DNA of 63,940 bases, counting the filler, from an uncultured bacterium (GTDB lineage Bacteria; Hinthialibacterota; Hinthialibacteria; Hinthialibacterales; Hinthialibacteraceae), in the NCBI GenBank assembly GCA_964449065.1. It is 6 parts of 6 records of this genome, joined end to end, with 100 filler letters (N's around TTAATTAATTAA, not from the genome) between each part and the next. Parts side by side here need not be neighbours in the genome. Positions count along the whole stretch, not along the records: positions 1 to 10,904 come from CAYVAZ010000168.1; 5 more parts are not named here. The stretch is one strand, 5' to 3'. Made by a program: the position numbers and the translations under genes. Shown one piece after another: positions 1-63,940 of this stretch (the stretch's first letter is position 1; each line of letters opens with the position of its first letter). The notes beneath the pieces are model-generated. The model searched no databases. It was given only the letters and a program-made list of their open reading frames with translations, and had not been told where the DNA came from.

Positions 1-3
1 GAG

Positions 4-50
4 AAATTTCCCCTCCCAAAGGTGGGAGGGGTTAGGGGAGGGTTTGAAGC
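4..50. repeat. REP-like palindromic repeat (TTTCCCCTC..AAAGGTGGGAGGGGTTAGGGGAGGG family)
   Basis: Near-identical copy at ~53511-53558; lies just 3' of a stop codon. Confidence 0.75.
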
Positions 51-65
51 ATTGATAACCGGTAC

Positions 66-683
66 CTAATTCGGATAAAAGCCCTTATTGCTGCGGATGA
101 TCCAGCCTTCCGAAATCAGGCCGTTGCTGCCTTCGTAAATGCGGTCGAGCGGCTTGGCCCCGTTAAACTCTCCCAACACCGAGGCCGCCATTAAAAAGTC
201 AGGCCAGGGCGCGCCCTGTGTATTGGCCGGGCCAGGCGAAAAGTAATACCAATGAAAGCCGCCGTCGAACAGCGTCTGCCACCGTCCCGAACGCCACTCG
301 GGATTCTGCGTGTTGTTGTAGGTATAGGTGGCGCGCAGCGTGTCGGATTCGCGTGTGCCGCCGGGCCCCTGCATGAATGGGTCAAAGGGAATGTTGTTCA
401 TATACGTGATGGGTGAGGTCAACCGGTTCAAGGCCTGCCGATTGCCCTGCGTGTAGAGCCCCAGCGAAGCGCCTTCCAGCGAGCCGATGGGCGCGCGGCC
501 TTCGTCAAAACTGTACATCTCAATGGCGGTGGCGATGTTGCGCATATCGGCCATCACCCGCGACAGCTTGGCGCGCATTTGAGCGTTCAAAAAATTCGGG
601 ACGGCAATCGCCGCCAGAATACCTATGATGGCAACCACAATCAATAACTCAATTAACGTAAATGCGTTTCGGTTTTTGTTCAT
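66..683 (-). CDS. Prepilin-type N-terminal cleavage/methylation domain protein (GspG/pilin-like)
   Basis: Basic leader then AFTLIELLIVVAIIGILAAIAVPNF class III signal; C-terminal YEGSNGLISEG motif shared with 27207..27806. Confidence 0.9.
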   Translation of the reverse strand: MNKNRNAFTLIELLIVVAIIGILAAIAVPNFLNAQMRAKLSRVMADMRNIATAIEMYSFDEGRAPIGSLEGASLGLYTQGNRQALNRLTSPITYMNNIPFDPFMQGPGGTRESDTLRATYTYNNTQNPEWRSGRWQTLFDGGFHWYYFSPGPANTQGAPWPDFLMAASVLGEFNGAKPLDRIYEGSNGLISEGWIIRSNKGFYPN

Positions 684-745
684 TTTCTATCCTTTTTTGC
701 CGGTCACTTACCATCAATATCACTCATTCTCTCAAAAATTTCAAG

Positions 746-1963
746 TTATTTTTCATTCGCGTAACTTGTTTGGGATGTAAAAAAAGAGTGATGGGTAAAC
801 GAGAGTACGCAAAACAGTGTTGAGTAAAACAGCGGAAAGCGGTCAATAAATGCAGGCACAATCTCTTTGGCGATTTCTTGGGGATAGATGTAGAAAAAGA
901 GAGATAGAAAGGTTGTAATCATAAACCATTTATTCTTTGTATAAAAATCCATACACAAACAACACCCAAGAACAACCGGCAGCAACAACCGGATATGGGA
1001 TGCCGACCACGCAATCGGCGAACACAGCAGTGAGATGGAAAGAAAGTATCCCGCGTTGATGAGCAGCGTTTTTCCATTGCCTGCAAATAGTTCCTTGCGG
1101 TTGCAATAGACAGATGCAAAGTAAGCAAGCAGTAATGCGGTGAAGTTATATGGAAGCATGTTGCTTTCCATATCGAAGATGAACTTTAGAAATGCCATCA
1201 ACGATTGATTGTCTTTGTAGGCATCCACATAACGTGGCAAGGTCGGGAGAATTTCGGATACAAAAATGTAGTGAGAAAGAAATCCGGTGAACGGCATCAT
1301 CATCAAAACCAATGCAAACCCACCAAAAATCATATACACACATTTCCGTATTCCCCCAGAAACAAGATACGCGGCAAAGAAGGGGGTAAACCACAACTTA
1401 ATCAAGATGCCGGGAAGAAAGAAAGCCGCGCTCCAAGCGATTCTGTTTTTCATCAAACAGAATACCGCCAATAAAAAGAAAAAGAACAATAAACCTTCTA
1501 CCTGCAAAGAACCCAGCACCAAATGTGACGGCCGGGCGAAGTAAACCAAGAAGGGGATTAAATAATCCATATACCTGACCGCGGGAAAGTAAATCCGCCG
1601 AAAGCGATCCAGGATCAAATCAATGCCTATAAATGAGATAATGGTCACGACAGAAAAAATCAGCTTCGCTTCCATCTTGGTGAATAGCGTGAGCGGAATC
1701 AGCATGGCCGCGAAACAGGGGGGGTACAAATACCACGATGAAGCACCGTGCCGTTTAAAAAACGCGGAGGTATCGTAATACAAATTTTCGCCCGCTGCCA
1801 AACGTTCAGCGGCTTTATAGTAATAATCAAAATCGGTCGGCAGCACCATCACGATAAAGGGCAAATCCCAAGCCAGCCACAATATACCGGCGGTACGAAT
1901 CGACCAATGCAGATACGTTTTTGCTTTTTGATTCATGGACGAAATGAAATTATACGCTGTCAT
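746..1963 (-). CDS. GT-C fold membrane glycosyltransferase (GT87/DUF2029-like)
   Basis: DFDYYY..A..L..GENLY, YLYPP, IKLW and NQSL motifs; polytopic hydrophobic protein. Confidence 0.75.
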   Translation of the reverse strand: MTAYNFISSMNQKAKTYLHWSIRTAGILWLAWDLPFIVMVLPTDFDYYYKAAERLAAGENLYYDTSAFFKRHGASSWYLYPPCFAAMLIPLTLFTKMEAKLIFSVVTIISFIGIDLILDRFRRIYFPAVRYMDYLIPFLVYFARPSHLVLGSLQVEGLLFFFFLLAVFCLMKNRIAWSAAFFLPGILIKLWFTPFFAAYLVSGGIRKCVYMIFGGFALVLMMMPFTGFLSHYIFVSEILPTLPRYVDAYKDNQSLMAFLKFIFDMESNMLPYNFTALLLAYFASVYCNRKELFAGNGKTLLINAGYFLSISLLCSPIAWSASHIRLLLPVVLGCCLCMDFYTKNKWFMITTFLSLFFYIYPQEIAKEIVPAFIDRFPLFYSTLFCVLSFTHHSFFTSQTSYANEK

Positions 1964-2030
1964 GGTTTATGGAACAGCGTACCAAGCATGATTTTTGATG
2001 GCTAGAGTAGTTGGCAAACGTATGTTTTTA

Positions 2031-2080
2031 GGGAGAGCGAGGCTCCTGCCGAGCCAGAAGTACAGTTCCAACTCAATCAG
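2031..2080. repeat. REP-like repeat (GGGAGGGCGAGGCTCCCGCCGAGCC family)
   Basis: Related copies at ~18195, ~18484 and ~53369, and a degenerate one at ~36918. Confidence 0.75.
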
Positions 2081-2134
2081 TACATAACTTTGGCAACCGG
2101 TTCAGATGAGGTCCAGGCTAAAAATCAAACATGA

Positions 2135-3049
2135 TTATGTCGTGGTTACCGCGTAAATTTTTTGGGAAGAAGATTTTCTTAGGTTCTGAAAGCGTTTTTG
2201 TGCTTGGTTAAACCAAAGATGATTGAGCAATGGAATGAGTTGATTCTTAATCTGTCTTCGTTCGACAATCATGTCGATCAATCCATGCTTGAGCAAAAAT
2301 TCGGAACGCTGAAAGCCTTCGGGCAGTTGCTGACCGATGGTTTGTTCGATGACACGCGGGCCGGCAAAACCGATCAACGCTTTCGGTTCGGCGATGATCA
2401 CATCACCCAATGCGACAAAGCTGGCAGCCACACCGCCCATCGTCGGGTTGGCGATCACAGAGATATAAGGGATACCTCTTTGCTTCAATTTTCCAACAGC
2501 CGCGCTTGTCTTTGCCATCTGCATCAATGAAAGCATGCCTTCCTGCATACGGGCACCGCCCCCGCCGGTAGAAATGGTTATGTATGGAATTTCATCATTC
2601 AATGCGCGTTCGGCCGCGCGGGTGATTTTTTCCCCCACTACCGAGCCCATGCTGCCGCCCATGAAGTTAAAGTCTAACACCCCAAGAATAATTGGGTTGC
2701 CGTTGATGGCGGCTGTTCCGGTCACCGCGCCTTCGTTGCGTTTGGTTTTGTTTTGGGCGCTCTGCATTTTTTTGTCATAGCCGTCGAAATCCAACGGGTT
2801 TTTGGATGCGAGATGGCTGTCAAATTCTTGAAAGGAGTTTTCATCGACGGTAATGGCGATGCGGTCTTCTACCGGCATGGGATAGGAAAAACTGCAATAC
2901 GGGCATTGATGTTGATTGCGCTTGATTTCCTCATTGGTGACGTACTCTTGGCAATCGGAACATACCCGCCAAACGCCGGCCGGCATATCCTTCTTTTTTT
3001 GTCCGTTGGAGAGGGATGTAATACGATTCTTCCGCTTAAACCAAACCAC
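2135..3049 (-). CDS. accD: Acetyl-CoA carboxylase carboxyltransferase beta subunit
   Basis: CSDC..CPYC zinc ribbon, FMGGSMGSVVGEKI, GGARMQEG, IGFAGPRVIEQT; GTG start at 3049 inferred. Confidence 0.97.
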   Translation of the reverse strand: MVWFKRKNRITSLSNGQKKKDMPAGVWRVCSDCQEYVTNEEIKRNQHQCPYCSFSYPMPVEDRIAITVDENSFQEFDSHLASKNPLDFDGYDKKMQSAQNKTKRNEGAVTGTAAINGNPIILGVLDFNFMGGSMGSVVGEKITRAAERALNDEIPYITISTGGGGARMQEGMLSLMQMAKTSAAVGKLKQRGIPYISVIANPTMGGVAASFVALGDVIIAEPKALIGFAGPRVIEQTIGQQLPEGFQRSEFLLKHGLIDMIVERRQIKNQLIPLLNHLWFNQAQKRFQNLRKSSSQKIYAVTTT

Positions 3050-3174
3050 AATAATGCCCCCGTGTTGAATATCCAGCAAATTGTATCTCCAAACGCGGAA
3101 ACACAACCCCCTCAATCACACACACATATCCACAAGTCAATAGTAAGGGGAAAAAAATGGAAACGCAAGGCTTT

Positions 3175-3864
3175 TTATAACGATTCAAGATTTTCCAATT
3201 TCCGCAGCCACGCATCAAAGTGAGGGCATTTCTTGCGCATGGTTGGAATACCAATGGCTTCGGCAATTCGTATATCAATCGACACCTTTGTTTTCTGATT
3301 GTAAAAAGGACATAAGCGTTCTAAACGTTTTGACGGTGCTGTGGCATCGCCATCATTTATTTCTTCTGGAGTATCATATTGTTCTAAAATTTCTCGAAAT
3401 GGAGATGATTCAACATTCAATCCCTCTGCCAAAGCATTTGGATGACTGAACAACAGTGATTCGAATTCATGCATAGAAATATATGGAACAAACCGTTTGT
3501 CTGCTCTGAATTCATGAAAGGAATGAACAATATTGTTATGCATTTCTGTTTCTACCATTTCGGCTTTTTGGAGTGCTGAAATTGATTCTCCGCTTTTTAC
3601 TCTTTGATACACGTTAGCTTTCCCGGGCCATTTACTATCAATACGGAAATAATCAAACATCGTTGAAATGTAGGTATTCATTTCCATTTTTAGGAAAATA
3701 CCAATATCGCTTTTGGCCCAGGAGTATTTATTTCCGCCTTCTTTTCCTGCTTCTTTACTTGTGATCAAAATTCCATGATTAGATAAATATGTGGCCAATA
3801 ATTTATTGACAAATAGCCTTTCTGTTTTTCCTTCCACAACTACTTTAACTTTGATATTCCACAT
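3175..3864 (-). CDS. DUF4276 family (TOPRIM-like) protein
   Basis: VVVEGKTE, MFDYF, HEFESLLFS, PEEINDG..TAPSKRL, CPHFDAW motifs; overlaps the end of the upstream ATPase. Confidence 0.85.
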   Translation of the reverse strand: MWNIKVKVVVEGKTERLFVNKLLATYLSNHGILITSKEAGKEGGNKYSWAKSDIGIFLKMEMNTYISTMFDYFRIDSKWPGKANVYQRVKSGESISALQKAEMVETEMHNNIVHSFHEFRADKRFVPYISMHEFESLLFSHPNALAEGLNVESSPFREILEQYDTPEEINDGDATAPSKRLERLCPFYNQKTKVSIDIRIAEAIGIPTMRKKCPHFDAWLRKLENLESL

Positions 3865-4981
3865 ATATGGGGCTCCCGGATAAAGCATTTGTATACCAAA
3901 GTTGGCTTAATTTATATTTTTTTAGCCAAAGAGAAAGTGCTTGTTTATCTAATCGTTCGAAATTGGACGCTCCGTTATTACGCTCTACTACAATAATTTC
4001 TTCTGGTTCAAAATAATCCAACAAGGCAGATGATTGGGTAGAAATGATGATCTGTGATTGGAAGGATACTTCATTAATCAATCCAGCGATAATATCAATG
4101 GCCTGTGGATGCAGTCCGAGTTCAGGTTCATCAATAATGATCGTGGATGGTGACTCTGGCTGCATTAACGCTGTGACTAGACCAATAAACCGAATGGTTC
4201 CATCGGATAAATGGTAGGGTTTTAATTGAATGTCTGAGCCTTTTTGTTTCCACAAAAGCCAAATATTTTCATGGTCATCCGGTTTAAAAACAAATTCATC
4301 AAAGAATGGGGCAACCAAACGAATGATTTCTAAAATTTTTTGATACAAAATCGCGTCTTCATTTTTGATTCGAAACAAAACGGGAGCAATATTAGAAGCA
4401 TCTTCCCGTAAATACGAATTATCGTCAATCGATTCTGAACGGCGCATTGAAGCCAAATAGCTCGTATCGTTGAAATGATAAATCATCTGAGAACGAATGG
4501 ATCTATAACACTGCATTACGGCAGCAGGCTTCAAAAAACTATCATGACTTTTATAGGCTTTTATCAATTCTGGCGAAGTGTGACCACTGCCCCATGATTT
4601 CCAATCAGTTGAATCATTACCATTGTAATAAGCTTCATCCTTGATGAGGCAAGTTTTGTCTGCAGTCGGTATGAGGACAAAACGGTATCCATAGTTTCCA
4701 AAAAACAGTTCTACTTCAATTTGTTTTGTCATTTTAGGTCCATTAAATAGAAGATTATCAATGCCACCAAAAAAATTGAGGTAAGCTTTTAAATTGCCAA
4801 TAGGCAAACCAGGCAAAGGCAGTTCCATCATCGCGCGCAGCATACGGAAGAAGTCAATTAAGTTACTCTTCCCGGCGCCGTTTCCACCGATGAGCACGTT
4901 TAAATTCGTCAATTCAAAATCTTCAAGAGATTGAATCGACTTAAAGCCTTTTATGGTTAGTTTGTTAAGCGCGTGCGGCAT
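3845..4981 (-). CDS. ABC/AAA_21-type ATPase
   Basis: IKGFKSI, Walker A GGNGAGKSN, signature LSDGT, Walker B IIIDEPELGLHP, ISTQS. Confidence 0.92.
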   Translation of the reverse strand: MPHALNKLTIKGFKSIQSLEDFELTNLNVLIGGNGAGKSNLIDFFRMLRAMMELPLPGLPIGNLKAYLNFFGGIDNLLFNGPKMTKQIEVELFFGNYGYRFVLIPTADKTCLIKDEAYYNGNDSTDWKSWGSGHTSPELIKAYKSHDSFLKPAAVMQCYRSIRSQMIYHFNDTSYLASMRRSESIDDNSYLREDASNIAPVLFRIKNEDAILYQKILEIIRLVAPFFDEFVFKPDDHENIWLLWKQKGSDIQLKPYHLSDGTIRFIGLVTALMQPESPSTIIIDEPELGLHPQAIDIIAGLINEVSFQSQIIISTQSSALLDYFEPEEIIVVERNNGASNFERLDKQALSLWLKKYKLSQLWYTNALSGSPIYVEYQS

Positions 4982-5094
4982 TTCTGTACCTATTTATCAA
5001 AAAATTAAGACAGGATGTGGACCTATGAAAGTTTACGCTTAACCAAATAAAAGCGCAAATATCCATTTGAAAAAAGTATAATGGTATTTTCTCT

Positions 5095-5916
5095 CTACGA
5101 ATGCAAACGATCGACAAAGGGTTTTAGAAACTTGGCGCAGGCGCGGTCGTGCATTTCGTTGGTTTCGGCAATTAACCGGACGATGGCGCTGCCGATGACC
5201 ACGCCATCCGCATGCCGCGAGATGCTGGCGGCCTGATCCGGGTTGGAGATCCCGAAGCCGACCGCGACCGGTTTATCCGTGATTTTCTTAATCCGCGCCA
5301 GGTTGGTTTCCAAATCATCCGCGATGTTTGTTTGCTCTCCGGTAACACCGGTGCGGGATACATAGTAGATAAAGCCGGTGGTTTTGTTTGCAATAGTTTG
5401 AATGCGGTTATCCGGGCTGGTGGGCGCGGCAAGGTAAATTAAAGCGATGTTTTCCATGTCCAGAACGGTTTGAAATTCTTCGCTCTCCTCAACCGGTAAA
5501 TCCGGTATGATGAGGCCGTCGACACCGGCATCCGCGGCATCGTTGGCAAACTTCTCCAAGCCGTACTGCAAGAACAGGTTGTAATAGGTCATAATCACGA
5601 TGGGTGTTGCCACATTCAACCGCATTTCTTTTACGCTTGCCAACAATTGCGATAGTTTTATTCCTTGCTTCAAAGCGCGTTCACTGGCGAGTTGAATCAC
5701 CGGTCCATCCGCAAGCGGGTCGGAAAACGGCATTCCAAGTTCGATGATGTCAATATCAATGCCGGAAAACGCTCTGACGATTTTTTCGGTCGTCCCCAAA
5801 TCCGGATCACCGGCCATGATGTAAGGGATCAGAACCTTTTGGCCTAGCTCTTTCCGGTGTTTAAATGCTTGGCGAATGGCCGCCGCTCCCCGCAGTGTAG
5901 CATCCAATTGAACCAT
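5095..5916 (-). CDS. trpA: Tryptophan synthase alpha chain
   Basis: YIMAGDP, ELGMPFSDPLADGPVIQ, SRTGVTG, VGFGIS. Confidence 0.98.
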   Translation of the reverse strand: MVQLDATLRGAAAIRQAFKHRKELGQKVLIPYIMAGDPDLGTTEKIVRAFSGIDIDIIELGMPFSDPLADGPVIQLASERALKQGIKLSQLLASVKEMRLNVATPIVIMTYYNLFLQYGLEKFANDAADAGVDGLIIPDLPVEESEEFQTVLDMENIALIYLAAPTSPDNRIQTIANKTTGFIYYVSRTGVTGEQTNIADDLETNLARIKKITDKPVAVGFGISNPDQAASISRHADGVVIGSAIVRLIAETNEMHDRACAKFLKPFVDRLHS

Positions 5917-7151
5917 TACAGCTGCCCCTCCAAATGCTTGGATGCGGTTTCGACATCTTTGTCGCCGCGTCCCGATAAGTTCACCACAATGATTTGATCT
6001 GGTTTCATCGAACCGGCAATCTTCATGGCTTGCGCAATCGCATGAGACGATTCCAAAGCGGGGATAATCCCTTCCAAACGCGACAGGAGTTTAAACGCAT
6101 CCAATGCCTCTTGGTCGGTCACCGCGACATAATCGGCTCTGCCGCTTTCTTTGTAATAGCAATGTTCCGGCCCAACGCCGGGGTAATCAAGCCCCGCGGA
6201 AATGGAATGGGTATCGGCAATCTGGCCTTCCCGGTTTTGCATGAGGTACGATTTTTGGCCGTGCAGCACACCGATATTTCCCGCGTTTAGCGGGGCGGCG
6301 TGTCTGCCGGTTTCCATGCCGTCTCCGGCTGCTTCGACGCCGATCATTTTGACACCGGAATCATCATAGAAGGGGTAGAACAATCCCATCGCGTTGCTGC
6401 CGCCACCGACACAGGCGATCAGGCAATCCGGCAGTTTTCCTTCTTTTTCCAGAATTTGCTCTTTGGTTTCTTTCCCGATGATGGATTGAAATTCGCGCAC
6501 GATTTTGGGGTAAGGGTGCGGTCCGGCAACCGTGCCGATGATGTAGTGCGTGCTACGGACATTGGTAACCCAATCGCGGATGGCTTCGTTCATGGCGTCT
6601 TTTAAGGTGCGCGTGCCGCTTTTGACCGCGACTACTTTGGCGCCCATCAACTCCATGCGGAACACATTTAAGCGCTGGCGGACGGTGTCTTCTTCCCCCA
6701 TATAGACGACACATTCCAAATCAAACAGGGCGGATACCGTAGCGGTAGAGACGCCGTGCTGTCCGGCACCGGTCTCTGCGATGACGCGTTTTTTTCCCAT
6801 TTTTCTGGCGAGTAAGGCTTGCCCGACGGTTTGGTTGATTTTGTGGGCGCCGGTGTGGGCCAAATCTTCGCGTTTGAGATAGATTTTTGCTCCGCCCAGA
6901 TGCTCCGTTAACCGGCCTGCATAATACAAATTGGTCGGTCTCCCAACATAGTCTTTCAGATAAGAAGCGTATTCGTTTTGAAAATCCGGATCGGGATAAT
7001 AGCGGTCAAAATATTCGATCAGTTCCTGCAGGGCCGGCATGAGAGTTTCGGGCACGTATTGACCGCCGAACAGACCGAACTTTCCGTGACTATCGGGTAA
7101 CGAAGCATAATCGGGTTTTGGGGGAAGCGATTGGGCAACCATGGCTTGCAT
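5916..7151 (-). CDS. trpB: Tryptophan synthase beta chain
   Basis: [15 protein letters not shown] (PLP Lys), [28 protein letters not shown]. Confidence 0.99.
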
Positions 7152-7525
7152 CCTTATAATCAGAGCATTATTTCAAGTTAGATATAAAGTATAAATTCAA
7201 TTACCGGAACAGGAACGGCTTATGATTGAGAATCCGTAAAATGAATGTAAATCATTCATGAGAATGAGTCAAAGTCCATTGTATTTACTTGCTTGATTTC
7301 GGTGGTTGAATAGAATCTCGCCGGGTTCAACCTTTATTGTTATGGCGTTGAGGAAAATCATGACACTGTTTCTAATCGGATTCGGTATCGATTTTTGGAT
7401 TTGGTTTACTTTTGCAGGGAAATAATGTGTGGAATTTTCCAGTAACGGCGGTATGTTAAGATTAGTATCCCAACGGGTTCCCTATCATCATCTGGGACAA
7501 CGCCACAGGAGTCATACGCTGAGTT

Positions 7526-8173
7526 ATGTGTGCCAAGACCATTTATGAATTTCACCCGGATATGGATGATTTGCTCATCTCACCGGGCTCAATTGATGAA
7601 TACCTCAACTTCGAAGAACGGTTTGGCAATGACAAGCCGGTGGATATCGAAATCGGCACCGGCAAGGGGCGGTTTATTCTCTCCGAATCGCTGAAACGGC
7701 CCGACATCAATTTTTTGGGAATTGAGTGGTCAAGAAAATGGCTGCGAATTGCCCTTCTGCGTGCCGCAAAACTGCCGCGTGACAACTGTCTTTTTTTGTG
7801 TATGGATGCCGATTTCGTGGTGAAGCTGTTAATCCGGCCGGAAACGGTTCATGCATATCATATCTACTTCCCCGACCCCTGGCATAAAAAACGGCACAAC
7901 AAACGCCGATTGCTCAATCCACGATTTTTAGAACGGGCCGCGCAAACCCTAGAGCCAAACGGGATAATCTACTTTAAAACCGATCACCGCGGCTATTATG
8001 ATTATGCCTGCGAAAGTTTTGTGGAATGCAAACTCTTTCGAAAACAGAACGAAGAATTTACCAACGAGAAAATCCAAACGATGGATGAAGCCGGTGAAGA
8101 CGCGACCCATTTTGAGATTAAATACTTAAAGCAGGCACGAACCATCCATTCGGCGGAATTTGTGAAAGTTTGA
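7526..8173 (+). CDS. trmB: tRNA (guanine-N7)-methyltransferase
   Basis: EIGTGKG, FLGIE, FPDPWHKKRHNKRRL, FKTD, THFE. Confidence 0.95.
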   Translation: MCAKTIYEFHPDMDDLLISPGSIDEYLNFEERFGNDKPVDIEIGTGKGRFILSESLKRPDINFLGIEWSRKWLRIALLRAAKLPRDNCLFLCMDADFVVKLLIRPETVHAYHIYFPDPWHKKRHNKRRLLNPRFLERAAQTLEPNGIIYFKTDHRGYYDYACESFVECKLFRKQNEEFTNEKIQTMDEAGEDATHFEIKYLKQARTIHSAEFVKV

Positions 8174-8247
8174 ATCCCGTTCCATCTATCCTTGTGGATT
8201 CCTGCATTCCTGCGTATTCTTCTAAAAAATCACTGCAAGTATAAACT

Positions 8248-9630
8248 ATGAACATTCGTTCCAAATTTCGATCATCCGGCCTACAATTCAAGGCGCTTTT
8301 TAGTGTTTGGAACATTGCCTTGTTCAGTCTTGCTTTGATCCCCAGGCTGTTGTGGGCTTTGGAACCGCATCCGCCGCCTTTTTCCGATATGGAGGATTAT
8401 TATCTCTGCGCGGTAAACGCGCTGCGGGGTGAATATCTTGCCATGTCGGACGACCGCCTTGCCTACCGCGCTCCCGGCTATCCCCTCTTTTTGTACACTA
8501 TTTTCACTCTGTTTCCTGCCGACAGGCTGCTGGCGGTTCGGTTGGTGCAATCGGTGATCGATGCGTTCACCGTGTTGGTTTTGTTTTCCATTGCCAAATC
8601 GGTATTGAAGCCGCTGCTTCTATTGAAGCATAGACAAAATCATTTTCTGCAAACCGTTTTGGCGTTCACCACGGCATTGCATTACGCTTGGATGAGCGGG
8701 CCGGTCTTTTTCTCTTCCATCCTCATGACCGAATCGCTTTTTACCTTTTTGCTTTTGGTATGGCTGAAGTGTATGGTTTCCGCGCGTGAGTTCAATCATT
8801 CTTCCCTGTTGATTGCATCATCTCTGTTGTTAGGAATTTTGGCATTGGTTCGTCCTATTTCACTTTGTCTGCTGCCGGTTTTGATCTTTTTTTGCTTCCT
8901 TCATTATGGCCGTATGAACCGGACCCCCCCAGCTTTCATCCCGCTGTTCTGCTGGCTTGTGCCTATTGTACCTTGGACGATTCGCAATGCCATAATGCTG
9001 GGAACATTTGTGCTGTTAACCACCAATTCCGGGGTGAATTTCTACATCGGTCATCAACAAAACTACAGTTACTACAACACGGGCGAGAAAGAACAAATCC
9101 GTCAAGAACTAATTGAAGAACTTGGGGGAATTGATGAAGTGGCCGAAGACCGGTACTTTTTTTTAAAGGGCCTTGAAGAAATTGCCGGCCGCCCGCATCT
9201 GCTGATACAGCATTCATTGCAAAAGTTGTATTATTTATTTTTGATGACAGAACCTCCGTGGCCTTGGCGTGAATACGGTTCAGGAATGGGGCCGCGGTTT
9301 TATCAAGCCGTGCCCTTTTTGAAGTGGAGTTGGAGCCCGCTGTTGTTTTTGTTTACCCTGGCCGGTATCGTCTATGCATTCATCAAAAAACTGCCGCATG
9401 GAATTTTGCTCTCCCTGATTGGGCTTTATACCGCCGCTTGCGTGTTCTATTTCGCCCGTACCCGGTTTCGGCTGCCTATTGAGCCGCTATTGATTTTCTA
9501 TGCGTGGTTGGGTATCGTTTCTTTATTGGAAACCGGATATAGTATGATTTGGCGATGGCAGAATCTTCGTTCTACTTCTTCGCCGGAACCGTTTGACTCC
9601 AAATCATTTGATCAGGTTAAATTGAGATAA
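8248..9630 (+). CDS. ArnT/PMT-like (GT39/GT83-type) membrane glycosyltransferase
   Basis: SDMEDY, AYRAPGYPLFL, MTESLF, LVRP, PWTIRN, RFRLP; many TM segments. Confidence 0.75.
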   Translation: MNIRSKFRSSGLQFKALFSVWNIALFSLALIPRLLWALEPHPPPFSDMEDYYLCAVNALRGEYLAMSDDRLAYRAPGYPLFLYTIFTLFPADRLLAVRLVQSVIDAFTVLVLFSIAKSVLKPLLLLKHRQNHFLQTVLAFTTALHYAWMSGPVFFSSILMTESLFTFLLLVWLKCMVSAREFNHSSLLIASSLLLGILALVRPISLCLLPVLIFFCFLHYGRMNRTPPAFIPLFCWLVPIVPWTIRNAIMLGTFVLLTTNSGVNFYIGHQQNYSYYNTGEKEQIRQELIEELGGIDEVAEDRYFFLKGLEEIAGRPHLLIQHSLQKLYYLFLMTEPPWPWREYGSGMGPRFYQAVPFLKWSWSPLLFLFTLAGIVYAFIKKLPHGILLSLIGLYTAACVFYFARTRFRLPIEPLLIFYAWLGIVSLLETGYSMIWRWQNLRSTSSPEPFDSKSFDQVKLR

Positions 9631-9635
9631 TCATC

Positions 9636-10322
9636 ATGGCTGATAAACCGAGAGATATTTATATCCCTGCAGAAAGTTGGGCAAATGTTGTCCGGGTTAT
9701 CGCGCCCAAACCCAAGAGTATTGATCCCGCCTTCGCCCACGCGCTGGTGCAGTTTGACCGCTACGCGAAAACCATAAAGGGCGATATCGGCGACGCCATC
9801 CGCCAATGCCACGATCACCTGGAACGCTTTATGGCCAACGCCCAAGAATTGGTGGAAGCCGAATCCGGCGAGCGCACCGAACGTTTGGGACGGCCGCGGG
9901 AGTTCGATTTCGGCCAAAGCACGCTCACATTTCAAGTATTTCAATACAAAGGGCAAGATACCGTTTCTATTGAAGAAAAACGTTTTGCAGCGTTTGTTTC
10001 TAAATATGATCTCTTCTTTGAAACGCTGCGTTTTATGGAGAGCAAAGTAGAAAAGGGGGAATTGGGTATATTCAAAAACACCTTTATGTTTATCCATAAG
10101 CCGCTGTCCAGCGCTTCGGTACTGATTGAACAAGCGGTAGAAAAAACCTATTTGCAGCGTACCGCAGTTATCGGAGAAAAAGCCGATCCGCACTATGTGC
10201 ATATTGCCGGTACGGAAGATACCAATGAATTCCCCTCCGGACACGTTGTGCGCATCCTCAAACCGGGTTACGCCTACGAAAACCGCGAAATCCAAGAAGG
10301 CGTAGTCATCGTTGCCTCTTGA
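9636..10322 (+). CDS. GrpE-like domain protein (divergent)
   Basis: C-terminus IGEKADPHYVHI...GHVVRILKPGYAYENREIQEGVVIV resembles the GrpE beta domain; N-terminus atypical. Confidence 0.55.
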   Translation: MADKPRDIYIPAESWANVVRVIAPKPKSIDPAFAHALVQFDRYAKTIKGDIGDAIRQCHDHLERFMANAQELVEAESGERTERLGRPREFDFGQSTLTFQVFQYKGQDTVSIEEKRFAAFVSKYDLFFETLRFMESKVEKGELGIFKNTFMFIHKPLSSASVLIEQAVEKTYLQRTAVIGEKADPHYVHIAGTEDTNEFPSGHVVRILKPGYAYENREIQEGVVIVAS

Positions 10323-10525
10323 TACTTTTGAATCTTTCACAAAACCTGGAAATTCATACCTTCATGAGGAAATTTTTTCCTGCTCTTATCACGCTAACAT
10401 CCTCTTATAGCCTCTTATTTTTCGGTGAAAGAGACAAGACCGTTCCACAATAACAGTTATTTATCTATTTGATATATCTTAACTTAAAAATAAATTTTCG
10501 TGTAATAGGCTTTAAAAATCCTATT

Positions 10526-10541
10526 TGGCACGCCCCTTGTA
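10526..10541 (+). promoter_or_regulatory. Putative sigma54 (-24/-12) promoter
   Basis: TGGCAC-GCCCC-TTGTA versus consensus TGGCAC-N5-TTGCW; correct spacing, one mismatch at -12; AT-rich upstream. Confidence 0.6.
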
Positions 10542-10551
10542 TATAAAGCGT

Positions 10552-10721
10552 GTGGGTGCTGTAAGCGAAGGTTGACTCAGGACCTCGACAGACATCGAGT
10601 GAACTGCCGAGGTAACCTGCAACCTTCATCACTGAAGGTTGACTATGTTGGCGGAGCTGACCAACAACCTTCGGAAACATTTGACCGGAAATGAGGCGGA
10701 GCCTCATTTCCGGTCTTTTTT
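10552..10721 (+). ncRNA. Putative structured small RNA (~170 nt), family unknown
   Basis: GC-rich, no credible ORF, bounded by a sigma54-like promoter and a strong intrinsic terminator; internal complementary GAAGGTTG/CAACCTTC blocks. Confidence 0.55.
10683..10721 (+). terminator. Rho-independent terminator
   Basis: 15-bp perfect stem GACCGGAAATGAGGC-GGA-GCCTCATTTCCGGTC followed by T6. Confidence 0.9.
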
Positions 10722-10776
10722 CTTGTCACAAATTCCTTCCTGACAAATTTCCACCAAAATCATACCGCTTCAATAA

Positions 10777-10904
10777 AATAACTGACGTTACGCAAAATTC
10801 TATACGGTAGGTATTGTTGCGAGATTTAAATCCGTTTCGATAGTCACTAAATAACTCACGTTACGCACTACATTATGATATGCCCGTTTTTCTCATCGTT
10901 CGCT
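10777..10904. repeat. Two adjacent MITE-like repeats starting AATAACT(C/G)ACGTTACGCA
   Basis: 10777-10853 matches the reverse complement of 22152-22228; 10850-10904 matches 43972-44075 (rc), 54744-54848 and 63766-63869. Confidence 0.8.
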
Positions 10905-11004
10905 NNNNNNNNNNNNNNNNNNNNNNNNNNNNNNNNNNNNNNNNNNNNTTAATTAATTAANNNNNNNNNNNNNNNNNNNNNNNNNNNNNNNNNNNNNNNN
11001 NNNN
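10905..11004. other. Artificial contig linker (N44-TTAATTAATTAA-N44)
   Basis: Stop codons in all six frames flanked by N runs; identical at five places. Confidence 0.99.
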
Positions 11005-11146
11005 GCCTGTAACGTTTCTTCTTCGCTATATCCCTCAAGGCTTTTTTGAGGGTTCGGTGATCGTCAATATCCCTGTTCATCCCTGTTCATCTTATTCAAA
11101 TGAGATATCCTCATCAATACAAACACTTTATCTGTAAGGGGTTATC

Positions 11147-12097
11147 ATGCTGCGTGTTCTCATATTTGGTTCCGGTGCGGTGGGTTCCCTGATGGGGGGA
11201 TTGCTCGCCAACACAGGCCACGAAGTCTACTTCGTCGGCAGAAAGCCCAAAATCAGCGCCATCCGTGATCAGGGCATCCACATTACCGGAAAATGGGGAG
11301 AACATACTGTCAAACCGCAGCAAAAAGTGTTTGAACAAGTCAGCGATATCCCCCAAAACGAACAGCATTTCGATTGGATTCTCATCACCACCAAAGCCTT
11401 CGCTACCCTGCAAGCCATACAAGACATCCAACCGGTTGTCAGCGATGCCACCTACATCATTTCCGCCCAAAATGGATACGGCAATTCCCAATTCATCGCT
11501 GAGGCTTTCGGCTGGCACAGAACCATCACCGCCAGGGTTCACACCGGCGTGGAGATGCGTGAGCCCGGTGTAATTGACGTTGTTGTTCATGGCGATGATA
11601 TTCGGCTGGGGCACTATCATAATGAACTCCCCATGCACCTGATGGAGTCCATCGCCCTCACCATGCGTGAGTCCGATGTCCCGGTGCAAGCCACCGAAGA
11701 AATCGAACAAATCCTCTGGGCCAAAATACTCTATAACGCTTCGCTTAATCCGTTAGGAGCCATGTTAGGAATCACCTATGGAGAATTGGCAGAGAACAAA
11801 AAAACCCGCTCCATCATGCACAACATCATGGATGAAGCCTTTGCCATCGCCAAAGCATGCAAAATCAAACTCTATTGGGATAACGCGCATGATTACCGGA
11901 CGTTCTTTTATGACAAGATGATTCCACCCACAGCCGCGCATTTCCCATCCATGCTGCGCGATATCGAACGCAAAGGCCGCACCGAAGTCGATGCGCTAAA
12001 CGGAGCCATCGTAAAATTGGGGGAAGAGCAGGGAATCCCGGCTCCGGTTAACCAAACCATTACATCCTTGATTCATTACAAAGAAACCCAAGCATAG
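11147..12097 (+). CDS. panE: 2-dehydropantoate 2-reductase
   Basis: GSGAVG Rossmann motif, TTKAF, QNG, WAKILYNASLNPL, SMLRDI...TEVDALNG. Confidence 0.92.
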   Translation: MLRVLIFGSGAVGSLMGGLLANTGHEVYFVGRKPKISAIRDQGIHITGKWGEHTVKPQQKVFEQVSDIPQNEQHFDWILITTKAFATLQAIQDIQPVVSDATYIISAQNGYGNSQFIAEAFGWHRTITARVHTGVEMREPGVIDVVVHGDDIRLGHYHNELPMHLMESIALTMRESDVPVQATEEIEQILWAKILYNASLNPLGAMLGITYGELAENKKTRSIMHNIMDEAFAIAKACKIKLYWDNAHDYRTFFYDKMIPPTAAHFPSMLRDIERKGRTEVDALNGAIVKLGEEQGIPAPVNQTITSLIHYKETQA

Positions 12098-12098
12098 C

Positions 12099-13130
12099 AT
12101 GTCGAACATCAATCCTCAAAGCCTGTTAGCCGAACTGGCCGATGCCGTCTCCTTACGCGAAGGCGCCAATGGCATATCGAACGCCCTCTGGTGTTTGCAC
12201 AGCGGAAAAGCCTATTCCACGCATGAATGGTCGCGTTCGGTGCGGCTTCCGGTTCCCGTATTGGCGGCCCTGCGCCGGGAGTTGGAAAAACGCGAAATTC
12301 TCGCTTCGGAAAAACGCATTGTTATCAGCGAACACGGCAAAAAAATTCTCGAAGAGATTTTTCATACGAAGTCTATCCCAACAAGCACATGCCCGGCTTG
12401 TCATGGGCTTGGCCTTGTTACGCCGCCCGCTATTTACTCGTTAATCGAAGAAATGGATAAAATCGGCGCCAACCGCCCCCCAGTTGATGTCACGCTCGAC
12501 CAAAGCCACGCTACCCCGCAAACCGCTATCCGCAAAGCGCTATTGCTTCTCGAACACGGATTGTTGCAGCAGTCCATCCTCTTTATGGGGGATGATGATC
12601 TAATCTCGCTGGCCTGTTTTCTCGTGAGAAAGCATTTCATCAACAATCCGGAAAATGTCGGCGGCATTCATGTATTGGATATCGATCCACGCTATTTGGA
12701 TTACATAAAATCGATCTCCGGTGATACCATTGCAACCGCGGAATACGATGTTCGCCAAGATCTGCCGCGGCAATATCATCAGCAATTCAAAACCGTGCTC
12801 ACCGACCCCGCTTATACGCTCAATGGGATCACGACCTTTGCCTTCCGCTGTATGCAAGCGGTTCATGATGAAGGATTTTTATACCTATCCATGCCGCAAG
12901 TTGATCCAGCCGTCTCCGGGCAAGTGCAGTCAAAACTGCTCGATATGGGATGGACCCTGCGCGATCAATACAAAAATTTCAATCAATATATCGGGGCATC
13001 CATCCACGCTCATGTTTCCTCTCTTTATATTTGGCAAAAATGGAAGTTGTGCAGGGAAAATCTATCCGCTTTTCTTTCCGGTAACCCTGAATTCTATACC
13101 GCGGATCGAAAAAAGAACCGGGTTAAATAG
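12099..13130 (+). CDS. bpsA: Bis-aminopropyl spermidine synthase family protein (branched-chain polyamine synthase-like)
   Basis: CPACHGLG, RP....LDQ, GDDDLISLA, LDIDPR, YDVRQDLP, TDPAYT..G...F motifs. Confidence 0.75.
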   Translation: MSNINPQSLLAELADAVSLREGANGISNALWCLHSGKAYSTHEWSRSVRLPVPVLAALRRELEKREILASEKRIVISEHGKKILEEIFHTKSIPTSTCPACHGLGLVTPPAIYSLIEEMDKIGANRPPVDVTLDQSHATPQTAIRKALLLLEHGLLQQSILFMGDDDLISLACFLVRKHFINNPENVGGIHVLDIDPRYLDYIKSISGDTIATAEYDVRQDLPRQYHQQFKTVLTDPAYTLNGITTFAFRCMQAVHDEGFLYLSMPQVDPAVSGQVQSKLLDMGWTLRDQYKNFNQYIGASIHAHVSSLYIWQKWKLCRENLSAFLSGNPEFYTADRKKNRVK

Positions 13131-13132
13131 AT

Positions 13133-13585
13133 TCATTCATGCTCATCATTTATCAGAATTTCGTGCTCAATCCAATGAATATAATTTATATACTCTCCTG
13201 CATTTAATACACAATCATAAAACTTTTTGTCCGCTGTAACCATTTTCGTATCAAATTTTTCTGCGCAAGCCAAATAGATGCAATCATAAAGATCATGCTG
13301 AATCGTGTTGGAAAGTTTAAAGGAACGGTTAAGTAAACCGCGAGAGGAAATGAATTCTAAATGACTCTCTTCAATAATCGTTTCAAGTATTGTTTGTCCA
13401 TCTTCTTCAGTGATTTCGTTCGAGGCTATTTTTCGGCGAATTGCACCTGCACATTCATAAATAGCAAAATCCGGTGTCGCACAAAGTACAGCCTCATTTT
13501 CAAGCAAATCCCAGGCTTCTTTTTGAAATAATTCTTCAAAATACCACTTTAATATAACACTGGCATCTAAAATATAAGGGATCAT
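13133..13585 (-). CDS. vapC: PIN-domain toxin (VapC family)
   Basis: ILDASVILKWY..E, YDCIYLACA, VTADKK. Confidence 0.9.
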   Translation of the reverse strand: MIPYILDASVILKWYFEELFQKEAWDLLENEAVLCATPDFAIYECAGAIRRKIASNEITEEDGQTILETIIEESHLEFISSRGLLNRSFKLSNTIQHDLYDCIYLACAEKFDTKMVTADKKFYDCVLNAGEYINYIHWIEHEILINDEHE

Positions 13586-13827
13586 TTAAACTCACGCAAA
13601 TCACGTATTATTTGAGTGCTGTCTGTACGTTGTGGCCCCAATTTTTGGCTGAAATTCTTCACCCGTTGCAAGAAGTCTTTTTTATTCATTTCCTCATTCG
13701 TAGGATTGTGAATTCCTTGAATCAGAATCCGTTTGAGTTCTTCTTCTGGATTTAATCCATTTTTAAGGGCTTGTTTGGTTAATTTTAGATAGGTTTCTTC
13801 GCTGATATCTACTGTAATTTCAGTCAT
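13582..13827 (-). CDS. Putative RHH/FitA-like antitoxin
   Basis: Small ORF overlapping the PIN gene start; ITVDISEETY..L...A..NG...EEE, and DSTQIIRDLR tail. Confidence 0.75.
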   Translation of the reverse strand: MTEITVDISEETYLKLTKQALKNGLNPEEELKRILIQGIHNPTNEEMNKKDFLQRVKNFSQKLGPQRTDSTQIIRDLREFK

Positions 13828-14137
13828 TACTGTTCCTCTTTCTTTCAAAACCTCTTTCTTTCAAAACATTGATGAGGGTAATTCAAGTAATTTAAGAAAA
13901 GAGAAAAATCTCTTAAATACTGGAATTTACATAGTCTGATTATACATGATAAAACGGAGAATCAGCACTTTTTTTTCTCTTTGTTTTCATCTATTATGAA
14001 TCTTCTTTGAAAAATTCCCATTTATTTCGTCAGGCAATGCAAGGGATTTTCAACAAATCGTTGGACATTTCAAACGAAATGAATTACACTAATTCACAAA
14101 CGAATTTGTAAACAATTAAGCGTGATAGAGGGATAAA

Positions 14138-16588
14138 ATGAATAAAAAAATTCAAGCCGCTATACTCATTGTTATTGCACTAGCCGTTGTTGGAGCGCTG
14201 CATCAATTTGTGTTCGCCCCCATCAAACAACAATACACCGATCAAATTTCCAAGATGGATCAATTGAAAGGGCAATACCGTACCATTACGCAAGACGTCA
14301 CCGCCGGTCCCAATGCCAGCGGCACCAACATTGCCAATCAAATGCAGGATGTTATTGCCAACATCAACAGCCAAATTCAACAGGACCGCCAAATTTTTGA
14401 TACCCTCGATCAGCAATTAAGCATCATTCAAAAATACGACCCCAACCGCAACTACCGCAACGATATTTTGGATGAAATTCAACGGATGCGCACCCTGCAA
14501 GAAAGCACCACCACCACCAAATTGAACATACTCAACTCTTGGGGGGTTAACGGCGGAATTTACGAAGGCCTATTCGGTACCGGATACTATGCCACCGACG
14601 GCCGTTCCATGGCCTATGCCAATACTCCGCCTACCCGTGATGTCATTATCTCCAAGAGTGGTACCGTCGAATTCTATGTCAAACCGGAATGGGACCCGAA
14701 CGATACCGAAGTCCAGCACAAAGCCATGTTCATTGCCTTATCAAAGCAAGAAATGACGCGGGAGAAAATTGAAGAGTTCGTTGAATCGCTCAATGAAGAG
14801 GATACCGGCGGACGCCCCATCAACGTGAACATGCTTGTCCAAGGACCAGGCCCCTATCCCGTCGAATGCATGGTTGGTATATACAAAGGCGTAGGACCGA
14901 CATTGACCTTTGAACTCAAAAACTATGTGCAGCCCCCCAGCACCTTAACAGCCAACATCAGCGACTGGAAACCCGGCCAATGGTATCACGTTGCCGCTGT
15001 CTGGGAAAACAAACGCCAAGCCCTGTACATCAACGGCCAAAATAAAGGCATGCCTTTTAATGCGGGGCAATCCATCCGCGACGTCGATGAAGAAGATGGC
15101 GGCGGCCTATTCCTCGGCGGTGGCGGCATGGGCGGTTACGGCATGGGTATGGGTGGCATGATGGGTGGTATGGGCATGGGTGGTATGGGCATGGGTGGTA
15201 TGGGTATGGGCGGCATGGGTATGGGCGGCATGATGGGCGGCATGGGCGGTGGAGGCGGCTTTGGCCGTTTCAGCGGCGGTTCCGGCCAAACCCTAACCCA
15301 AGGTGTTGCGGTGCCGACGATACTGGATGGGTTCTTTTTAGGCGCCGATGAAAAAGGCGAATTTGCAGCGGATTGCTACTTCGATGACCTTCATGTCCGC
15401 GCCGGCGCGCATACCGGATTCAACACCAAAAGCCAGCAGCAAGCCACAAATTCCACCTTGGTTCTTGATCATTTTAATGACGATTTGCCCAAGGAAAGCG
15501 AATTGGCGTCTTTGCTGTCAAGCATCCAGTCCGTACAAACAAATATGACCTTCCAAGGCTTGACGGAAGCGTTGCGAGCCAACTTCGAGTTCCAATACGA
15601 CATGCTTCGCCACGCCATCGGACTCGATCAAAGTTATTTGGAAACACATGACCCAACCATGAAAACCATCCGCGAATTGTATGTGCTGGAATTTATCCGC
15701 AAACGCACCGGCAATTCCTTCCGCCAGTTGATGGATTTGCTTCAAATCGACGCTAAATTAAACGACAATGTCAACAATCACCGCGTGGTTGAATATCAAC
15801 GCTTCAGTTATGACTTGGCGCAAATTGCCATCGATACCAAATTAATGGCCATTAAAGATATCATCAACAAAGGCCAAGTCTATGTTGTAACGGATGAACA
15901 ATTGCAGGAACAATTTGACGGCATTCTCGCTTCTTTGCAAACAGAAGTTAATGACCCAGCGAGCAACATTCTGGCTATGCACGGCTATATCGGTATGGGC
16001 GGTTACGGCATGGGCGGCATGGGCGGAATGGGCATGGGTATGGGAATGGGCGGTATGGGTATGGGCATGGGTATGGGCATGGGCATGGGTATGGGAATGG
16101 GTATGGGCATGATGGGGGGTGGCGGCAACCAAAAACCGATGTCGGAAATGCCGGATAACTATCTGTTGTCCTTACGGATGTACGACCCCAATAAACCGGG
16201 CGAACCGGAATATACCCAGGCGACAATTGATGAATTGCGGGATGTTTTTCGTGAATGGGAAGAGAAAAAAGAAAAACTTAAACTCTACCGTAAATACAAA
16301 CAAGATGAAATCGTTCCGCCCGATGTAATTGAAGAGTTTAATAAAAGAATGGAGCAAAACAACGAAGACTATTACATCAAACGTTCGGTGGAACTGCATT
16401 TGGAAGCCGATTATCCATCCACCTTGGATTTCATCTACCGGCTGGAAAACGGCAAGCGCATTAACACCCTCAACCGGATTGATATCACCAACAAAGAAGA
16501 CAACATCGTTGAAGCCGTATTGGATGTTGAAAGCCACAGCTTGCGCGATGTCTCGGAAGATGATGACCAAGCCATCAGTATGAATTAA
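14138..16588 (+). CDS. PilO/GspM-like membrane protein with a LamG-like domain and two Gly/Met tracts
   Basis: N-terminal TM plus coiled coil; GTVEFYVKP, WKPGQWYHVAAVW..LYING, FDDLHV (LamG); C-terminal LEADY...DFIYRLE...R...L.RIDI (PilO-like). Confidence 0.6.
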   Translation: MNKKIQAAILIVIALAVVGALHQFVFAPIKQQYTDQISKMDQLKGQYRTITQDVTAGPNASGTNIANQMQDVIANINSQIQQDRQIFDTLDQQLSIIQKYDPNRNYRNDILDEIQRMRTLQESTTTTKLNILNSWGVNGGIYEGLFGTGYYATDGRSMAYANTPPTRDVIISKSGTVEFYVKPEWDPNDTEVQHKAMFIALSKQEMTREKIEEFVESLNEEDTGGRPINVNMLVQGPGPYPVECMVGIYKGVGPTLTFELKNYVQPPSTLTANISDWKPGQWYHVAAVWENKRQALYINGQNKGMPFNAGQSIRDVDEEDGGGLFLGGGGMGGYGMGMGGMMGGMGMGGMGMGGMGMGGMGMGGMMGGMGGGGGFGRFSGGSGQTLTQGVAVPTILDGFFLGADEKGEFAADCYFDDLHVRAGAHTGFNTKSQQQATNSTLVLDHFNDDLPKESELASLLSSIQSVQTNMTFQGLTEALRANFEFQYDMLRHAIGLDQSYLETHDPTMKTIRELYVLEFIRKRTGNSFRQLMDLLQIDAKLNDNVNNHRVVEYQRFSYDLAQIAIDTKLMAIKDIINKGQVYVVTDEQLQEQFDGILASLQTEVNDPASNILAMHGYIGMGGYGMGGMGGMGMGMGMGGMGMGMGMGMGMGMGMGMGMMGGGGNQKPMSEMPDNYLLSLRMYDPNKPGEPEYTQATIDELRDVFREWEEKKEKLKLYRKYKQDEIVPPDVIEEFNKRMEQNNEDYYIKRSVELHLEADYPSTLDFIYRLENGKRINTLNRIDITNKEDNIVEAVLDVESHSLRDVSEDDDQAISMN
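15098..15285 (+). repeat. Coding low-complexity Gly/Met repeat 1
   Basis: Imperfect ATGGGY/GGY repeats encoding GGMGGYGMGMGGMMGGMGMGG... Confidence 0.95.
15985..16126 (+). repeat. Coding low-complexity Gly/Met repeat 2
   Basis: (ATGGGN)n encoding GMGGYGMGGMGGMGMGMG... Confidence 0.95.
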
Positions 16589-16604
16589 ATAAATAGGATA
16601 GATG

Positions 16605-16640
16605 ATAAAAGGGCAGAGACGTTATCTGCCCTTTTTTTAT
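16605..16640 (+). terminator. Rho-independent terminator
   Basis: AAAAGGGCAGA-GACGTTA-TCTGCCCTTTTTTT just after the 14138..16588 stop. Confidence 0.8.
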
Positions 16641-16655
16641 AGGAACACAAAAACA

Positions 16656-18116
16656 ATGCCGCGTGTAATGTTATATTCTTTAGCCGTTTCTTTTGTATGC
16701 CTTTACGGGGTTCTTCTCTCATCCTTCGCGTCGCTATCCGGTGAAGTTGATTCTCTGCTCAACACCAAATCCCCCCCCGGTACGGAATGGGGTATTCTGG
16801 TGGAACGTTTGGAGGATGGCGCAACCGTCTATCAACGGCGGCCGGATATCCGTATGATCCCTGCTTCTAACATGAAGATCGTCTCCGGCGCCGCGGCTCT
16901 TTTGGGGTTAGGACAGGATTTTCGCTACGAAACCACTCTCTTTCAGACTGGCGTGCATATTGATGATACCGTGACCGGAAGTTTGATCGTGGTGGGCACC
17001 GGCGACCCCAGCATCGGCGGACGCTTTAACGGCGGCGATATCACCCAACTCTTTCGCGAATGGGCAAACGTTTTAAAACAAAAGAAGATGACCACCATTA
17101 CCGGTGACTTAGTGGGTGTGGATCACGCATTCGACAGCGAACGCTACGGCCTCAATTGGAATCCGGAAGATTATGTCGAATGGTATGCAGCCGAAATCAG
17201 CGCCTTAACCCTCAACGATTCTTGCATCGATCTCATCATCACCGGTTCCACTAAACCGGGAAACACGGCGGCCATCGAACCGGATCCGCCTACATCCTAT
17301 ATGAACATCATCAACCGTGTCAGAACAGTAAGCACCCGCAAGCAAGAACGCATGATTGAATTCATCCGCGAACCCGAATCGCGCCAACTGACTATCCGCG
17401 GAGCCGTCCGCAAAAACAAACGCATTCGTGAATACGCCAGTGTGCCCAATCCAACGTTATTCTTTCTGACCATATTGAAAGAAACGCTGGAAAACGAAGG
17501 CATCCAAATCCGGGGGGCAGTCCGCGCCGCCAAACGCGATTCTTTTCCGCTCAAACAAGACACATGGTATGAATTGGCTAAACACTTGTCTCCGCCGTTT
17601 ACGCAATTGCTTTCCGTATGTCTGCGCAATAGCCAAAACCTTTACGCGGAACATTTTTTAAAAACGCTTGGGTTTCGCGGCTTTGGCAAAGGCAGTTTAA
17701 GCACAGGCACTTTAGTTATGAAAGATTTACTCGCCATGCAGGGCTGTACGGTGTTGGACAATCCCTATATCGGAGACGGCTCCGGCCTCTCGCGCGACAA
17801 CCGCATCAGTCCCAGAGCCTTGGTCGAAATCTTACACTGCATGGATAAATCAAAGTACGCCAACACCTTCCGACAAGCACTGCCGCAATCCGGGGTAAGA
17901 GGAACCCTCAAACACCGGATGAAAGACAATGCCGCCTATCAAAACGTATTCGCAAAAACCGGGACGCTGACAGGCGTTCGCGCCTTATCCGGCTATCTCA
18001 TTGGCGCAAGTGGAAAAGAATACGTGTTCTCGATGATCGCCAACGGCACACAGAAAGATGACGACTACAATGATATCATGGATGAAGCCTGCGCCATCAT
18101 CGTAAAAAACGGCTAA
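16656..18116 (+). CDS. dacB: D-alanyl-D-alanine carboxypeptidase/endopeptidase (PBP4, S13)
   Basis: PASNMK (SxxK), GTGDPS, SQN (SxN), DGSGLSRDN, AKTGTL; start moved to the ATG after the terminator. Confidence 0.95.
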   Translation: MPRVMLYSLAVSFVCLYGVLLSSFASLSGEVDSLLNTKSPPGTEWGILVERLEDGATVYQRRPDIRMIPASNMKIVSGAAALLGLGQDFRYETTLFQTGVHIDDTVTGSLIVVGTGDPSIGGRFNGGDITQLFREWANVLKQKKMTTITGDLVGVDHAFDSERYGLNWNPEDYVEWYAAEISALTLNDSCIDLIITGSTKPGNTAAIEPDPPTSYMNIINRVRTVSTRKQERMIEFIREPESRQLTIRGAVRKNKRIREYASVPNPTLFFLTILKETLENEGIQIRGAVRAAKRDSFPLKQDTWYELAKHLSPPFTQLLSVCLRNSQNLYAEHFLKTLGFRGFGKGSLSTGTLVMKDLLAMQGCTVLDNPYIGDGSGLSRDNRISPRALVEILHCMDKSKYANTFRQALPQSGVRGTLKHRMKDNAAYQNVFAKTGTLTGVRALSGYLIGASGKEYVFSMIANGTQKDDDYNDIMDEACAIIVKNG

Positions 18117-18158
18117 TCAGTCACATTGCATAATCCGTTACAATACGTCTTCAATCAC

Positions 18159-18572
18159 GTAGGGGCAGCCCCACCCACTTGCAAATCAATCCCTGGGAGG
18201 GCGAGGCTCCCGCCGAGCCAGCAGCACGCTTTCCTTCCCGTTAATCCGCTATAAAATTGGTATAAAACTTTAAGAACTGAGTATGCCCACGTCGTTATTC
18301 GCGTAAATTCGCGTGTATTCGCGGTTTCAAATGTGGTGCTGGCTTCCAACCTGCAAAAGCCTTTGTCTCCCCCAAAGCATTTGGGGGAGATGTCCGACGC
18401 AAGGAGGATAGAGGGGGTTGTGGCCGCATATCAAAATAACCGGGTAGCACCGGCTTCCAGCCGGTATATGAATACGCAACCCTGGGAGGGCGAGGCTCCC
18501 GCCGAGCCAGCAGCACGCTTTCCTTCCCCGCTAATCTGAAATAAAATCGGTATGAAACTCTATGAACTTGAA
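18159..18572. repeat. Cluster of REP-like palindromes including a ~90-bp direct repeat
   Basis: 18192-~18280 is similar to 18481-~18570; also ATTCGCG x3, TCTCCCCCAAA..TTTGGGGGAGA and GTAGCACCGGCTTCCAGCCGGT. Confidence 0.8.
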
Positions 18573-18589
18573 ATGGTTTTATTGCCAAG

Positions 18590-19870
18590 ATGCTAAAACG
18601 CCGCCTCCGTGACTCCACAATCATCCTCATCATCACTCTTTGTATGCTCTTGCTGCTGGAAACTGGCATACGTCTCACAGGCATTCAACCCGCGGAACCC
18701 CTCCTCTCTGAATGGATGCAGGCTCATCCCACCCTGTTATGGATAAACAAACCCAACTCACACGGCACCCGGGGCAGCCGCTTTGCCCCTAACATCTCCT
18801 ACGTCCACAACAACCATGGCATGAGAATGCGTGAAGACATCTCTCTCCAACAAGATGCCTTCCGCGTCATGATGATCGGCGACTCCAACATCTGGGGCTT
18901 TGGCGTGGAACAATCCCAAACCGCCAGCGCCGTCTTGCAGGATAAATTGAGCCGAAAAGCAAAAACAAATAAGCCGGTTCAGGTCCTCAATATGGGGATC
19001 ACCGGCCATTCATCCTATCAAGGCAAGATACGCTTACAAGATTCCGAATTACAAAGCGCAAATGTAATCGTCCTTGCTTACGGGTATAACGACAGGCGCT
19101 ATACCGCCAATGAAGATAAGCAGGATAGCCCGGAATATTTCGAAGCAACCTATGACAAACTCTGGTTTCATCAATTGCTGTTGCAGCGTTCCGCAATATG
19201 CGGTTGGTTCGCGTCCTGGAATCAAGAACCGCAATTCACCTCGCTTAAAGATGCCATGCCCCGTGTTTCTCCCAAGCAATACCAGTCCAATTTTGATGCC
19301 ATGCTGAAGAAATTTGAAAAATCAAACGTACGCGTCATCGTGCTGGGATTACGCGACAACCCCGCTATTGTTCACAGAATCAACCAAGCGAGACTATATG
19401 AACACGAAGAAAAGTACGATCTTGCTGTGCAGCAATACTTCGCCATATTGCAATCCCCCAATATTTCCGAATCCACTCTCGCCCCCTACATGTTTCTGCG
19501 GATGATCAAAAACCATCCCCAAGAAGTCGGTAAGGCTTTAAAAATCTTCCCACCGTTACAAGATATCTCCGTCGATAAACTCCAATTGAATCTTGAATCC
19601 ATCACCCTGCCGCTCGACAGCATGATGGGAGGAACGGTCATCCGTACGCAAGATGAATATCTTGAACTTTTGCTTGAAGTATGCTCTAACTATAAGAACG
19701 TTACGTATGTGGATTACGCGGAATTACTCAAACCGCTTTCAGAAGAAGAACGGTTGTCCTGCTATTTCTCAACCGATCCCTGCCACATCAACGTGAAGGG
19801 TAATAGGCTGTTGGCTGAGTATCTTGAACCGCTGATCTGGAATGAATACGAAGCCTTGAATGGAGATTAA
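18590..19870 (+). CDS. SGNH/GDSL hydrolase family membrane-anchored protein
   Basis: IGDS, LNMGITG, YGYND, DPCHIN..G blocks; N-terminal TM. Confidence 0.88.
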   Translation: MLKRRLRDSTIILIITLCMLLLLETGIRLTGIQPAEPLLSEWMQAHPTLLWINKPNSHGTRGSRFAPNISYVHNNHGMRMREDISLQQDAFRVMMIGDSNIWGFGVEQSQTASAVLQDKLSRKAKTNKPVQVLNMGITGHSSYQGKIRLQDSELQSANVIVLAYGYNDRRYTANEDKQDSPEYFEATYDKLWFHQLLLQRSAICGWFASWNQEPQFTSLKDAMPRVSPKQYQSNFDAMLKKFEKSNVRVIVLGLRDNPAIVHRINQARLYEHEEKYDLAVQQYFAILQSPNISESTLAPYMFLRMIKNHPQEVGKALKIFPPLQDISVDKLQLNLESITLPLDSMMGGTVIRTQDEYLELLLEVCSNYKNVTYVDYAELLKPLSEEERLSCYFSTDPCHINVKGNRLLAEYLEPLIWNEYEALNGD

Positions 19871-19872
19871 CA

Positions 19873-21213
19873 ATGAGATTTCACTTGCTTTTCGGGTTAT
19901 TATTACTGGCTGCCATACCGCGCGTTTCTCTTGCGGAAATGAAAGCGGGTTTAGCCTCCATCGTCATCACTCCCAAAGAATACCTCTGGATGTCCGGCTA
20001 TGCCGCCCGTACCAAACCCGCCGAAGGCAAACTGCATGATCTCTACGCCAAAGCCATCGCCATCGAAGACGGGCAGGGCACTCAAGCGGTTATCGTCACC
20101 ACAGACCTCATCGGTGTCTCGGCTGAACTGACCCAAAACGTGGTGTCCCGCGTGCAAGACAAAACCGGCATTCCCCGCAAAGCCATCATGCTGACATCCT
20201 CACACACACATTCCGGTCCGGTCATACGCACCAACCTCAAAACCATGTACGAACTGGAACCGGTGATGTGGAATAAAATTTCCGAATACACCAAAAACCT
20301 CGAAGACAAACTGGTTCAAGTCATCTTGCAGGCGGTTGAAAATATCCAACCCGCGGAACTCAGCCGCGGAACCGGCCGCGCGGATTTCGCCGCCAATAGG
20401 CGTGTCTATACCTATGACGGCATGACATTCGGCGTAAACCCAATCGGCCCCGTTGATTACGATGTCCCCTTTCTGCAAGTGAAGAACACTCAGCATGAAC
20501 AACTGGGCTTATTGTTTGGATACGCTTGCCATAACACCACGCTGGATGGTTATCAATACAATGGCGATTACGCCGGTTTCGCGCAGGCGTTTTTAGACCG
20601 GGTGTTTCCCGGTGATGTCCACCTCTTCTTTGCCGGCTGCGGCGGCGATATCAACCCCAACCCCCGCCGCGAAATAGCGCTGGCAAAGCAGCACGGCGAA
20701 GAACTGGGGCAAGCGGTCGTTGCCGCGTTAGCCCACGATATGCAAAATGTCGATGGCACCATCAAATTGGCATATTCAGAGCTGCAAGTTCCTCTCAGCA
20801 CACCGCCGGATAAAGAACAACTCAAACAGCAACTGGAAGACAGCAACAAATACGTCCGCCTGTTATCCCAAAGTCTCAGCAAACAAATAGAACAAGAAGG
20901 CAGCCTGCCCGATTCATACCCCGTACCCATCCAAGTCTGGTCAATTAACGATTGGCTGATTATCGCGTTAGGCGGCGAAGCGGTTGTTGATTACGCCCTG
21001 CTCTTCAAAGACAAATACGGAGCAGAGAACACTTGGGTCATTGCGTACGCCAATGATGTCATGTGCTACATCCCATCTTTGCGCGTCTTGCAGGAAGGCG
21101 GCTACGAAGCCGAAACCTCCATGATCTACTACGGCTTCCACGGCCCCTGGCAGCCCCAAATCCAAGAACTCATCATCGAAGAAGTTGACCGCTTGGTAAA
21201 TATGCTTGACTGA
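19873..21213 (+). CDS. Neutral/alkaline ceramidase N-terminal domain protein (secreted)
   Basis: Signal peptide; MSGYAAR, HDLYAKA, SHTHSGP, NRR, YACHNT, GCGGDINP, GGYE. Confidence 0.85.
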   Translation: MRFHLLFGLLLLAAIPRVSLAEMKAGLASIVITPKEYLWMSGYAARTKPAEGKLHDLYAKAIAIEDGQGTQAVIVTTDLIGVSAELTQNVVSRVQDKTGIPRKAIMLTSSHTHSGPVIRTNLKTMYELEPVMWNKISEYTKNLEDKLVQVILQAVENIQPAELSRGTGRADFAANRRVYTYDGMTFGVNPIGPVDYDVPFLQVKNTQHEQLGLLFGYACHNTTLDGYQYNGDYAGFAQAFLDRVFPGDVHLFFAGCGGDINPNPRREIALAKQHGEELGQAVVAALAHDMQNVDGTIKLAYSELQVPLSTPPDKEQLKQQLEDSNKYVRLLSQSLSKQIEQEGSLPDSYPVPIQVWSINDWLIIALGGEAVVDYALLFKDKYGAENTWVIAYANDVMCYIPSLRVLQEGGYEAETSMIYYGFHGPWQPQIQELIIEEVDRLVNMLD

Positions 21214-21428
21214 ATCAAACAGGATAAGATGGGCTTGCAACCAATAAGATTATTATTTCTAAAAATTAAAAAGCGGTGTAGCATATCGATACTCTTCCGC
21301 TTTATCCGGCAGCCCACCGAATCAACTTCAAAGCTTAAGAACCAATAATTCAAATACCATCCCCCCGTCTCATCCTTTATCCTCCGTGCAATCATGATAC
21401 ATTATCACTACACCAAAGAGAACAACCG

Positions 21429-21728
21429 ATGATAAAAATCCAAATCGATTTGTCTGCGCAAATCAAAAATAAAGCGGTCAATCCGCCCGATACCTTAGAA
21501 TTCAACCCGCCCTGTTCGGTACAAGACTGCGTTCGCACGCTTGCCGAAGAGTGCGGGGATGAATTCAAACAATTCTTATTCAATGAAAATGGATGTCTTC
21601 GGTCTACCGTGCTGTTGGCAGTCAATGACGCTCAAATCTGTTGGGATGAACCGGAATTGTTAAACGATGGCGACCGCGTAAGCATTTTCTCACCCATCGC
21701 AGGGGGAGACTATTTCCGGATTCCATAG
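21429..21728 (+). CDS. MoaD/ThiS family sulfur carrier protein
   Basis: LLAVND....L.DGDRVSIFSPIAGG followed by a 6-residue extension DYFRIP. Confidence 0.88.
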   Translation: MIKIQIDLSAQIKNKAVNPPDTLEFNPPCSVQDCVRTLAEECGDEFKQFLFNENGCLRSTVLLAVNDAQICWDEPELLNDGDRVSIFSPIAGGDYFRIP

Positions 21729-21847
21729 GGGCAGCACCCAGCAACTGCCAGTTGTGCGCTGAAAACGTAAACATTCAGTATTTTGACTGAAGGAAATTAT
21801 TCAACTCTAAACTCTAGTCACTAATCTCTGCATTTAGGAGTAAACCA

Positions 21848-21903
21848 TTGCGCCAAATTCAACCACTGACAGAAGAAGAAGCCCAAACCTATGAATGGCA
21901 AAT
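21848..21903 (+). CDS. Partial HesA/MoeB/ThiF family protein (5' fragment cut by contig end)
   Basis: AGGAG RBS, then TTG..: MRQIQPLTEEEAQTYEWQ, resembling the E1-like LTxEExxxYxxQ N-terminus; follows MoaD. Confidence 0.6.
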
Positions 21904-22003
21904 NNNNNNNNNNNNNNNNNNNNNNNNNNNNNNNNNNNNNNNNNNNNTTAATTAATTAANNNNNNNNNNNNNNNNNNNNNNNNNNNNNNNNNNNNNNNNN
22001 NNN
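21904..22003. other. Artificial contig linker
   Basis: N44-TTAATTAATTAA-N44. Confidence 0.99.
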
Positions 22004-22151
22004 GGGGGATCGAAGCACGCTTTCAACAACGCAAAATCCCCCGGAGCCTACGGCTCCACCCCCTTATGTAAGGGGGTTATTGTACTGCATTTCAAATTTC
22101 TCAACGTTTTCATACGGGCATTACTGCCTCCATATTTTGTTGTATTTCTTC

Positions 22152-22228
22152 TTATTTAGTGACTATCGAAACGGATTTAAAGCTCGCAACAATACCTACC
22201 GTATAGAATTTTGCGTAACATGAGTAAT
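22152..22228. repeat. MITE-like repeat (inverted copy of 10777-10853)
   Basis: Direct sequence comparison; only a few mismatches. Confidence 0.85.
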
Positions 22229-22252
22229 AGTTTAACCGGAACGCTTTACTCT

Positions 22253-23980
22253 CTACGAATCCGCGTGAAACCAAGCGGTCACGAAGGTGTATATGGCATT
22301 CCATGTAATAGAGGTTTCATTGGTGGAAAAACTTTCGGCATGATCTTGATAGACCAAAGCGGGTGGGGTTTGGGCGGTAAACGCTTTCTTGACGATGCCG
22401 TCGCTGAGCGAGCCGTTCGGTCCGGCTACCAACATTCCCGGAACCGGTTTGGTTGGTTTTGTAATCTGATGGTAAAAATGAAAGGGGGTTTGCGGGGATG
22501 TGTGTCCGGTGCCGGTAACGAAACTCATCGAAAGCGGATTTCTGCCTAAAACGATATGCAGTTGATCCAGAGCGGTTGCCAAATAGTTTTGCTTTGGCTG
22601 TGAATCATGGGCGAGGATTAAAATTGCCGCGTTTTGCAGCAAGGCGTGATTGGATCCCCACAATATATCATCCGGCTTTAAACTGGAACGCATGCCGCTC
22701 TGATTTGCGGTTTCAACAATGGTATCCGCTAAAGACAGCAAATCCGCTTTCATTTCTTCCAGGACTTTGGTTTCGGCAAAGGGTGTGGGATGAACAACGA
22801 TTGAACCGGCCGCCAACGGCATCACCTGCCCCCAATAGCCTGCTGAAGATAACAGCGGCACCCGGTTTTCGGTCAAGATTTGAACCGCGGTATAGTATTT
22901 GGGTTCGCCGGTGCTGATGAATAATTCAACCGCCGCCCAAATGCGTTCATCGTTGTCGTCTTCATCCGAATAACTTTTGGTGCGGAACCCTTCCGGATTT
23001 TCAAACGGCTGGGGTTCGGGATTGTTGATCAAAAATGCCCAGGCTTTTTGCGAGGATTTAAAACACGCCTCCGCAAACTGCGAATCATAACGTTGATAAA
23101 CTCTGCTGGCTTTTGCTAAAACCGCGCAGGCGTTGGCGGTTGCGTTGGTCGAAACCGGAAGCACAAAGCGAGTGGTGTCTTTGTTTTGGTCATCCGGTTT
23201 TGAGAGCGGTTCTTTTGCTGTGATTTTGTGATGAACACCGCCGTCGTCACGCTGCATCCGCATGAGCCACTCCAGTTCCCACCGCGCTTCATCCACAATA
23301 TCAGGAGAACCGTTGCGAAAGCCGGGAATCCCGACCGAGCCGTCTGGGAAAAGATCGGGCTTCATTTCATGCAGTTGAAGCAGGATGCCTGCCGCGTAAG
23401 CACCGCTGACAGTATGCTTTCCTAGGTTGCTGCCGTCATACCATCCGCCGGATGCGGGATGAATGACCGGTTCGTTTTGTTGGAGATCAAACAATACGGC
23501 ATCATTTGTATGCAATGCTTCGCGGGAAAACTCATGAGCATATTTTTCGGTTAACTCCACGCCGCTGCGGTGAAAGTAAAAACTTTTCAGGGCCTCCACA
23601 GCGGTTTGCCCGTAAACGGACGGAGAGATCTTAAAGGGAAGCGACTTTCCAATACCATGCACTTGAAGCTGATAGGTTCCAGTGGCGTTGATTTGGCTGA
23701 AATCCGCTTCCCACACATGTATGCCGGTGCTGGCGTCATGGGCTTGGGAAAGTTTTAGTATCCCTTTTATAACCGGCGCGTTCTGAGGAGATTCCGGTTG
23801 ATAGCGGTGAAGTTCAAAGGGCATTGCCGTAACGGCGGAAACGAAAGCCACTTTTGGCGCGGCGGGTAAATATCCCAAATGATTGACAAAGATATCCGGC
23901 GAAACCTCCGGCTTTTCTTCTTGGCTAAAGGATGCATGGGAATACGTTATTAGAATGAATATGACAAGCAATCGGCGCAT
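22253..23980 (-). CDS. Glycoside hydrolase family 9 protein with N-terminal Ig-like domain
   Basis: Signal peptide; VNHLGY, FYFHRSG, SGGWYD, DEARWELEW, LGRNPLSMSFVTG, GPN, TNE..ITWNA. Confidence 0.9.
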   Translation of the reverse strand: MRRLLVIFILITYSHASFSQEEKPEVSPDIFVNHLGYLPAAPKVAFVSAVTAMPFELHRYQPESPQNAPVIKGILKLSQAHDASTGIHVWEADFSQINATGTYQLQVHGIGKSLPFKISPSVYGQTAVEALKSFYFHRSGVELTEKYAHEFSREALHTNDAVLFDLQQNEPVIHPASGGWYDGSNLGKHTVSGAYAAGILLQLHEMKPDLFPDGSVGIPGFRNGSPDIVDEARWELEWLMRMQRDDGGVHHKITAKEPLSKPDDQNKDTTRFVLPVSTNATANACAVLAKASRVYQRYDSQFAEACFKSSQKAWAFLINNPEPQPFENPEGFRTKSYSDEDDNDERIWAAVELFISTGEPKYYTAVQILTENRVPLLSSAGYWGQVMPLAAGSIVVHPTPFAETKVLEEMKADLLSLADTIVETANQSGMRSSLKPDDILWGSNHALLQNAAILILAHDSQPKQNYLATALDQLHIVLGRNPLSMSFVTGTGHTSPQTPFHFYHQITKPTKPVPGMLVAGPNGSLSDGIVKKAFTAQTPPALVYQDHAESFSTNETSITWNAIYTFVTAWFHADS

Positions 23981-24129
23981 AATGAAAGATTGTATCCTAA
24001 ACTCATTATCAACGACAGCATAAATGTTCTGGTTTCGTGAATTTTACCGTAGCGGTTTTCCATCAAAACCGTTATGATTTATGAGGTTACTATACTTACG
24101 TTTCATCCACTATGGAGTGACAAGAATCC

Positions 24130-25398
24130 GTGAACGATTTTAAATTTTTCTTTTGGTCTGCTTTGGTTTTTATGGCGGTGCCTTTTGCCATGGCCGACAC
24201 GGTCTTTTACCGGAATGGCACCCAACTTGTGGGAACGGTCATTCATCAAAGTACTGGTATTGTCTCGATCGATGTAAAAGGGGTTCCCTTTTCCACGCCG
24301 CGTTCGGATGTGGTTGAAGTGATTCTTTCGGGCGGCGCGCCGGAACAATACCCTTCCGCATACGGTGGTTTTGAAGATAGTCCGGCAACCATTACACCAT
24401 CAACCCCAAACATGCAAGAAGAAAATGTGTTTCCTATTTCGGAACTTCCTGTCCCGAATAACCGGGAAACACCGACTGAGACTCCTTCATTACCGATTCA
24501 ATCCGGCCCCTACGGTGGCGTGGAAGAGCCGGAACAAACCGGGGGAACGGTTGAGGACGGTGCACAACCGATGCTCCCTGTGGTGATGCCTTCCGGTAAG
24601 GCGTATCAAATCACCGGGGCGGGCGTGCGGTTCCGAAACGGGCCGAGTTTGGATTATCCTATTGTCACCACATTGCCAAGCCGCACTGTGTTAATTGAGA
24701 TCGAAGTAACGGACGGCTGGCTGCACGCCAAAACCTTGNNNNNNNNNNTTCACTTGAATTTTGTGCAGCCCATGGAAAATGAACCGGCGATTGTGACAGG
24801 TGACAGTCTTCATGTTCGTGAAGCGGCGGGCGAGATTTACCGCTCATTAGAGCGGCTGCGCCGGGGGGAAATCGTGATCAAACTGGATGAAAGCCCGGGC
24901 TGGTGGCTGGTGTTAACCAATGACTCGATTGCCGGGTGGTCGAGCGCGGAGTATTTGGAATTGATCGAAAATCCCGCGGCGTTAACACCCTCGATGCGGG
25001 TAGTGCAGAACGAAGCGGCAAACCGGCCGGTCAATGTTGAAAAACGTTCCAGCGAAGACGGCGGTCAACAGATTACCTTTACCGTGCAGGATGACAATTT
25101 TGTGGTGAGTGGAAAAACCAAATTGTGCGTCCTTCGAAACAGCGGTACCGAGCTGAATTATACCGCTGAAAATATATTGCAGCGTGAACAGATCCGGTCA
25201 TCCAGCGCGATGATGCGGGCCGGGTTTCCGGAATCGTTGGCTGTGCAATACACATCAATGGACATCCTGACGCTGCTTGGCGCGCGAACAACCGGCGGCT
25301 GGCAGTATACGCTTACCATCCCTTCGCAAGAAGAACTGGCGTTCGCGTTTATTCTGCAAGAGGGACCCTACCGGGGAACGGTGGTTGTGGCTCCATAA
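24130..25398 (+). CDS. Secreted tandem SH3 (SH3b) domain protein; contains a 10-N gap at 24739-24748
   Basis: Signal peptide; VRFRNGPSLDYPIV..L..DGW and LHVREAAG..GWW..GWSSAEYL repeats. Confidence 0.8.
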   Translation: MNDFKFFFWSALVFMAVPFAMADTVFYRNGTQLVGTVIHQSTGIVSIDVKGVPFSTPRSDVVEVILSGGAPEQYPSAYGGFEDSPATITPSTPNMQEENVFPISELPVPNNRETPTETPSLPIQSGPYGGVEEPEQTGGTVEDGAQPMLPVVMPSGKAYQITGAGVRFRNGPSLDYPIVTTLPSRTVLIEIEVTDGWLHAKTLXXXXHLNFVQPMENEPAIVTGDSLHVREAAGEIYRSLERLRRGEIVIKLDESPGWWLVLTNDSIAGWSSAEYLELIENPAALTPSMRVVQNEAANRPVNVEKRSSEDGGQQITFTVQDDNFVVSGKTKLCVLRNSGTELNYTAENILQREQIRSSSAMMRAGFPESLAVQYTSMDILTLLGARTTGGWQYTLTIPSQEELAFAFILQEGPYRGTVVVAP

Positions 25399-26073
25399 TT
25401 ACTTCGGTAAATATTCAACCAACGGGCATGCATCGCATTTGGGGGTTTTGCGGCAGTAGTTGTGACCGACAGCCACGATCTGCGCGTGAAAATCTTGATA
25501 GAGATTTAATTCTTTAGGGATTGCATCTTCAAATAGTTCCTGCAAGCCGTGATAATCGATTTCTTCCTCCGCCCAGTGATGACGGGTCATGACGCGGTAG
25601 GTATACAGATCGATTACAAACGATAAATGATCTCCGGCATAGAGTAATATCGAATCGGCGGTTTCCGGCCCGATGCCTTTGATGGCAAGTAATTTAGGCC
25701 GCAGTGATTCCGTCGGTTCTTGAAACATTTTCGTTAAACTTCCCTTGTATTCTTTGTGTAAGAACCGTAAAAAGTTTTTGATCTTGATGGCTTTTTGGTT
25801 GTAGTAGCCGGAGGGGCGGATGAGTTCTGCCAGCTCTTCTTGGGGAAGTTTAGAAAGCGCTTTGTAGCTCAACACGCGTTTTGATTTGAGGTTCTGGAGC
25901 GCTTTTTCGACGTTCTTCCAATTGGTGTTTTGGGTGAGGATGGCGCCGAGGATAATTTCCAGCTTCGAATCGCCCGGCCACCAGTTGCGGTGGCCGAAGC
26001 GGTTCTGAAGCACATTGTATATTTCAAGCAAATCGACTCGTTTACCCACACTGTTTCTTATCACTTCACTCAA
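25399..26073 (-). CDS. HhH-GPD endonuclease III-domain DNA glycosylase
   Basis: WWP, GAILTQNTNWKNV, IRPSGYYNQKA, IKGIGPETADSILLYA, CRKTPKCDAC; exact start uncertain. Confidence 0.92.
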   Translation of the reverse strand: MSEVIRNSVGKRVDLLEIYNVLQNRFGHRNWWPGDSKLEIILGAILTQNTNWKNVEKALQNLKSKRVLSYKALSKLPQEELAELIRPSGYYNQKAIKIKNFLRFLHKEYKGSLTKMFQEPTESLRPKLLAIKGIGPETADSILLYAGDHLSFVIDLYTYRVMTRHHWAEEEIDYHGLQELFEDAIPKELNLYQDFHAQIVAVGHNYCRKTPKCDACPLVEYLPK

Positions 26074-26152
26074 TTATCACTGCGCCATTGGCGGATTCGG
26101 TACGTACCTCGGTATCATAATACAGAAACGCGGTGTTGGTACCGCCATCGGC
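26066..26152 (-). repeat. 87-bp orphan duplicate of the alpha-2-macroglobulin gene 3' end
   Basis: 81/87 identical to 30637-30723; reads ADGGTNTAFLYYDTEVRTESANGAVIIE-stop. Confidence 0.95.
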
Positions 26153-26163
26153 TATTGATAAGC

Positions 26164-27099
26164 TTACGAATTCGGTCTTTTGCCGTCCAGCATATTATAG
26201 CCTTCGGGTGGTTCCGTTGAAAAAAGATCATCTGTAACACTTCCATCATTGAACGATGCCTCTAAAACCGTAAGAACCTGTTCAGAAATCACTTCCCCTT
26301 CATCGATTTGATTTAATGATGGCGCATTGATTTGACGAATGGTTGAGGATTGGGGATAGAATACTTCCCCGTATTGCTGGATGTCATTAATTTCAATATC
26401 AACAATTTCACCCCAAACCGGGTTCCGGTAGGTACAACGTTTAAACAGACTTGGATACGTTGGATGATATTCAATCCTGGCCAATTCAACTGTTGACTGT
26501 GGGGTGGAATATGTGCCCATGATTGTGGATGTATTTCCCACAGATGCCACATGGATGGATGGCAACTCGCCGGATTGGCTGCGTACTTCCGCCGCCAATG
26601 ACATCACCCCATCTACATCATACCCCAACGCCTGTGGCGGTAGATAAAGGGTGCCGGAATTGCTCATTCTGTAAGGTACGGGTTTGCGTGGATTTACCAG
26701 CCCCAAAACATGGTCGAGCAATGTGATTTTTTCACCATCATAGATATAAGATCTATGGATTGGTTCCGGATAAAAGTCACTGGGTTCCCGTTCCACATCA
26801 AAACGGAATTTATCATCTTTAAAATACGCCCGTAGATGTTTTGAATAGGTGACCGTTTGTGGTTCTACAGCATTGGCATATTGAGTTAGGTCTTGTATGT
26901 TTTGGATGTCAATTTGAGGTCTGGCCTCATGTGTGTAAACAGATAAATAAAGCACATTACCGGAACGCAAAGCCCGGTCATTTTCTTTTATGGTACTGAG
27001 TGGTGCATTCGCATAAGCAATCAACGCAGTAACGAAAATTGCAGAAACACTTATGAGGATAAAACGAATATTGAAGGAATTCTTAAACATGATGGTCAT
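26164..27099 (-). CDS. Secreted hypothetical protein (possible LolA/lipoprotein-sorting-like beta fold)
   Basis: Signal peptide; KFRFD, YDGE, FYP and VTDDLF motifs; GGAG RBS. Confidence 0.65.
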   Translation of the reverse strand: MTIMFKNSFNIRFILISVSAIFVTALIAYANAPLSTIKENDRALRSGNVLYLSVYTHEARPQIDIQNIQDLTQYANAVEPQTVTYSKHLRAYFKDDKFRFDVEREPSDFYPEPIHRSYIYDGEKITLLDHVLGLVNPRKPVPYRMSNSGTLYLPPQALGYDVDGVMSLAAEVRSQSGELPSIHVASVGNTSTIMGTYSTPQSTVELARIEYHPTYPSLFKRCTYRNPVWGEIVDIEINDIQQYGEVFYPQSSTIRQINAPSLNQIDEGEVISEQVLTVLEASFNDGSVTDDLFSTEPPEGYNMLDGKRPNS

Positions 27100-27174
27100 C
27101 TCCTTTATTTACTTCTTATTGAATTTATTGATCAGTCACGCAATCAAACTACCGAATTCACCTCCTTTCTATAT

Positions 27175-27188
27175 GTTACTTAAATAAC
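27175..27188. promoter_or_regulatory. Putative BlaI-family operator copy 2
   Basis: GTTACTTAAATAAC, 13/14 identical to the palindrome at 30382-30395; lies within the longer inverted repeat ATATGTTA..TAACATAT. Confidence 0.65.
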
Positions 27189-27206
27189 ATATTTAGCAAA
27201 AAAAAA

Positions 27207-27806
27207 TTAAAATTCCATTTTCTTGGTTATTTCATTTGTTTCCGCTACAAAAATTCCGCCAATACTGATAATCCCGTTTGATGGAGCGTATAACTCTAGG
27301 GTGTATTGTCTCGTGGGTCCATAACTCAAAAGAGTCCACTGGGATTTATTTTTAGTTAGAAACCCGCCTTCCGTATAACGGTAATCCGGCCGCTGTTCCC
27401 AATCTTCTTTTACTTTTCTCCCGGTACGGCTCTGAATTCTTTCACGCCTATATCCATCAAACATATTGAACAAGTGCATATTTTTTTTAGCCCAAGGGCT
27501 TTGTGGTATTGTTTTTAAATAGGGGATAGGTGTCGTCAGTTCAAAAAGGTTTTTTGCATAGCGGGGAACGGGGCCAAGAATATGTTGTGGAGCAGGTGGG
27601 ATCGAATTGTGATCCGTTTGATACATTGCAATCGATGCTGAAATGGTTTTTAGACCGGTTTTTGCCTGTGCAATTTCTGCCCGGATTTTTGCGCCGGACA
27701 ATGTAGAGATAGCCAATGCAGCCAATATACTTAAGACTGCCGTAACAACCAGCAGTTCAATTAATGTAAACGCGTTTGTTGCTTTGGATGGCCTAGTCAG
27801 CATCAT
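27207..27806 (-). CDS. Prepilin-type N-terminal cleavage/methylation domain protein
   Basis: AFTLIELLVVTAVLSILAALA; LTTPIPYL; SYGP; YAPSNGIISIG; start at MML after GGAG. Confidence 0.88.
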   Translation of the reverse strand: MMLTRPSKATNAFTLIELLVVTAVLSILAALAISTLSGAKIRAEIAQAKTGLKTISASIAMYQTDHNSIPPAPQHILGPVPRYAKNLFELTTPIPYLKTIPQSPWAKKNMHLFNMFDGYRRERIQSRTGRKVKEDWEQRPDYRYTEGGFLTKNKSQWTLLSYGPTRQYTLELYAPSNGIISIGGIFVAETNEITKKMEF

Positions 27807-29991
27807 ATTTCTCCAACATTTGCCAAGAATAAATCGATGAAGCCGGTATAAACGATTGCAAAACAAATACAAACAATGGATCACCGCCAATCCACAAATC
27901 TTGATTGACATAAGCAGTGGGGAAAACACCGATCCCCAGCGGTAAATTCGCTTCTGGTACTAACTTGGCTTTGCTGTCCAATTTACTAATGAATAATCCT
28001 CCCCGCGTTTTCGACCCATTTATAACCGTCAAAAAATACGGTTCATATACATACGTATTTGCATGAACTTTTCTCTCTAGGGACTGATTCGGAAACGGTA
28101 GGGAAACCATGGATTTTGCTGTTTCATTTGATATTAGAGGTATCCAGCGGTGTTCGATGGTTTGAGGATCATTCACAGAATTCAGTCCATTTTGAGGATT
28201 GCTTTGTGTCACACAAAATAAACCATCCTCAAACGCGTTTAAATACAAAATACTGAAATTCCGGTTTTCAAATTCCCAGCGGGACAATAATGTTATTTCT
28301 TCATTGGTTTGGCGGTAAACAAAAATGTCTTTACCACCCGTGTACAAAATTGTCGGATCGGAAGGATGAACATCAGCTGAAAATATGAATTCGTTTTGAG
28401 GGAGTCGCACCCGCCATTTCTCTTGAATTTGAGCCGGATTGCTCACATCAAACGCGGTGAAATAATCCAAAAAGTCATAGCCGTCAAACTCTGTTACACG
28501 GGCAAAAAGCGTATTTCCGATGAGGTTTATTCCACCCACGGAATAGGCCGGGAACTGCGTTACCAATTCTGGTTCAGCAGGATTGGATACATCTACAATA
28601 TGAATTCCACCCAATGGCAGCGGGTTATCTGCCGTTATAGCGTGACGGTCGATTGAACTGAGAAACAAAAACGAATCTTTACTTGCATGTAATGAGAAAG
28701 TTCGAGGCGGGGTCTCTCTTCCCCCTGCCAATGCGGCAACCAAGGGTGTGAGTTCCAATTGGGAAACAGGTTCTTGCGCGGCGCCATGATTTGTTATGGC
28801 GTATCCAAACAATATGCCTGCGGGTTGGTCTACAATCCAATACACATCACGAACTTGCAATGCGTCCGCCGCGAGTTCCGGCAGGATGTTGGATTGTATA
28901 TGTAACGGTTCGGGTGCAGGGAGTGATGGAAAGGCGTTGTCAATGATCTCTACTTCTAAAACCGTTGTGTCAATATCCTCCAAACGGGGGAACTCTACTT
29001 GGTGTGTATTCACTTGTTGGGTTAATGAAATTTGTACGCTGCTTAGTAAAAAGACGAAAATGGAAACCGTTGTAACCAAAATGGCCTGTTGAGAAGGGCT
29101 GCTTTTTTCGGGTTTTTGATGGTTGAAACGCAAGATATGATCAAACCGTTCCAGCGTTTTTTGCCCCTTTTTCATAAAGTAAAGATCGCATTCAAGGGGC
29201 TGTTGCGGTTGCAGCATTTCCGCCAAATGCACAAACATATTGGCATAGGCGGTGGGCTGCCGGCATACGGCAATGGCATCCATATCGCACACCAACTCAC
29301 GGTGCCGCTCAATGCGGCGCTTTACGAAATGCCAGCCCGGGAAAAACCAAAGGACAATTTGAAAACCAGTGATGATCCGGTCATACACAAAGTCATGATT
29401 GCGTATGTGGCTGAGTTCGTGCGCCAAGATCATACGCACTTCACTTCGGGTGAAATGTTCCAGCACATATTCCGGCAAGATGATGACCGGTTGTAAGCAG
29501 CCGGTAACAAAAGGCGAATAAGAATAGGGCATGATCCGGACTTGAATATCGCGGTTTAGTTTTAGGGTATTGGATAGATCAGCAATGATTCGTTTCACCC
29601 ATTTCGCATGGCAGATTTTGGACGAATTTATGAACGATCTTTGGTCATTGAATTGCAGTATGAAACGCGCTGCCTTCACGGAAAATCCTATTGCATATAT
29701 CCACAAAAATACGCCAAGCAATGATAGATGAGTTAACAAATCCTTTACGGCAAGGCTCAAATGATATTTTTGATCCATAAAGACATACAAAAATGGAAAG
29801 ATGAAAACGGCAATCAATGTTATTTTCCATAACATCATACGGCTCTTAATATTGTTGCTTGACATGAATGGTTCCATCGCTAGAGCCAACGCAATCAGCA
29901 AACCGCTTGCCGCACCCCAATGGATAAGAAACGATACGTAATCCAAATAAAGTTGACTGATATGCAAATCCGGCACGAACATTTTATTCAT
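27793..29991 (-). CDS. M56 (BlaR1-type) metallopeptidase with C-terminal beta-propeller-like (LVIVD) domain
   Basis: SPFVTG..QPVIILP, ILAHELSHIRNHD (HExxH), RELVCD; IVDVSNP and FDVSNP repeats. Confidence 0.9.
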   Translation of the reverse strand: MNKMFVPDLHISQLYLDYVSFLIHWGAASGLLIALALAMEPFMSSNNIKSRMMLWKITLIAVFIFPFLYVFMDQKYHLSLAVKDLLTHLSLLGVFLWIYAIGFSVKAARFILQFNDQRSFINSSKICHAKWVKRIIADLSNTLKLNRDIQVRIMPYSYSPFVTGCLQPVIILPEYVLEHFTRSEVRMILAHELSHIRNHDFVYDRIITGFQIVLWFFPGWHFVKRRIERHRELVCDMDAIAVCRQPTAYANMFVHLAEMLQPQQPLECDLYFMKKGQKTLERFDHILRFNHQKPEKSSPSQQAILVTTVSIFVFLLSSVQISLTQQVNTHQVEFPRLEDIDTTVLEVEIIDNAFPSLPAPEPLHIQSNILPELAADALQVRDVYWIVDQPAGILFGYAITNHGAAQEPVSQLELTPLVAALAGGRETPPRTFSLHASKDSFLFLSSIDRHAITADNPLPLGGIHIVDVSNPAEPELVTQFPAYSVGGINLIGNTLFARVTEFDGYDFLDYFTAFDVSNPAQIQEKWRVRLPQNEFIFSADVHPSDPTILYTGGKDIFVYRQTNEEITLLSRWEFENRNFSILYLNAFEDGLFCVTQSNPQNGLNSVNDPQTIEHRWIPLISNETAKSMVSLPFPNQSLERKVHANTYVYEPYFLTVINGSKTRGGLFISKLDSKAKLVPEANLPLGIGVFPTAYVNQDLWIGGDPLFVFVLQSFIPASSIYSWQMLEKYDAD

Positions 29992-30364
29992 CTTTCTTCA
30001 ACTTATTTTTCATTTGCTGAATCAGTTCCGGTGTAATGTCTTCTTCATCAATGATCCGCATCATCAATTCTGTTGAAGACCCGTTAAAAAATAAATCCCG
30101 AATGTATTGAATCCCGTCGTACTCTGCTTTTGTTTTTGTATATTTGGTAAAATATTTATAACTGCGGTCTTCTTTTTTATGTTGTAAGTACCCTTTGGTT
30201 TCCAATGCTCTTAATGTTTTGCGAATGGCGGAATTGCTGCGTTCCGAACCTTCTTTTTTCAATGCTTCCTGTATTTCTACAGCGGTGACTCTCCCGTATT
30301 CCCATACGATATTCATGATCTTGGCTTCCCAAGAAGTCAAAATGGTGTTGACGGGCCTGCTCAT
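29984..30364 (-). CDS. BlaI/MecI/CopY family transcriptional repressor
   Basis: LT.WEAKIMNIVW, VTAVEI, IRKTLRALETKGYL, RSYKY, FFNGS; overlaps the M56 gene start. Confidence 0.93.
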   Translation of the reverse strand: MSRPVNTILTSWEAKIMNIVWEYGRVTAVEIQEALKKEGSERSNSAIRKTLRALETKGYLQHKKEDRSYKYFTKYTKTKAEYDGIQYIRDLFFNGSSTELMMRIIDEEDITPELIQQMKNKLKKDE

Positions 30365-30381
30365 GTTTTGCTTCTCCAATA

Positions 30382-30422
30382 GTTACTTAAGTAACAGTAG
30401 TGCGGGCAATTTCTTTTGTCAA
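30382..30422 (-). promoter_or_regulatory. sigma70 promoter with overlapping palindromic operator
   Basis: Minus strand TTGACA (30422-30417), 17 bp, TACTGT (30399-30394); perfect palindrome GTTACTTAAGTAAC at 30382-30395. Confidence 0.75.
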
Positions 30423-30516
30423 GAAAAATTTTGAAAAATTTTGATAATTACAGGAGGTAATCAGGTATTAGAGCAATTCAAGGTTGGATAGACAGAGAAT
30501 TGGTATTGCACTTGCC

Positions 30517-30544
30517 GTAGGGGCACATTGCAATGTGCCCCTAC
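30517..30544. repeat. GTAG-type REP palindrome
   Basis: GTAGGGGCACATTGCAATGTGCCCCTAC is a perfect inverted repeat. Confidence 0.85.
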
Positions 30545-30636
30545 AAAACATCTACGCAAATCTGAAATGCTCCAGGCAGGAAGGCTGGAAAGAAGGTGGG
30601 CCGGTGAAACAGCCCACCTTTGCAGAACGTATTCAA

Positions 30637-32888
30637 CTATTCAATAATCACTGCGCCATTGGCGGATTCGGTACTTACTTCGGTATCATAATACAGAAAC
30701 GCGGTGTTGGTACCGCCATCGGCGCGGACGGGATATTTTGCCCGCACTTGGAAGGCGAACAGCAACGGTTCGTCTTGCACCAGATGATCGATGTAAAAAA
30801 TCACCTTTCGGCCCGCCTGCTCAATCCGTTTAATGAGGGGATTGTCCCTTACTTCCGTTAACGATTCCTGCACCACTTCAAAGCCGGTGGGCACGGAAAC
30901 ATCCAGCACGGCCATGCCGGTTTTCTCGTCGATTCCGGTATAGGTGACGGACACGTTGACATCGACAATGTCATCCACTTCCACATGATCGGTGGAGTAA
31001 TCCACAATCAAATCCAGGCCGCTATCGATGGGCTGCGGCTGCACCGGCACGTTGAAAGCGTGCACGATTTGATAAAGCACTTTGCCGCTGCCGCTTTGGC
31101 GGAGAGAGATTTCTTCCGCCGCATCGATCTCTAATCGTTGAAGCACATCAAAGTTTTCTTGGTTAAAGGTCATGGTATGCGCCACTTCGCCATCCACCAA
31201 AATATCCACACTGGAATCCAAATCGCGGCTTTGCTGCATCGCGGCCGCGGTTAAGGCCTTTAACGCCACCACGGTATCTTGCGTGCCGCCATAGCCGCCC
31301 AGGCTGTTGCGCTGGGTGGTCAGCCAGTTTAACGCTTCCTGCACCTCCAACCGCTCATGCCGCATCATCGAGAGGATCGCGTATCCGGTGGTTTCAATCG
31401 GGTGCGGTTCCCAAAGCAGCCCCTTGCTGTCCGCGATAGCATTGTCCATCAGCAATTCCAACGCGGCTTCCGCTTGGGGATGATCCGCCCGTGTAAGGGC
31501 GTACGTAATCATCGATAAAACATACGAGTTCACGCCCGGCTGCGTCATTTCCGATGCCAGATAGTTGAGCGCGTTTTCGAGGGCGGACTCTTCGGCTTCG
31601 CCATATTCTATGAGGGAGAGCGTAACAAACGCGCTCAAGGCCAGGTTGCCGTTTAAGCCGCCCTGTAACTCATTGTGGATTACAAACCCGACCGGTTCCC
31701 ATGAACCGTCTTCTTTTTGGTGGGATAAAATCCAATCGGAAGCGGAAGATAACACGGTTTCATCGATGGTGCGTACCGCCCGGGCGCTGCTAAAGGTGTT
31801 GAGGACGAACGCGGTGAGCCACAAACTGCCTTCTTCATCCTGCTCACCGAATGCCGAAAACGAACCGTCGCCGCGTTGGAAGGTAAGTTCGCGCTGGTAG
31901 CCGGTGGTAATAAAGAATTCGGCTTTGGCCTGCACTTCAGGCATGGATTGTCCGGTGGCATCCAAATAGCGCAGGATTTCGATATCGGGCGCCAGGAAGA
32001 TCATGTTTTGTTCGCCGCAGCCGAAGGGCATTTGCAGCAAACTATCCAACCCCTGCATGGTTTGGCCTAATAGGCTTGCTGTAAGCGCGACGATATAGCG
32101 TTCTGAATCGGGAACAATTTCTTCAAATTCAGGAACCGGTCTTTCCAAAAGCGGATCAATCACCGGCGGGAACGAGAAATCAACTGTGACTTCTGTCCCA
32201 TCCTGCAAGACACCGTTATGCACCATTTCGCGGCGCACGCCTTCCGGCTCAACCCGCAGGTTTTTGCGGATGGCATCGGCCCGTTGCGATGATTGCGCGA
32301 CTAAAGAGACCGGCAACAGCCCAACTTCATTGGGCTGCAAAGTAAACGTGACAGAAGTAACCCCTTGCGCGGGGACATGGATGGTTTGCACCGCTTCATT
32401 CTGCAAGCCCAAGTTTTCCGCATCCTCTAACGTGATGCGGATTTCCTGATCGGTATCCACATAGTTGAAGACGCGAACCCGCATCGGGAAGCGGTCTCCA
32501 CGGGTGACGGCAAAGGGCAAATCGGGCTCGACAAAGAAATCTTGGAAGACGCGCAACTGGCTTTCGGTCATGCCGATTCCATTTTGCGATGTGGCGAACG
32601 CGTGCAGCTTCCATGTGGTGATGCTATCCGGCGCGGTTAAATCCAGGTTTGCGTTTCCGTTTTCATCGGTCAGTAAATCCGGCATCCACACCCATGTTTC
32701 CGGGAAGAACGAGCGTACGCGGGTTGGCTCTTGAAAGGTGGATACATCGCCACTTAGACCGCCATCTGAAACGCCACATTCAGGGCATGGGTCAAGGGGT
32801 AATCCTTCTGCAACATCATCCAAGAAAATAGGTATAGGTATAGGTATTCCCTTTGGTATCTCGCCATTGCGGAACTGGCGGCGGAAGC
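30637..32888 (-). CDS. Alpha-2-macroglobulin/thioester-containing protein, C-terminal half (5' end cut by contig end)
   Basis: VRSFFPETWVW, PDSITTW, LLQMPFGCGEQNM thioester, GYQRELTFQRGDGSFSAFG, SLWLTAFVL, TQDT, TGMAVLDVSVPTGF; frame stays open up to the gap. Confidence 0.95.
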
Positions 32889-32988
32889 NNNNNNNNNNNN
32901 NNNNNNNNNNNNNNNNNNNNNNNNNNNNNNNNTTAATTAATTAANNNNNNNNNNNNNNNNNNNNNNNNNNNNNNNNNNNNNNNNNNNN
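32889..32988. other. Artificial contig linker
   Basis: N44-TTAATTAATTAA-N44. Confidence 0.99.
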
Positions 32989-35900
32989 ATATAAACTCGG
33001 CGGAATTGAAGATGACGTGACATAAATCCCGCCAAGCGTTTTGCTCGCGGTCTTCGTCATACAATTCGTGCTGTGAGTCTACGAATTCGAGAATGGCTTG
33101 CACCTCCATATCCGCCGGAAGACGGGTAAACGCCCTTTCATACATTTGGATGATACGTTCTTTGTCAGACAAATCTTGTTCAAGCAGGCGCTTTGCCCAT
33201 CGTTCGGCTTGTTGATAGATGAAATCGTTATTAAGCATGATGAGAGCCTGAGCCGGCACGCTGGAAACCCCGCGCTGGCCGATGGCGGATATCGGCGGGG
33301 GGTAATCAAACGCCAAAAACATCGGCACCATAAAGTTGCGGCGGATGTTGATGTAGATACTGCGTCTGCCTTCCCCATCCAAGGGGCCGGATTCCGCCGG
33401 GCGGCCTCTACCGTCCATAAACTCGCTGATATAGGGCATGATGCTGGGGCCGAACAGGGTCTTATCCAGCGAACCCGATACCGCCAAGATACTGTCTCGT
33501 ATCACTTCCGCTTCCATGCGCTGTATCGGGAAATGATGCCAGAGTTTGTTGGTGGGGTCGGTTTCTTTGTATGCTTCGTTCATGTCCGATGCCATGCGGT
33601 AGGTGCTGGATAACAGCATGAGGCGGTGCATGTGCTTGATAGACCAACCGTTGCGGATGAACTCCGCCGCAAGCCAATCCAGCAGTTCCGGATGCGTTGG
33701 CGGCTGTCCCTGCAAACCAAAGTCATCGGGAGTGCGGACAATTCCTTCGCCAAAGTGATGCAGCCAGATGCGGTTGATCATCACACGGGCAATCAGATGC
33801 TTGCCTTTGTTCACCAATTCGCGCGCGACTTGCAGTCTGCCGCTGGATTTTCCCGGGTTAAAAGAATCCCGGTTCGATAACGCGGTTAAAAACCCGCGCT
33901 GTACCCGGACACCATGGTTCTTATGGTTGCCGCGAATGTGCAAAGGCATATCGCCGGTATCGTCATCGGTCATGGTAAGGGCAAAGTGGATATCCCCGAT
34001 CTGCTTCGCTACGTTTGCGCGGTAATCCACCAGCGTTTGCAGACGCTCATCCTGCGCCTGCCGCATTTCATCCACCGCCAGTTGCCATGAACTGTACGGG
34101 CTGCCATCGCGCAGGCACCAATCGATTAAGGTATTTTTTATAGGATAGGTTCGATTCGCGTGATAGACCCATTCTTCTAAGGCGTTCGCAATGGTCTGTT
34201 CATAAGCAGCCGCGAGCGATTCAAATGAAATGACCGCTTCATCCGACAGCAGATTTTCGACCGCATCCAATGGTTCAGGCTCTTCTGTTTTCAGATATCC
34301 GCGCGGGGGTTGGCTGTTATCCGAAAAGACAATCTGATCGACCACAATAAACCCTTCGGGGTCATGATCGACAATCTCGACATAGTTGCGCTTCTTCTCA
34401 TACATGCGAATATCATGGGTAGACCATCGAAACTCGTGTTCGCTCTTGGCACGTTGGAAGCGCGCCCGAAATTCATCCGACACCACATCCACCTTGCCCG
34501 TCCCCATCATGCGCACATGCACATAGCGCTTTTCTGAGATAAAGATGGGAGAGATCATCACGCCTTCATAGCGATCGGAGACCAACCCGCTGTGCACAAA
34601 GCCGCGGCCGCCGCGTTCCACATAACGGTACATATCCTCACCCATAAAGCGGCTGAGAAAGCGGTGAAAGATTGACTGCGGCTGGTTGGTTAACGCATGG
34701 TTAAACGCTTCTCCAGTAGCGATCCAATCGTTCTTCATGCCATGCAAAAAATCTTCATAAACTTCATAATCTTCATTGCGTTCGGTACGGATAAAGCGGT
34801 CATGAATGCGCTTCAGCGTGTCGCGCTTCCACCGCGCGAATGAATCCCCTCGCTCAGGTTTCATATAGGCATGGATGGGATACAGCGGCGATACCGAATC
34901 ATCCGCATCACGGATCTGCTCCAGCCAATGCTGCAAGATTTGGGGATTCAGGTCATTGCTTTCCGCAACCGATACGACTTCTTCATAAGCAGGTTCATTG
35001 TTATTGGTGAGCACAAAATGATCGGCGATGATGTGCCCCCACTTTCCGGTATGATCATCCACAATTTCGATTACGGCTTCTTGCCCCAAATACTCACGAA
35101 CATCCCACAATACCTGGCGAAGGCTGCCGCTATTGTTTCCGGTATCCGTACGAACCGCTTTACCATCAATGATTAAGTTCACACATGTCTTGTTGGGATG
35201 ATCACCGCCCGCGATCATAAATGAAACGGAATTGCGGTTCAGCGTAAACGGTTTGGATGTCAGTGTTCCGGTATATTCATTCGAGCTGTTGTGGAATGAA
35301 TCGGCCACAAAGCTGCCGCGCCAGTTATCCAACTCATACTCCCGAAACACGCCAACCGCGATCGGCGGTGCGTGGCGGAACGCTTCACCTTCCGCCACCC
35401 AGAATATATACGTTCCATCTTCAAAGTCATCCAAAATGATGTCTTTCGGTTTGTTTTTATTTTGATAATAGGCCTGTATCACATCATTGGCAGCCAAAAG
35501 GTATTCTTCCGTTTTATCGACCATCGGTTTCATCACCGCTTCAACAATGGAGCGGTCCATGCGTTTGGCGTTTTCGCTGACGCGTTGGTATTTCGCTTTG
35601 GTTTCCGGGGGAGTCAGCGCCTTTTGCCGGGGGCGGCTGCTTTGAAAGATTCCTGCCAGCGCGAAATAATCTTTTTGTGTGACCGGGTCAAACTTATGGT
35701 CATGGCAGCGCGCGCAGGCAAGGGTTAAGCCCATAAACGCTTTGCCGAACACATCCACTTGATTTTCTAACCGGTCCGCATGAGCCTTAAATGAATCGAC
35801 CGGGCTGTTGACCACATCTCCCAACCACATGTAGCCGGTGCCGATGGGAGATTCCGCCAATCCGGTCTCAGGATTGACGCGGGGATTCTTGAGTTGATCG

Positions 35901-36793
35901 CCCGCCATGTGTTCCACCAAGAATTGATCGTAAGGCACATCCTCATTCATGGCGCGGATCACATAATCGCGGTAGCGCCAGATGTTGGGTTTATCGCGGT
36001 CATACTCATGCCCGTCGGTTTCGGCATAGCGCACCAAATCCAGCCAGTGGCGTCCCCAGCGTTCGCCGTAATGGGGAGAGTCGAGCAAGCGTTCTACCAA
36101 ACGCGCGTATGCCAATTCGCTATCATCCTGCAAGAACGTTTTCACGTCATCCGGTGTTGGGGGCAATCCCACCAAATCAAACGAAAGACGGCGAATGAGA
36201 GTACGCTTATCCGCTTCATCCGCCGGGGTCATCCCCGCCGCTTCAAGCTTCTCCAACACAAACGCATCAATGGGAGACTGAACCCACTCCTTATTCTTCA
36301 CATTGGGGATATCAACATCCATCAGCGGTTGAAAGGACCAATGTTGTTTACGTTCTTCCAGGTTAAACTCTTCGCCGCTTGCCGCGATGTCTTCATCACC
36401 GGGGTTGGGGTGAGGGGCACCCATCTTGACCCAGAGCGTGAGGTTGTCGATATCCTCTTGGGGGAGCTTGCCGGTGGGAGGCATTTTAAAGACATCATCT
36501 TCATAGCTGATCGCGCGGATGAGCAGGCTGTTTTCTGGCTCACCCGGAACCACCGCGTGTCCGGTCTCGCCGCCTTTGAGCATGGCGCTGTAGGCATCCA
36601 ACCGCAGTCCTGCGATTTGCTGTTTTTCACCATGGCAGGTGTAGCAGTTATCAATCAGCACCGGGCGGATTTTCTTTTCGAAGAACTCTATGCCTTCCGC
36701 GGTGAATTCCGCCTTTGCTGCATTTGCTGTCTCTGCTGAGATGACAGCCATCGTAAAAAAACCTATTAAAACGGATAAATTCCCATTTTTCAT
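32989..36793 (-). CDS. PSD1/planctomycete cytochrome c domain protein (PSCyt1 + DUF1549 + DUF1553), last few residues cut off
   Basis: FFEKKIRPVL..NCYTCHG, YGERWGRHWLDLVRYAET, CARCHDHKFDP, PTHPELLDWLA, QALIMLN. Confidence 0.95.
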
Positions 36794-37183
36794 TATCCGA
36801 ATACTCCCCAATTGCAAATTAGACTGTGATAAACTCAGTAAACTTTATCACAATATTAGCGAATGGTTAATAGAATTCGCACGATATTCTTGATCAGTTA
36901 TCAAAAGTATGTTGTTTTGGAAGGACGGGGCTCACTCCAAACCGGAAGTTCAGATCACACCAATCAGAGCATTTCACTAATGATTACACACAATTATTTT
37001 CAATGCTGAATTCATTTTTGTGCCACTTTTATAACCAGCGGTTTTGTGTTTAACCGTCTGCCTCTATCTCAATTAATTCTCAATCGAAAACATTGGGAAA
37101 TCCGATATAATTGATATAATACGTTATGTTTATCATTTTATCTTATTCTATTGACTGGCAATTGATATTGTACGGAGTAAGAC

Positions 37184-38155
37184 ATGCATATCTACAATTT
37201 GGAACAATGGCAACCCCAACACGATTTTCATATCGATTATCAATCCGGAGAGCGGCGGTCTCTTTTTGTGCTCGCTTTGACGGCAGTCACCATGGTTGTC
37301 GAGATTGCCGCCGGGACCGTATTCGGCTCAATGGCCCTCTTGGCTGACGGCTGGCACATGGCAACTCACGTTGCGGCGTTCGCGATCACGATTTTTGCTT
37401 ATCAATATGCGCGAAAGCATAAAGACAACCCCCAATATGCCTACGGTACCGGAAAGGTCAGTGTGCTTGGCGGTTTTGCCAGCGCGGTCGCGCTCGCTGT
37501 GGTCGCGCTGATGATGGCGGTGGAATCCATCATGCGGATGATCTCGCCGGAATCGATCATGTTCACCGAAGCCATTCTCGTTGCCATTGTTGGATTGATC
37601 GTCAACATCATCAGTGTGTTGATGCTGCATGACGACCATTCTCACGGCCACGGTCATCACCATGACCACCACCATCAAGACCACCATCATCACCATGACC
37701 ACAATTTAACCGCGGCGTATTACCATGTGCTGGCGGATGCGTTTACATCGATTTTGGCCATCGCGGCTCTGCTGTGCGGGCGGTATTTCGGCTGGCTGTG
37801 GATGGACGCGCTTATGGGAGTGGTCGGCGCGGTTGTGATTTCGAAATGGGCGTATGGGCTTCTCAAACAAAGCAGCCAAATTTTACTGGACCGCAGTATC
37901 GATGCCGAAACCAAAAACAAAATTGTGAAAGCCATCGAAACGGATAGGGACAACCGTGTGGTCGATCTGCACGGCTGGTATATCAACCCCAAACACACCT
38001 TGTTGATCGTCTCGGTGGTTACGCACTATCCCCAGCCGCCGGATCACTATAAAGAGTTGATCAAAGGGATCCACGATTTTGTCCACATTACGGTAGAAGT
38101 TCACACCTGCGAAAGCGAACCCTGCATCCCGCTGCCGACGGAATCCACATTGTGA
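37184..38155 (+). CDS. dmeF: CDF family Co(II)/Ni(II) efflux transporter
   Basis: GSMALLADGWHMATH, YGTGKV, His-rich loop, HDHNL.AAY.HVLADA. Confidence 0.9.
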   Translation: MHIYNLEQWQPQHDFHIDYQSGERRSLFVLALTAVTMVVEIAAGTVFGSMALLADGWHMATHVAAFAITIFAYQYARKHKDNPQYAYGTGKVSVLGGFASAVALAVVALMMAVESIMRMISPESIMFTEAILVAIVGLIVNIISVLMLHDDHSHGHGHHHDHHHQDHHHHHDHNLTAAYYHVLADAFTSILAIAALLCGRYFGWLWMDALMGVVGAVVISKWAYGLLKQSSQILLDRSIDAETKNKIVKAIETDRDNRVVDLHGWYINPKHTLLIVSVVTHYPQPPDHYKELIKGIHDFVHITVEVHTCESEPCIPLPTESTL

Positions 38156-38333
38156 GATTCTCAATAACAACATTTTGTGAAGATGCCTTTATGGAAAATT
38201 TGAAAACCTCATATTTATAGCAAATGGCAAGGAATCTTTGCCACATTGGGAAGTGCAGAAGTATCGTCTTCTCTATTGAGCATAGCGCTTTAGGAATACA
38301 GCCGCAGCCTTATGATATTGAATATAATTATAT

Positions 38334-38362
38334 TTGACATTTGGATATGTCTGTGATAAATT
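38334..38362 (+). promoter_or_regulatory. Putative sigma70 promoter
   Basis: TTGACA, 17 bp, TAAATT with TG extension, upstream of the WD40 gene. Confidence 0.55.
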
Positions 38363-38427
38363 TCTGAGTAGGAATTTCAATGTGAAATTCCAAAATTGTT
38401 TAAAAAAATGCAGTCTAGAGACACCCA

Positions 38428-39453
38428 ATGTACATCAAATTATTTTTTGTATTATTCCTCTTTATTCCATTCGTTTCTCATTCGCAAAATAAGCCTAACT
38501 TATCCATCCAAATGCTGTACCAAAATAGGCCATATAACATTTATGATATAGACTTTACTTCAGACAGTCAAAAGATTGCGCTTGCAGGCGATTGGGGGTT
38601 TGTGCGAGTATGGGATATTCGAACAGGTGAAATGATCCATGAACTCTTTGATATAGCACGGGGACGAGGAAGAGGAACTATGCATTCCTTGGATATATCT
38701 TCAGATGACTCAATGATTGTTGCCAATGGTGGTGGAAACGTTTATATGTGGGATATCGAAAACGACTCGCAATTACAAACCTTTGAACATTTTGAACATT
38801 TTTCTCCGCAAGAATTCTTTACTCCTTTCCCCTATTTTGGCGCATCCGCGATTTCGAATAACGGCACGATTGCCGCATCCAGCATCAATGGAATTATTTT
38901 TCTATGGGACAACACTAACGGAGAATTCATTACTACAGTAGATACAAAAATCGATGATATTGTTTCTCATATTCAGTTCACACCAAATGATCAACAAATC
39001 TATGCATCTGTCAGAAATGCATCTGAATATGTTATAATCAATAGACAAAACTTGGAATTATCACACCCTTACAACCTAAACCGTGCGCGTATTGGTCGGG
39101 ATGGAATAACTCTGTATGGGTTTAACAATGAGAATACGATAACAGCGGTGGATATTCGAACAGGAAATACCCTCTTCGAATACAAACTTGACATTCCCAT
39201 ACACACTTTATTATTCTTATCAAATGATGGTTCAAAACTGTTTGTTCATTCTAATGGTCAAAATCATTTGTACTCTCTTGGTCCAAATCATCCCCCAAAA
39301 CGGATACATACCTTTCCAGAACTTGATTTTGGAATCATGGAAGCAATGTTTTCTCCGAATGGTGAATACATCGCCTTAAAGGGATTGCGAAAGATAGAAA
39401 TCTATGAGGTGCTTAAAGAGTCAGCCGTTCTGAATGGATTTTTGATTGATTAA
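38428..39453 (+). CDS. Secreted WD40-repeat beta-propeller protein
   Basis: Signal peptide; repeated F(T/S).D.....VRVWD, YMWD, FLWD and FSPNG. Confidence 0.85.
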   Translation: MYIKLFFVLFLFIPFVSHSQNKPNLSIQMLYQNRPYNIYDIDFTSDSQKIALAGDWGFVRVWDIRTGEMIHELFDIARGRGRGTMHSLDISSDDSMIVANGGGNVYMWDIENDSQLQTFEHFEHFSPQEFFTPFPYFGASAISNNGTIAASSINGIIFLWDNTNGEFITTVDTKIDDIVSHIQFTPNDQQIYASVRNASEYVIINRQNLELSHPYNLNRARIGRDGITLYGFNNENTITAVDIRTGNTLFEYKLDIPIHTLLFLSNDGSKLFVHSNGQNHLYSLGPNHPPKRIHTFPELDFGIMEAMFSPNGEYIALKGLRKIEIYEVLKESAVLNGFLID

Positions 39454-39524
39454 GAAAGTGGACTTTTCCTATATTGGCTATACCTTCTGATCACGCGCCA
39501 TCTTTTTAAACACGATTAACGCCT

Positions 39525-39641
39525 CTATCTTCCCTGGCAGATGGAGGCACGTGACTCAGCGAGGAGGGATTCTGCGGTGGGATCATCCTCCGCATCAAGG
39601 GCTTGGGCGAAACCTTCTACGATTTGAGTATCTTTTGGCAT
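39525..39641 (-). pseudogene. Possible truncated NTF2/SnoaL-like gene remnant (38 aa)
   Basis: GGAG RBS then MPKDTQIVEGFAQALDAEDDPTAESLLAES..., resembling the NTF2 N-terminal helices; GC-rich patch in AT-rich DNA. Confidence 0.3.
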
Positions 39642-39732
39642 GACTCCCACAACTCCAAAATACTACTAAAATACTATTTGTATAATATGCATAAACATAT
39701 ATGATATTTTGCATAACCTTTTGGAGATAACC

Positions 39733-39927
39733 ATGAGAACAACACTTGATTTGCCTGATGATTTATTGAAGGAAGCCATGAAAATCACAAAATCCGAGAC
39801 AAAAAAGGGAGCGATAATTTTGGCTTTAAAAGAATTGATCCAAAAAAATAAAATACAAGGGTTAAAAAAATATAAAGGAGAAATTGAATTGGATATTGAT
39901 TTGGATACGTTAAGAGACCGAAAATAA
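39733..39927 (+). CDS. vapB: VapB-family antitoxin (DUF2191-like)
   Basis: MRTTLDLPDDLLKEAMKIT...TKK.AI..AL; TAATG coupling to the PIN gene. Confidence 0.88.
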   Translation: MRTTLDLPDDLLKEAMKITKSETKKGAIILALKELIQKNKIQGLKKYKGEIELDIDLDTLRDRK

Positions 39928-40322
39928 TGCACATTCTTGTAGACTCTTCGGTTTGGATCGATTACTTTCGAAGTGGAACCCGAACTTCAGAATTGGATAC
40001 GTTAATTGAAGAGAATATTGTTGCAATTAACGAAGTTATCCTTGCAGAAATAATTCCTCCATTACAAGTTCGAAAGAGATTTAAAGTCATCGATCAACTG
40101 AAAGAAGTACACCATATACCATTACAGATCAATTGGAAAACCATTAGAGATTATCAAGTGAAATGTTTAAAATCCGGGTTAAATGGAATTGGTATTCCAG
40201 ATTTATTGATTATACAAAACGCAATCCAAAATCAGTGCAAAATCTATACTTTGGATAAACACTTTTATTTAATACGAAAAATCGTAAGAGTCGATCTGTA
40301 TTCATTTCAATTATTGAATTAG
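39927..40322 (+). CDS. vapC: PIN-domain toxin
   Basis: ILVDSSVWIDYFR, ILAEI, IPDLLI, YTLDKHF. Confidence 0.92.
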   Translation: MHILVDSSVWIDYFRSGTRTSELDTLIEENIVAINEVILAEIIPPLQVRKRFKVIDQLKEVHHIPLQINWKTIRDYQVKCLKSGLNGIGIPDLLIIQNAIQNQCKIYTLDKHFYLIRKIVRVDLYSFQLLN

Positions 40323-40413
40323 AATTTTTTAAAGGCCACTTGTCATTTCCCCGCTACATTGATACTGTTTGGCATGAAGCATCAAGCGATCTTGTAAGAG
40401 AATACCAACCATA

Positions 40414-41172
40414 ATGACACATAAACATTGTTTCTACTCATCAATCATCACTCTAGCACTCATCATGGCCTTGCTCTCGTGCACGACCGACGGCAACGAA
40501 TATTTTGGGATTGTTGAAACCAATGAAGGCAAACCGCTGCCGCCGCGCACGGTGCCGCGAAACATTATTGGCCCCATGCCCGCCGGGACGCTTCCCTCGC
40601 ACAAACCCACCGGCATCATCGTGATGGATACTGGCGCGGATTATGACGGCATTTCCCCCCTCACCTATCTGCGCAACATGCTGGATTCATACCATACCAG
40701 CAAAAATCATCAGGGCGATCTGCCCTTTCACTTTTTTATCGATCCAACCGGCAGCGTATATAGCGGGCGCAACCCCATTGCCCCCGCGCGGCTGCATTAT
40801 GGCGATCCGTTCACCATGCGCTACACCGATGTGGATAAAAAAACCGCTCTTCAAGCGCGGCTGGCCAAGCACAAATATCCCCGCTACGATCTCGAAGGTT
40901 ATGTTGTCATCTGCATACTGGGTGATTACGACAACCAAATGTTCAGCGAAGAGCAGGAAAAAGGGTTGTATCAAACCATCGCCTATTTGGTCTATCAGCA
41001 CAATATCTCGCTCGAGCGAATTTATGGGCTAAAAACCTTGTTCCCGGATACAAAAAATCCGGGATTCTACTTGCATAATTACCTGCAAAACTCTATCTTA
41101 CAAAAAAATATACCTCAACCGCCTGGAACGCACCGCTTTTTGGTGCCCGAACCGCGCGCGGGTGTATGGTAA
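40414..41172 (+). CDS. PGRP/Amidase_2-like lipoprotein, probably non-catalytic
   Basis: Lipobox LLSC; GDLPFHFFIDPTGSVYSGR, ICILGDY, TKNPG; IVMDTG where IVIHHT is expected. Confidence 0.7.
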   Translation: MTHKHCFYSSIITLALIMALLSCTTDGNEYFGIVETNEGKPLPPRTVPRNIIGPMPAGTLPSHKPTGIIVMDTGADYDGISPLTYLRNMLDSYHTSKNHQGDLPFHFFIDPTGSVYSGRNPIAPARLHYGDPFTMRYTDVDKKTALQARLAKHKYPRYDLEGYVVICILGDYDNQMFSEEQEKGLYQTIAYLVYQHNISLERIYGLKTLFPDTKNPGFYLHNYLQNSILQKNIPQPPGTHRFLVPEPRAGVW

Positions 41173-41309
41173 CGGCGGGCAAAAAACCGCTAATTTGGCA
41201 TAGACGAAAAATTAAAGTTGATCTATAATGTCAACTTTAAATGAGATTGTTTTTGCTTGACAAGGTGATGAACGTAACTATTTTCTAAACTGAATAAAGA
41301 GAGGTCGTT

Positions 41310-42908
41310 ATGCAGCGAATTTCATGGATTCCACTTTACGACGAATATGCCCTCGGCATCCGTTATATGTCATCCGTCTTGCAGGAAGCCGGGCATGAAT
41401 CGAATATCATTATCTTCAAAGGGGTGGAGTATATTTCTCCGCAGGAAGTGCCGCCACCGCCTGAGCAGAATGACGGCGGGTATTACGGCTTCTGCACCTA
41501 TACCACCAAGCAGGAACTTGACTTGCTTCTTGACCTATTGCGTGAACAAAAGCCTGATTTGGTGGGGATGTCTTTCTCCTCCGTCAGTTTTGGGTTGGCG
41601 CAGTTCATCACCAAGCATATTCAAGAAGAACTCGGCATCCCTGTGATGTGGGGCGGTGTCGATTCGACCATCAACTCGAACGAGAATATTAAATACTGCG
41701 ACTTTCTCTGCACCGGCGAAGGCGAGTTCCCGGTGTTGGAATTGGTGAACCAACTTGATAAAGGCGTGAAGTATCCGGAAGTGGAAAGTATTTGGACCAA
41801 CAAGGGCAACGGAGACATTACCCGGATGCCGACCATGAAGTTGGAAAAGAACCTGGATAACTATCCCTTCCCGGATTTTGAACTGGAAAACAAATACGTT
41901 GTGATTCACAACGATATCATTACTTCACCGCCCTATCCGCCCAAGAGCCACTTGTACTCCAACTTCATCATCATGGCGACACGCGGCTGCCCCTTCACCT
42001 GCACGTACTGTTGCAGCGGACACGATGACGTGATGTATTCCGGCGACCGCTTTTTACGCAGGCGGTCTGTCGATAACGTTCTAAGCGAATTGAGATACCG
42101 CCTCAAAACCTGGCCGTGGCAGATTGAGCGCATTGAGTTTTATGACGATGTGTTTCCGCTCAACAAAAAGTGGCACCAAGAGTTCAGCCCGCGTTACAAA
42201 ACCGAGATCGCCCTGCCCTTCTTTGGATACACTCACCCCAACACGGGTGACCCGGAAATCCTAAAGCTGTTGGCCGATGCTGGGCTTAACTACCTTATTA
42301 TGGGGATTCAATCCGGAAGCCAGCGCACCTTGCGCAAATATTATGACCGCCGCCACCCGAAAGAATCAACCTGCAAGACCATCCAGAACATTCTGGATTC
42401 CGGCATTCAGCTGCTGGTTGACTTCATTGGCTATAACCCGCTTGAACTGGAAGAAGACAACATGGAAACGCTGGATTTGATCTGCGATTTGCCCAAGCCG
42501 GTCGGCATCATCAAGATCAACCCGATGGCGTTTTATGACAACTATAAGATTTATCATCTTGTGCACAAGGAAAATATTTTAGATAAGTTGGAACGCCCCA
42601 AAGGCGTGCACGCGCTGCAAGCCAAGGCCGATCCCTACTTTGTCTTCTGGGAGTTTCTGCATACGCTGGCGCATTTTGAAGGCTTTAGCAAAGAGCACTT
42701 GTTGAACATGGCGAAGGATGAGTATCTTAGAAAGCATCCGGAAATATTGGAAGAGATGGTGACCAATCTCTACAATGCCACCTATTTGGATGCCAACCCG
42801 GTTGTCAACAAAGAGGAGTATGTCAACAGCTTGGGCTACCGCCTGCGTCAGATTGAGAGCAACAAGATGTATCAGGCCTATCAGAAGGTGAAGAGCTTGG
42901 TTGCGTAG
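41310..42908 (+). CDS. Cobalamin-binding radical SAM protein
   Basis: PDLVGMS, VMWGG, GEGE, TRGCPFTCTYC, FYDDVF, GIQSGS. Confidence 0.93.
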   Translation: MQRISWIPLYDEYALGIRYMSSVLQEAGHESNIIIFKGVEYISPQEVPPPPEQNDGGYYGFCTYTTKQELDLLLDLLREQKPDLVGMSFSSVSFGLAQFITKHIQEELGIPVMWGGVDSTINSNENIKYCDFLCTGEGEFPVLELVNQLDKGVKYPEVESIWTNKGNGDITRMPTMKLEKNLDNYPFPDFELENKYVVIHNDIITSPPYPPKSHLYSNFIIMATRGCPFTCTYCCSGHDDVMYSGDRFLRRRSVDNVLSELRYRLKTWPWQIERIEFYDDVFPLNKKWHQEFSPRYKTEIALPFFGYTHPNTGDPEILKLLADAGLNYLIMGIQSGSQRTLRKYYDRRHPKESTCKTIQNILDSGIQLLVDFIGYNPLELEEDNMETLDLICDLPKPVGIIKINPMAFYDNYKIYHLVHKENILDKLERPKGVHALQAKADPYFVFWEFLHTLAHFEGFSKEHLLNMAKDEYLRKHPEILEEMVTNLYNATYLDANPVVNKEEYVNSLGYRLRQIESNKMYQAYQKVKSLVA

Positions 42909-42931
42909 GGTTCAATCCAATTGAAATGATG

Positions 42932-42962
42932 AAAAGGGGTGCTGTGAAGCACCCCTTTTTTT
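42932..42962 (+). terminator. Rho-independent (bidirectional) terminator
   Basis: AAAAGGGGTGCT-GTGA-AGCACCCCTTTTTTT. Confidence 0.9.
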
Positions 42963-42976
42963 GTTAAAGATAATCC

Positions 42977-43005
42977 TTGACATACAACTCTTAATATACT
43001 ACTAT
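42977..43005 (+). promoter_or_regulatory. Putative sigma70 promoter
   Basis: TTGACA, 17 bp, TACTAT upstream of an AGGAG RBS and 43037. Confidence 0.65.
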
Positions 43006-43036
43006 TTCTCCTATATCTTATAGCAGGAGTATTAGG

Positions 43037-43441
43037 ATGGTTGCAATAAACGTTGATTTTGAGGTTTTTAAAGAATTAACGGCATTAAGAGAATCAGAAT
43101 CTGTTTCAGAGAATGACGTAATTCGTAATTTGCTTGGATTAGGAAAAACTAATTCCAAAAACAACCATAAGACTGAAAAAGTCGAAAACAATGGAATACC
43201 TTGGGTATGTAAAGGGGTAACTTTTCCTCATGGAACAAAATTTAAAGCAATATATAAAGGACAATCTTATGCAGCTCACGTTGATAATGGTGCATTGCTA
43301 TTGAATGGAAAGAGGTTCACATCCCCTTCATCTGCTGCAGTATCTATAACTGGTAATCCAGTTAATGGCTGGATGTTTTGGGAATGTTTATTTCCAAATT
43401 CAAGTAATTGGCAACTCATTGCAAATTTAAGAAATAATTAA
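43037..43441 (+). CDS. RHH-like N-terminus plus RAMA/DUF4357-DUF2924-like domain protein
   Basis: VDFEVFKELT....SENDVIRNLL; NGKRFTSPSSAA..ITG..VNGWMFW. Confidence 0.75.
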   Translation: MVAINVDFEVFKELTALRESESVSENDVIRNLLGLGKTNSKNNHKTEKVENNGIPWVCKGVTFPHGTKFKAIYKGQSYAAHVDNGALLLNGKRFTSPSSAAVSITGNPVNGWMFWECLFPNSSNWQLIANLRNN

Positions 43442-43452
43442 GGAGAACTCAA

Positions 43453-43839
43453 ATGGAAACTGCATTGAATAATGAAAAGTATTGGGTATCAAGTATTATT
43501 TATGCATTTTATGAGTTAGGTAAAGAAACAAGTAAAGGCTATCGTCCTCTAAAAGATATATATGAAAAAGTAAAAGATATACGAACAGATTTAAAATTAA
43601 CTAAACCCAAAAAAATAGAAGCAGTAATCAGATATAATATAGAAAAATTCTCTGCTGATTCAGATAATTTTAATGGAAAAATAAACATTTTCCAAAGTCA
43701 AAAAATAAGGAGTGGAATGTGGAGAATGGATAAAAATTATCATGATTTATGCCCATTATTGCTAAAAATAAACAATAGATCTATCATTGATGTAATAAAA
43801 GATATAGATTCTATCATAAAATACAATAAAGAGAATTGA
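43453..43839 (+). CDS. Hypothetical protein, winged-helix-like domain of the type found on HNH/restriction nucleases
   Basis: W...I..A...LG...LKDIYEKV...EAVIR..IEKFSADS..F....F....SGMWR; very AT-rich. Confidence 0.5.
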   Translation: METALNNEKYWVSSIIYAFYELGKETSKGYRPLKDIYEKVKDIRTDLKLTKPKKIEAVIRYNIEKFSADSDNFNGKINIFQSQKIRSGMWRMDKNYHDLCPLLLKINNRSIIDVIKDIDSIIKYNKEN

Positions 43840-43871
43840 ACTCCCTCATTATCACCAAAATCAAACTGTAA

Positions 43872-43971
43872 NNNNNNNNNNNNNNNNNNNNNNNNNNNNN
43901 NNNNNNNNNNNNNNNTTAATTAATTAANNNNNNNNNNNNNNNNNNNNNNNNNNNNNNNNNNNNNNNNNNNN
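43872..43971. other. Artificial contig linker
   Basis: N44-TTAATTAATTAA-N44. Confidence 0.99.
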
Positions 43972-44075
43972 CCCGAACCCTCACCCCGGCCCTCTCCCGG
44001 TGGGCGAGGGTGATAGATTCAGCGAAAGATTAGGAAAACGGGCATATCATAATTTAGTGCGTAACGTGAGTTATT
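43972..44075. repeat. ~100-bp MITE-like repeat (inverted copy)
   Basis: Reverse complement matches 54744-54848, 63766-63869 and 10850-10904. Confidence 0.85.
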
Positions 44076-44105
44076 AAACCTGTGTAAAGTTGAGTTTGCT
44101 TGTTG

Positions 44106-44831
44106 TTATAGCTTCACCTCATCAAACGAAGATACCTTGGGATGATCAGTCTCCGGCTGGGGCTTGTTTTCCGGCCGCACGCTTAACGCGGTTTCCATTC
44201 CCGCTTCTCGGGCGGCATCCAGTTCTTCCACAATATCGCTTATAAATAGGATATCGGACGTCTTGCACTTAAATTCCTGCGCAATCTGTCTGTAGCTATC
44301 CGCCTCTTTCTTCGAGCCGGTCGTCGTATCATAATGGCCGCTAAAGAAGTTCAGTAAGTTGCCTTTGATTGTGTGCGCAAAAAATAACTTCTGTGCGGCC
44401 ACGCTGCCCGATGAAAAAATACGGATTTCGATCCCCGCTTTGTACCATTTTTCGATTGCCGGTTTCACATCCTCATATAAATGAGCCTTCATTTCGCCGC
44501 TGCCGAATCCGGCTTTCCAAATAAGCCCCTGCAGTTGCTTGAGTCCGGTCGCTTTCACGTCCTCATCCATCTGGCGGATAACTTCTTTGCGTACCAATTG
44601 CCTCAGTTCATCATCGCTTTTGTTTTTTCCGGCCCATGCTTCCAGCGATGCATGGCCCGCATCGACCGCGATCCTATCGCAAGCGGCGATGACATCGGTC
44701 GTGTTCCAATTGGCATCCAAAAACGAGTCCAATTCACGCCGTACGTATGGGAACATCACATCATACACGAAATCGATCGATGACGTGGTCCCTTCAATAT
44801 CAAGCAATATGCCGCGTCCGGTGAATATCAT
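44106..44831 (-). CDS. mtnC: Enolase-phosphatase E1 (acireductone synthase)
   Basis: LLDIEGTTSSIDFVYDVMFPY, KATGLKQLQG, SSGSVAAQKL, FISD..ELDAA. Confidence 0.96.
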   Translation of the reverse strand: MIFTGRGILLDIEGTTSSIDFVYDVMFPYVRRELDSFLDANWNTTDVIAACDRIAVDAGHASLEAWAGKNKSDDELRQLVRKEVIRQMDEDVKATGLKQLQGLIWKAGFGSGEMKAHLYEDVKPAIEKWYKAGIEIRIFSSGSVAAQKLFFAHTIKGNLLNFFSGHYDTTTGSKKEADSYRQIAQEFKCKTSDILFISDIVEELDAAREAGMETALSVRPENKPQPETDHPKVSSFDEVKL

Positions 44832-45412
44832 TAAATATCAACCGCCGGTTTCATGGTTGCTTGTTTGGGGAAATATTGCGGCCCCATGCAAAGCGGAGTG
44901 TAGTTGGTGTGGATATCGCTTTCCGTGTAATGCGGTGTCCAACCGGATGGGTCTTGGAACAAGCGAATGCAGCGAATATTGCGGTCATCGCACAAATCAA
45001 ACCAATGCTTGGTGCCGTTGGGAACATTGATCAGATCGCCGCTTTCCACTTGAACAGCAAAAACCGGAGCGTTATCCGGATGGATATGAAACACGCCTCC
45101 GCCCTGGACGGTAAAACGAACTTCATCCTCGCTGTGGGTATGCTCTTTATTAAACTTAGCCAGCATTTCATTAAGGCCGGGGGTATCGGGCTTTACGTTG
45201 ATTACATCGGCTGTCACAAAACCGCCTTGCTCTTTCAGACGGTTGATCTCGGGCTCATAGGTGTTCAGAATATCTTCATCGGTCGCGTCTTCGCCAAGTC
45301 GGCCTTCCACATCCCACTTTTCGTACCAAATCCCATATTGGTTCAAAAACGCTCTCATTTCCTGCACATCCGTAATCTCACGGTTTTCATCTTGTATCCG
45401 AATACGTGCCAT
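44831..45412 (-). CDS. mtnD: Acireductone dioxygenase
   Basis: KFNKEHTHSEDEVRF, GDLINVP.GTKHWF, IRLFQDPSGW. Confidence 0.95.
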   Translation of the reverse strand: MARIRIQDENREITDVQEMRAFLNQYGIWYEKWDVEGRLGEDATDEDILNTYEPEINRLKEQGGFVTADVINVKPDTPGLNEMLAKFNKEHTHSEDEVRFTVQGGGVFHIHPDNAPVFAVQVESGDLINVPNGTKHWFDLCDDRNIRCIRLFQDPSGWTPHYTESDIHTNYTPLCMGPQYFPKQATMKPAVDI

Positions 45413-45444
45413 AATTCTTCTCCTTAAATTTTAAGGTTAAACTT

Positions 45445-46125
45445 TTATTCTACGGCAAAAGGAGTGGATGGGGGAAGGGTGCCTTCCAGCATCAATTTGT
45501 GTCCCATACACTCAAATAAAAATTCAAAAATCTCAATATGGCGCCTTGCCTCTTCCACCGTTTTTCCCCATGTGTATAAACCATGCTTGCGAATAAGATA
45601 GCCATGCGCTATGCGGTCCGGTTCGGATTGCATTTTAGCGGCTACCTCTTTCGCCAATGATGGAATGTCCTGTGTGTTTTCAAAGATTGGAACCCACTCG
45701 GAATGGAGGTGCGTCTTGACGCGTTCCAATCCCTTCAGCATTTCATAGCCATCGATTGCAAGCCCTCCCTCAGCAAAATGCCGGTCCGAAAGCAGCGTGC
45801 TCCATACCGAATGCGTATGCAGAATGCACCCCACATCCTCCAACTGCTGCGCCGCGATGATGTGAAGAAATGTTTCCGCGGACGATTTCGGTTGTCCTTC
45901 AGATATTGGTTTACCGTCTTCGCCAACAACGACAAAATCGTTACGGGTTAATCTGCCTTTGTCTTTGCCGCTGGCTGTAATCAGCAACTGCAGCGGATCA
46001 CGGTTGACAATCACGCTGTAATTGCTGCTGGTTCCCAATGACCATCCGCGTTGATACAGCATGGCGCCGGTCTCACGCAGCGCATCGATTTGGGTGTCAA
46101 AGCCTAGTAATGGATTTCCTGCCAT
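45445..46125 (-). CDS. mtnB: Methylthioribulose-1-phosphate dehydratase
   Basis: RGWSLGTSSNYS, ITASGKDKG, SAETFLH, LHTHS, HGLYTWG; start at MAGNP inferred. Confidence 0.95.
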   Translation of the reverse strand: MAGNPLLGFDTQIDALRETGAMLYQRGWSLGTSSNYSVIVNRDPLQLLITASGKDKGRLTRNDFVVVGEDGKPISEGQPKSSAETFLHIIAAQQLEDVGCILHTHSVWSTLLSDRHFAEGGLAIDGYEMLKGLERVKTHLHSEWVPIFENTQDIPSLAKEVAAKMQSEPDRIAHGYLIRKHGLYTWGKTVEEARRHIEIFEFLFECMGHKLMLEGTLPPSTPFAVE

Positions 46126-46217
46126 ATCGACTCTAGGGTTCCTTTTATAGTAGGTACGAAATTGAAATATTTTAACAAAGCATGTTAACAATGGTAGTGC
46201 AACTAAAGCAGTATCAA

Positions 46218-46538
46218 TCAGCTAGTCGTGATCACTTCGCCGTCTTGGGCGAAATCACGGATAAACGAATCCCCGTGTTCCCACTCATCACAAGTCATGG
46301 CTGTTGCTTCAATCGGCTCAAAGATTTCATAGATTGCATCTGTTAGAATATCAATGCGTTCCCAATATCCCTTATTAATAAAATCATCAGATACGACGAC
46401 TAAATCTATATCGCTGTCTTCCCGGTAATTTCCTCTAGCGAAAGAGCCAAATAGTATGATTTTGGCTGGCTTTATTCCATTTTTTACTAAAATATTGTGG
46501 AAACGGTTTATGATCTCTATAACTTGCTTTTTATCCAT
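46218..46538 (-). CDS. Minimal nucleotidyltransferase (MNT), copy 2
   Basis: ILFGSFARG....SDIDL. Confidence 0.92.
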   Translation of the reverse strand: MDKKQVIEIINRFHNILVKNGIKPAKIILFGSFARGNYREDSDIDLVVVSDDFINKGYWERIDILTDAIYEIFEPIEATAMTCDEWEHGDSFIRDFAQDGEVITTS

Positions 46539-46611
46539 TGGAATTCTAGCATCAATTCAAAATTTAAGAATTTGATGTGGATGAAAATTAAAGCAACCCA
46601 TGGATGAATAA

Positions 46612-46932
46612 TTAACTGGAAGTGATCACTTCGCCGTCTTGAGCGAAATCACGGATAAACGAATCCCCATGCTCCCATTCGTCACAAGTCATGGCTGTTG
46701 CTTCAATTGGCTCAAAGATTTCACAGATTGCTTCCGACAGGATATCAATCCGTTCCCAATAATCTTTGCCGATAAAATCATCCGATACAACAATTAAATC
46801 TATATCGCTATGCTCCGTATAATTCCCTCTCGCAAATGAACCGAATAAAACTATTTTTGCAGGAGAAATACTTTTTGTTTCTAATATCTGATGGAAACGG
46901 TTTATGATCTCTATAACTTGCTTTTTATCCAC
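46612..46932 (-). CDS. Minimal nucleotidyltransferase (MNT), copy 1
   Basis: VLFGSFARG....SDIDL; overlaps the HEPN gene end. Confidence 0.92.
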   Translation of the reverse strand: MDKKQVIEIINRFHQILETKSISPAKIVLFGSFARGNYTEHSDIDLIVVSDDFIGKDYWERIDILSEAICEIFEPIEATAMTCDEWEHGDSFIRDFAQDGEVITSS

Positions 46933-47291
46933 TTCATTACCTCGTTTCCATCTGTGAGCATTCTTTGTACTTTGGTATCCGGGTAGAGTTTTTGCACTTC
47001 AAAAAAATTTTCAAAATAACGTGTGGAAATGTTCGCTTCGTTTATGTTGGCAATCCAATACAAGATATCTTCTGGTGGTTTTATACCACTACTTGTTATC
47101 AGAGTAAGTAAATTATGTATCTTCGGTGGTATTTTATTTAATTTTTCGTAATACAAACCCTTCAACGCTTTCTCAATAGATTGATGGCACATTAAAACGG
47201 CATAGATATTCCGGCCGCCTTGGAGCATAAACTCGGCGGTTTCCATATCATAATCCGCCTGTATAAGCCATTGTTCCGTCTTTTTGTTCAT
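46911..47291 (-). CDS. HEPN domain protein
   Basis: W..QADYD..TA, CHQSIEKALK, PPKIHNL, TRY. Confidence 0.92.
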   Translation of the reverse strand: MNKKTEQWLIQADYDMETAEFMLQGGRNIYAVLMCHQSIEKALKGLYYEKLNKIPPKIHNLLTLITSSGIKPPEDILYWIANINEANISTRYFENFFEVQKLYPDTKVQRMLTDGNEVMKWIKSKL

Positions 47292-47306
47292 TCACCAATT
47301 ATACCC

Positions 47307-48920
47307 TTATTCCGCAATTTTGGTTACGGAAATTTGAACCGGCTCCTGCGGCCCGGCTTTCATCGCCATTCCTTCAAGAAGTGCTTTCCCGCTTACAACG
47401 GATTCATGATCATTTACAAAAATTTTGTATTCACTATCCAAATTTACCGTAAACCATTCTGGAAACTGATTGATCCGCGGATAGTCATCCGGCATATTCA
47501 AATGCTCTTGATGGCGCGCAATATCAAAGTGGATTTTCCCCTGCCAAGGCCAATCCGCCGAAAGTTGCAGATGCAGCGTATCATCCTGCATCACACCGCC
47601 CAACCGAACATCTTTTCTCCAGTTGGAAACCCACGTTCCCTGCGATTTATACAACGCGTACATAATCGCGGTGCGGGCAAAATTTCCGTCGCCGTGCCAG
47701 CCCTCAACAATCCCGTCATACCGTTGGATATCGAGCATCAACTGCATGGAATCATCCACCCATTGAAACGCTCTCTCAACCGGGATACGGTTCAACAGAT
47801 TCAGGCCGCCTTCAATGCTGTCCGCGTAACCATCCGCGCTGCCGCGTTCCCAATCGTAATCAAGGTACTTGTGAATGTTGCTCAACACATGCTCAACCGC
47901 TTCTTTGTATTCCGGCTTATCATCGATCATGGCAACTGTTAAATAAGCGTTATAGTCATACCCCCAATTGTCAGATAAATTATTGTTTAGAATTTCACCG
48001 GTTTGGGGATTGATTTCGTTATAGAACATGCCGTCTTCATTGCGGCCATGCTGCAAGATCGTATCCAGCATCCTGTGCATTGCCGGTTGATATTTTCGGT
48101 AGCGTTCTTCATCGATTTTTGATGCCAGATAATATACCTCCGTCAACCCGCTGATGACTTCACAACCATGATCCCGCAGCCGCAGTTTGTCCTCATCGGT
48201 GGGGATATGCCCGCTGAAATAATAATCCGCCAGCCGAAACGCATAATCCAGATAGGCCGCGTTCTTCGTCATCCAATACAAGCGGCAAAGTACTTGCAAC
48301 TGCTCGCCATTGACTTCATGGCTATTAGAAGGGATTTTTCCGAATGGGGTATCGATGGGCGCATGCTTCCAAACAGAGTTTTGGATTCCTATCATTCGGC
48401 TAGACCAAGGACTCTTACCCAGCCATTCGGTTAGCGGCATTAAACCATCTTTGACGTATTCTGAACCGCCAAAAATCATACTGTCTAAATCGGCTTCTTC
48501 CGTTCGAAACCCTTTTTTGTCAAAATCATAATCATCCGGAAGGTTCTCAACCCGGTTGGTCAACCGAATCTCTGTTGCCAGGATATCTCTCATGGTTGTT
48601 TCAAAAATATGAGGGTCGGTCAAAGCCGCGGTTAATACCATAAACGGATAATTATCCGCGGCGGCGTCTTTCGCGTTCCAAAACCAAGATCCGGTCAAGT
48701 TTCGTGGAATCAAACCGGATTCCGGGTCGCGGTGATCCAGCCAGCCGTGCATATAATCCCAGCACTGAATCAACGCTTGATTGGCCTGCCCGGCGTTTTT
48801 TTTGAGTTGATTTCGAATTTCGGAACCGGTTATGCTTTGCTCTGCTACTACTGTATGAAAAGCGCTTGCCAATAAAATAAACGGCAACAATAATCCGCGA
48901 GTCATCCCTATGATTTTCAT
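47307..48920 (-). CDS. Secreted hypothetical protein, possible (alpha/alpha)6 glycoside hydrolase-like
   Basis: Signal peptide; aromatic/acidic motifs WNAKDAAADNYPF, LRDHGCE, SDNWGY, EGWHGDGNFART; start uncertain. Confidence 0.55.
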   Translation of the reverse strand: MKIIGMTRGLLLPFILLASAFHTVVAEQSITGSEIRNQLKKNAGQANQALIQCWDYMHGWLDHRDPESGLIPRNLTGSWFWNAKDAAADNYPFMVLTAALTDPHIFETTMRDILATEIRLTNRVENLPDDYDFDKKGFRTEEADLDSMIFGGSEYVKDGLMPLTEWLGKSPWSSRMIGIQNSVWKHAPIDTPFGKIPSNSHEVNGEQLQVLCRLYWMTKNAAYLDYAFRLADYYFSGHIPTDEDKLRLRDHGCEVISGLTEVYYLASKIDEERYRKYQPAMHRMLDTILQHGRNEDGMFYNEINPQTGEILNNNLSDNWGYDYNAYLTVAMIDDKPEYKEAVEHVLSNIHKYLDYDWERGSADGYADSIEGGLNLLNRIPVERAFQWVDDSMQLMLDIQRYDGIVEGWHGDGNFARTAIMYALYKSQGTWVSNWRKDVRLGGVMQDDTLHLQLSADWPWQGKIHFDIARHQEHLNMPDDYPRINQFPEWFTVNLDSEYKIFVNDHESVVSGKALLEGMAMKAGPQEPVQISVTKIAE

Positions 48921-49059
48921 TAATCTTCTCCCCACTTTTTCTCTACGAAATTTGGCATACAATCCTTGCGTTATTTACGATAAATCAACATTGATTTGTT
49001 ATCAACCATACACGGGCTATACTATACCTGATTTGAATCACATACATTGGAGAATTCAG

Positions 49060-50004
49060 ATGCATGACACGATTATTATCGGGGCCGGACCGGCCGGATT
49101 GGCCGCGGCACTCTACGCCTCAAGAGGGCAACTGGACACCGTCGTATTGGAAAAAGGGCCGGTGGGTGGGCAAATATCCCTTACGGAAATCGTAGAAAAC
49201 TATCCCGGCTTTCCCGAGGGCGAAACCGGCCCGAAATTGGCTGATCTTTTTCTGAAACAGGCCGAAAAATATGGCACGGTTAAGAAAACCGCTGAAGTTC
49301 AAGAAATTAAAGTGAATGACGATAAAACCTTTACTCTCGTTACTGACCAAGGCGATATGCATACCCGTACCATCATCTGCGCGATGGGTGCCGACCCCCG
49401 CAAATTGGATATTCCCGGCGAAGACAAAAACGTTGGCACCGGCGTTTCTTATTGCGCGACCTGCGATGGATTCTTCTTCCGGGAAAAAGATATCATCGTC
49501 GTCGGCGGTGGAGACGCGGCGGTTGAAGAAAGTTTGTTCCTTACCCGCTTCGCCAAAACCGTCACCATTGTTCACCGCCGGGATGAACTTCGTGCAACCA
49601 AAGTCTTACAACAGCGCGCCTTTGATCATGAAAAAATCGATTTTATTTGGGATACGCAATTAAATGAGATTCACAGTGACGGCAATAAAGTCATAAAAGT
49701 GACGTTGGAAAATACGAAATCCGGTGAAGTCAAAGAACATCCCATCGACGGGGTGTTTATCTTCGTCGGCCATATCCCCAATACTTGGCTGGTAAAAGAT
49801 ATGGTCGAGCTGGATGAGCATAACCTGATGAAAGTCGATTTATCCATGCGGACCTCGATACCTGGGTTGTTTGCATGTGGAGACTGCCGGGCGGATGCGG
49901 CACGCCAGATGGTCAGTTCCGCCGGAGACGGCGTGACTGCTGCCATCGAAGCAATAAAATATATCGATGAATTGAAAGCAAAAGAAGAAGCGGTTGTGGC
50001 GTAA
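49060..50004 (+). CDS. trxB: Thioredoxin reductase
   Basis: IIGAGPAGL, GVSYCATCDG, VGGGDAAVEE, HRRDELRA, FACGD. Confidence 0.97.
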   Translation: MHDTIIIGAGPAGLAAALYASRGQLDTVVLEKGPVGGQISLTEIVENYPGFPEGETGPKLADLFLKQAEKYGTVKKTAEVQEIKVNDDKTFTLVTDQGDMHTRTIICAMGADPRKLDIPGEDKNVGTGVSYCATCDGFFFREKDIIVVGGGDAAVEESLFLTRFAKTVTIVHRRDELRATKVLQQRAFDHEKIDFIWDTQLNEIHSDGNKVIKVTLENTKSGEVKEHPIDGVFIFVGHIPNTWLVKDMVELDEHNLMKVDLSMRTSIPGLFACGDCRADAARQMVSSAGDGVTAAIEAIKYIDELKAKEEAVVA

Positions 50005-50098
50005 ATCCGAACCAAATTCATGCGTTACAACCTTTGAAACCAAACGTTATGAACCGGAAATATACAATGAGGCGGTTAGACCTCATTCTCTTTTTCCT

Positions 50099-50923
50099 AT
50101 GCCGAATGAGACGACTATCATAAAGCAACCGCCACGGCTCTTCGAATCTTTCCTATCCTCCATAGGCAAGCAAACCGTCACGTTTTTCTTCAGCACTGGC
50201 GCTTTGGTATCTTTGTTTCTCCAAACCCTATTGATGTGTTTCCAACGCCCTTTCCGTATCCGCTTGACGATGGAACAAATGATCAGCATCGGCATTATGT
50301 CGCTGCCCATCGCCCTCATTACGGCATCCTTCACGGGAATGGTTCTCGTATTACAGACTGGAGTACAGTTGAAACCCCTGGGAATGAAGATCTACTCCAG
50401 CGGCATCTCCGCCATCGGCTTTACCCGGGAAATTGGCCCGGTCTTAACATCAATCGTTTTAGCCGGCCGGATTGCGGCAGGCATCACCGCCGAAATTGGA
50501 ACCATGAAAGTCACCGAGCAAATCGATGCCCTCAAAACGCTGGGCGCCAATCCCGTTAGTTATTTGGTCGTGCCCCGCTTTATTGCGTGTGTCGTCATGT
50601 TTCCCATGCTCACGGTTTTAGCCATCGCGGTCGGGATATTGGGCGGTTTTTTTGTCGGGGTGACGGTGCTGAATATTACTCCTGGCCTATACGTCAGCAG
50701 CCTGTGGAAATGGCTTGTTCTTCAAGATTATCTTTCCGGTATCTTCAAAACCATTTTCTTTGGGATGATTGTGGCTATCGTAGGATGTTACAAAGGGTTC
50801 AATACCGGGTTCGGTGCCCAAGGCGTTGGAGAAGCCACCAAAGATTCCGTTGTCACCGCATCGATCCTCATTCTGATCGCGAATTTCTTCTTAACCTCAT
50901 GGATCATTCAACTCTTTCCATAG
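50099..50923 (+). CDS. mlaE: MlaE family ABC permease
   Basis: REIGPVLT...AGR, AEIGTMKVTEQIDAL, YLVVPR, GVGEAT..SVV. Confidence 0.95.
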   Translation: MPNETTIIKQPPRLFESFLSSIGKQTVTFFFSTGALVSLFLQTLLMCFQRPFRIRLTMEQMISIGIMSLPIALITASFTGMVLVLQTGVQLKPLGMKIYSSGISAIGFTREIGPVLTSIVLAGRIAAGITAEIGTMKVTEQIDALKTLGANPVSYLVVPRFIACVVMFPMLTVLAIAVGILGGFFVGVTVLNITPGLYVSSLWKWLVLQDYLSGIFKTIFFGMIVAIVGCYKGFNTGFGAQGVGEATKDSVVTASILILIANFFLTSWIIQLFP

Positions 50924-51726
50924 CGCCGGAAGAAGTAACCGTTTCCGCCCCGGATGTTGCCAAAACAACCGAACAAGAAATGGTGCGCTTGGAGGATGTC
51001 TCGATCACTCTTGGAGGCAAACGCATCCTGCGCGGTTGCAATCTAACCGTCAACGCCGGAGAAACCCGTGTCATCATGGGGCGCAGTGGGGAAGGGAAAA
51101 GCGTCACCATTAAACACGTCTGCGGCCTGTTAAAACCCGACAGCGGCAACGTCTACGTCGATGGTGAAGAAATCGCGAAGTACAATGAACGGGAACTGCT
51201 GCATGTACGTAAAAAGATCGGGCTTTTATTTCAAAACGCCGCTTTGTTTGACTCAATGGATGTACTCCATAACGTCGGCTTTGCCCTGTACGAAGAAGGC
51301 AAACTGGATCACGATGAAATCGAAGACCGGGTGGTAGAAGTGCTCAAAACCGTACGCCTGAAAGATGTCGTCCACAAAATGCCATCCGAACTTTCCGGGG
51401 GGATGAAGAAACGGGTGGGTCTGGCGCGCGCGATTTTACAGCACCCCAAAATTTTGCTGTACGATGAACCGACCACCGGCCTCGACCCCGTTACCTCGGA
51501 TGCCATCAACGATCTCATCATCAAATTGGCGGATGAATTACACGTGACATCGCTGATCATCACACACGATATGCAAAGCGCGTTCAAAGTGGCCGATACC
51601 TTTTCCATGCTGTTTGAAGGAAAAATCATTTATACCGGAACACCGGAAGAAGTTCGTGATACCGACAACGAAATCATTCATCAGTTTGTCAACGGCAAAG
51701 CGGACGGTCCGCTTTCCAACTTATAA
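50899..51726 (+). CDS. mlaF: MlaF family ABC ATP-binding protein
   Basis: GRSGEGKS, FQNAALFDSM, LSGGMKKRVGLARA, YDEPTTGLDP; start uncertain. Confidence 0.95.
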   Translation: MDHSTLSIAPEEVTVSAPDVAKTTEQEMVRLEDVSITLGGKRILRGCNLTVNAGETRVIMGRSGEGKSVTIKHVCGLLKPDSGNVYVDGEEIAKYNERELLHVRKKIGLLFQNAALFDSMDVLHNVGFALYEEGKLDHDEIEDRVVEVLKTVRLKDVVHKMPSELSGGMKKRVGLARAILQHPKILLYDEPTTGLDPVTSDAINDLIIKLADELHVTSLIITHDMQSAFKVADTFSMLFEGKIIYTGTPEEVRDTDNEIIHQFVNGKADGPLSNL

Positions 51727-51735
51727 GGATTGCCA

Positions 51736-53229
51736 ATGAATAAAGAAGCCATGTTAGGATTGTTTGTCGTCGCCGTGTTGGTGGTGTTTTTGTTCTTCAC
51801 CGTCAACATGGGCACACGCTTTTTCGCGCAGGGTGACCGCACCTTTCACTTCTATTTTGAAAACATCGGCACGCTGGAAATGGGAGCTCCTGTGAAACAA
51901 AAAGGGGTGGATGTCGGTGAAGTCAGCGGGATTGATATCGTGACCATCGCCGACCCCGCGCCCGAAAAATTGATCGAGGTGCAAGTGAAAGTCAACGATG
52001 AAGCGAGCATATCGGTTGATTCCAGAGCCTTCATTCAAACCATGGGCATGATGGGCGAAAAATATCTTGATATCTCGTTTGGTCAGGAGCAGCCTGCCAC
52101 CAAAGAAACCAAATTGGAAGGAATATCCCAATACGAACTCGACCGCGTGATTCAAAATGTTGTTGGTCTAACCGAACAATTAACCGTAACCGTTCAAGGG
52201 TTAAATAAAATCTTCGGCGATCCTGAACTCCCCAGCAACATCAATAAATTGGTCGATAACCTAGGCAGCATCTCCGAAAATGTTAACAATTTGGTAGGCG
52301 GTGCCACCGGCAGCATCATGACTATCATGAACAACCTTGAAGTCGCTTCCGCCGATCTCAAATCCACCATCGCTACCGCTGAGTTGTTCATTGTCGACAC
52401 TCAAAAACTCGTGAAACGCAACGAACGGAATATCGATTCCACCATCGAAAACACCGCTGTCATTACAAGCAGTATCCGCAACGAATTGATGCCTGATGCC
52501 ATCAACGTGGTGCGTGAGATGAAAGGCTTTTCCGGCAAACTGGAAGATTCCATCGGACGCGCCAACAACATGATCGCAAAGTTGGAAACTCTCGTCGAAG
52601 AAAACCGCGAAGATGTTCATGCCACCATCTCGGATATCCGCCTCATGTCGAATAACTTCAAGCAAGCCTCCATCCGCGTAAATGACATGCTAAACCGTGA
52701 AGAAGGTCTGGTGCATGATATCTTTTACGATACCGAATTTTCCAAATCCACAAAAAATACCGTTAAGCAAACCTCCAAAACCTTGGAGACCGTCAATTCC
52801 ATCCCCGACCGCATCACCTTTGAAACCGAACTGCGCTACTTCAGCGATGACAACCGCTTCGGCAATGATGACAACAATTTTCGGGGTGATTTGGGTGTAC
52901 AGTTTGATATCACCGACAAACTCTTTCTCTTTGCCGGAGGCAATAATCTGGGCGTTGAAAATGATTTAGAAGCCCGCTTGGGCTACCGTCTGGGGCACTT
53001 TTCTTTCTACGGCGGTATGATCGAATCCGAAGCCGCCGCCGGGGCGGCATGGTATCCCATTGACCGTTTGACGTTCGGCCTCGAAGGTGTAGGATTAACG
53101 GACAGCGGGGAAGAACGCCTGGACCTCTATTCGCACTACCGCATTTGGCAGGAAGTCTACCTAACCGGGGGCGTGCAGGATGTCACCAACAAAGTTTTCC
53201 CCAATGCTGGCGTCATGGTCCGCTTCTAA
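51736..53229 (+). CDS. mlaD: MCE/MlaD protein with long helical region and C-terminal beta-barrel-like domain
   Basis: TM, then MCE (GAPV..GVDVGEV..I, GMMGEKYLDI), ~230 aa helical repeats, amphipathic beta strands ending AGVMVRF. Confidence 0.88.
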   Translation: MNKEAMLGLFVVAVLVVFLFFTVNMGTRFFAQGDRTFHFYFENIGTLEMGAPVKQKGVDVGEVSGIDIVTIADPAPEKLIEVQVKVNDEASISVDSRAFIQTMGMMGEKYLDISFGQEQPATKETKLEGISQYELDRVIQNVVGLTEQLTVTVQGLNKIFGDPELPSNINKLVDNLGSISENVNNLVGGATGSIMTIMNNLEVASADLKSTIATAELFIVDTQKLVKRNERNIDSTIENTAVITSSIRNELMPDAINVVREMKGFSGKLEDSIGRANNMIAKLETLVEENREDVHATISDIRLMSNNFKQASIRVNDMLNREEGLVHDIFYDTEFSKSTKNTVKQTSKTLETVNSIPDRITFETELRYFSDDNRFGNDDNNFRGDLGVQFDITDKLFLFAGGNNLGVENDLEARLGYRLGHFSFYGGMIESEAAAGAAWYPIDRLTFGLEGVGLTDSGEERLDLYSHYRIWQEVYLTGGVQDVTNKVFPNAGVMVRF

Positions 53230-53277
53230 AAGTAGTTGTTAATGCGTTTCAGAGTTGGATAGCAGAATCTGTCGTTG

Positions 53278-53700
53278 TTTCCCCCCTTACTAAGGGGGGT
53301 AGAGGGGATCAAAGACGATCTCTTTCTATCTACACAAACCTGAATTGCTCTAAAAGTGTATTCGTTTTGGGAGGGCAAGGCTCCCGCCGAGCCGGAAGTA
53401 CAGTTACGAGTTCATCAGAACGTATTTTTGGCGGTCTGTTTAAACGGTAGTGCAGGCATTCAGCCTGCCTTGTATTTTTTTTTTCGTAATAGGACAGCCA
53501 CTCGAAGACAAATTTCCCCTCTCAAAGGTGGGAGGGGTTAGGGGAGGGTTTGAAGCACTGAGCGTTTAACCCCCACCTAGCCTCCCCCATTGCATTGGGG
53601 GAGGAATGAGAAAATCTGTTCGATTTTTTGAATATGCACTTCATATCGCTGACCTGTTACTTTTTCTCCACCAAGTTGGGACAGAGGGAGTTGTGAAGCG
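53278..53700. repeat. Cluster of REP-like palindromes from several families
   Basis: CCCCCCTTACTAAGGGGGG; GGGAGGGCAAGGCTCCCGCCGAGCC; GTAGTGCAGGCATTCAGCCTGC; a copy of the 4-50 element; CCTCCCCCATTGCATTGGGGGAGG. Confidence 0.8.
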
Positions 53701-53805
53701 CATCATAACCAACAATAAGCGAAAATGTATTCGGATGGGTTGAAGCCGTTGCGAAATCCATCAAGACTACACATATTACATTCAATAGGAATTTCATTTT
53801 ACATT

Positions 53806-54735
53806 ATGAATAAAACCCATATCATCGAAGATATAACCCTAAACCTGGCCTCCACCGATACCTCGCCATCCAAATGGATTGGCCAATACGATCCGCTCGA
53901 GCAACTCCTCGCCTGCTGGCTGGTGGTCGATGACAAAGATTTACCTCTTGCCCCGCGCTTGGTAGGCCCTCCCGGAGTCGGCAAAACCTCGCTCGGCATG
54001 GCGGCGGCAAGAACCCGTGGGCAGGATCTATACATCTACCAATGCACCAGCGATACCCGCCCCGAAGACTTGCTCATAACGCCTGTTTTGTCAGAGTCGG
54101 GAAAAATATCCTATCACGCGTCCCCCCTCGTTACCGCCATGATTCAAGGCGGGGTTTGCATATTGGATGAAGGCAACCGCATGAACGAAAAAAGCTGGGC
54201 CTCGCTCGCCCCGCTGCTCGATTACCGCCGCTACGTTGAATCCATCATCGCGGGGATCACCATCCACGCGCACCGCGATTTCCGCGTTTGCGTGACGATG
54301 AACGAAGATGAATCCACCTTCGAAATCCCCGATTATATCCAATCCCGTTTGCAGCCGTCGATCCAAGTCCCGTTCCCCGACCGCAAGGACGAACTGGATA
54401 TCCTGCGCTATCATCTTCCCTTCGCCGAAGACGATATCCTCGCGCGCACGGTCGATTTCCTACAAGAAGCCCACGAACTGGGCTTAGAGTTTTCCAGCCG
54501 AGACGGCATTCACATTATCCGCTATACCATCAAACGCCTCAGCCAAGATACCCGTCATCCCTTATCGAAAGACCAAGCATGGCAGCAAGCGGTACTGGCG
54601 GTATTGGGTGAAGAGGCGGTAGACTTAGAAGAAATGGCACGCAAAAAACAGCAAAACGAATCCCAACAATACCCCCCAATGGGTATGGATGATTTCTTTT
54701 TCGGCGACGATGATCCGCTGCGGCCCAATCAATAA
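53806..54735 (+). CDS. MoxR-like AAA+ ATPase (AAA_5)
   Basis: [28 protein letters not shown]; start at MNKTH. Confidence 0.88.
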
Positions 54736-54743
54736 AGATTTTA

Positions 54744-54848
54744 AATAACTCATGTTACGCATACGTAATGATATGCCCGTTATTCTAATCTACCGCTGTA
54801 TCTATCGCCCTCGCCCACCGGGAGAGGGTAGGGGTGAGGGCTTATGGA
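54744..54848. repeat. ~100-bp MITE-like repeat
   Basis: AATAACTCATGTTACGCA...GCCCACCGGGAGAGGGTAGGGGTGAGGG; homologous to the other copies. Confidence 0.85.
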
Positions 54849-54948
54849 NNNNNNNNNNNNNNNNNNNNNNNNNNNNNNNNNNNNNNNNNNNNTTAATTAA
54901 TTAANNNNNNNNNNNNNNNNNNNNNNNNNNNNNNNNNNNNNNNNNNNN
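54849..54948. other. Artificial contig linker
   Basis: N44-TTAATTAATTAA-N44. Confidence 0.99.
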
Positions 54949-55064
54949 GACATAACCCAGAGCAATACCCTGGTAATAGTTGTGGGTCAACCTTAGCTTA
55001 ACAAGGGGGAAAAACGATGTTCCAGGTTTTTCAATTTATTAACCATCATTCCATTGTTGACAGA

Positions 55065-56144
55065 CTACTCATTTCCCCACTGATACCGTTCTCGAAGTTC
55101 ATTGAACCATTGCCGCTTGATGTATTCATCATACTGCAATCGACCGACAACAATACCGGGATGGATTTTGATTTGATTGGAAAATTCTTGGATAGTGTCA
55201 TAGTCAATTTGATGCGTTTTAACAAAGCGGAGGTATTGTTTATTGGGGATCAAAGTCTCTCGGGCAAATTCGTCTGCTTCTTCTTCTTTTTGATCGTGAT
55301 TGTGATTTTCTAAAATGACATCTTTTGTTGAATGCAAAAGGATATGCCCCAATTCATGAAATAAACTAAACCAAAAAATATCAGCCCAACGGAACCGAAT
55401 CGTAATCATGACCACCATTTTGTCATCACGCAATTGAAAGGTAGCGCCATGTGCTTTTGTCTTGGGAAAATGTGGACACAACACCAAGGCAACTCCACAG
55501 CCCGCCAACCGCTTTTCAAGTTCAGGAATCGACTTTTTTGGATGGTGTAAGGTAAGATTTCGCAGTTGTACCACACACTTCTCTAACTGTTCTTTTTGGA
55601 ACGGTACACAATCGATTCGAGACGCGCGTCTTTCTCCCAAACGAATCCAAGCCGCTAAGGCTTCTGGAGATTGTTCTCCCGCGTTTCCCAACCGGTACGC
55701 AGGCTGATACCGCCGGAGGGTTGGAATTGTGGTGAGCGACATGGTTCCGAAATAGCTGTGTAATTCACGAACTTTATCGACCGGTTTGGTTTTCCTTTCA
55801 ACCTCACCTAAATCGGCCAATTGACTATAGCAATACTTGGTGACCAGACTGGTTTCTGCTTTGAAACGTTCCTGCGCTTCTTCCATTCGTGCTAATGTAA
55901 GGCGGTATTCGGCTTCTAATCCTGTCCAGATATGCGCGGGTACACCGACAGCCTTTTCAAGACGAATCGCCGTATCGGGAGTGATGGCTTTTTCGCCCTT
56001 GTAGATGGAACTGAGTTTAGACGCGGGACGCCCCATTCGCCGCGCCAACTCTTCTTTACTCATTCCAAGGTCTTCCAACACCTCTTCCAAAAATTCTCCG
56101 GGCGGGATGGCTAAATTGGAATGATAGATTTGGTTTTGTGCCAT
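55065..56144 (-). CDS. higA: HigA-family HTH antitoxin fused to an ImmA/IrrE metallopeptidase
   Basis: IPPGEFLEE, ELARRMG, ITPDTAIRLE, W..LEAEY; FWFSLFHELGHIL (HExxH), EEEADEFA. Confidence 0.9.
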   Translation of the reverse strand: MAQNQIYHSNLAIPPGEFLEEVLEDLGMSKEELARRMGRPASKLSSIYKGEKAITPDTAIRLEKAVGVPAHIWTGLEAEYRLTLARMEEAQERFKAETSLVTKYCYSQLADLGEVERKTKPVDKVRELHSYFGTMSLTTIPTLRRYQPAYRLGNAGEQSPEALAAWIRLGERRASRIDCVPFQKEQLEKCVVQLRNLTLHHPKKSIPELEKRLAGCGVALVLCPHFPKTKAHGATFQLRDDKMVVMITIRFRWADIFWFSLFHELGHILLHSTKDVILENHNHDQKEEEADEFARETLIPNKQYLRFVKTHQIDYDTIQEFSNQIKIHPGIVVGRLQYDEYIKRQWFNELRERYQWGNE

Positions 56145-56145
56145 A

Positions 56146-56451
56146 TTATTTGCCTTCATAATGCTTGCTAATTTCATCGATACGAACAATTTCCATTGTG
56201 CCGCCTTTTAGGGTAAAAATGAGCCGGTAAAATTCTGTCAAATTTATGGCCCACTGCCCTTTCCGGTTCCCCTTGAGGGCATGACAGCGCAATGTTGAAA
56301 TTGCTTTTAATTCATCGATGTTTTGTGCTTGCTGAATGATGTTGATCCGTTCAATATATTTCCGAGCTACTTTTTTTTCATAAGCCTTTTCGGCTTCTTT
56401 TGCATTTTCATATTGTTTTCGCAGTTTGTTGGTTTTGAACTGGATCTGCAT
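56146..56451 (-). CDS. higB: HigB/RelE-like toxin (plasmid maintenance killer family)
   Basis: MQIQFKTNKL, LRCHALKGNRKGQWAINL...YRLIF. Confidence 0.92.
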   Translation of the reverse strand: MQIQFKTNKLRKQYENAKEAEKAYEKKVARKYIERINIIQQAQNIDELKAISTLRCHALKGNRKGQWAINLTEFYRLIFTLKGGTMEIVRIDEISKHYEGK

Positions 56452-56462
56452 TGGAAATGCCC

Positions 56463-56533
56463 TTTACCCTTACGGTAAATTATAATGAGGAATTGCACCG
56501 TGTCAACAATACCTTTTTTACCCTAAAGGTAAA
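56463..56533 (-). promoter_or_regulatory. higBA promoter flanked by two 17-bp operators
   Basis: Minus strand TTGACA (56506-56501), 16 bp, TATAAT (56484-56479); TTTACC-N5-GGTAAA at 56463-56479 and 56517-56533. Confidence 0.85.
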
Positions 56534-56560
56534 GCGTAAATTTTACAATCGTTTTAGCCT

Positions 56561-56716
56561 CTACGCTTCCATTTCTTCGGCTTCTGCGCTTTCCGGGTTT
56601 TCATCTACCTCTTCAACCGGCACGTTGCGCGCATCCGGTTTGCCTGTCATCACATCCAGGATTTACCGCGTTTGCGATTCACGAATGAAGTTGATTTCTT
56701 TTCTCGTTTGATTCAT
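56561..56716 (-). pseudogene. hsdS: C-terminal remnant of a type I restriction-modification specificity subunit
   Basis: Reads RKEINFIRESQTR*ILDVMTGKPDARNVPVEE..., compared with the usual HsdS tail REI.LLREYRTRLI.DVVTGKLDVR; internal TAA at 56663-56665. Confidence 0.65.
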
Positions 56717-56793
56717 TATGGATCGAATAATGGATGTTTGAAATGAATCGCGATCATAAAACGTTTAATTGCTTTGCCGTATTTATACACACT

Positions 56794-56826
56794 AAAAAAG
56801 GACGCTGAAGAAGCGCCCTTTTTTTG
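56794..56826. terminator. Bidirectional terminator-like hairpin
   Basis: AAAAAAGGACGCT-GAAG-AAGCGCCCTTTTTTTT downstream of the large gene. Confidence 0.65.
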
Positions 56827-56874
56827 GGGATAGTGAGGAAGGATATACGAGGATACTGATATTGGGGATATATA

Positions 56875-59800
56875 TCAGTTGATATTGGTGGCTGAAAGAA
56901 ATACCGCTCCTGAATCCGGGTTCAACCCGCCCACATACGCGGGCAATCCTTTGTTTCCGGCAAAGACGTTTGCAATGCCGCTTATGCTTCCATCCGCGCC
57001 GGTGTTGAGTTTAATCAAACGAAAACGCGATTCCGGCGCGGACAAGACCGCTTCTACATCAAACCCACTAATGCGTTCTAACGATCCGGTTCCCACAACC
57101 AACTCGGTACCGTCGGATGAATCGCCGGTCAACTCAGCTGCGGAAATGCTCAACGCGCCGGATGGGTTAATGTCTTCGCTCCATACATTTAAGATGCCGC
57201 CCGCTACCCGTTCGAATCCGGTGATGGAGTTGTTTGAAACATTCGCTCGCATTACGGAAATCAAACTCAGTGGGGCGGTATCGCGAGCGCTGTTGTGATC
57301 GCGGCTGTTGCCTTTGCTGGCCGCGATGATTTCTAAGCTGCCGTCACCGTCCAAATCGGCCGTAGTCAACTCAATGCCGCCGTTGCCGCGGTATGGTTCC
57401 GGAAACCCGGCGTATGGATGCCGCGCTTCCACGCCGCCGTCCGCGTTGATATCCAACGTATGAAAGATGGTTAACGAAGTTTCGCTGTTGGATTGTCCAA
57501 CCAGCAGTTCGTCTTTGCCGTCACCGTCTAAATCAGCAGCCGCTAAAGTAAGACCGCCATTGGCATTTCCCGTGGCTGCGGGACCAGCCAAACCAGTGAA
57601 TTGCCCAACCACCTGCCAGCCGTTCGGCGCTGCCTGTCCCGTATATTGGAACAAACGGACAACGCCCTTTCCTCCCCTGCCTTGCGCGGCTGCGATTTGA
57701 GGGACACCACTGCCGGTAAAATCACCAATGGCGGTACGAATCTCTCCCCCGTTATACTGCACTTCGCTGCCGCTCCCGGTTGGAAACGCTTCAAACGAAT
57801 GCCCAACCACTCTACCGGTTTCCAAATTTCGAACCACAACAATATTCGGAAACAACGCGGGCTGCGTGATATGCCCGAACGAAAGCACCATGTCTTGTGA
57901 ACCATCGCCGTCTAAATCACCGGTCGAAGTATACGTCGCTCTGCCGTCCCCGCCGCCAACCGCTTCAAAAAAGCGTCCGGCCAGCCCGTTAAATGCTCTG
58001 CGAATCGCGGAAATCGCCCCGGCGTCGCGGTCAAAGTTGCGGATGTTGATTAAGTTTTTACCGCCTATGCCTTGCGTAATGATCACTTCATCAATCGGAG
58101 CGCTGCTTACAGTGGATGAAATATCAATTCTGCCATCAACCGTTACGGCATCGGCTAAATCATCTCCGGTAGCAACAATAGCCAATTCGGTTGAACCCGC
58201 TGCGGCATCTTTTACACGGAACATTAGATTGATCAACACACCCGATGTTATGACGGGATCGCTGGCAAACGCCGCCGCCGATACCCGTATGCTGCCCGCT
58301 GTTGTTTCATATCCATCGGCAACACCAAAGTTCTCTAAAAGTGTTCCGCCTAAGTCAGCGCGTAAGAATTCCAGTGAGTTGGGGTCATACCGCATATCGA
58401 AAATCAGCGCGATGACTTCTTCGGTATTTCTGAGATGAACCGGAACGGTAACGGTATCACCTGTTTCCGCATCCATACTGCCCACCGTCATCGTATGATT
58501 GGCTGAATACAACCGAATGCCGCCGGAAGACGTGTTTGTTTTTTGCCGGGATGAAAGCGCATTCAGGTCCACCCGGCCTAAGGATGCTTCAAAGATATGC
58601 TGCGCGTCCATCGCGGTAATACGGCGGTCGCCGTTCACTTCCGCGGCCCACTCTTGATAATCACTCGGCTTTTTGCGGCCGGATGCGATATTAAATCCAT
58701 CCTGCGCGTCACGGGCGGTGATACGGTTGTTTCGGTCTACATCGCCTTTCATCCCCATCTGCACTGTGATATTCAGTGCTTTCGCGTTCCGCAATCCATC
58801 CCGCAGATTTCTCGGTTGAATCTCTGTCGATTGGCCAAACTGGTTTGACTTCATACGAAACCCAAGTTCAATAAGCGTGCCGCTGCCTTCAATGCCATTC
58901 TTGTTAAAGGCCGCCGCGGTCACCCGCAATTTACCGCGGGTAAACTCAACCACATCCACAGAGTTCCACGCTTCCAACATCGTTCCGTTTTTCGAGAACT
59001 TATTGTTCCAATCCATCTTGCCTTTGTCATAATGCAGTTCAAACGTAATCGCTTTGGTTGATGGCAAGTTCTGCACAAAAACCGGAACCTCTACCGTGCC
59101 GTTCGTGCCGACATTGAATTCCCCACCACCTACAGCAAACTGTGCGGAAGGCGGCTGAGTCGGACGTGGGGTAGGCTGGATGGTCGGTCTGGGTGTTGCC
59201 GGACGCGGCGTTACCGTCGGTGTCGCGGTCGCTGTCGGTGGAACCGGTGTCACCGTAATATCCGGTACATTGAATGAAGTCAAACGCAATCCCGTTGTAA
59301 TGGAAAAACGCGAATTGTTCGTATGACGCTCCGCGTAGAAGATAGACAATATATTGAGTTGATTGGGCCTGAATCCCAAATCACCAATGTTGATCGACAG
59401 TTCTTGTTCCGAATGCGCGCCGCCTAAGTCCATCACCAATTGGCCGTTGATGAACACCCACATATCGTCATCCGATGACACGGTTAACTCGGTTGGATGT
59501 GTGTATTGAAAGGCGGCATGAAGCTCGTATGTAAAGTGAAAGTTATGCGCGTTGCCTTCGTTGCCCCACAATTGGTCATCAATCGGGAAGAACATATCCG
59601 CGTCATACCGGTACATTGGCATAGTTGTGGTTTGATCGTTGACCCGTTCCAGCGTTATGGTATGCAGTTGCGAGCGGTTCACACCCGGTGTCCTGCGGTA
59701 CCATTGGTTAAAACTGTCTTCTCCCGAAACCATCTTTTGATTTTGCCGGGGGTTGTATACCGGCTTTCGATCTTCACTCAATTGCTTCAATACAATGCCT

Positions 59801-62250
59801 TCTGTAATCCCGCCGCCGGTAAAGCTCTCAAAGTCCGGATGCTCTTGCTTGAAGTCGCGAATCACACCGGTTAATGCGATCCGGTGAGGCGGCGGCATAA
59901 CCGTTGGCGTCTCAGTCGGTGTTTCGGTTGGGGTTTCCGTAGGAACAACCGTTGGTGTAGGAGTCGCGGTTGGCGTTGGTGGTACGGGCATATCCGGCAT
60001 GGTGACCGCGTATATTTTAATGTTATCGATTCCCCAACTCTCATCCGCGATACCCTGCAATCCTTCGGCGTTAAAATCAATCGTTACGGATTCACCATCA
60101 TGCGCGGCGATGGCATTCACACAATACACCGCATCCATCGGCTCTTCATTAAAGGCATAGCCCAAGGTATTGTTTTCCACGGCCAAAAAGGTTCCTTTAA
60201 AATCACCCGTTGGATACTGTCGCGGATAGGATTGCAAAAACTCCCCTTCCACATAACTGTTCTGATACGAACCGTTATCGTTGCTGAATGTTGTGGTATA
60301 GAAAGCGGGTTGATCACTCAAATTGATGCTGAAAACGTCCGGGCCAAGATTCTCTGTGTCCCGGTTGCCGTCCCATGAGCGGATGGCGTAAAAATCAAAA
60401 CGCAGCGCCAAATAATCATGCTCAGGGAGGTTATCCAAACTCAGCGAAACGGTGCCGTTATTGAATTCACCCAAAAACGCATTGCCTTGATTTGGCGTTT
60501 CACTGCGTGTCCCGTCTGACCACTCGTTGCTGACGGCTTCTTCAAAATCATGCGCGTATACCCTGTTGGCTAAATCATTTTCAATCACGGGATCCTCAAA
60601 CGTCCCCACAGCGGTCGCCCCGGTTTCATCCGATGTTACGGCCACGCCAACATAAACCGCGTCATTCATCGGAACGCGGGCGGTTCCCACGATCTTTTCA
60701 TTGCCCATAAAGTCAACCTGAATCACAACAAACACATCATCCATGCGCTGCAAGCAGATTTTGCGTCCCACGGTCGGATCATTGAGCGGATTGTTCTCGA
60801 TACTCGGCGCCAATTCCAATTCCGTTACCGCACGCGCGCCTTTTTGCTTTCTATAGTGCAAGCTGACCAACGTATCGATGGGACGAATATTGGCAAACAC
60901 ATATTGCGAATCCGGGTTCAAATTGTTCCGCACCATGATCCCCATCCGTGCGAATGGGCTTTTGGTGGGATTGGCGCCATCCGCTTTAATTTGCGGATTG
61001 GTAATCGTCATTTTAAAATCGCCTTCAACTTCTTGAAACAAATAATGCAGGTGATCGTTGGTTTCTTCCGCGCCTTGACCGCTGCCCGTCACACTGTATT
61101 CGTTGCCAACCTGAAAGGCTCCGCCGGCCGCGCCGGGTTCGCCGATATCCATGTGGCCGCTAAACATGCCCACTCCAGGAAAGACCAAATTCAGTTTGCT
61201 GTCGCCGCTGATTTCTACATCTTCAACTGATCCAACCCATTCCGGGTCGCGCAGTGGAATCGCGGGGGCTTGCGCGGTATATTCCAATACCGTGGTGCCG
61301 GTGGCCGCTTCGATATTCCAGGAGATTGATCCATTTTCGAATAACCCGTCATGGCTGATGTTTGTTGCGTTCCATCCTTGCGGCAATTGTTCCGTTACGG
61401 TCCATGCTTGCGCGGCGTCACCGGAATTAATCACCTCAATCCCGGTATCGATGCTGTCGTTCGCGATAAAAAAGTTTTGGGAGAAATGGCGAACAGAAGC
61501 GGGCTTAACGACCGGCTGCACGTTCTGCAAAATGATGCCGGTTTGAATACGCAGAAAAGATTCAGAAGTATGGCGTTCGGCAAAAAAGATATCCAGCGAA
61601 TAGGTTTCACCCACTTCCAATCCCAAATCTCCGGTGTTGATGGTAATTTCTTCGTTGGCATGAATGCCGCCCAAATCGGCGGCCAGTTTTCCGTCAACAA
61701 ACACGAATAAATCGTCATCGCTGATAAAGGTTAAATCCTGCGGGACAACATAGGTGAACTCGGTGTTCAATTCATAGGTAAAGTGATAGTTGTGAACCCG
61801 TTCTTGGTTGCCGAAGAGAAGCCCATCGATTGGGAAGAATAAATCGTTCTCAAAGGTATAAACCGGAGGCTCATTTTCCGCGCCCGGCTCCCGTTCCATA
61901 ATGATTTCGAAGGGTTCCGCCATATTCACACCTTTGACATCACGGTACCACTGCGAAAAGCTTTGCGGACTCTCAATCGATTTCAATTCCGCGTTGGGAT
62001 CAATCGCGGGCTTGCCGTCGGCATCCAGCTCCGGCAGCACCATTCCAGGATTCAACCCGCGTTCTTCCGGTGTAACAGAACGTTCAAAATCAGGATGATC
62101 ATCGGTAAAATCCCGAACGGTCCCCCATAAAACAATAAAGTCAGGGTTATCACTGGAAAATGTAACTTCTTGACTGTAAGAAGCGTGTGAAAATACGATA
62201 AAAATTGCTGTCAATACTGCGGTTAGGGTGCTAAAAACGTTTGCCTTCAT
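56875..62250 (-). CDS. Large secreted multidomain protein: 2x fibro-slime/PA14, Pro/Thr linkers, cohesin-dockerin-cohesin, FG-GAP-like repeats
   Basis: RDF...HPDFE, FFPID, HN.HFTYEL, SDDD..VF, FAERHT twice; GDVDRNNRITARDA dockerin; VTVPV..FDMRYD cohesin; DLDGDG repeats; start at MKANV. Confidence 0.85.
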   Translation of the reverse strand: MKANVFSTLTAVLTAIFIVFSHASYSQEVTFSSDNPDFIVLWGTVRDFTDDHPDFERSVTPEERGLNPGMVLPELDADGKPAIDPNAELKSIESPQSFSQWYRDVKGVNMAEPFEIIMEREPGAENEPPVYTFENDLFFPIDGLLFGNQERVHNYHFTYELNTEFTYVVPQDLTFISDDDLFVFVDGKLAADLGGIHANEEITINTGDLGLEVGETYSLDIFFAERHTSESFLRIQTGIILQNVQPVVKPASVRHFSQNFFIANDSIDTGIEVINSGDAAQAWTVTEQLPQGWNATNISHDGLFENGSISWNIEAATGTTVLEYTAQAPAIPLRDPEWVGSVEDVEISGDSKLNLVFPGVGMFSGHMDIGEPGAAGGAFQVGNEYSVTGSGQGAEETNDHLHYLFQEVEGDFKMTITNPQIKADGANPTKSPFARMGIMVRNNLNPDSQYVFANIRPIDTLVSLHYRKQKGARAVTELELAPSIENNPLNDPTVGRKICLQRMDDVFVVIQVDFMGNEKIVGTARVPMNDAVYVGVAVTSDETGATAVGTFEDPVIENDLANRVYAHDFEEAVSNEWSDGTRSETPNQGNAFLGEFNNGTVSLSLDNLPEHDYLALRFDFYAIRSWDGNRDTENLGPDVFSINLSDQPAFYTTTFSNDNGSYQNSYVEGEFLQSYPRQYPTGDFKGTFLAVENNTLGYAFNEEPMDAVYCVNAIAAHDGESVTIDFNAEGLQGIADESWGIDNIKIYAVTMPDMPVPPTPTATPTPTVVPTETPTETPTETPTVMPPPHRIALTGVIRDFKQEHPDFESFTGGGITEGIVLKQLSEDRKPVYNPRQNQKMVSGEDSFNQWYRRTPGVNRSQLHTITLERVNDQTTTMPMYRYDADMFFPIDDQLWGNEGNAHNFHFTYELHAAFQYTHPTELTVSSDDDMWVFINGQLVMDLGGAHSEQELSINIGDLGFRPNQLNILSIFYAERHTNNSRFSITTGLRLTSFNVPDITVTPVPPTATATPTVTPRPATPRPTIQPTPRPTQPPSAQFAVGGGEFNVGTNGTVEVPVFVQNLPSTKAITFELHYDKGKMDWNNKFSKNGTMLEAWNSVDVVEFTRGKLRVTAAAFNKNGIEGSGTLIELGFRMKSNQFGQSTEIQPRNLRDGLRNAKALNITVQMGMKGDVDRNNRITARDAQDGFNIASGRKKPSDYQEWAAEVNGDRRITAMDAQHIFEASLGRVDLNALSSRQKTNTSSGGIRLYSANHTMTVGSMDAETGDTVTVPVHLRNTEEVIALIFDMRYDPNSLEFLRADLGGTLLENFGVADGYETTAGSIRVSAAAFASDPVITSGVLINLMFRVKDAAAGSTELAIVATGDDLADAVTVDGRIDISSTVSSAPIDEVIITQGIGGKNLINIRNFDRDAGAISAIRRAFNGLAGRFFEAVGGGDGRATYTSTGDLDGDGSQDMVLSFGHITQPALFPNIVVVRNLETGRVVGHSFEAFPTGSGSEVQYNGGEIRTAIGDFTGSGVPQIAAAQGRGGKGVVRLFQYTGQAAPNGWQVVGQFTGLAGPAATGNANGGLTLAAADLDGDGKDELLVGQSNSETSLTIFHTLDINADGGVEARHPYAGFPEPYRGNGGIELTTADLDGDGSLEIIAASKGNSRDHNSARDTAPLSLISVMRANVSNNSITGFERVAGGILNVWSEDINPSGALSISAAELTGDSSDGTELVVGTGSLERISGFDVEAVLSAPESRFRLIKLNTGADGSISGIANVFAGNKGLPAYVGGLNPDSGAVFLSATNIN

Positions 62251-62581
62251 GATACTCTCCCGTGTTTTATAATATTCCTTACTTATGATAGTAAACATTC
62301 GAAAGATAGTAATGACCGGAAAAACTGTCAACAAAAAATCGGTGTTGATACGGTTTTTGCAATAATTATTTACAAAAAAAGTCATGGTAATTAAGAATAA
62401 GCGTAGGATTGGTCCGCTTGGTTCAAAATTATAAAACTTATGTTTTTAACTTATGGAGCAATGACTTGTCATTACTTATCTTCTGTATCCGACAGCTCAC
62501 TTGATAGATACACAACCGTTTTACATATCTTATCCCGAAGATACACTATCCCGTTTTACGATAAAGAATTAGGAGCGAATC

Positions 62582-63682
62582 ATGGCGCTGAGCATCGGCA
62601 TTGTCGGCCTGCCCAATGTGGGCAAAAGCACAACCTTTAACGCACTTACAAAGCAGCAGAACGCCGAAGCGGCGAACTACCCCTTCTGCACCATTGAACC
62701 CAACAAAGCCATCGTTCCGGTGCCCGATGACCGCCTGCCCGTGCTCAAAAAAATCGCCAAAACCAACACCGTTATCCCCGCCACGGTTGAATTTGTTGAT
62801 ATCGCCGGGCTGGTCAAAGGCGCCAGCAAGGGCGAAGGCCTGGGCAACCAGTTTTTGGGCAATATCCGTGAAACCGCCGCCATCGTCCACATCGTGCGCT
62901 GCTTTGATGATGAAAACGTCGTCCACGTCAACGCGCACCCCGAACCCAAGAACGACATCGAAGTCATCAACACCGAACTTATTCTCGCCGATATGCAGGG
63001 GCTCGAAAAGAAAATTCAACGGCTGGAAAAGAATGTCAAAGGCGACAAAAAACTCCAACCGCAGCTCGATATCGCCCTAAAACTGCAACAGCACTTCGAG
63101 GCCGGAGAACCCGCCCTGTCCTTCAAAGAGAAGGACGATGACCATTACATCGACCTCAACAAAGAGATGCGCTTTTTAACCGGCAAAACCGTCATCTTCG
63201 TCGCCAATGTCGATGAAGACGGCCTGGGCGAAGACAACCAATATGTGCGGGAAGTAAAAGAGTATGCCGACTCGCAAGGTTCGATCGTCATCAAACTCTG
63301 CGCCAAGTTTGAAGAAGAAATGGCGGGCATGAGCGACGAAGAACGCCAAGAGTTTTTAGAGAGCATGAGCGTGGAAGAAGACGGGCTCCATAAAGTCATT
63401 CACCAAGGCTACAAAGCATTGGGATTGTGCAACTACTTCACCGCGGGAGAAAAAGAAGTCCGCTCTTGGACCATACAAGAAGGCTGGACCGCCCCCAAAG
63501 CCGCCGGGGTCATTCACAACGACTTTGAAAAAGGCTTTATCCGCGCTGAGGTGATCTCGTATGATGATTATGTGGAATGCCAAGGCGAAGCCGGCGCCAA
63601 AGCCGCCGGCAAAATGCGCGTCGAAGGCAAAGACTACATCGTCCAGGAAGGCGATGTGATGCACTTTCGGTTTAGTGCTTAG
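62582..63682 (+). CDS. ychF: Redox-regulated ATPase YchF
   Basis: GIVGLPNVGKST, NYPFCTIEPN, DIAGLVKGASKGEGLGNQFL, GFIRAEV, EGKDYIVQEGDV. Confidence 0.98.
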   Translation: MALSIGIVGLPNVGKSTTFNALTKQQNAEAANYPFCTIEPNKAIVPVPDDRLPVLKKIAKTNTVIPATVEFVDIAGLVKGASKGEGLGNQFLGNIRETAAIVHIVRCFDDENVVHVNAHPEPKNDIEVINTELILADMQGLEKKIQRLEKNVKGDKKLQPQLDIALKLQQHFEAGEPALSFKEKDDDHYIDLNKEMRFLTGKTVIFVANVDEDGLGEDNQYVREVKEYADSQGSIVIKLCAKFEEEMAGMSDEERQEFLESMSVEEDGLHKVIHQGYKALGLCNYFTAGEKEVRSWTIQEGWTAPKAAGVIHNDFEKGFIRAEVISYDDYVECQGEAGAKAAGKMRVEGKDYIVQEGDVMHFRFSA

Positions 63683-63765
63683 ATGAATATGCAATCATGA
63701 AAAATAGCAATGCGAGTGAAAGCCATTTCAAAATTGCATTGACTATCAACAATATTATTAGAGTT

Positions 63766-63869
63766 ATTAACTCATGTTACGCACTACATTATGATATACC
63801 CGTTTTTCTAATTGATCGCTGAATCTATCGCCCTCGTCCACCGGGAAAGGGACGGGGTGAGGGTTCAAG
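63766..63869. repeat. ~100-bp MITE-like repeat
   Basis: Homologous to 54744-54848, 43972-44075 (rc) and 10850-10904. Confidence 0.85.
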
Positions 63870-63940
63870 AGGAATATACCTCTATTTACGCTACTGCGTC
63901 ATAGGGAGCAATCGCTCTCATCGCCCTCATCTCTTATCTT

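Follow-up and report, generated by a model that had tools for sequence, protein, structure and literature searches.

The small RNA locus

The window, i.e., the whole stretch of 63,940 nt of DNA that was analysed, is composed of joined contigs of an uncultured bacterium, and genes past position 10904 are not neighbours of the RNA gene described here. This gene is located near the end of contig C168, at a distance of 180 nt and downstream of a gene with a GrpE-domain match, and specifies a predicted small RNA of about 170 nt (10552..10721, plus strand, as all its parts and upstream elements) with a start predicted at 10552-10554. It is preceded by a sigma54-type -24/-12 promoter (TGGCAC-N5-TTGT, 10526..10540) and closed by an intrinsic terminator of conserved fold (10683..10723), consisting of a 15-bp stem (10683-10715) followed by a T run. 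Between these elements four sequence blocks alternate, with GAAGGTTG at 10567 and 10634 and CAACCTTC at 10620 and 10665, while GGCGGAGC is present twice, at 10650 and 10695. All features listed in an earlier note on this DNA (promoter, blocks, GGA loops and terminator) were thus found in place. The note had also seen no credible reading frame, which agrees with the finding that the only ORF overlapping the gene is antisense and 80 codons long, and that ORFs over the homologues fail to cluster with it. The segment 10540-10730 has a fold energy of -78.3 kcal/mol (z = -6.44), and none of 200 shuffles was equally stable. Judged by these features, the element is a gene for a structured, non-coding RNA, flanked by a sigma54 promoter and a terminator, from which a transcript is predicted.

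In its own genome the gene occurs as one copy. Hence, the many dispersed copies by which the earlier note would have recognised a repeat are not present, and a dispersed repeat as identity of the RNA is ruled out; the adjoining repeat is a different element. The latter, at 10775-10904, is dispersed and unrelated to the RNA, gives 133 hits on 120 contigs, with 108 hits at most 300 nt from a contig end, and is probably a miniature repeat element breaking the assembly. On the other side, 9636-10322 encodes a 228-aa protein that matches GrpE in its C-terminal part only and is conserved ahead of the RNA gene at roughly half the loci.

The predicted RNA consists of four parts. It starts with a single-stranded 5' tail, GGGUGCUGUA (10554..10563), which contains GGGTGCT in 28 of 28 distinct homologues. 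Hairpin P1 (10567..10627), formed by blocks 1 and 2 plus an inner stem, shows compensatory changes in 5/7 and 5/9 pairs, respectively, and exposes the loop UCGAGUGAA (10595..10603), with CGAGTGA again in all 28. Hairpin P2 (10634..10672) is built from blocks 3 and 4 and carries one GCGGAGC loop (GGCGGAGC at 10650-10657), whereas the second one (10695-10702) is part of the terminator; two copies of GCGGAGC are found in 27 of the 28 homologues, the remaining sequence being cut off. Across the complete tail-P1-P2-terminator fold, 22 of 41 pairs display compensatory changes, which exceeds all 500 shuffles and all slid controls.

In the earlier note, two mutually exclusive folds had been proposed, together with a possible conformational switch. 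Both folds are indeed possible in the RNA of the window, where they are nearly equal in predicted share (57% vs 43%), yet the alternative one finds no support in covariation: with an alignment fitted to the tail-P1-P2-terminator fold, which biases the comparison against the alternative helices, compensatory pairs number 5/7 in helix 1-2 and 2/7 in helix 3-4, as opposed to 0/7 in helix 1-4 and 1/7 in helix 2-3. Covariation therefore supports the two-hairpin fold. The alternative reaches at least 40% in four of 27 full-length sequences (43% in the own genome, favoured in three others) and is negligible in most. Likewise, one of the inner stems previously described, CAGG/CCTG, does not generalise, as just 25% of its cells in the homologue alignment are paired. 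For a cis-acting conformational switch or attenuator of a downstream gene, the near-equal folds in the own genome would speak, as would a co-oriented PiT-family phosphate transporter gene downstream of the RNA at 10 of 19 loci; this gene was not found in the own assembly. In the other loci, however, the neighbours are unrelated or oppositely oriented, and neither fold touches the terminator, while the alternative one leaves all loops exposed. Neither a constant co-oriented downstream gene nor a fold competing with the terminator, as would mark a riboswitch or attenuator, was thus seen, which makes such a switch very improbable. Since the downstream neighbours vary in identity and orientation across the 19 loci, the RNA is rather expected to act in trans.

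Promoter and upstream elements

The promoter is conserved in 19 of 19 loci, 26-28 nt upstream of the invariant 5' tail, and rpoN is present in the own genome. About 160 bp before the -24 box, an enhancer-like site, GG(C/A)AA-N3-TT(T/G)CC (10368..10380), is predicted to bind a sigma54 activator. It is found in 19/19 training loci at -138 to -202, a circular count insofar as the matrix was built from the same 19 loci; six of nine held-out loci score at least 16 bits. The same enhancer also precedes the fliK-flgD-flgE operon and its sigma54 promoter. It was seen there in 12 of 21 genomes, or in 12 of the 16 with a recognised promoter, as against about 1% of background windows. The RNA likely belongs to the sigma54 flagellar class and has its enhancer in common with the hook operon. 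In Vibrio, FlrC binds CGGCAA repeats. Here, the activator of the shared enhancer is possibly a pair of PAS kinase and sigma54 response regulator encoded on the contig that also carries flgB, flgC and fliE; this assignment derives from gene neighbourhood, and the regulator is one of 18 strong sigma54-activator matches.

The same enhancer (14-16 bits) is combined with sigma54 promoters at three further positions of the own genome (G000), i.e., on C490 near 190 (plus strand), C329 near 370 (minus strand) and C11 near 9035 (plus strand). These sites precede small unknown ORFs or non-coding sequence and are possible further regulon members. Between enhancer and promoter of the RNA gene (10440-10490), AT-rich TAAGT/ACTTA-type elements are present, which recur in many homologues and are IHF-like by consensus.

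Occurrence in the phylum

In a DNA search of 61 genomes, 16 of the 19 family members each gave a single strong match, at 70-77% identity. Of the phylum's 35 genomes, 23 gave one copy each with a covariance model, and these 23 all belong to one order: 18 of 20 in the own family, 4/4 and 1/2 in the order's two other families, and 0/9 outside the order. The two genomes of the own family that lack a hit are 85-86% complete, and looser searches did not find the RNA gene in G021, G026, G015, G017 and G028. A pattern scan of all species genomes resulted in 11 records. One of them, from an actinomycete (L092), fails the covariance model and was rejected as a homologue, and among metagenome pattern hits ten of 20 match the model while the other ten do not. 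Another record, SURF_12, is placed in OLB16, i.e., Ca. Hinthialibacterota, by PMC9324843; the phylum of the RNA-bearing order is likely Ca. Hinthialibacterota.

The best scores of the RNA against the Rfam covariance models are far below the gathering thresholds, and four homologues gave nothing at the gathering threshold either. In particular, the models of Qrr, GlmY, CrcZ and other sigma54-dependent small RNAs in Rfam do not match, nor do the Csr/Rsm families. A literature search, with subscription papers and bioRxiv supplements (motif lists) outside its scope, returned no description of this RNA. The proposal of a new sigma54-type regulatory small RNA in the earlier note is supported by the conserved promoter, spacing, fold and terminator and by the lack of an Rfam family.

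Complementary sites around flagellin genes B and A

The order encodes 4-9 flagellin-domain matches per genome, among them very long flagellins of about 800-970 aa (G000 contigs C14, C95, C197 and C441). Possible targets of the RNA were examined in 113 flagellin upstream regions from the loci of 35 genomes, a subset of the flagellin hits, which were assigned to paralogue groups by a quick tree used for sorting only. The complement of the P1 loop, CACTCG, is found in 19 of 19 leaders of flagellin A and its reverse complement in none of them, and it is missing from 15 of 15 flagellin leaders of families without the RNA; in the own genome, TCACTCG occurs in 35 of 3892 upstream windows. The target, UUCACUCGA, is itself an invariant hairpin loop, the stem of which shows compensatory changes in 7 of 11 pairs. 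The complement of the 5' tail, CAGC(A/G)CC, often in the form CTACAGCACCC, is present in 16 of 19 A leaders and 0/15 outgroup leaders (background in the own genome, 133 of 3892 upstream windows). On contig C14 of G000, tail sites are located at 26915 and 27043, with predicted duplexes of 13 and 10 bp, and the P1-loop site at 27010, with a duplex of 9 bp. All A-leader sites lie at least 75 nt upstream of the A start, and none overlaps the ribosome-binding site. For the combined tail and loop match, flagellin A ranks second among 3842 genes of the own genome. The sites of the top gene (C20, a TPP-enzyme subunit) fall inside upstream coding sequence in the own genome, where alone they were considered, and it was rejected. 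Genome G021, which is 95% complete, retains loop and tail sites in a flagellin leader, while the RNA gene was not found there, and in four genomes of other families with a readable B 3' end, three of them carriers of the RNA, the tail sites are in the B leader instead.

Two further pairings were set aside. Leaders of group C flagellins contain GCACCC in 21 of 22 cases and thereby resemble targets of the 5' tail, but their motif TCGCAC (19/22) suits a second RNA (see below) better, and they do not count here as support; a 6-8 bp pairing of the tail with them is possible. Pairing of blocks 2 and 4 with AGG(T/C)TG of a conserved leader hairpin was based on comparison by eye across genomes and showed no covariation. 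The A and C leaders share a conserved element, ACATAACCCG followed by a CCAGG-YTGAC-N-CCCTGG hairpin (locus L206, about 4740-4830, and upstream of group C), which is preceded by GGAGG without an evident start codon. Leaders of group D flagellins (e.g., on G000 contig C197) have conserved motifs of their own, AAGGCCTCGGAAACCTT and a CATGCGGTCG hairpin, which may be bound by additional RNAs.

The third seed, the GCGGAGC loop, has its complement at the other end of the intergenic region. Flagellin gene B lies directly upstream of A in 14 loci, with a spacer of 1269-1891 nt, and 55-142 nt after the B stop follows a GC-rich hairpin without a T run, the loop of which is the complement of GCGGAGC (AGCUCCGCC). 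This complement was found in 14 of 14 family loci (12 exact, G-U compatible in the own genome, and mismatched in one), compared with 31 of 3748 in the background of the own genome and 0/15 after A, A2, C and D genes. Here, too, the loop is invariant, with compensatory changes in 5 of 10 pairs of the stem. In the own genome the site is at G000:C14 25496, about 1.4 kb from the A-leader sites, and would form a duplex of 9-10 bp. An exposed AGCTCCGC loop is absent from four genomes of other families with a readable B 3' end, three of which have the RNA; their RNA keeps GCGGAGC.

Common variants of the seed sites are G-U compatible (CAGCGCCC, CACTCGG and GCTCTGC), and duplexes calculated from RNA and target of the same genome are more stable than 95 or more of 100 shuffles in 16/17, 17/17 and 11/14 cases for the three seeds. 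The seeds in RNA and target are nearly invariant, and true compensatory change between the two is scarce; moreover, the genomes are kin and the counts are not independent. Short motifs common to two flagellar loci could also be binding sites of a protein factor on the DNA that happen to lie in opposite orientation. The strict strand bias, however, and the position of the motifs in loops of covarying stems on both sides, along with the G-U-compatible variants, leave this explanation hardly credible.

The conserved partners also bear on the GGA loops, for which binding of CsrA had been suggested in the earlier note. CsrB, RsmY and RsmZ are small structured RNAs with GGA in loops, having many ANGGA loops. 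The RNA studied here differs from them by its sigma54 promoter, its antisense partners and only two GGA loops, which read GCGGAGC and not ANGGAN; an ANGGAN hairpin is present in just 5 of 28 homologues. It could nevertheless bind CsrA via these two loops, either as a sponge or as a CsrA-bridged partner of the flagellin mRNA. In favour of this, csrA is encoded in 35 of 35 genomes, adjoining fliW in the own genome, and CsrA-type ANGGAN hairpins precede the ribosome site in 17 of 19 A leaders and 21 of 22 C leaders. Furthermore, CsrA can promote pairing of a small RNA with its mRNA in B. subtilis, as described in PMC6546359. Against it, the GGA loops have a conserved antisense partner of 7-10 nt, and CsrA binding would leave the tail and the P1 loop unexplained. 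We consider CsrA binding an improbable role; the GGA loops are predicted antisense seeds with conserved partners and do not look like CsrA sites, and CsrA control of the flagellin leaders is probably a separate layer.

In a reversed direction of control, the B-A spacer might act as a sponge that inactivates the small RNA, the real targets of which would lie elsewhere, with late flagellar transcription switching the RNA off. All three seeds are covered by the spacer and no site overlaps a ribosome-binding site, as would suit such a sponge; the same holds for the duplicated hairpins in G008 and G011 and for the repeated tail sites in several genomes. A precedent is FlaY, proposed to sequester FlaX in Vibrio (bioRxiv 10.64898/2026.08.28.747715). 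Yet a scan of the own genome revealed no other convincing target: the best other match of the GGCGGAGCU loop, at the fliD end (fliS/fliD), ranks first of 3842 there but is not conserved in the other 29 fliS loci and was discarded. The sponge is accordingly given little weight.

The B-A spacer and a second predicted RNA

The spacer itself encodes a second predicted antisense RNA (L206:4130-4320, corresponding to about 26130-26320 on G000:C14), 709-1190 nt before A. Its hairpin loop TTCTTCCTC and nearby GTGCGA motifs are present in 16 of 19 loci, the other three being too short, and it has no match in Rfam. It is complementary to the ribosome site GGAGGAAGAA and the TCGCAC loops of group C, with a mean duplex energy of -21.4 kcal/mol for group C vs about -14 for A, B and D; TCGCAC occurs in 19 of 22 C leaders and in 0 of 19 A leaders. 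Just upstream of this second RNA lies a small conserved ORF (L206 about 3998-4096; G000:C14 about 25998-26096), 30-46 codons long, for a basic product with LA(Y/F)x at its end; it is present in 11 of 14 full spacers.

A regular expression for the sigma28 consensus placed promoter-like sequences before 13 of 22 genes of group B and 19 of 22 of group C, while none of 19 A genes has one within 600 nt and a single weak hit was obtained for A in up to 1300 nt. Neither a sigma54 nor a sigma70 promoter for flagellin A was found in the B-A spacer, and the spacer gave no conserved terminator, with terminator-like hits in 3 of 14 loci. B and A are therefore probably carried on one transcript.

A possible mode of action

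The RNA has its own promoter, an intrinsic terminator and no coding frame, and is predicted to expose single-stranded seeds, the complements of which are conserved in an mRNA encoded elsewhere, as is typical of trans-acting small RNAs. From the sequence evidence assembled here, it is quite probably a trans-acting antisense RNA that base-pairs with the flagellin B-A message and would thereby help to set which paralogue is made. According to this proposal, the RNA would accumulate while the hook genes are on, B and A would be carried on one sigma28 transcript, and the RNA would make loop-loop contacts at two places, one being the hairpin that follows the B stop and the other the A leader, 100-270 nt before the start codon.

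How docking would influence expression is constrained by the position of the sites. Blocking them in folding models hardly changed the accessibility of the ribosome site and did not unmask it, and unmasking of the Shine-Dalgarno sequence was rejected, there being no consistent change in these models. As the sites are at least 75 nt from the A start and nothing opens upon blocking, occlusion does not fit, nor does unmasking. Unpaired bases within the final 450 nt of the spacer are C-rich in all 14 loci, and the host has Hfq and Rho. In long leaders, Rho termination can be either enhanced or prevented by small RNAs, as reported for RydC and CpxQ on cfa (PMC12691595). In the favoured version, A expression would be promoted because the RNA shields the long, C-rich untranslated leader against decay or Rho-dependent termination, and A would then require sigma28 as well as sigma54. 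In the opposite version, docking would cause the B-A message to be terminated or degraded for as long as the hook phase lasts. Promotion of A is narrowly favoured over repression. It is also conceivable, though rather doubtful, that one RNA clamps both ends of the spacer, its GCGGAGC loops being bound just 3' of B and its tail and P1 loop just ahead of A, so that the small ORF and the second antisense RNA, which would silence flagellin C, are looped out.

Relation to known RNAs and implications

In CopA/CopT, RNAI/RNAII and RNAIII-rot of S. aureus, recognition starts between exposed hairpin loops. These kissing systems either work in cis on plasmids or involve two loops close to each other, in contrast to the three seeds and the loops at both spacer ends predicted here. 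With regard to its targets, the closest likeness is to FlaX of Vibrio cholerae and V. parahaemolyticus, a sigma54-class RNA with several sites in flagellin mRNA leaders and paralogue-specific effects (PMC11879080; bioRxiv 10.64898/2026.08.28.747715); for the RNA of the window, membership in the sigma54 class and multi-site flagellin pairing are so far predictions. As described in these sources, FlaX arises by cleavage of the flaA 3' UTR and acts with ProQ, and on flaB it covers the Shine-Dalgarno and standby sites. The RNA studied here, on the contrary, stands alone with its own promoter and terminator and without a flagellin neighbour, none of its sites touches the ribosome site (those in the A leader are at -75 or more distant), hairpin loops serve as seeds and as targets, and about 1.4 kb separates one site from the others. 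No sequence relation between the two is expected, and it is by these descriptions that they are set apart.

Additionally, FlmE (CJnc230) and FlmR (CJnc170) of Campylobacter jejuni show that an RpoN-class small RNA can link the hook stage to late flagellar genes in a CsrA-FliW organism and can be paired with a second small RNA (PMC11187230). According to the same text, FlmE is processed from the flgE mRNA and represses flgM and Cj1387c, whereas the RNA of the window is predicted to target a flagellin message. RydC and CpxQ on cfa (PMC12691595) resemble it in that they pair with a long leader at a great distance from the start codon and in that either sign of regulation is possible; here, a role of Rho is suggested only by C-richness and the long untranslated spacer. 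The best reading is hence an RNA with FlaX-like logic that is unrelated to FlaX and is not a Csr/Rsm RNA, Qrr or another Rfam RNA.

If this reading is true, a fully specified RNA control circuit, comprising promoter class, seeds and target sites, would have been read from the genomes of an uncultured phylum, and it would represent a further independent origin of a sigma54-dependent small RNA ordering flagellin paralogues. Its geometry would differ from that of FlaX and FlmE, with three separate seeds and loop targets on both sides of a kilobase-scale spacer and none at the ribosome site. It would also imply that, even where a genome encodes CsrA, GGA loops can serve for antisense pairing and not for protein binding. 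If the RNA governs the spacer, group C flagellin is predicted to be governed indirectly as well, and if the clamp applied, the RNA would be a molecular staple governing read-through or excision of the spacer, with the paralogues flipped via a two-RNA cascade.
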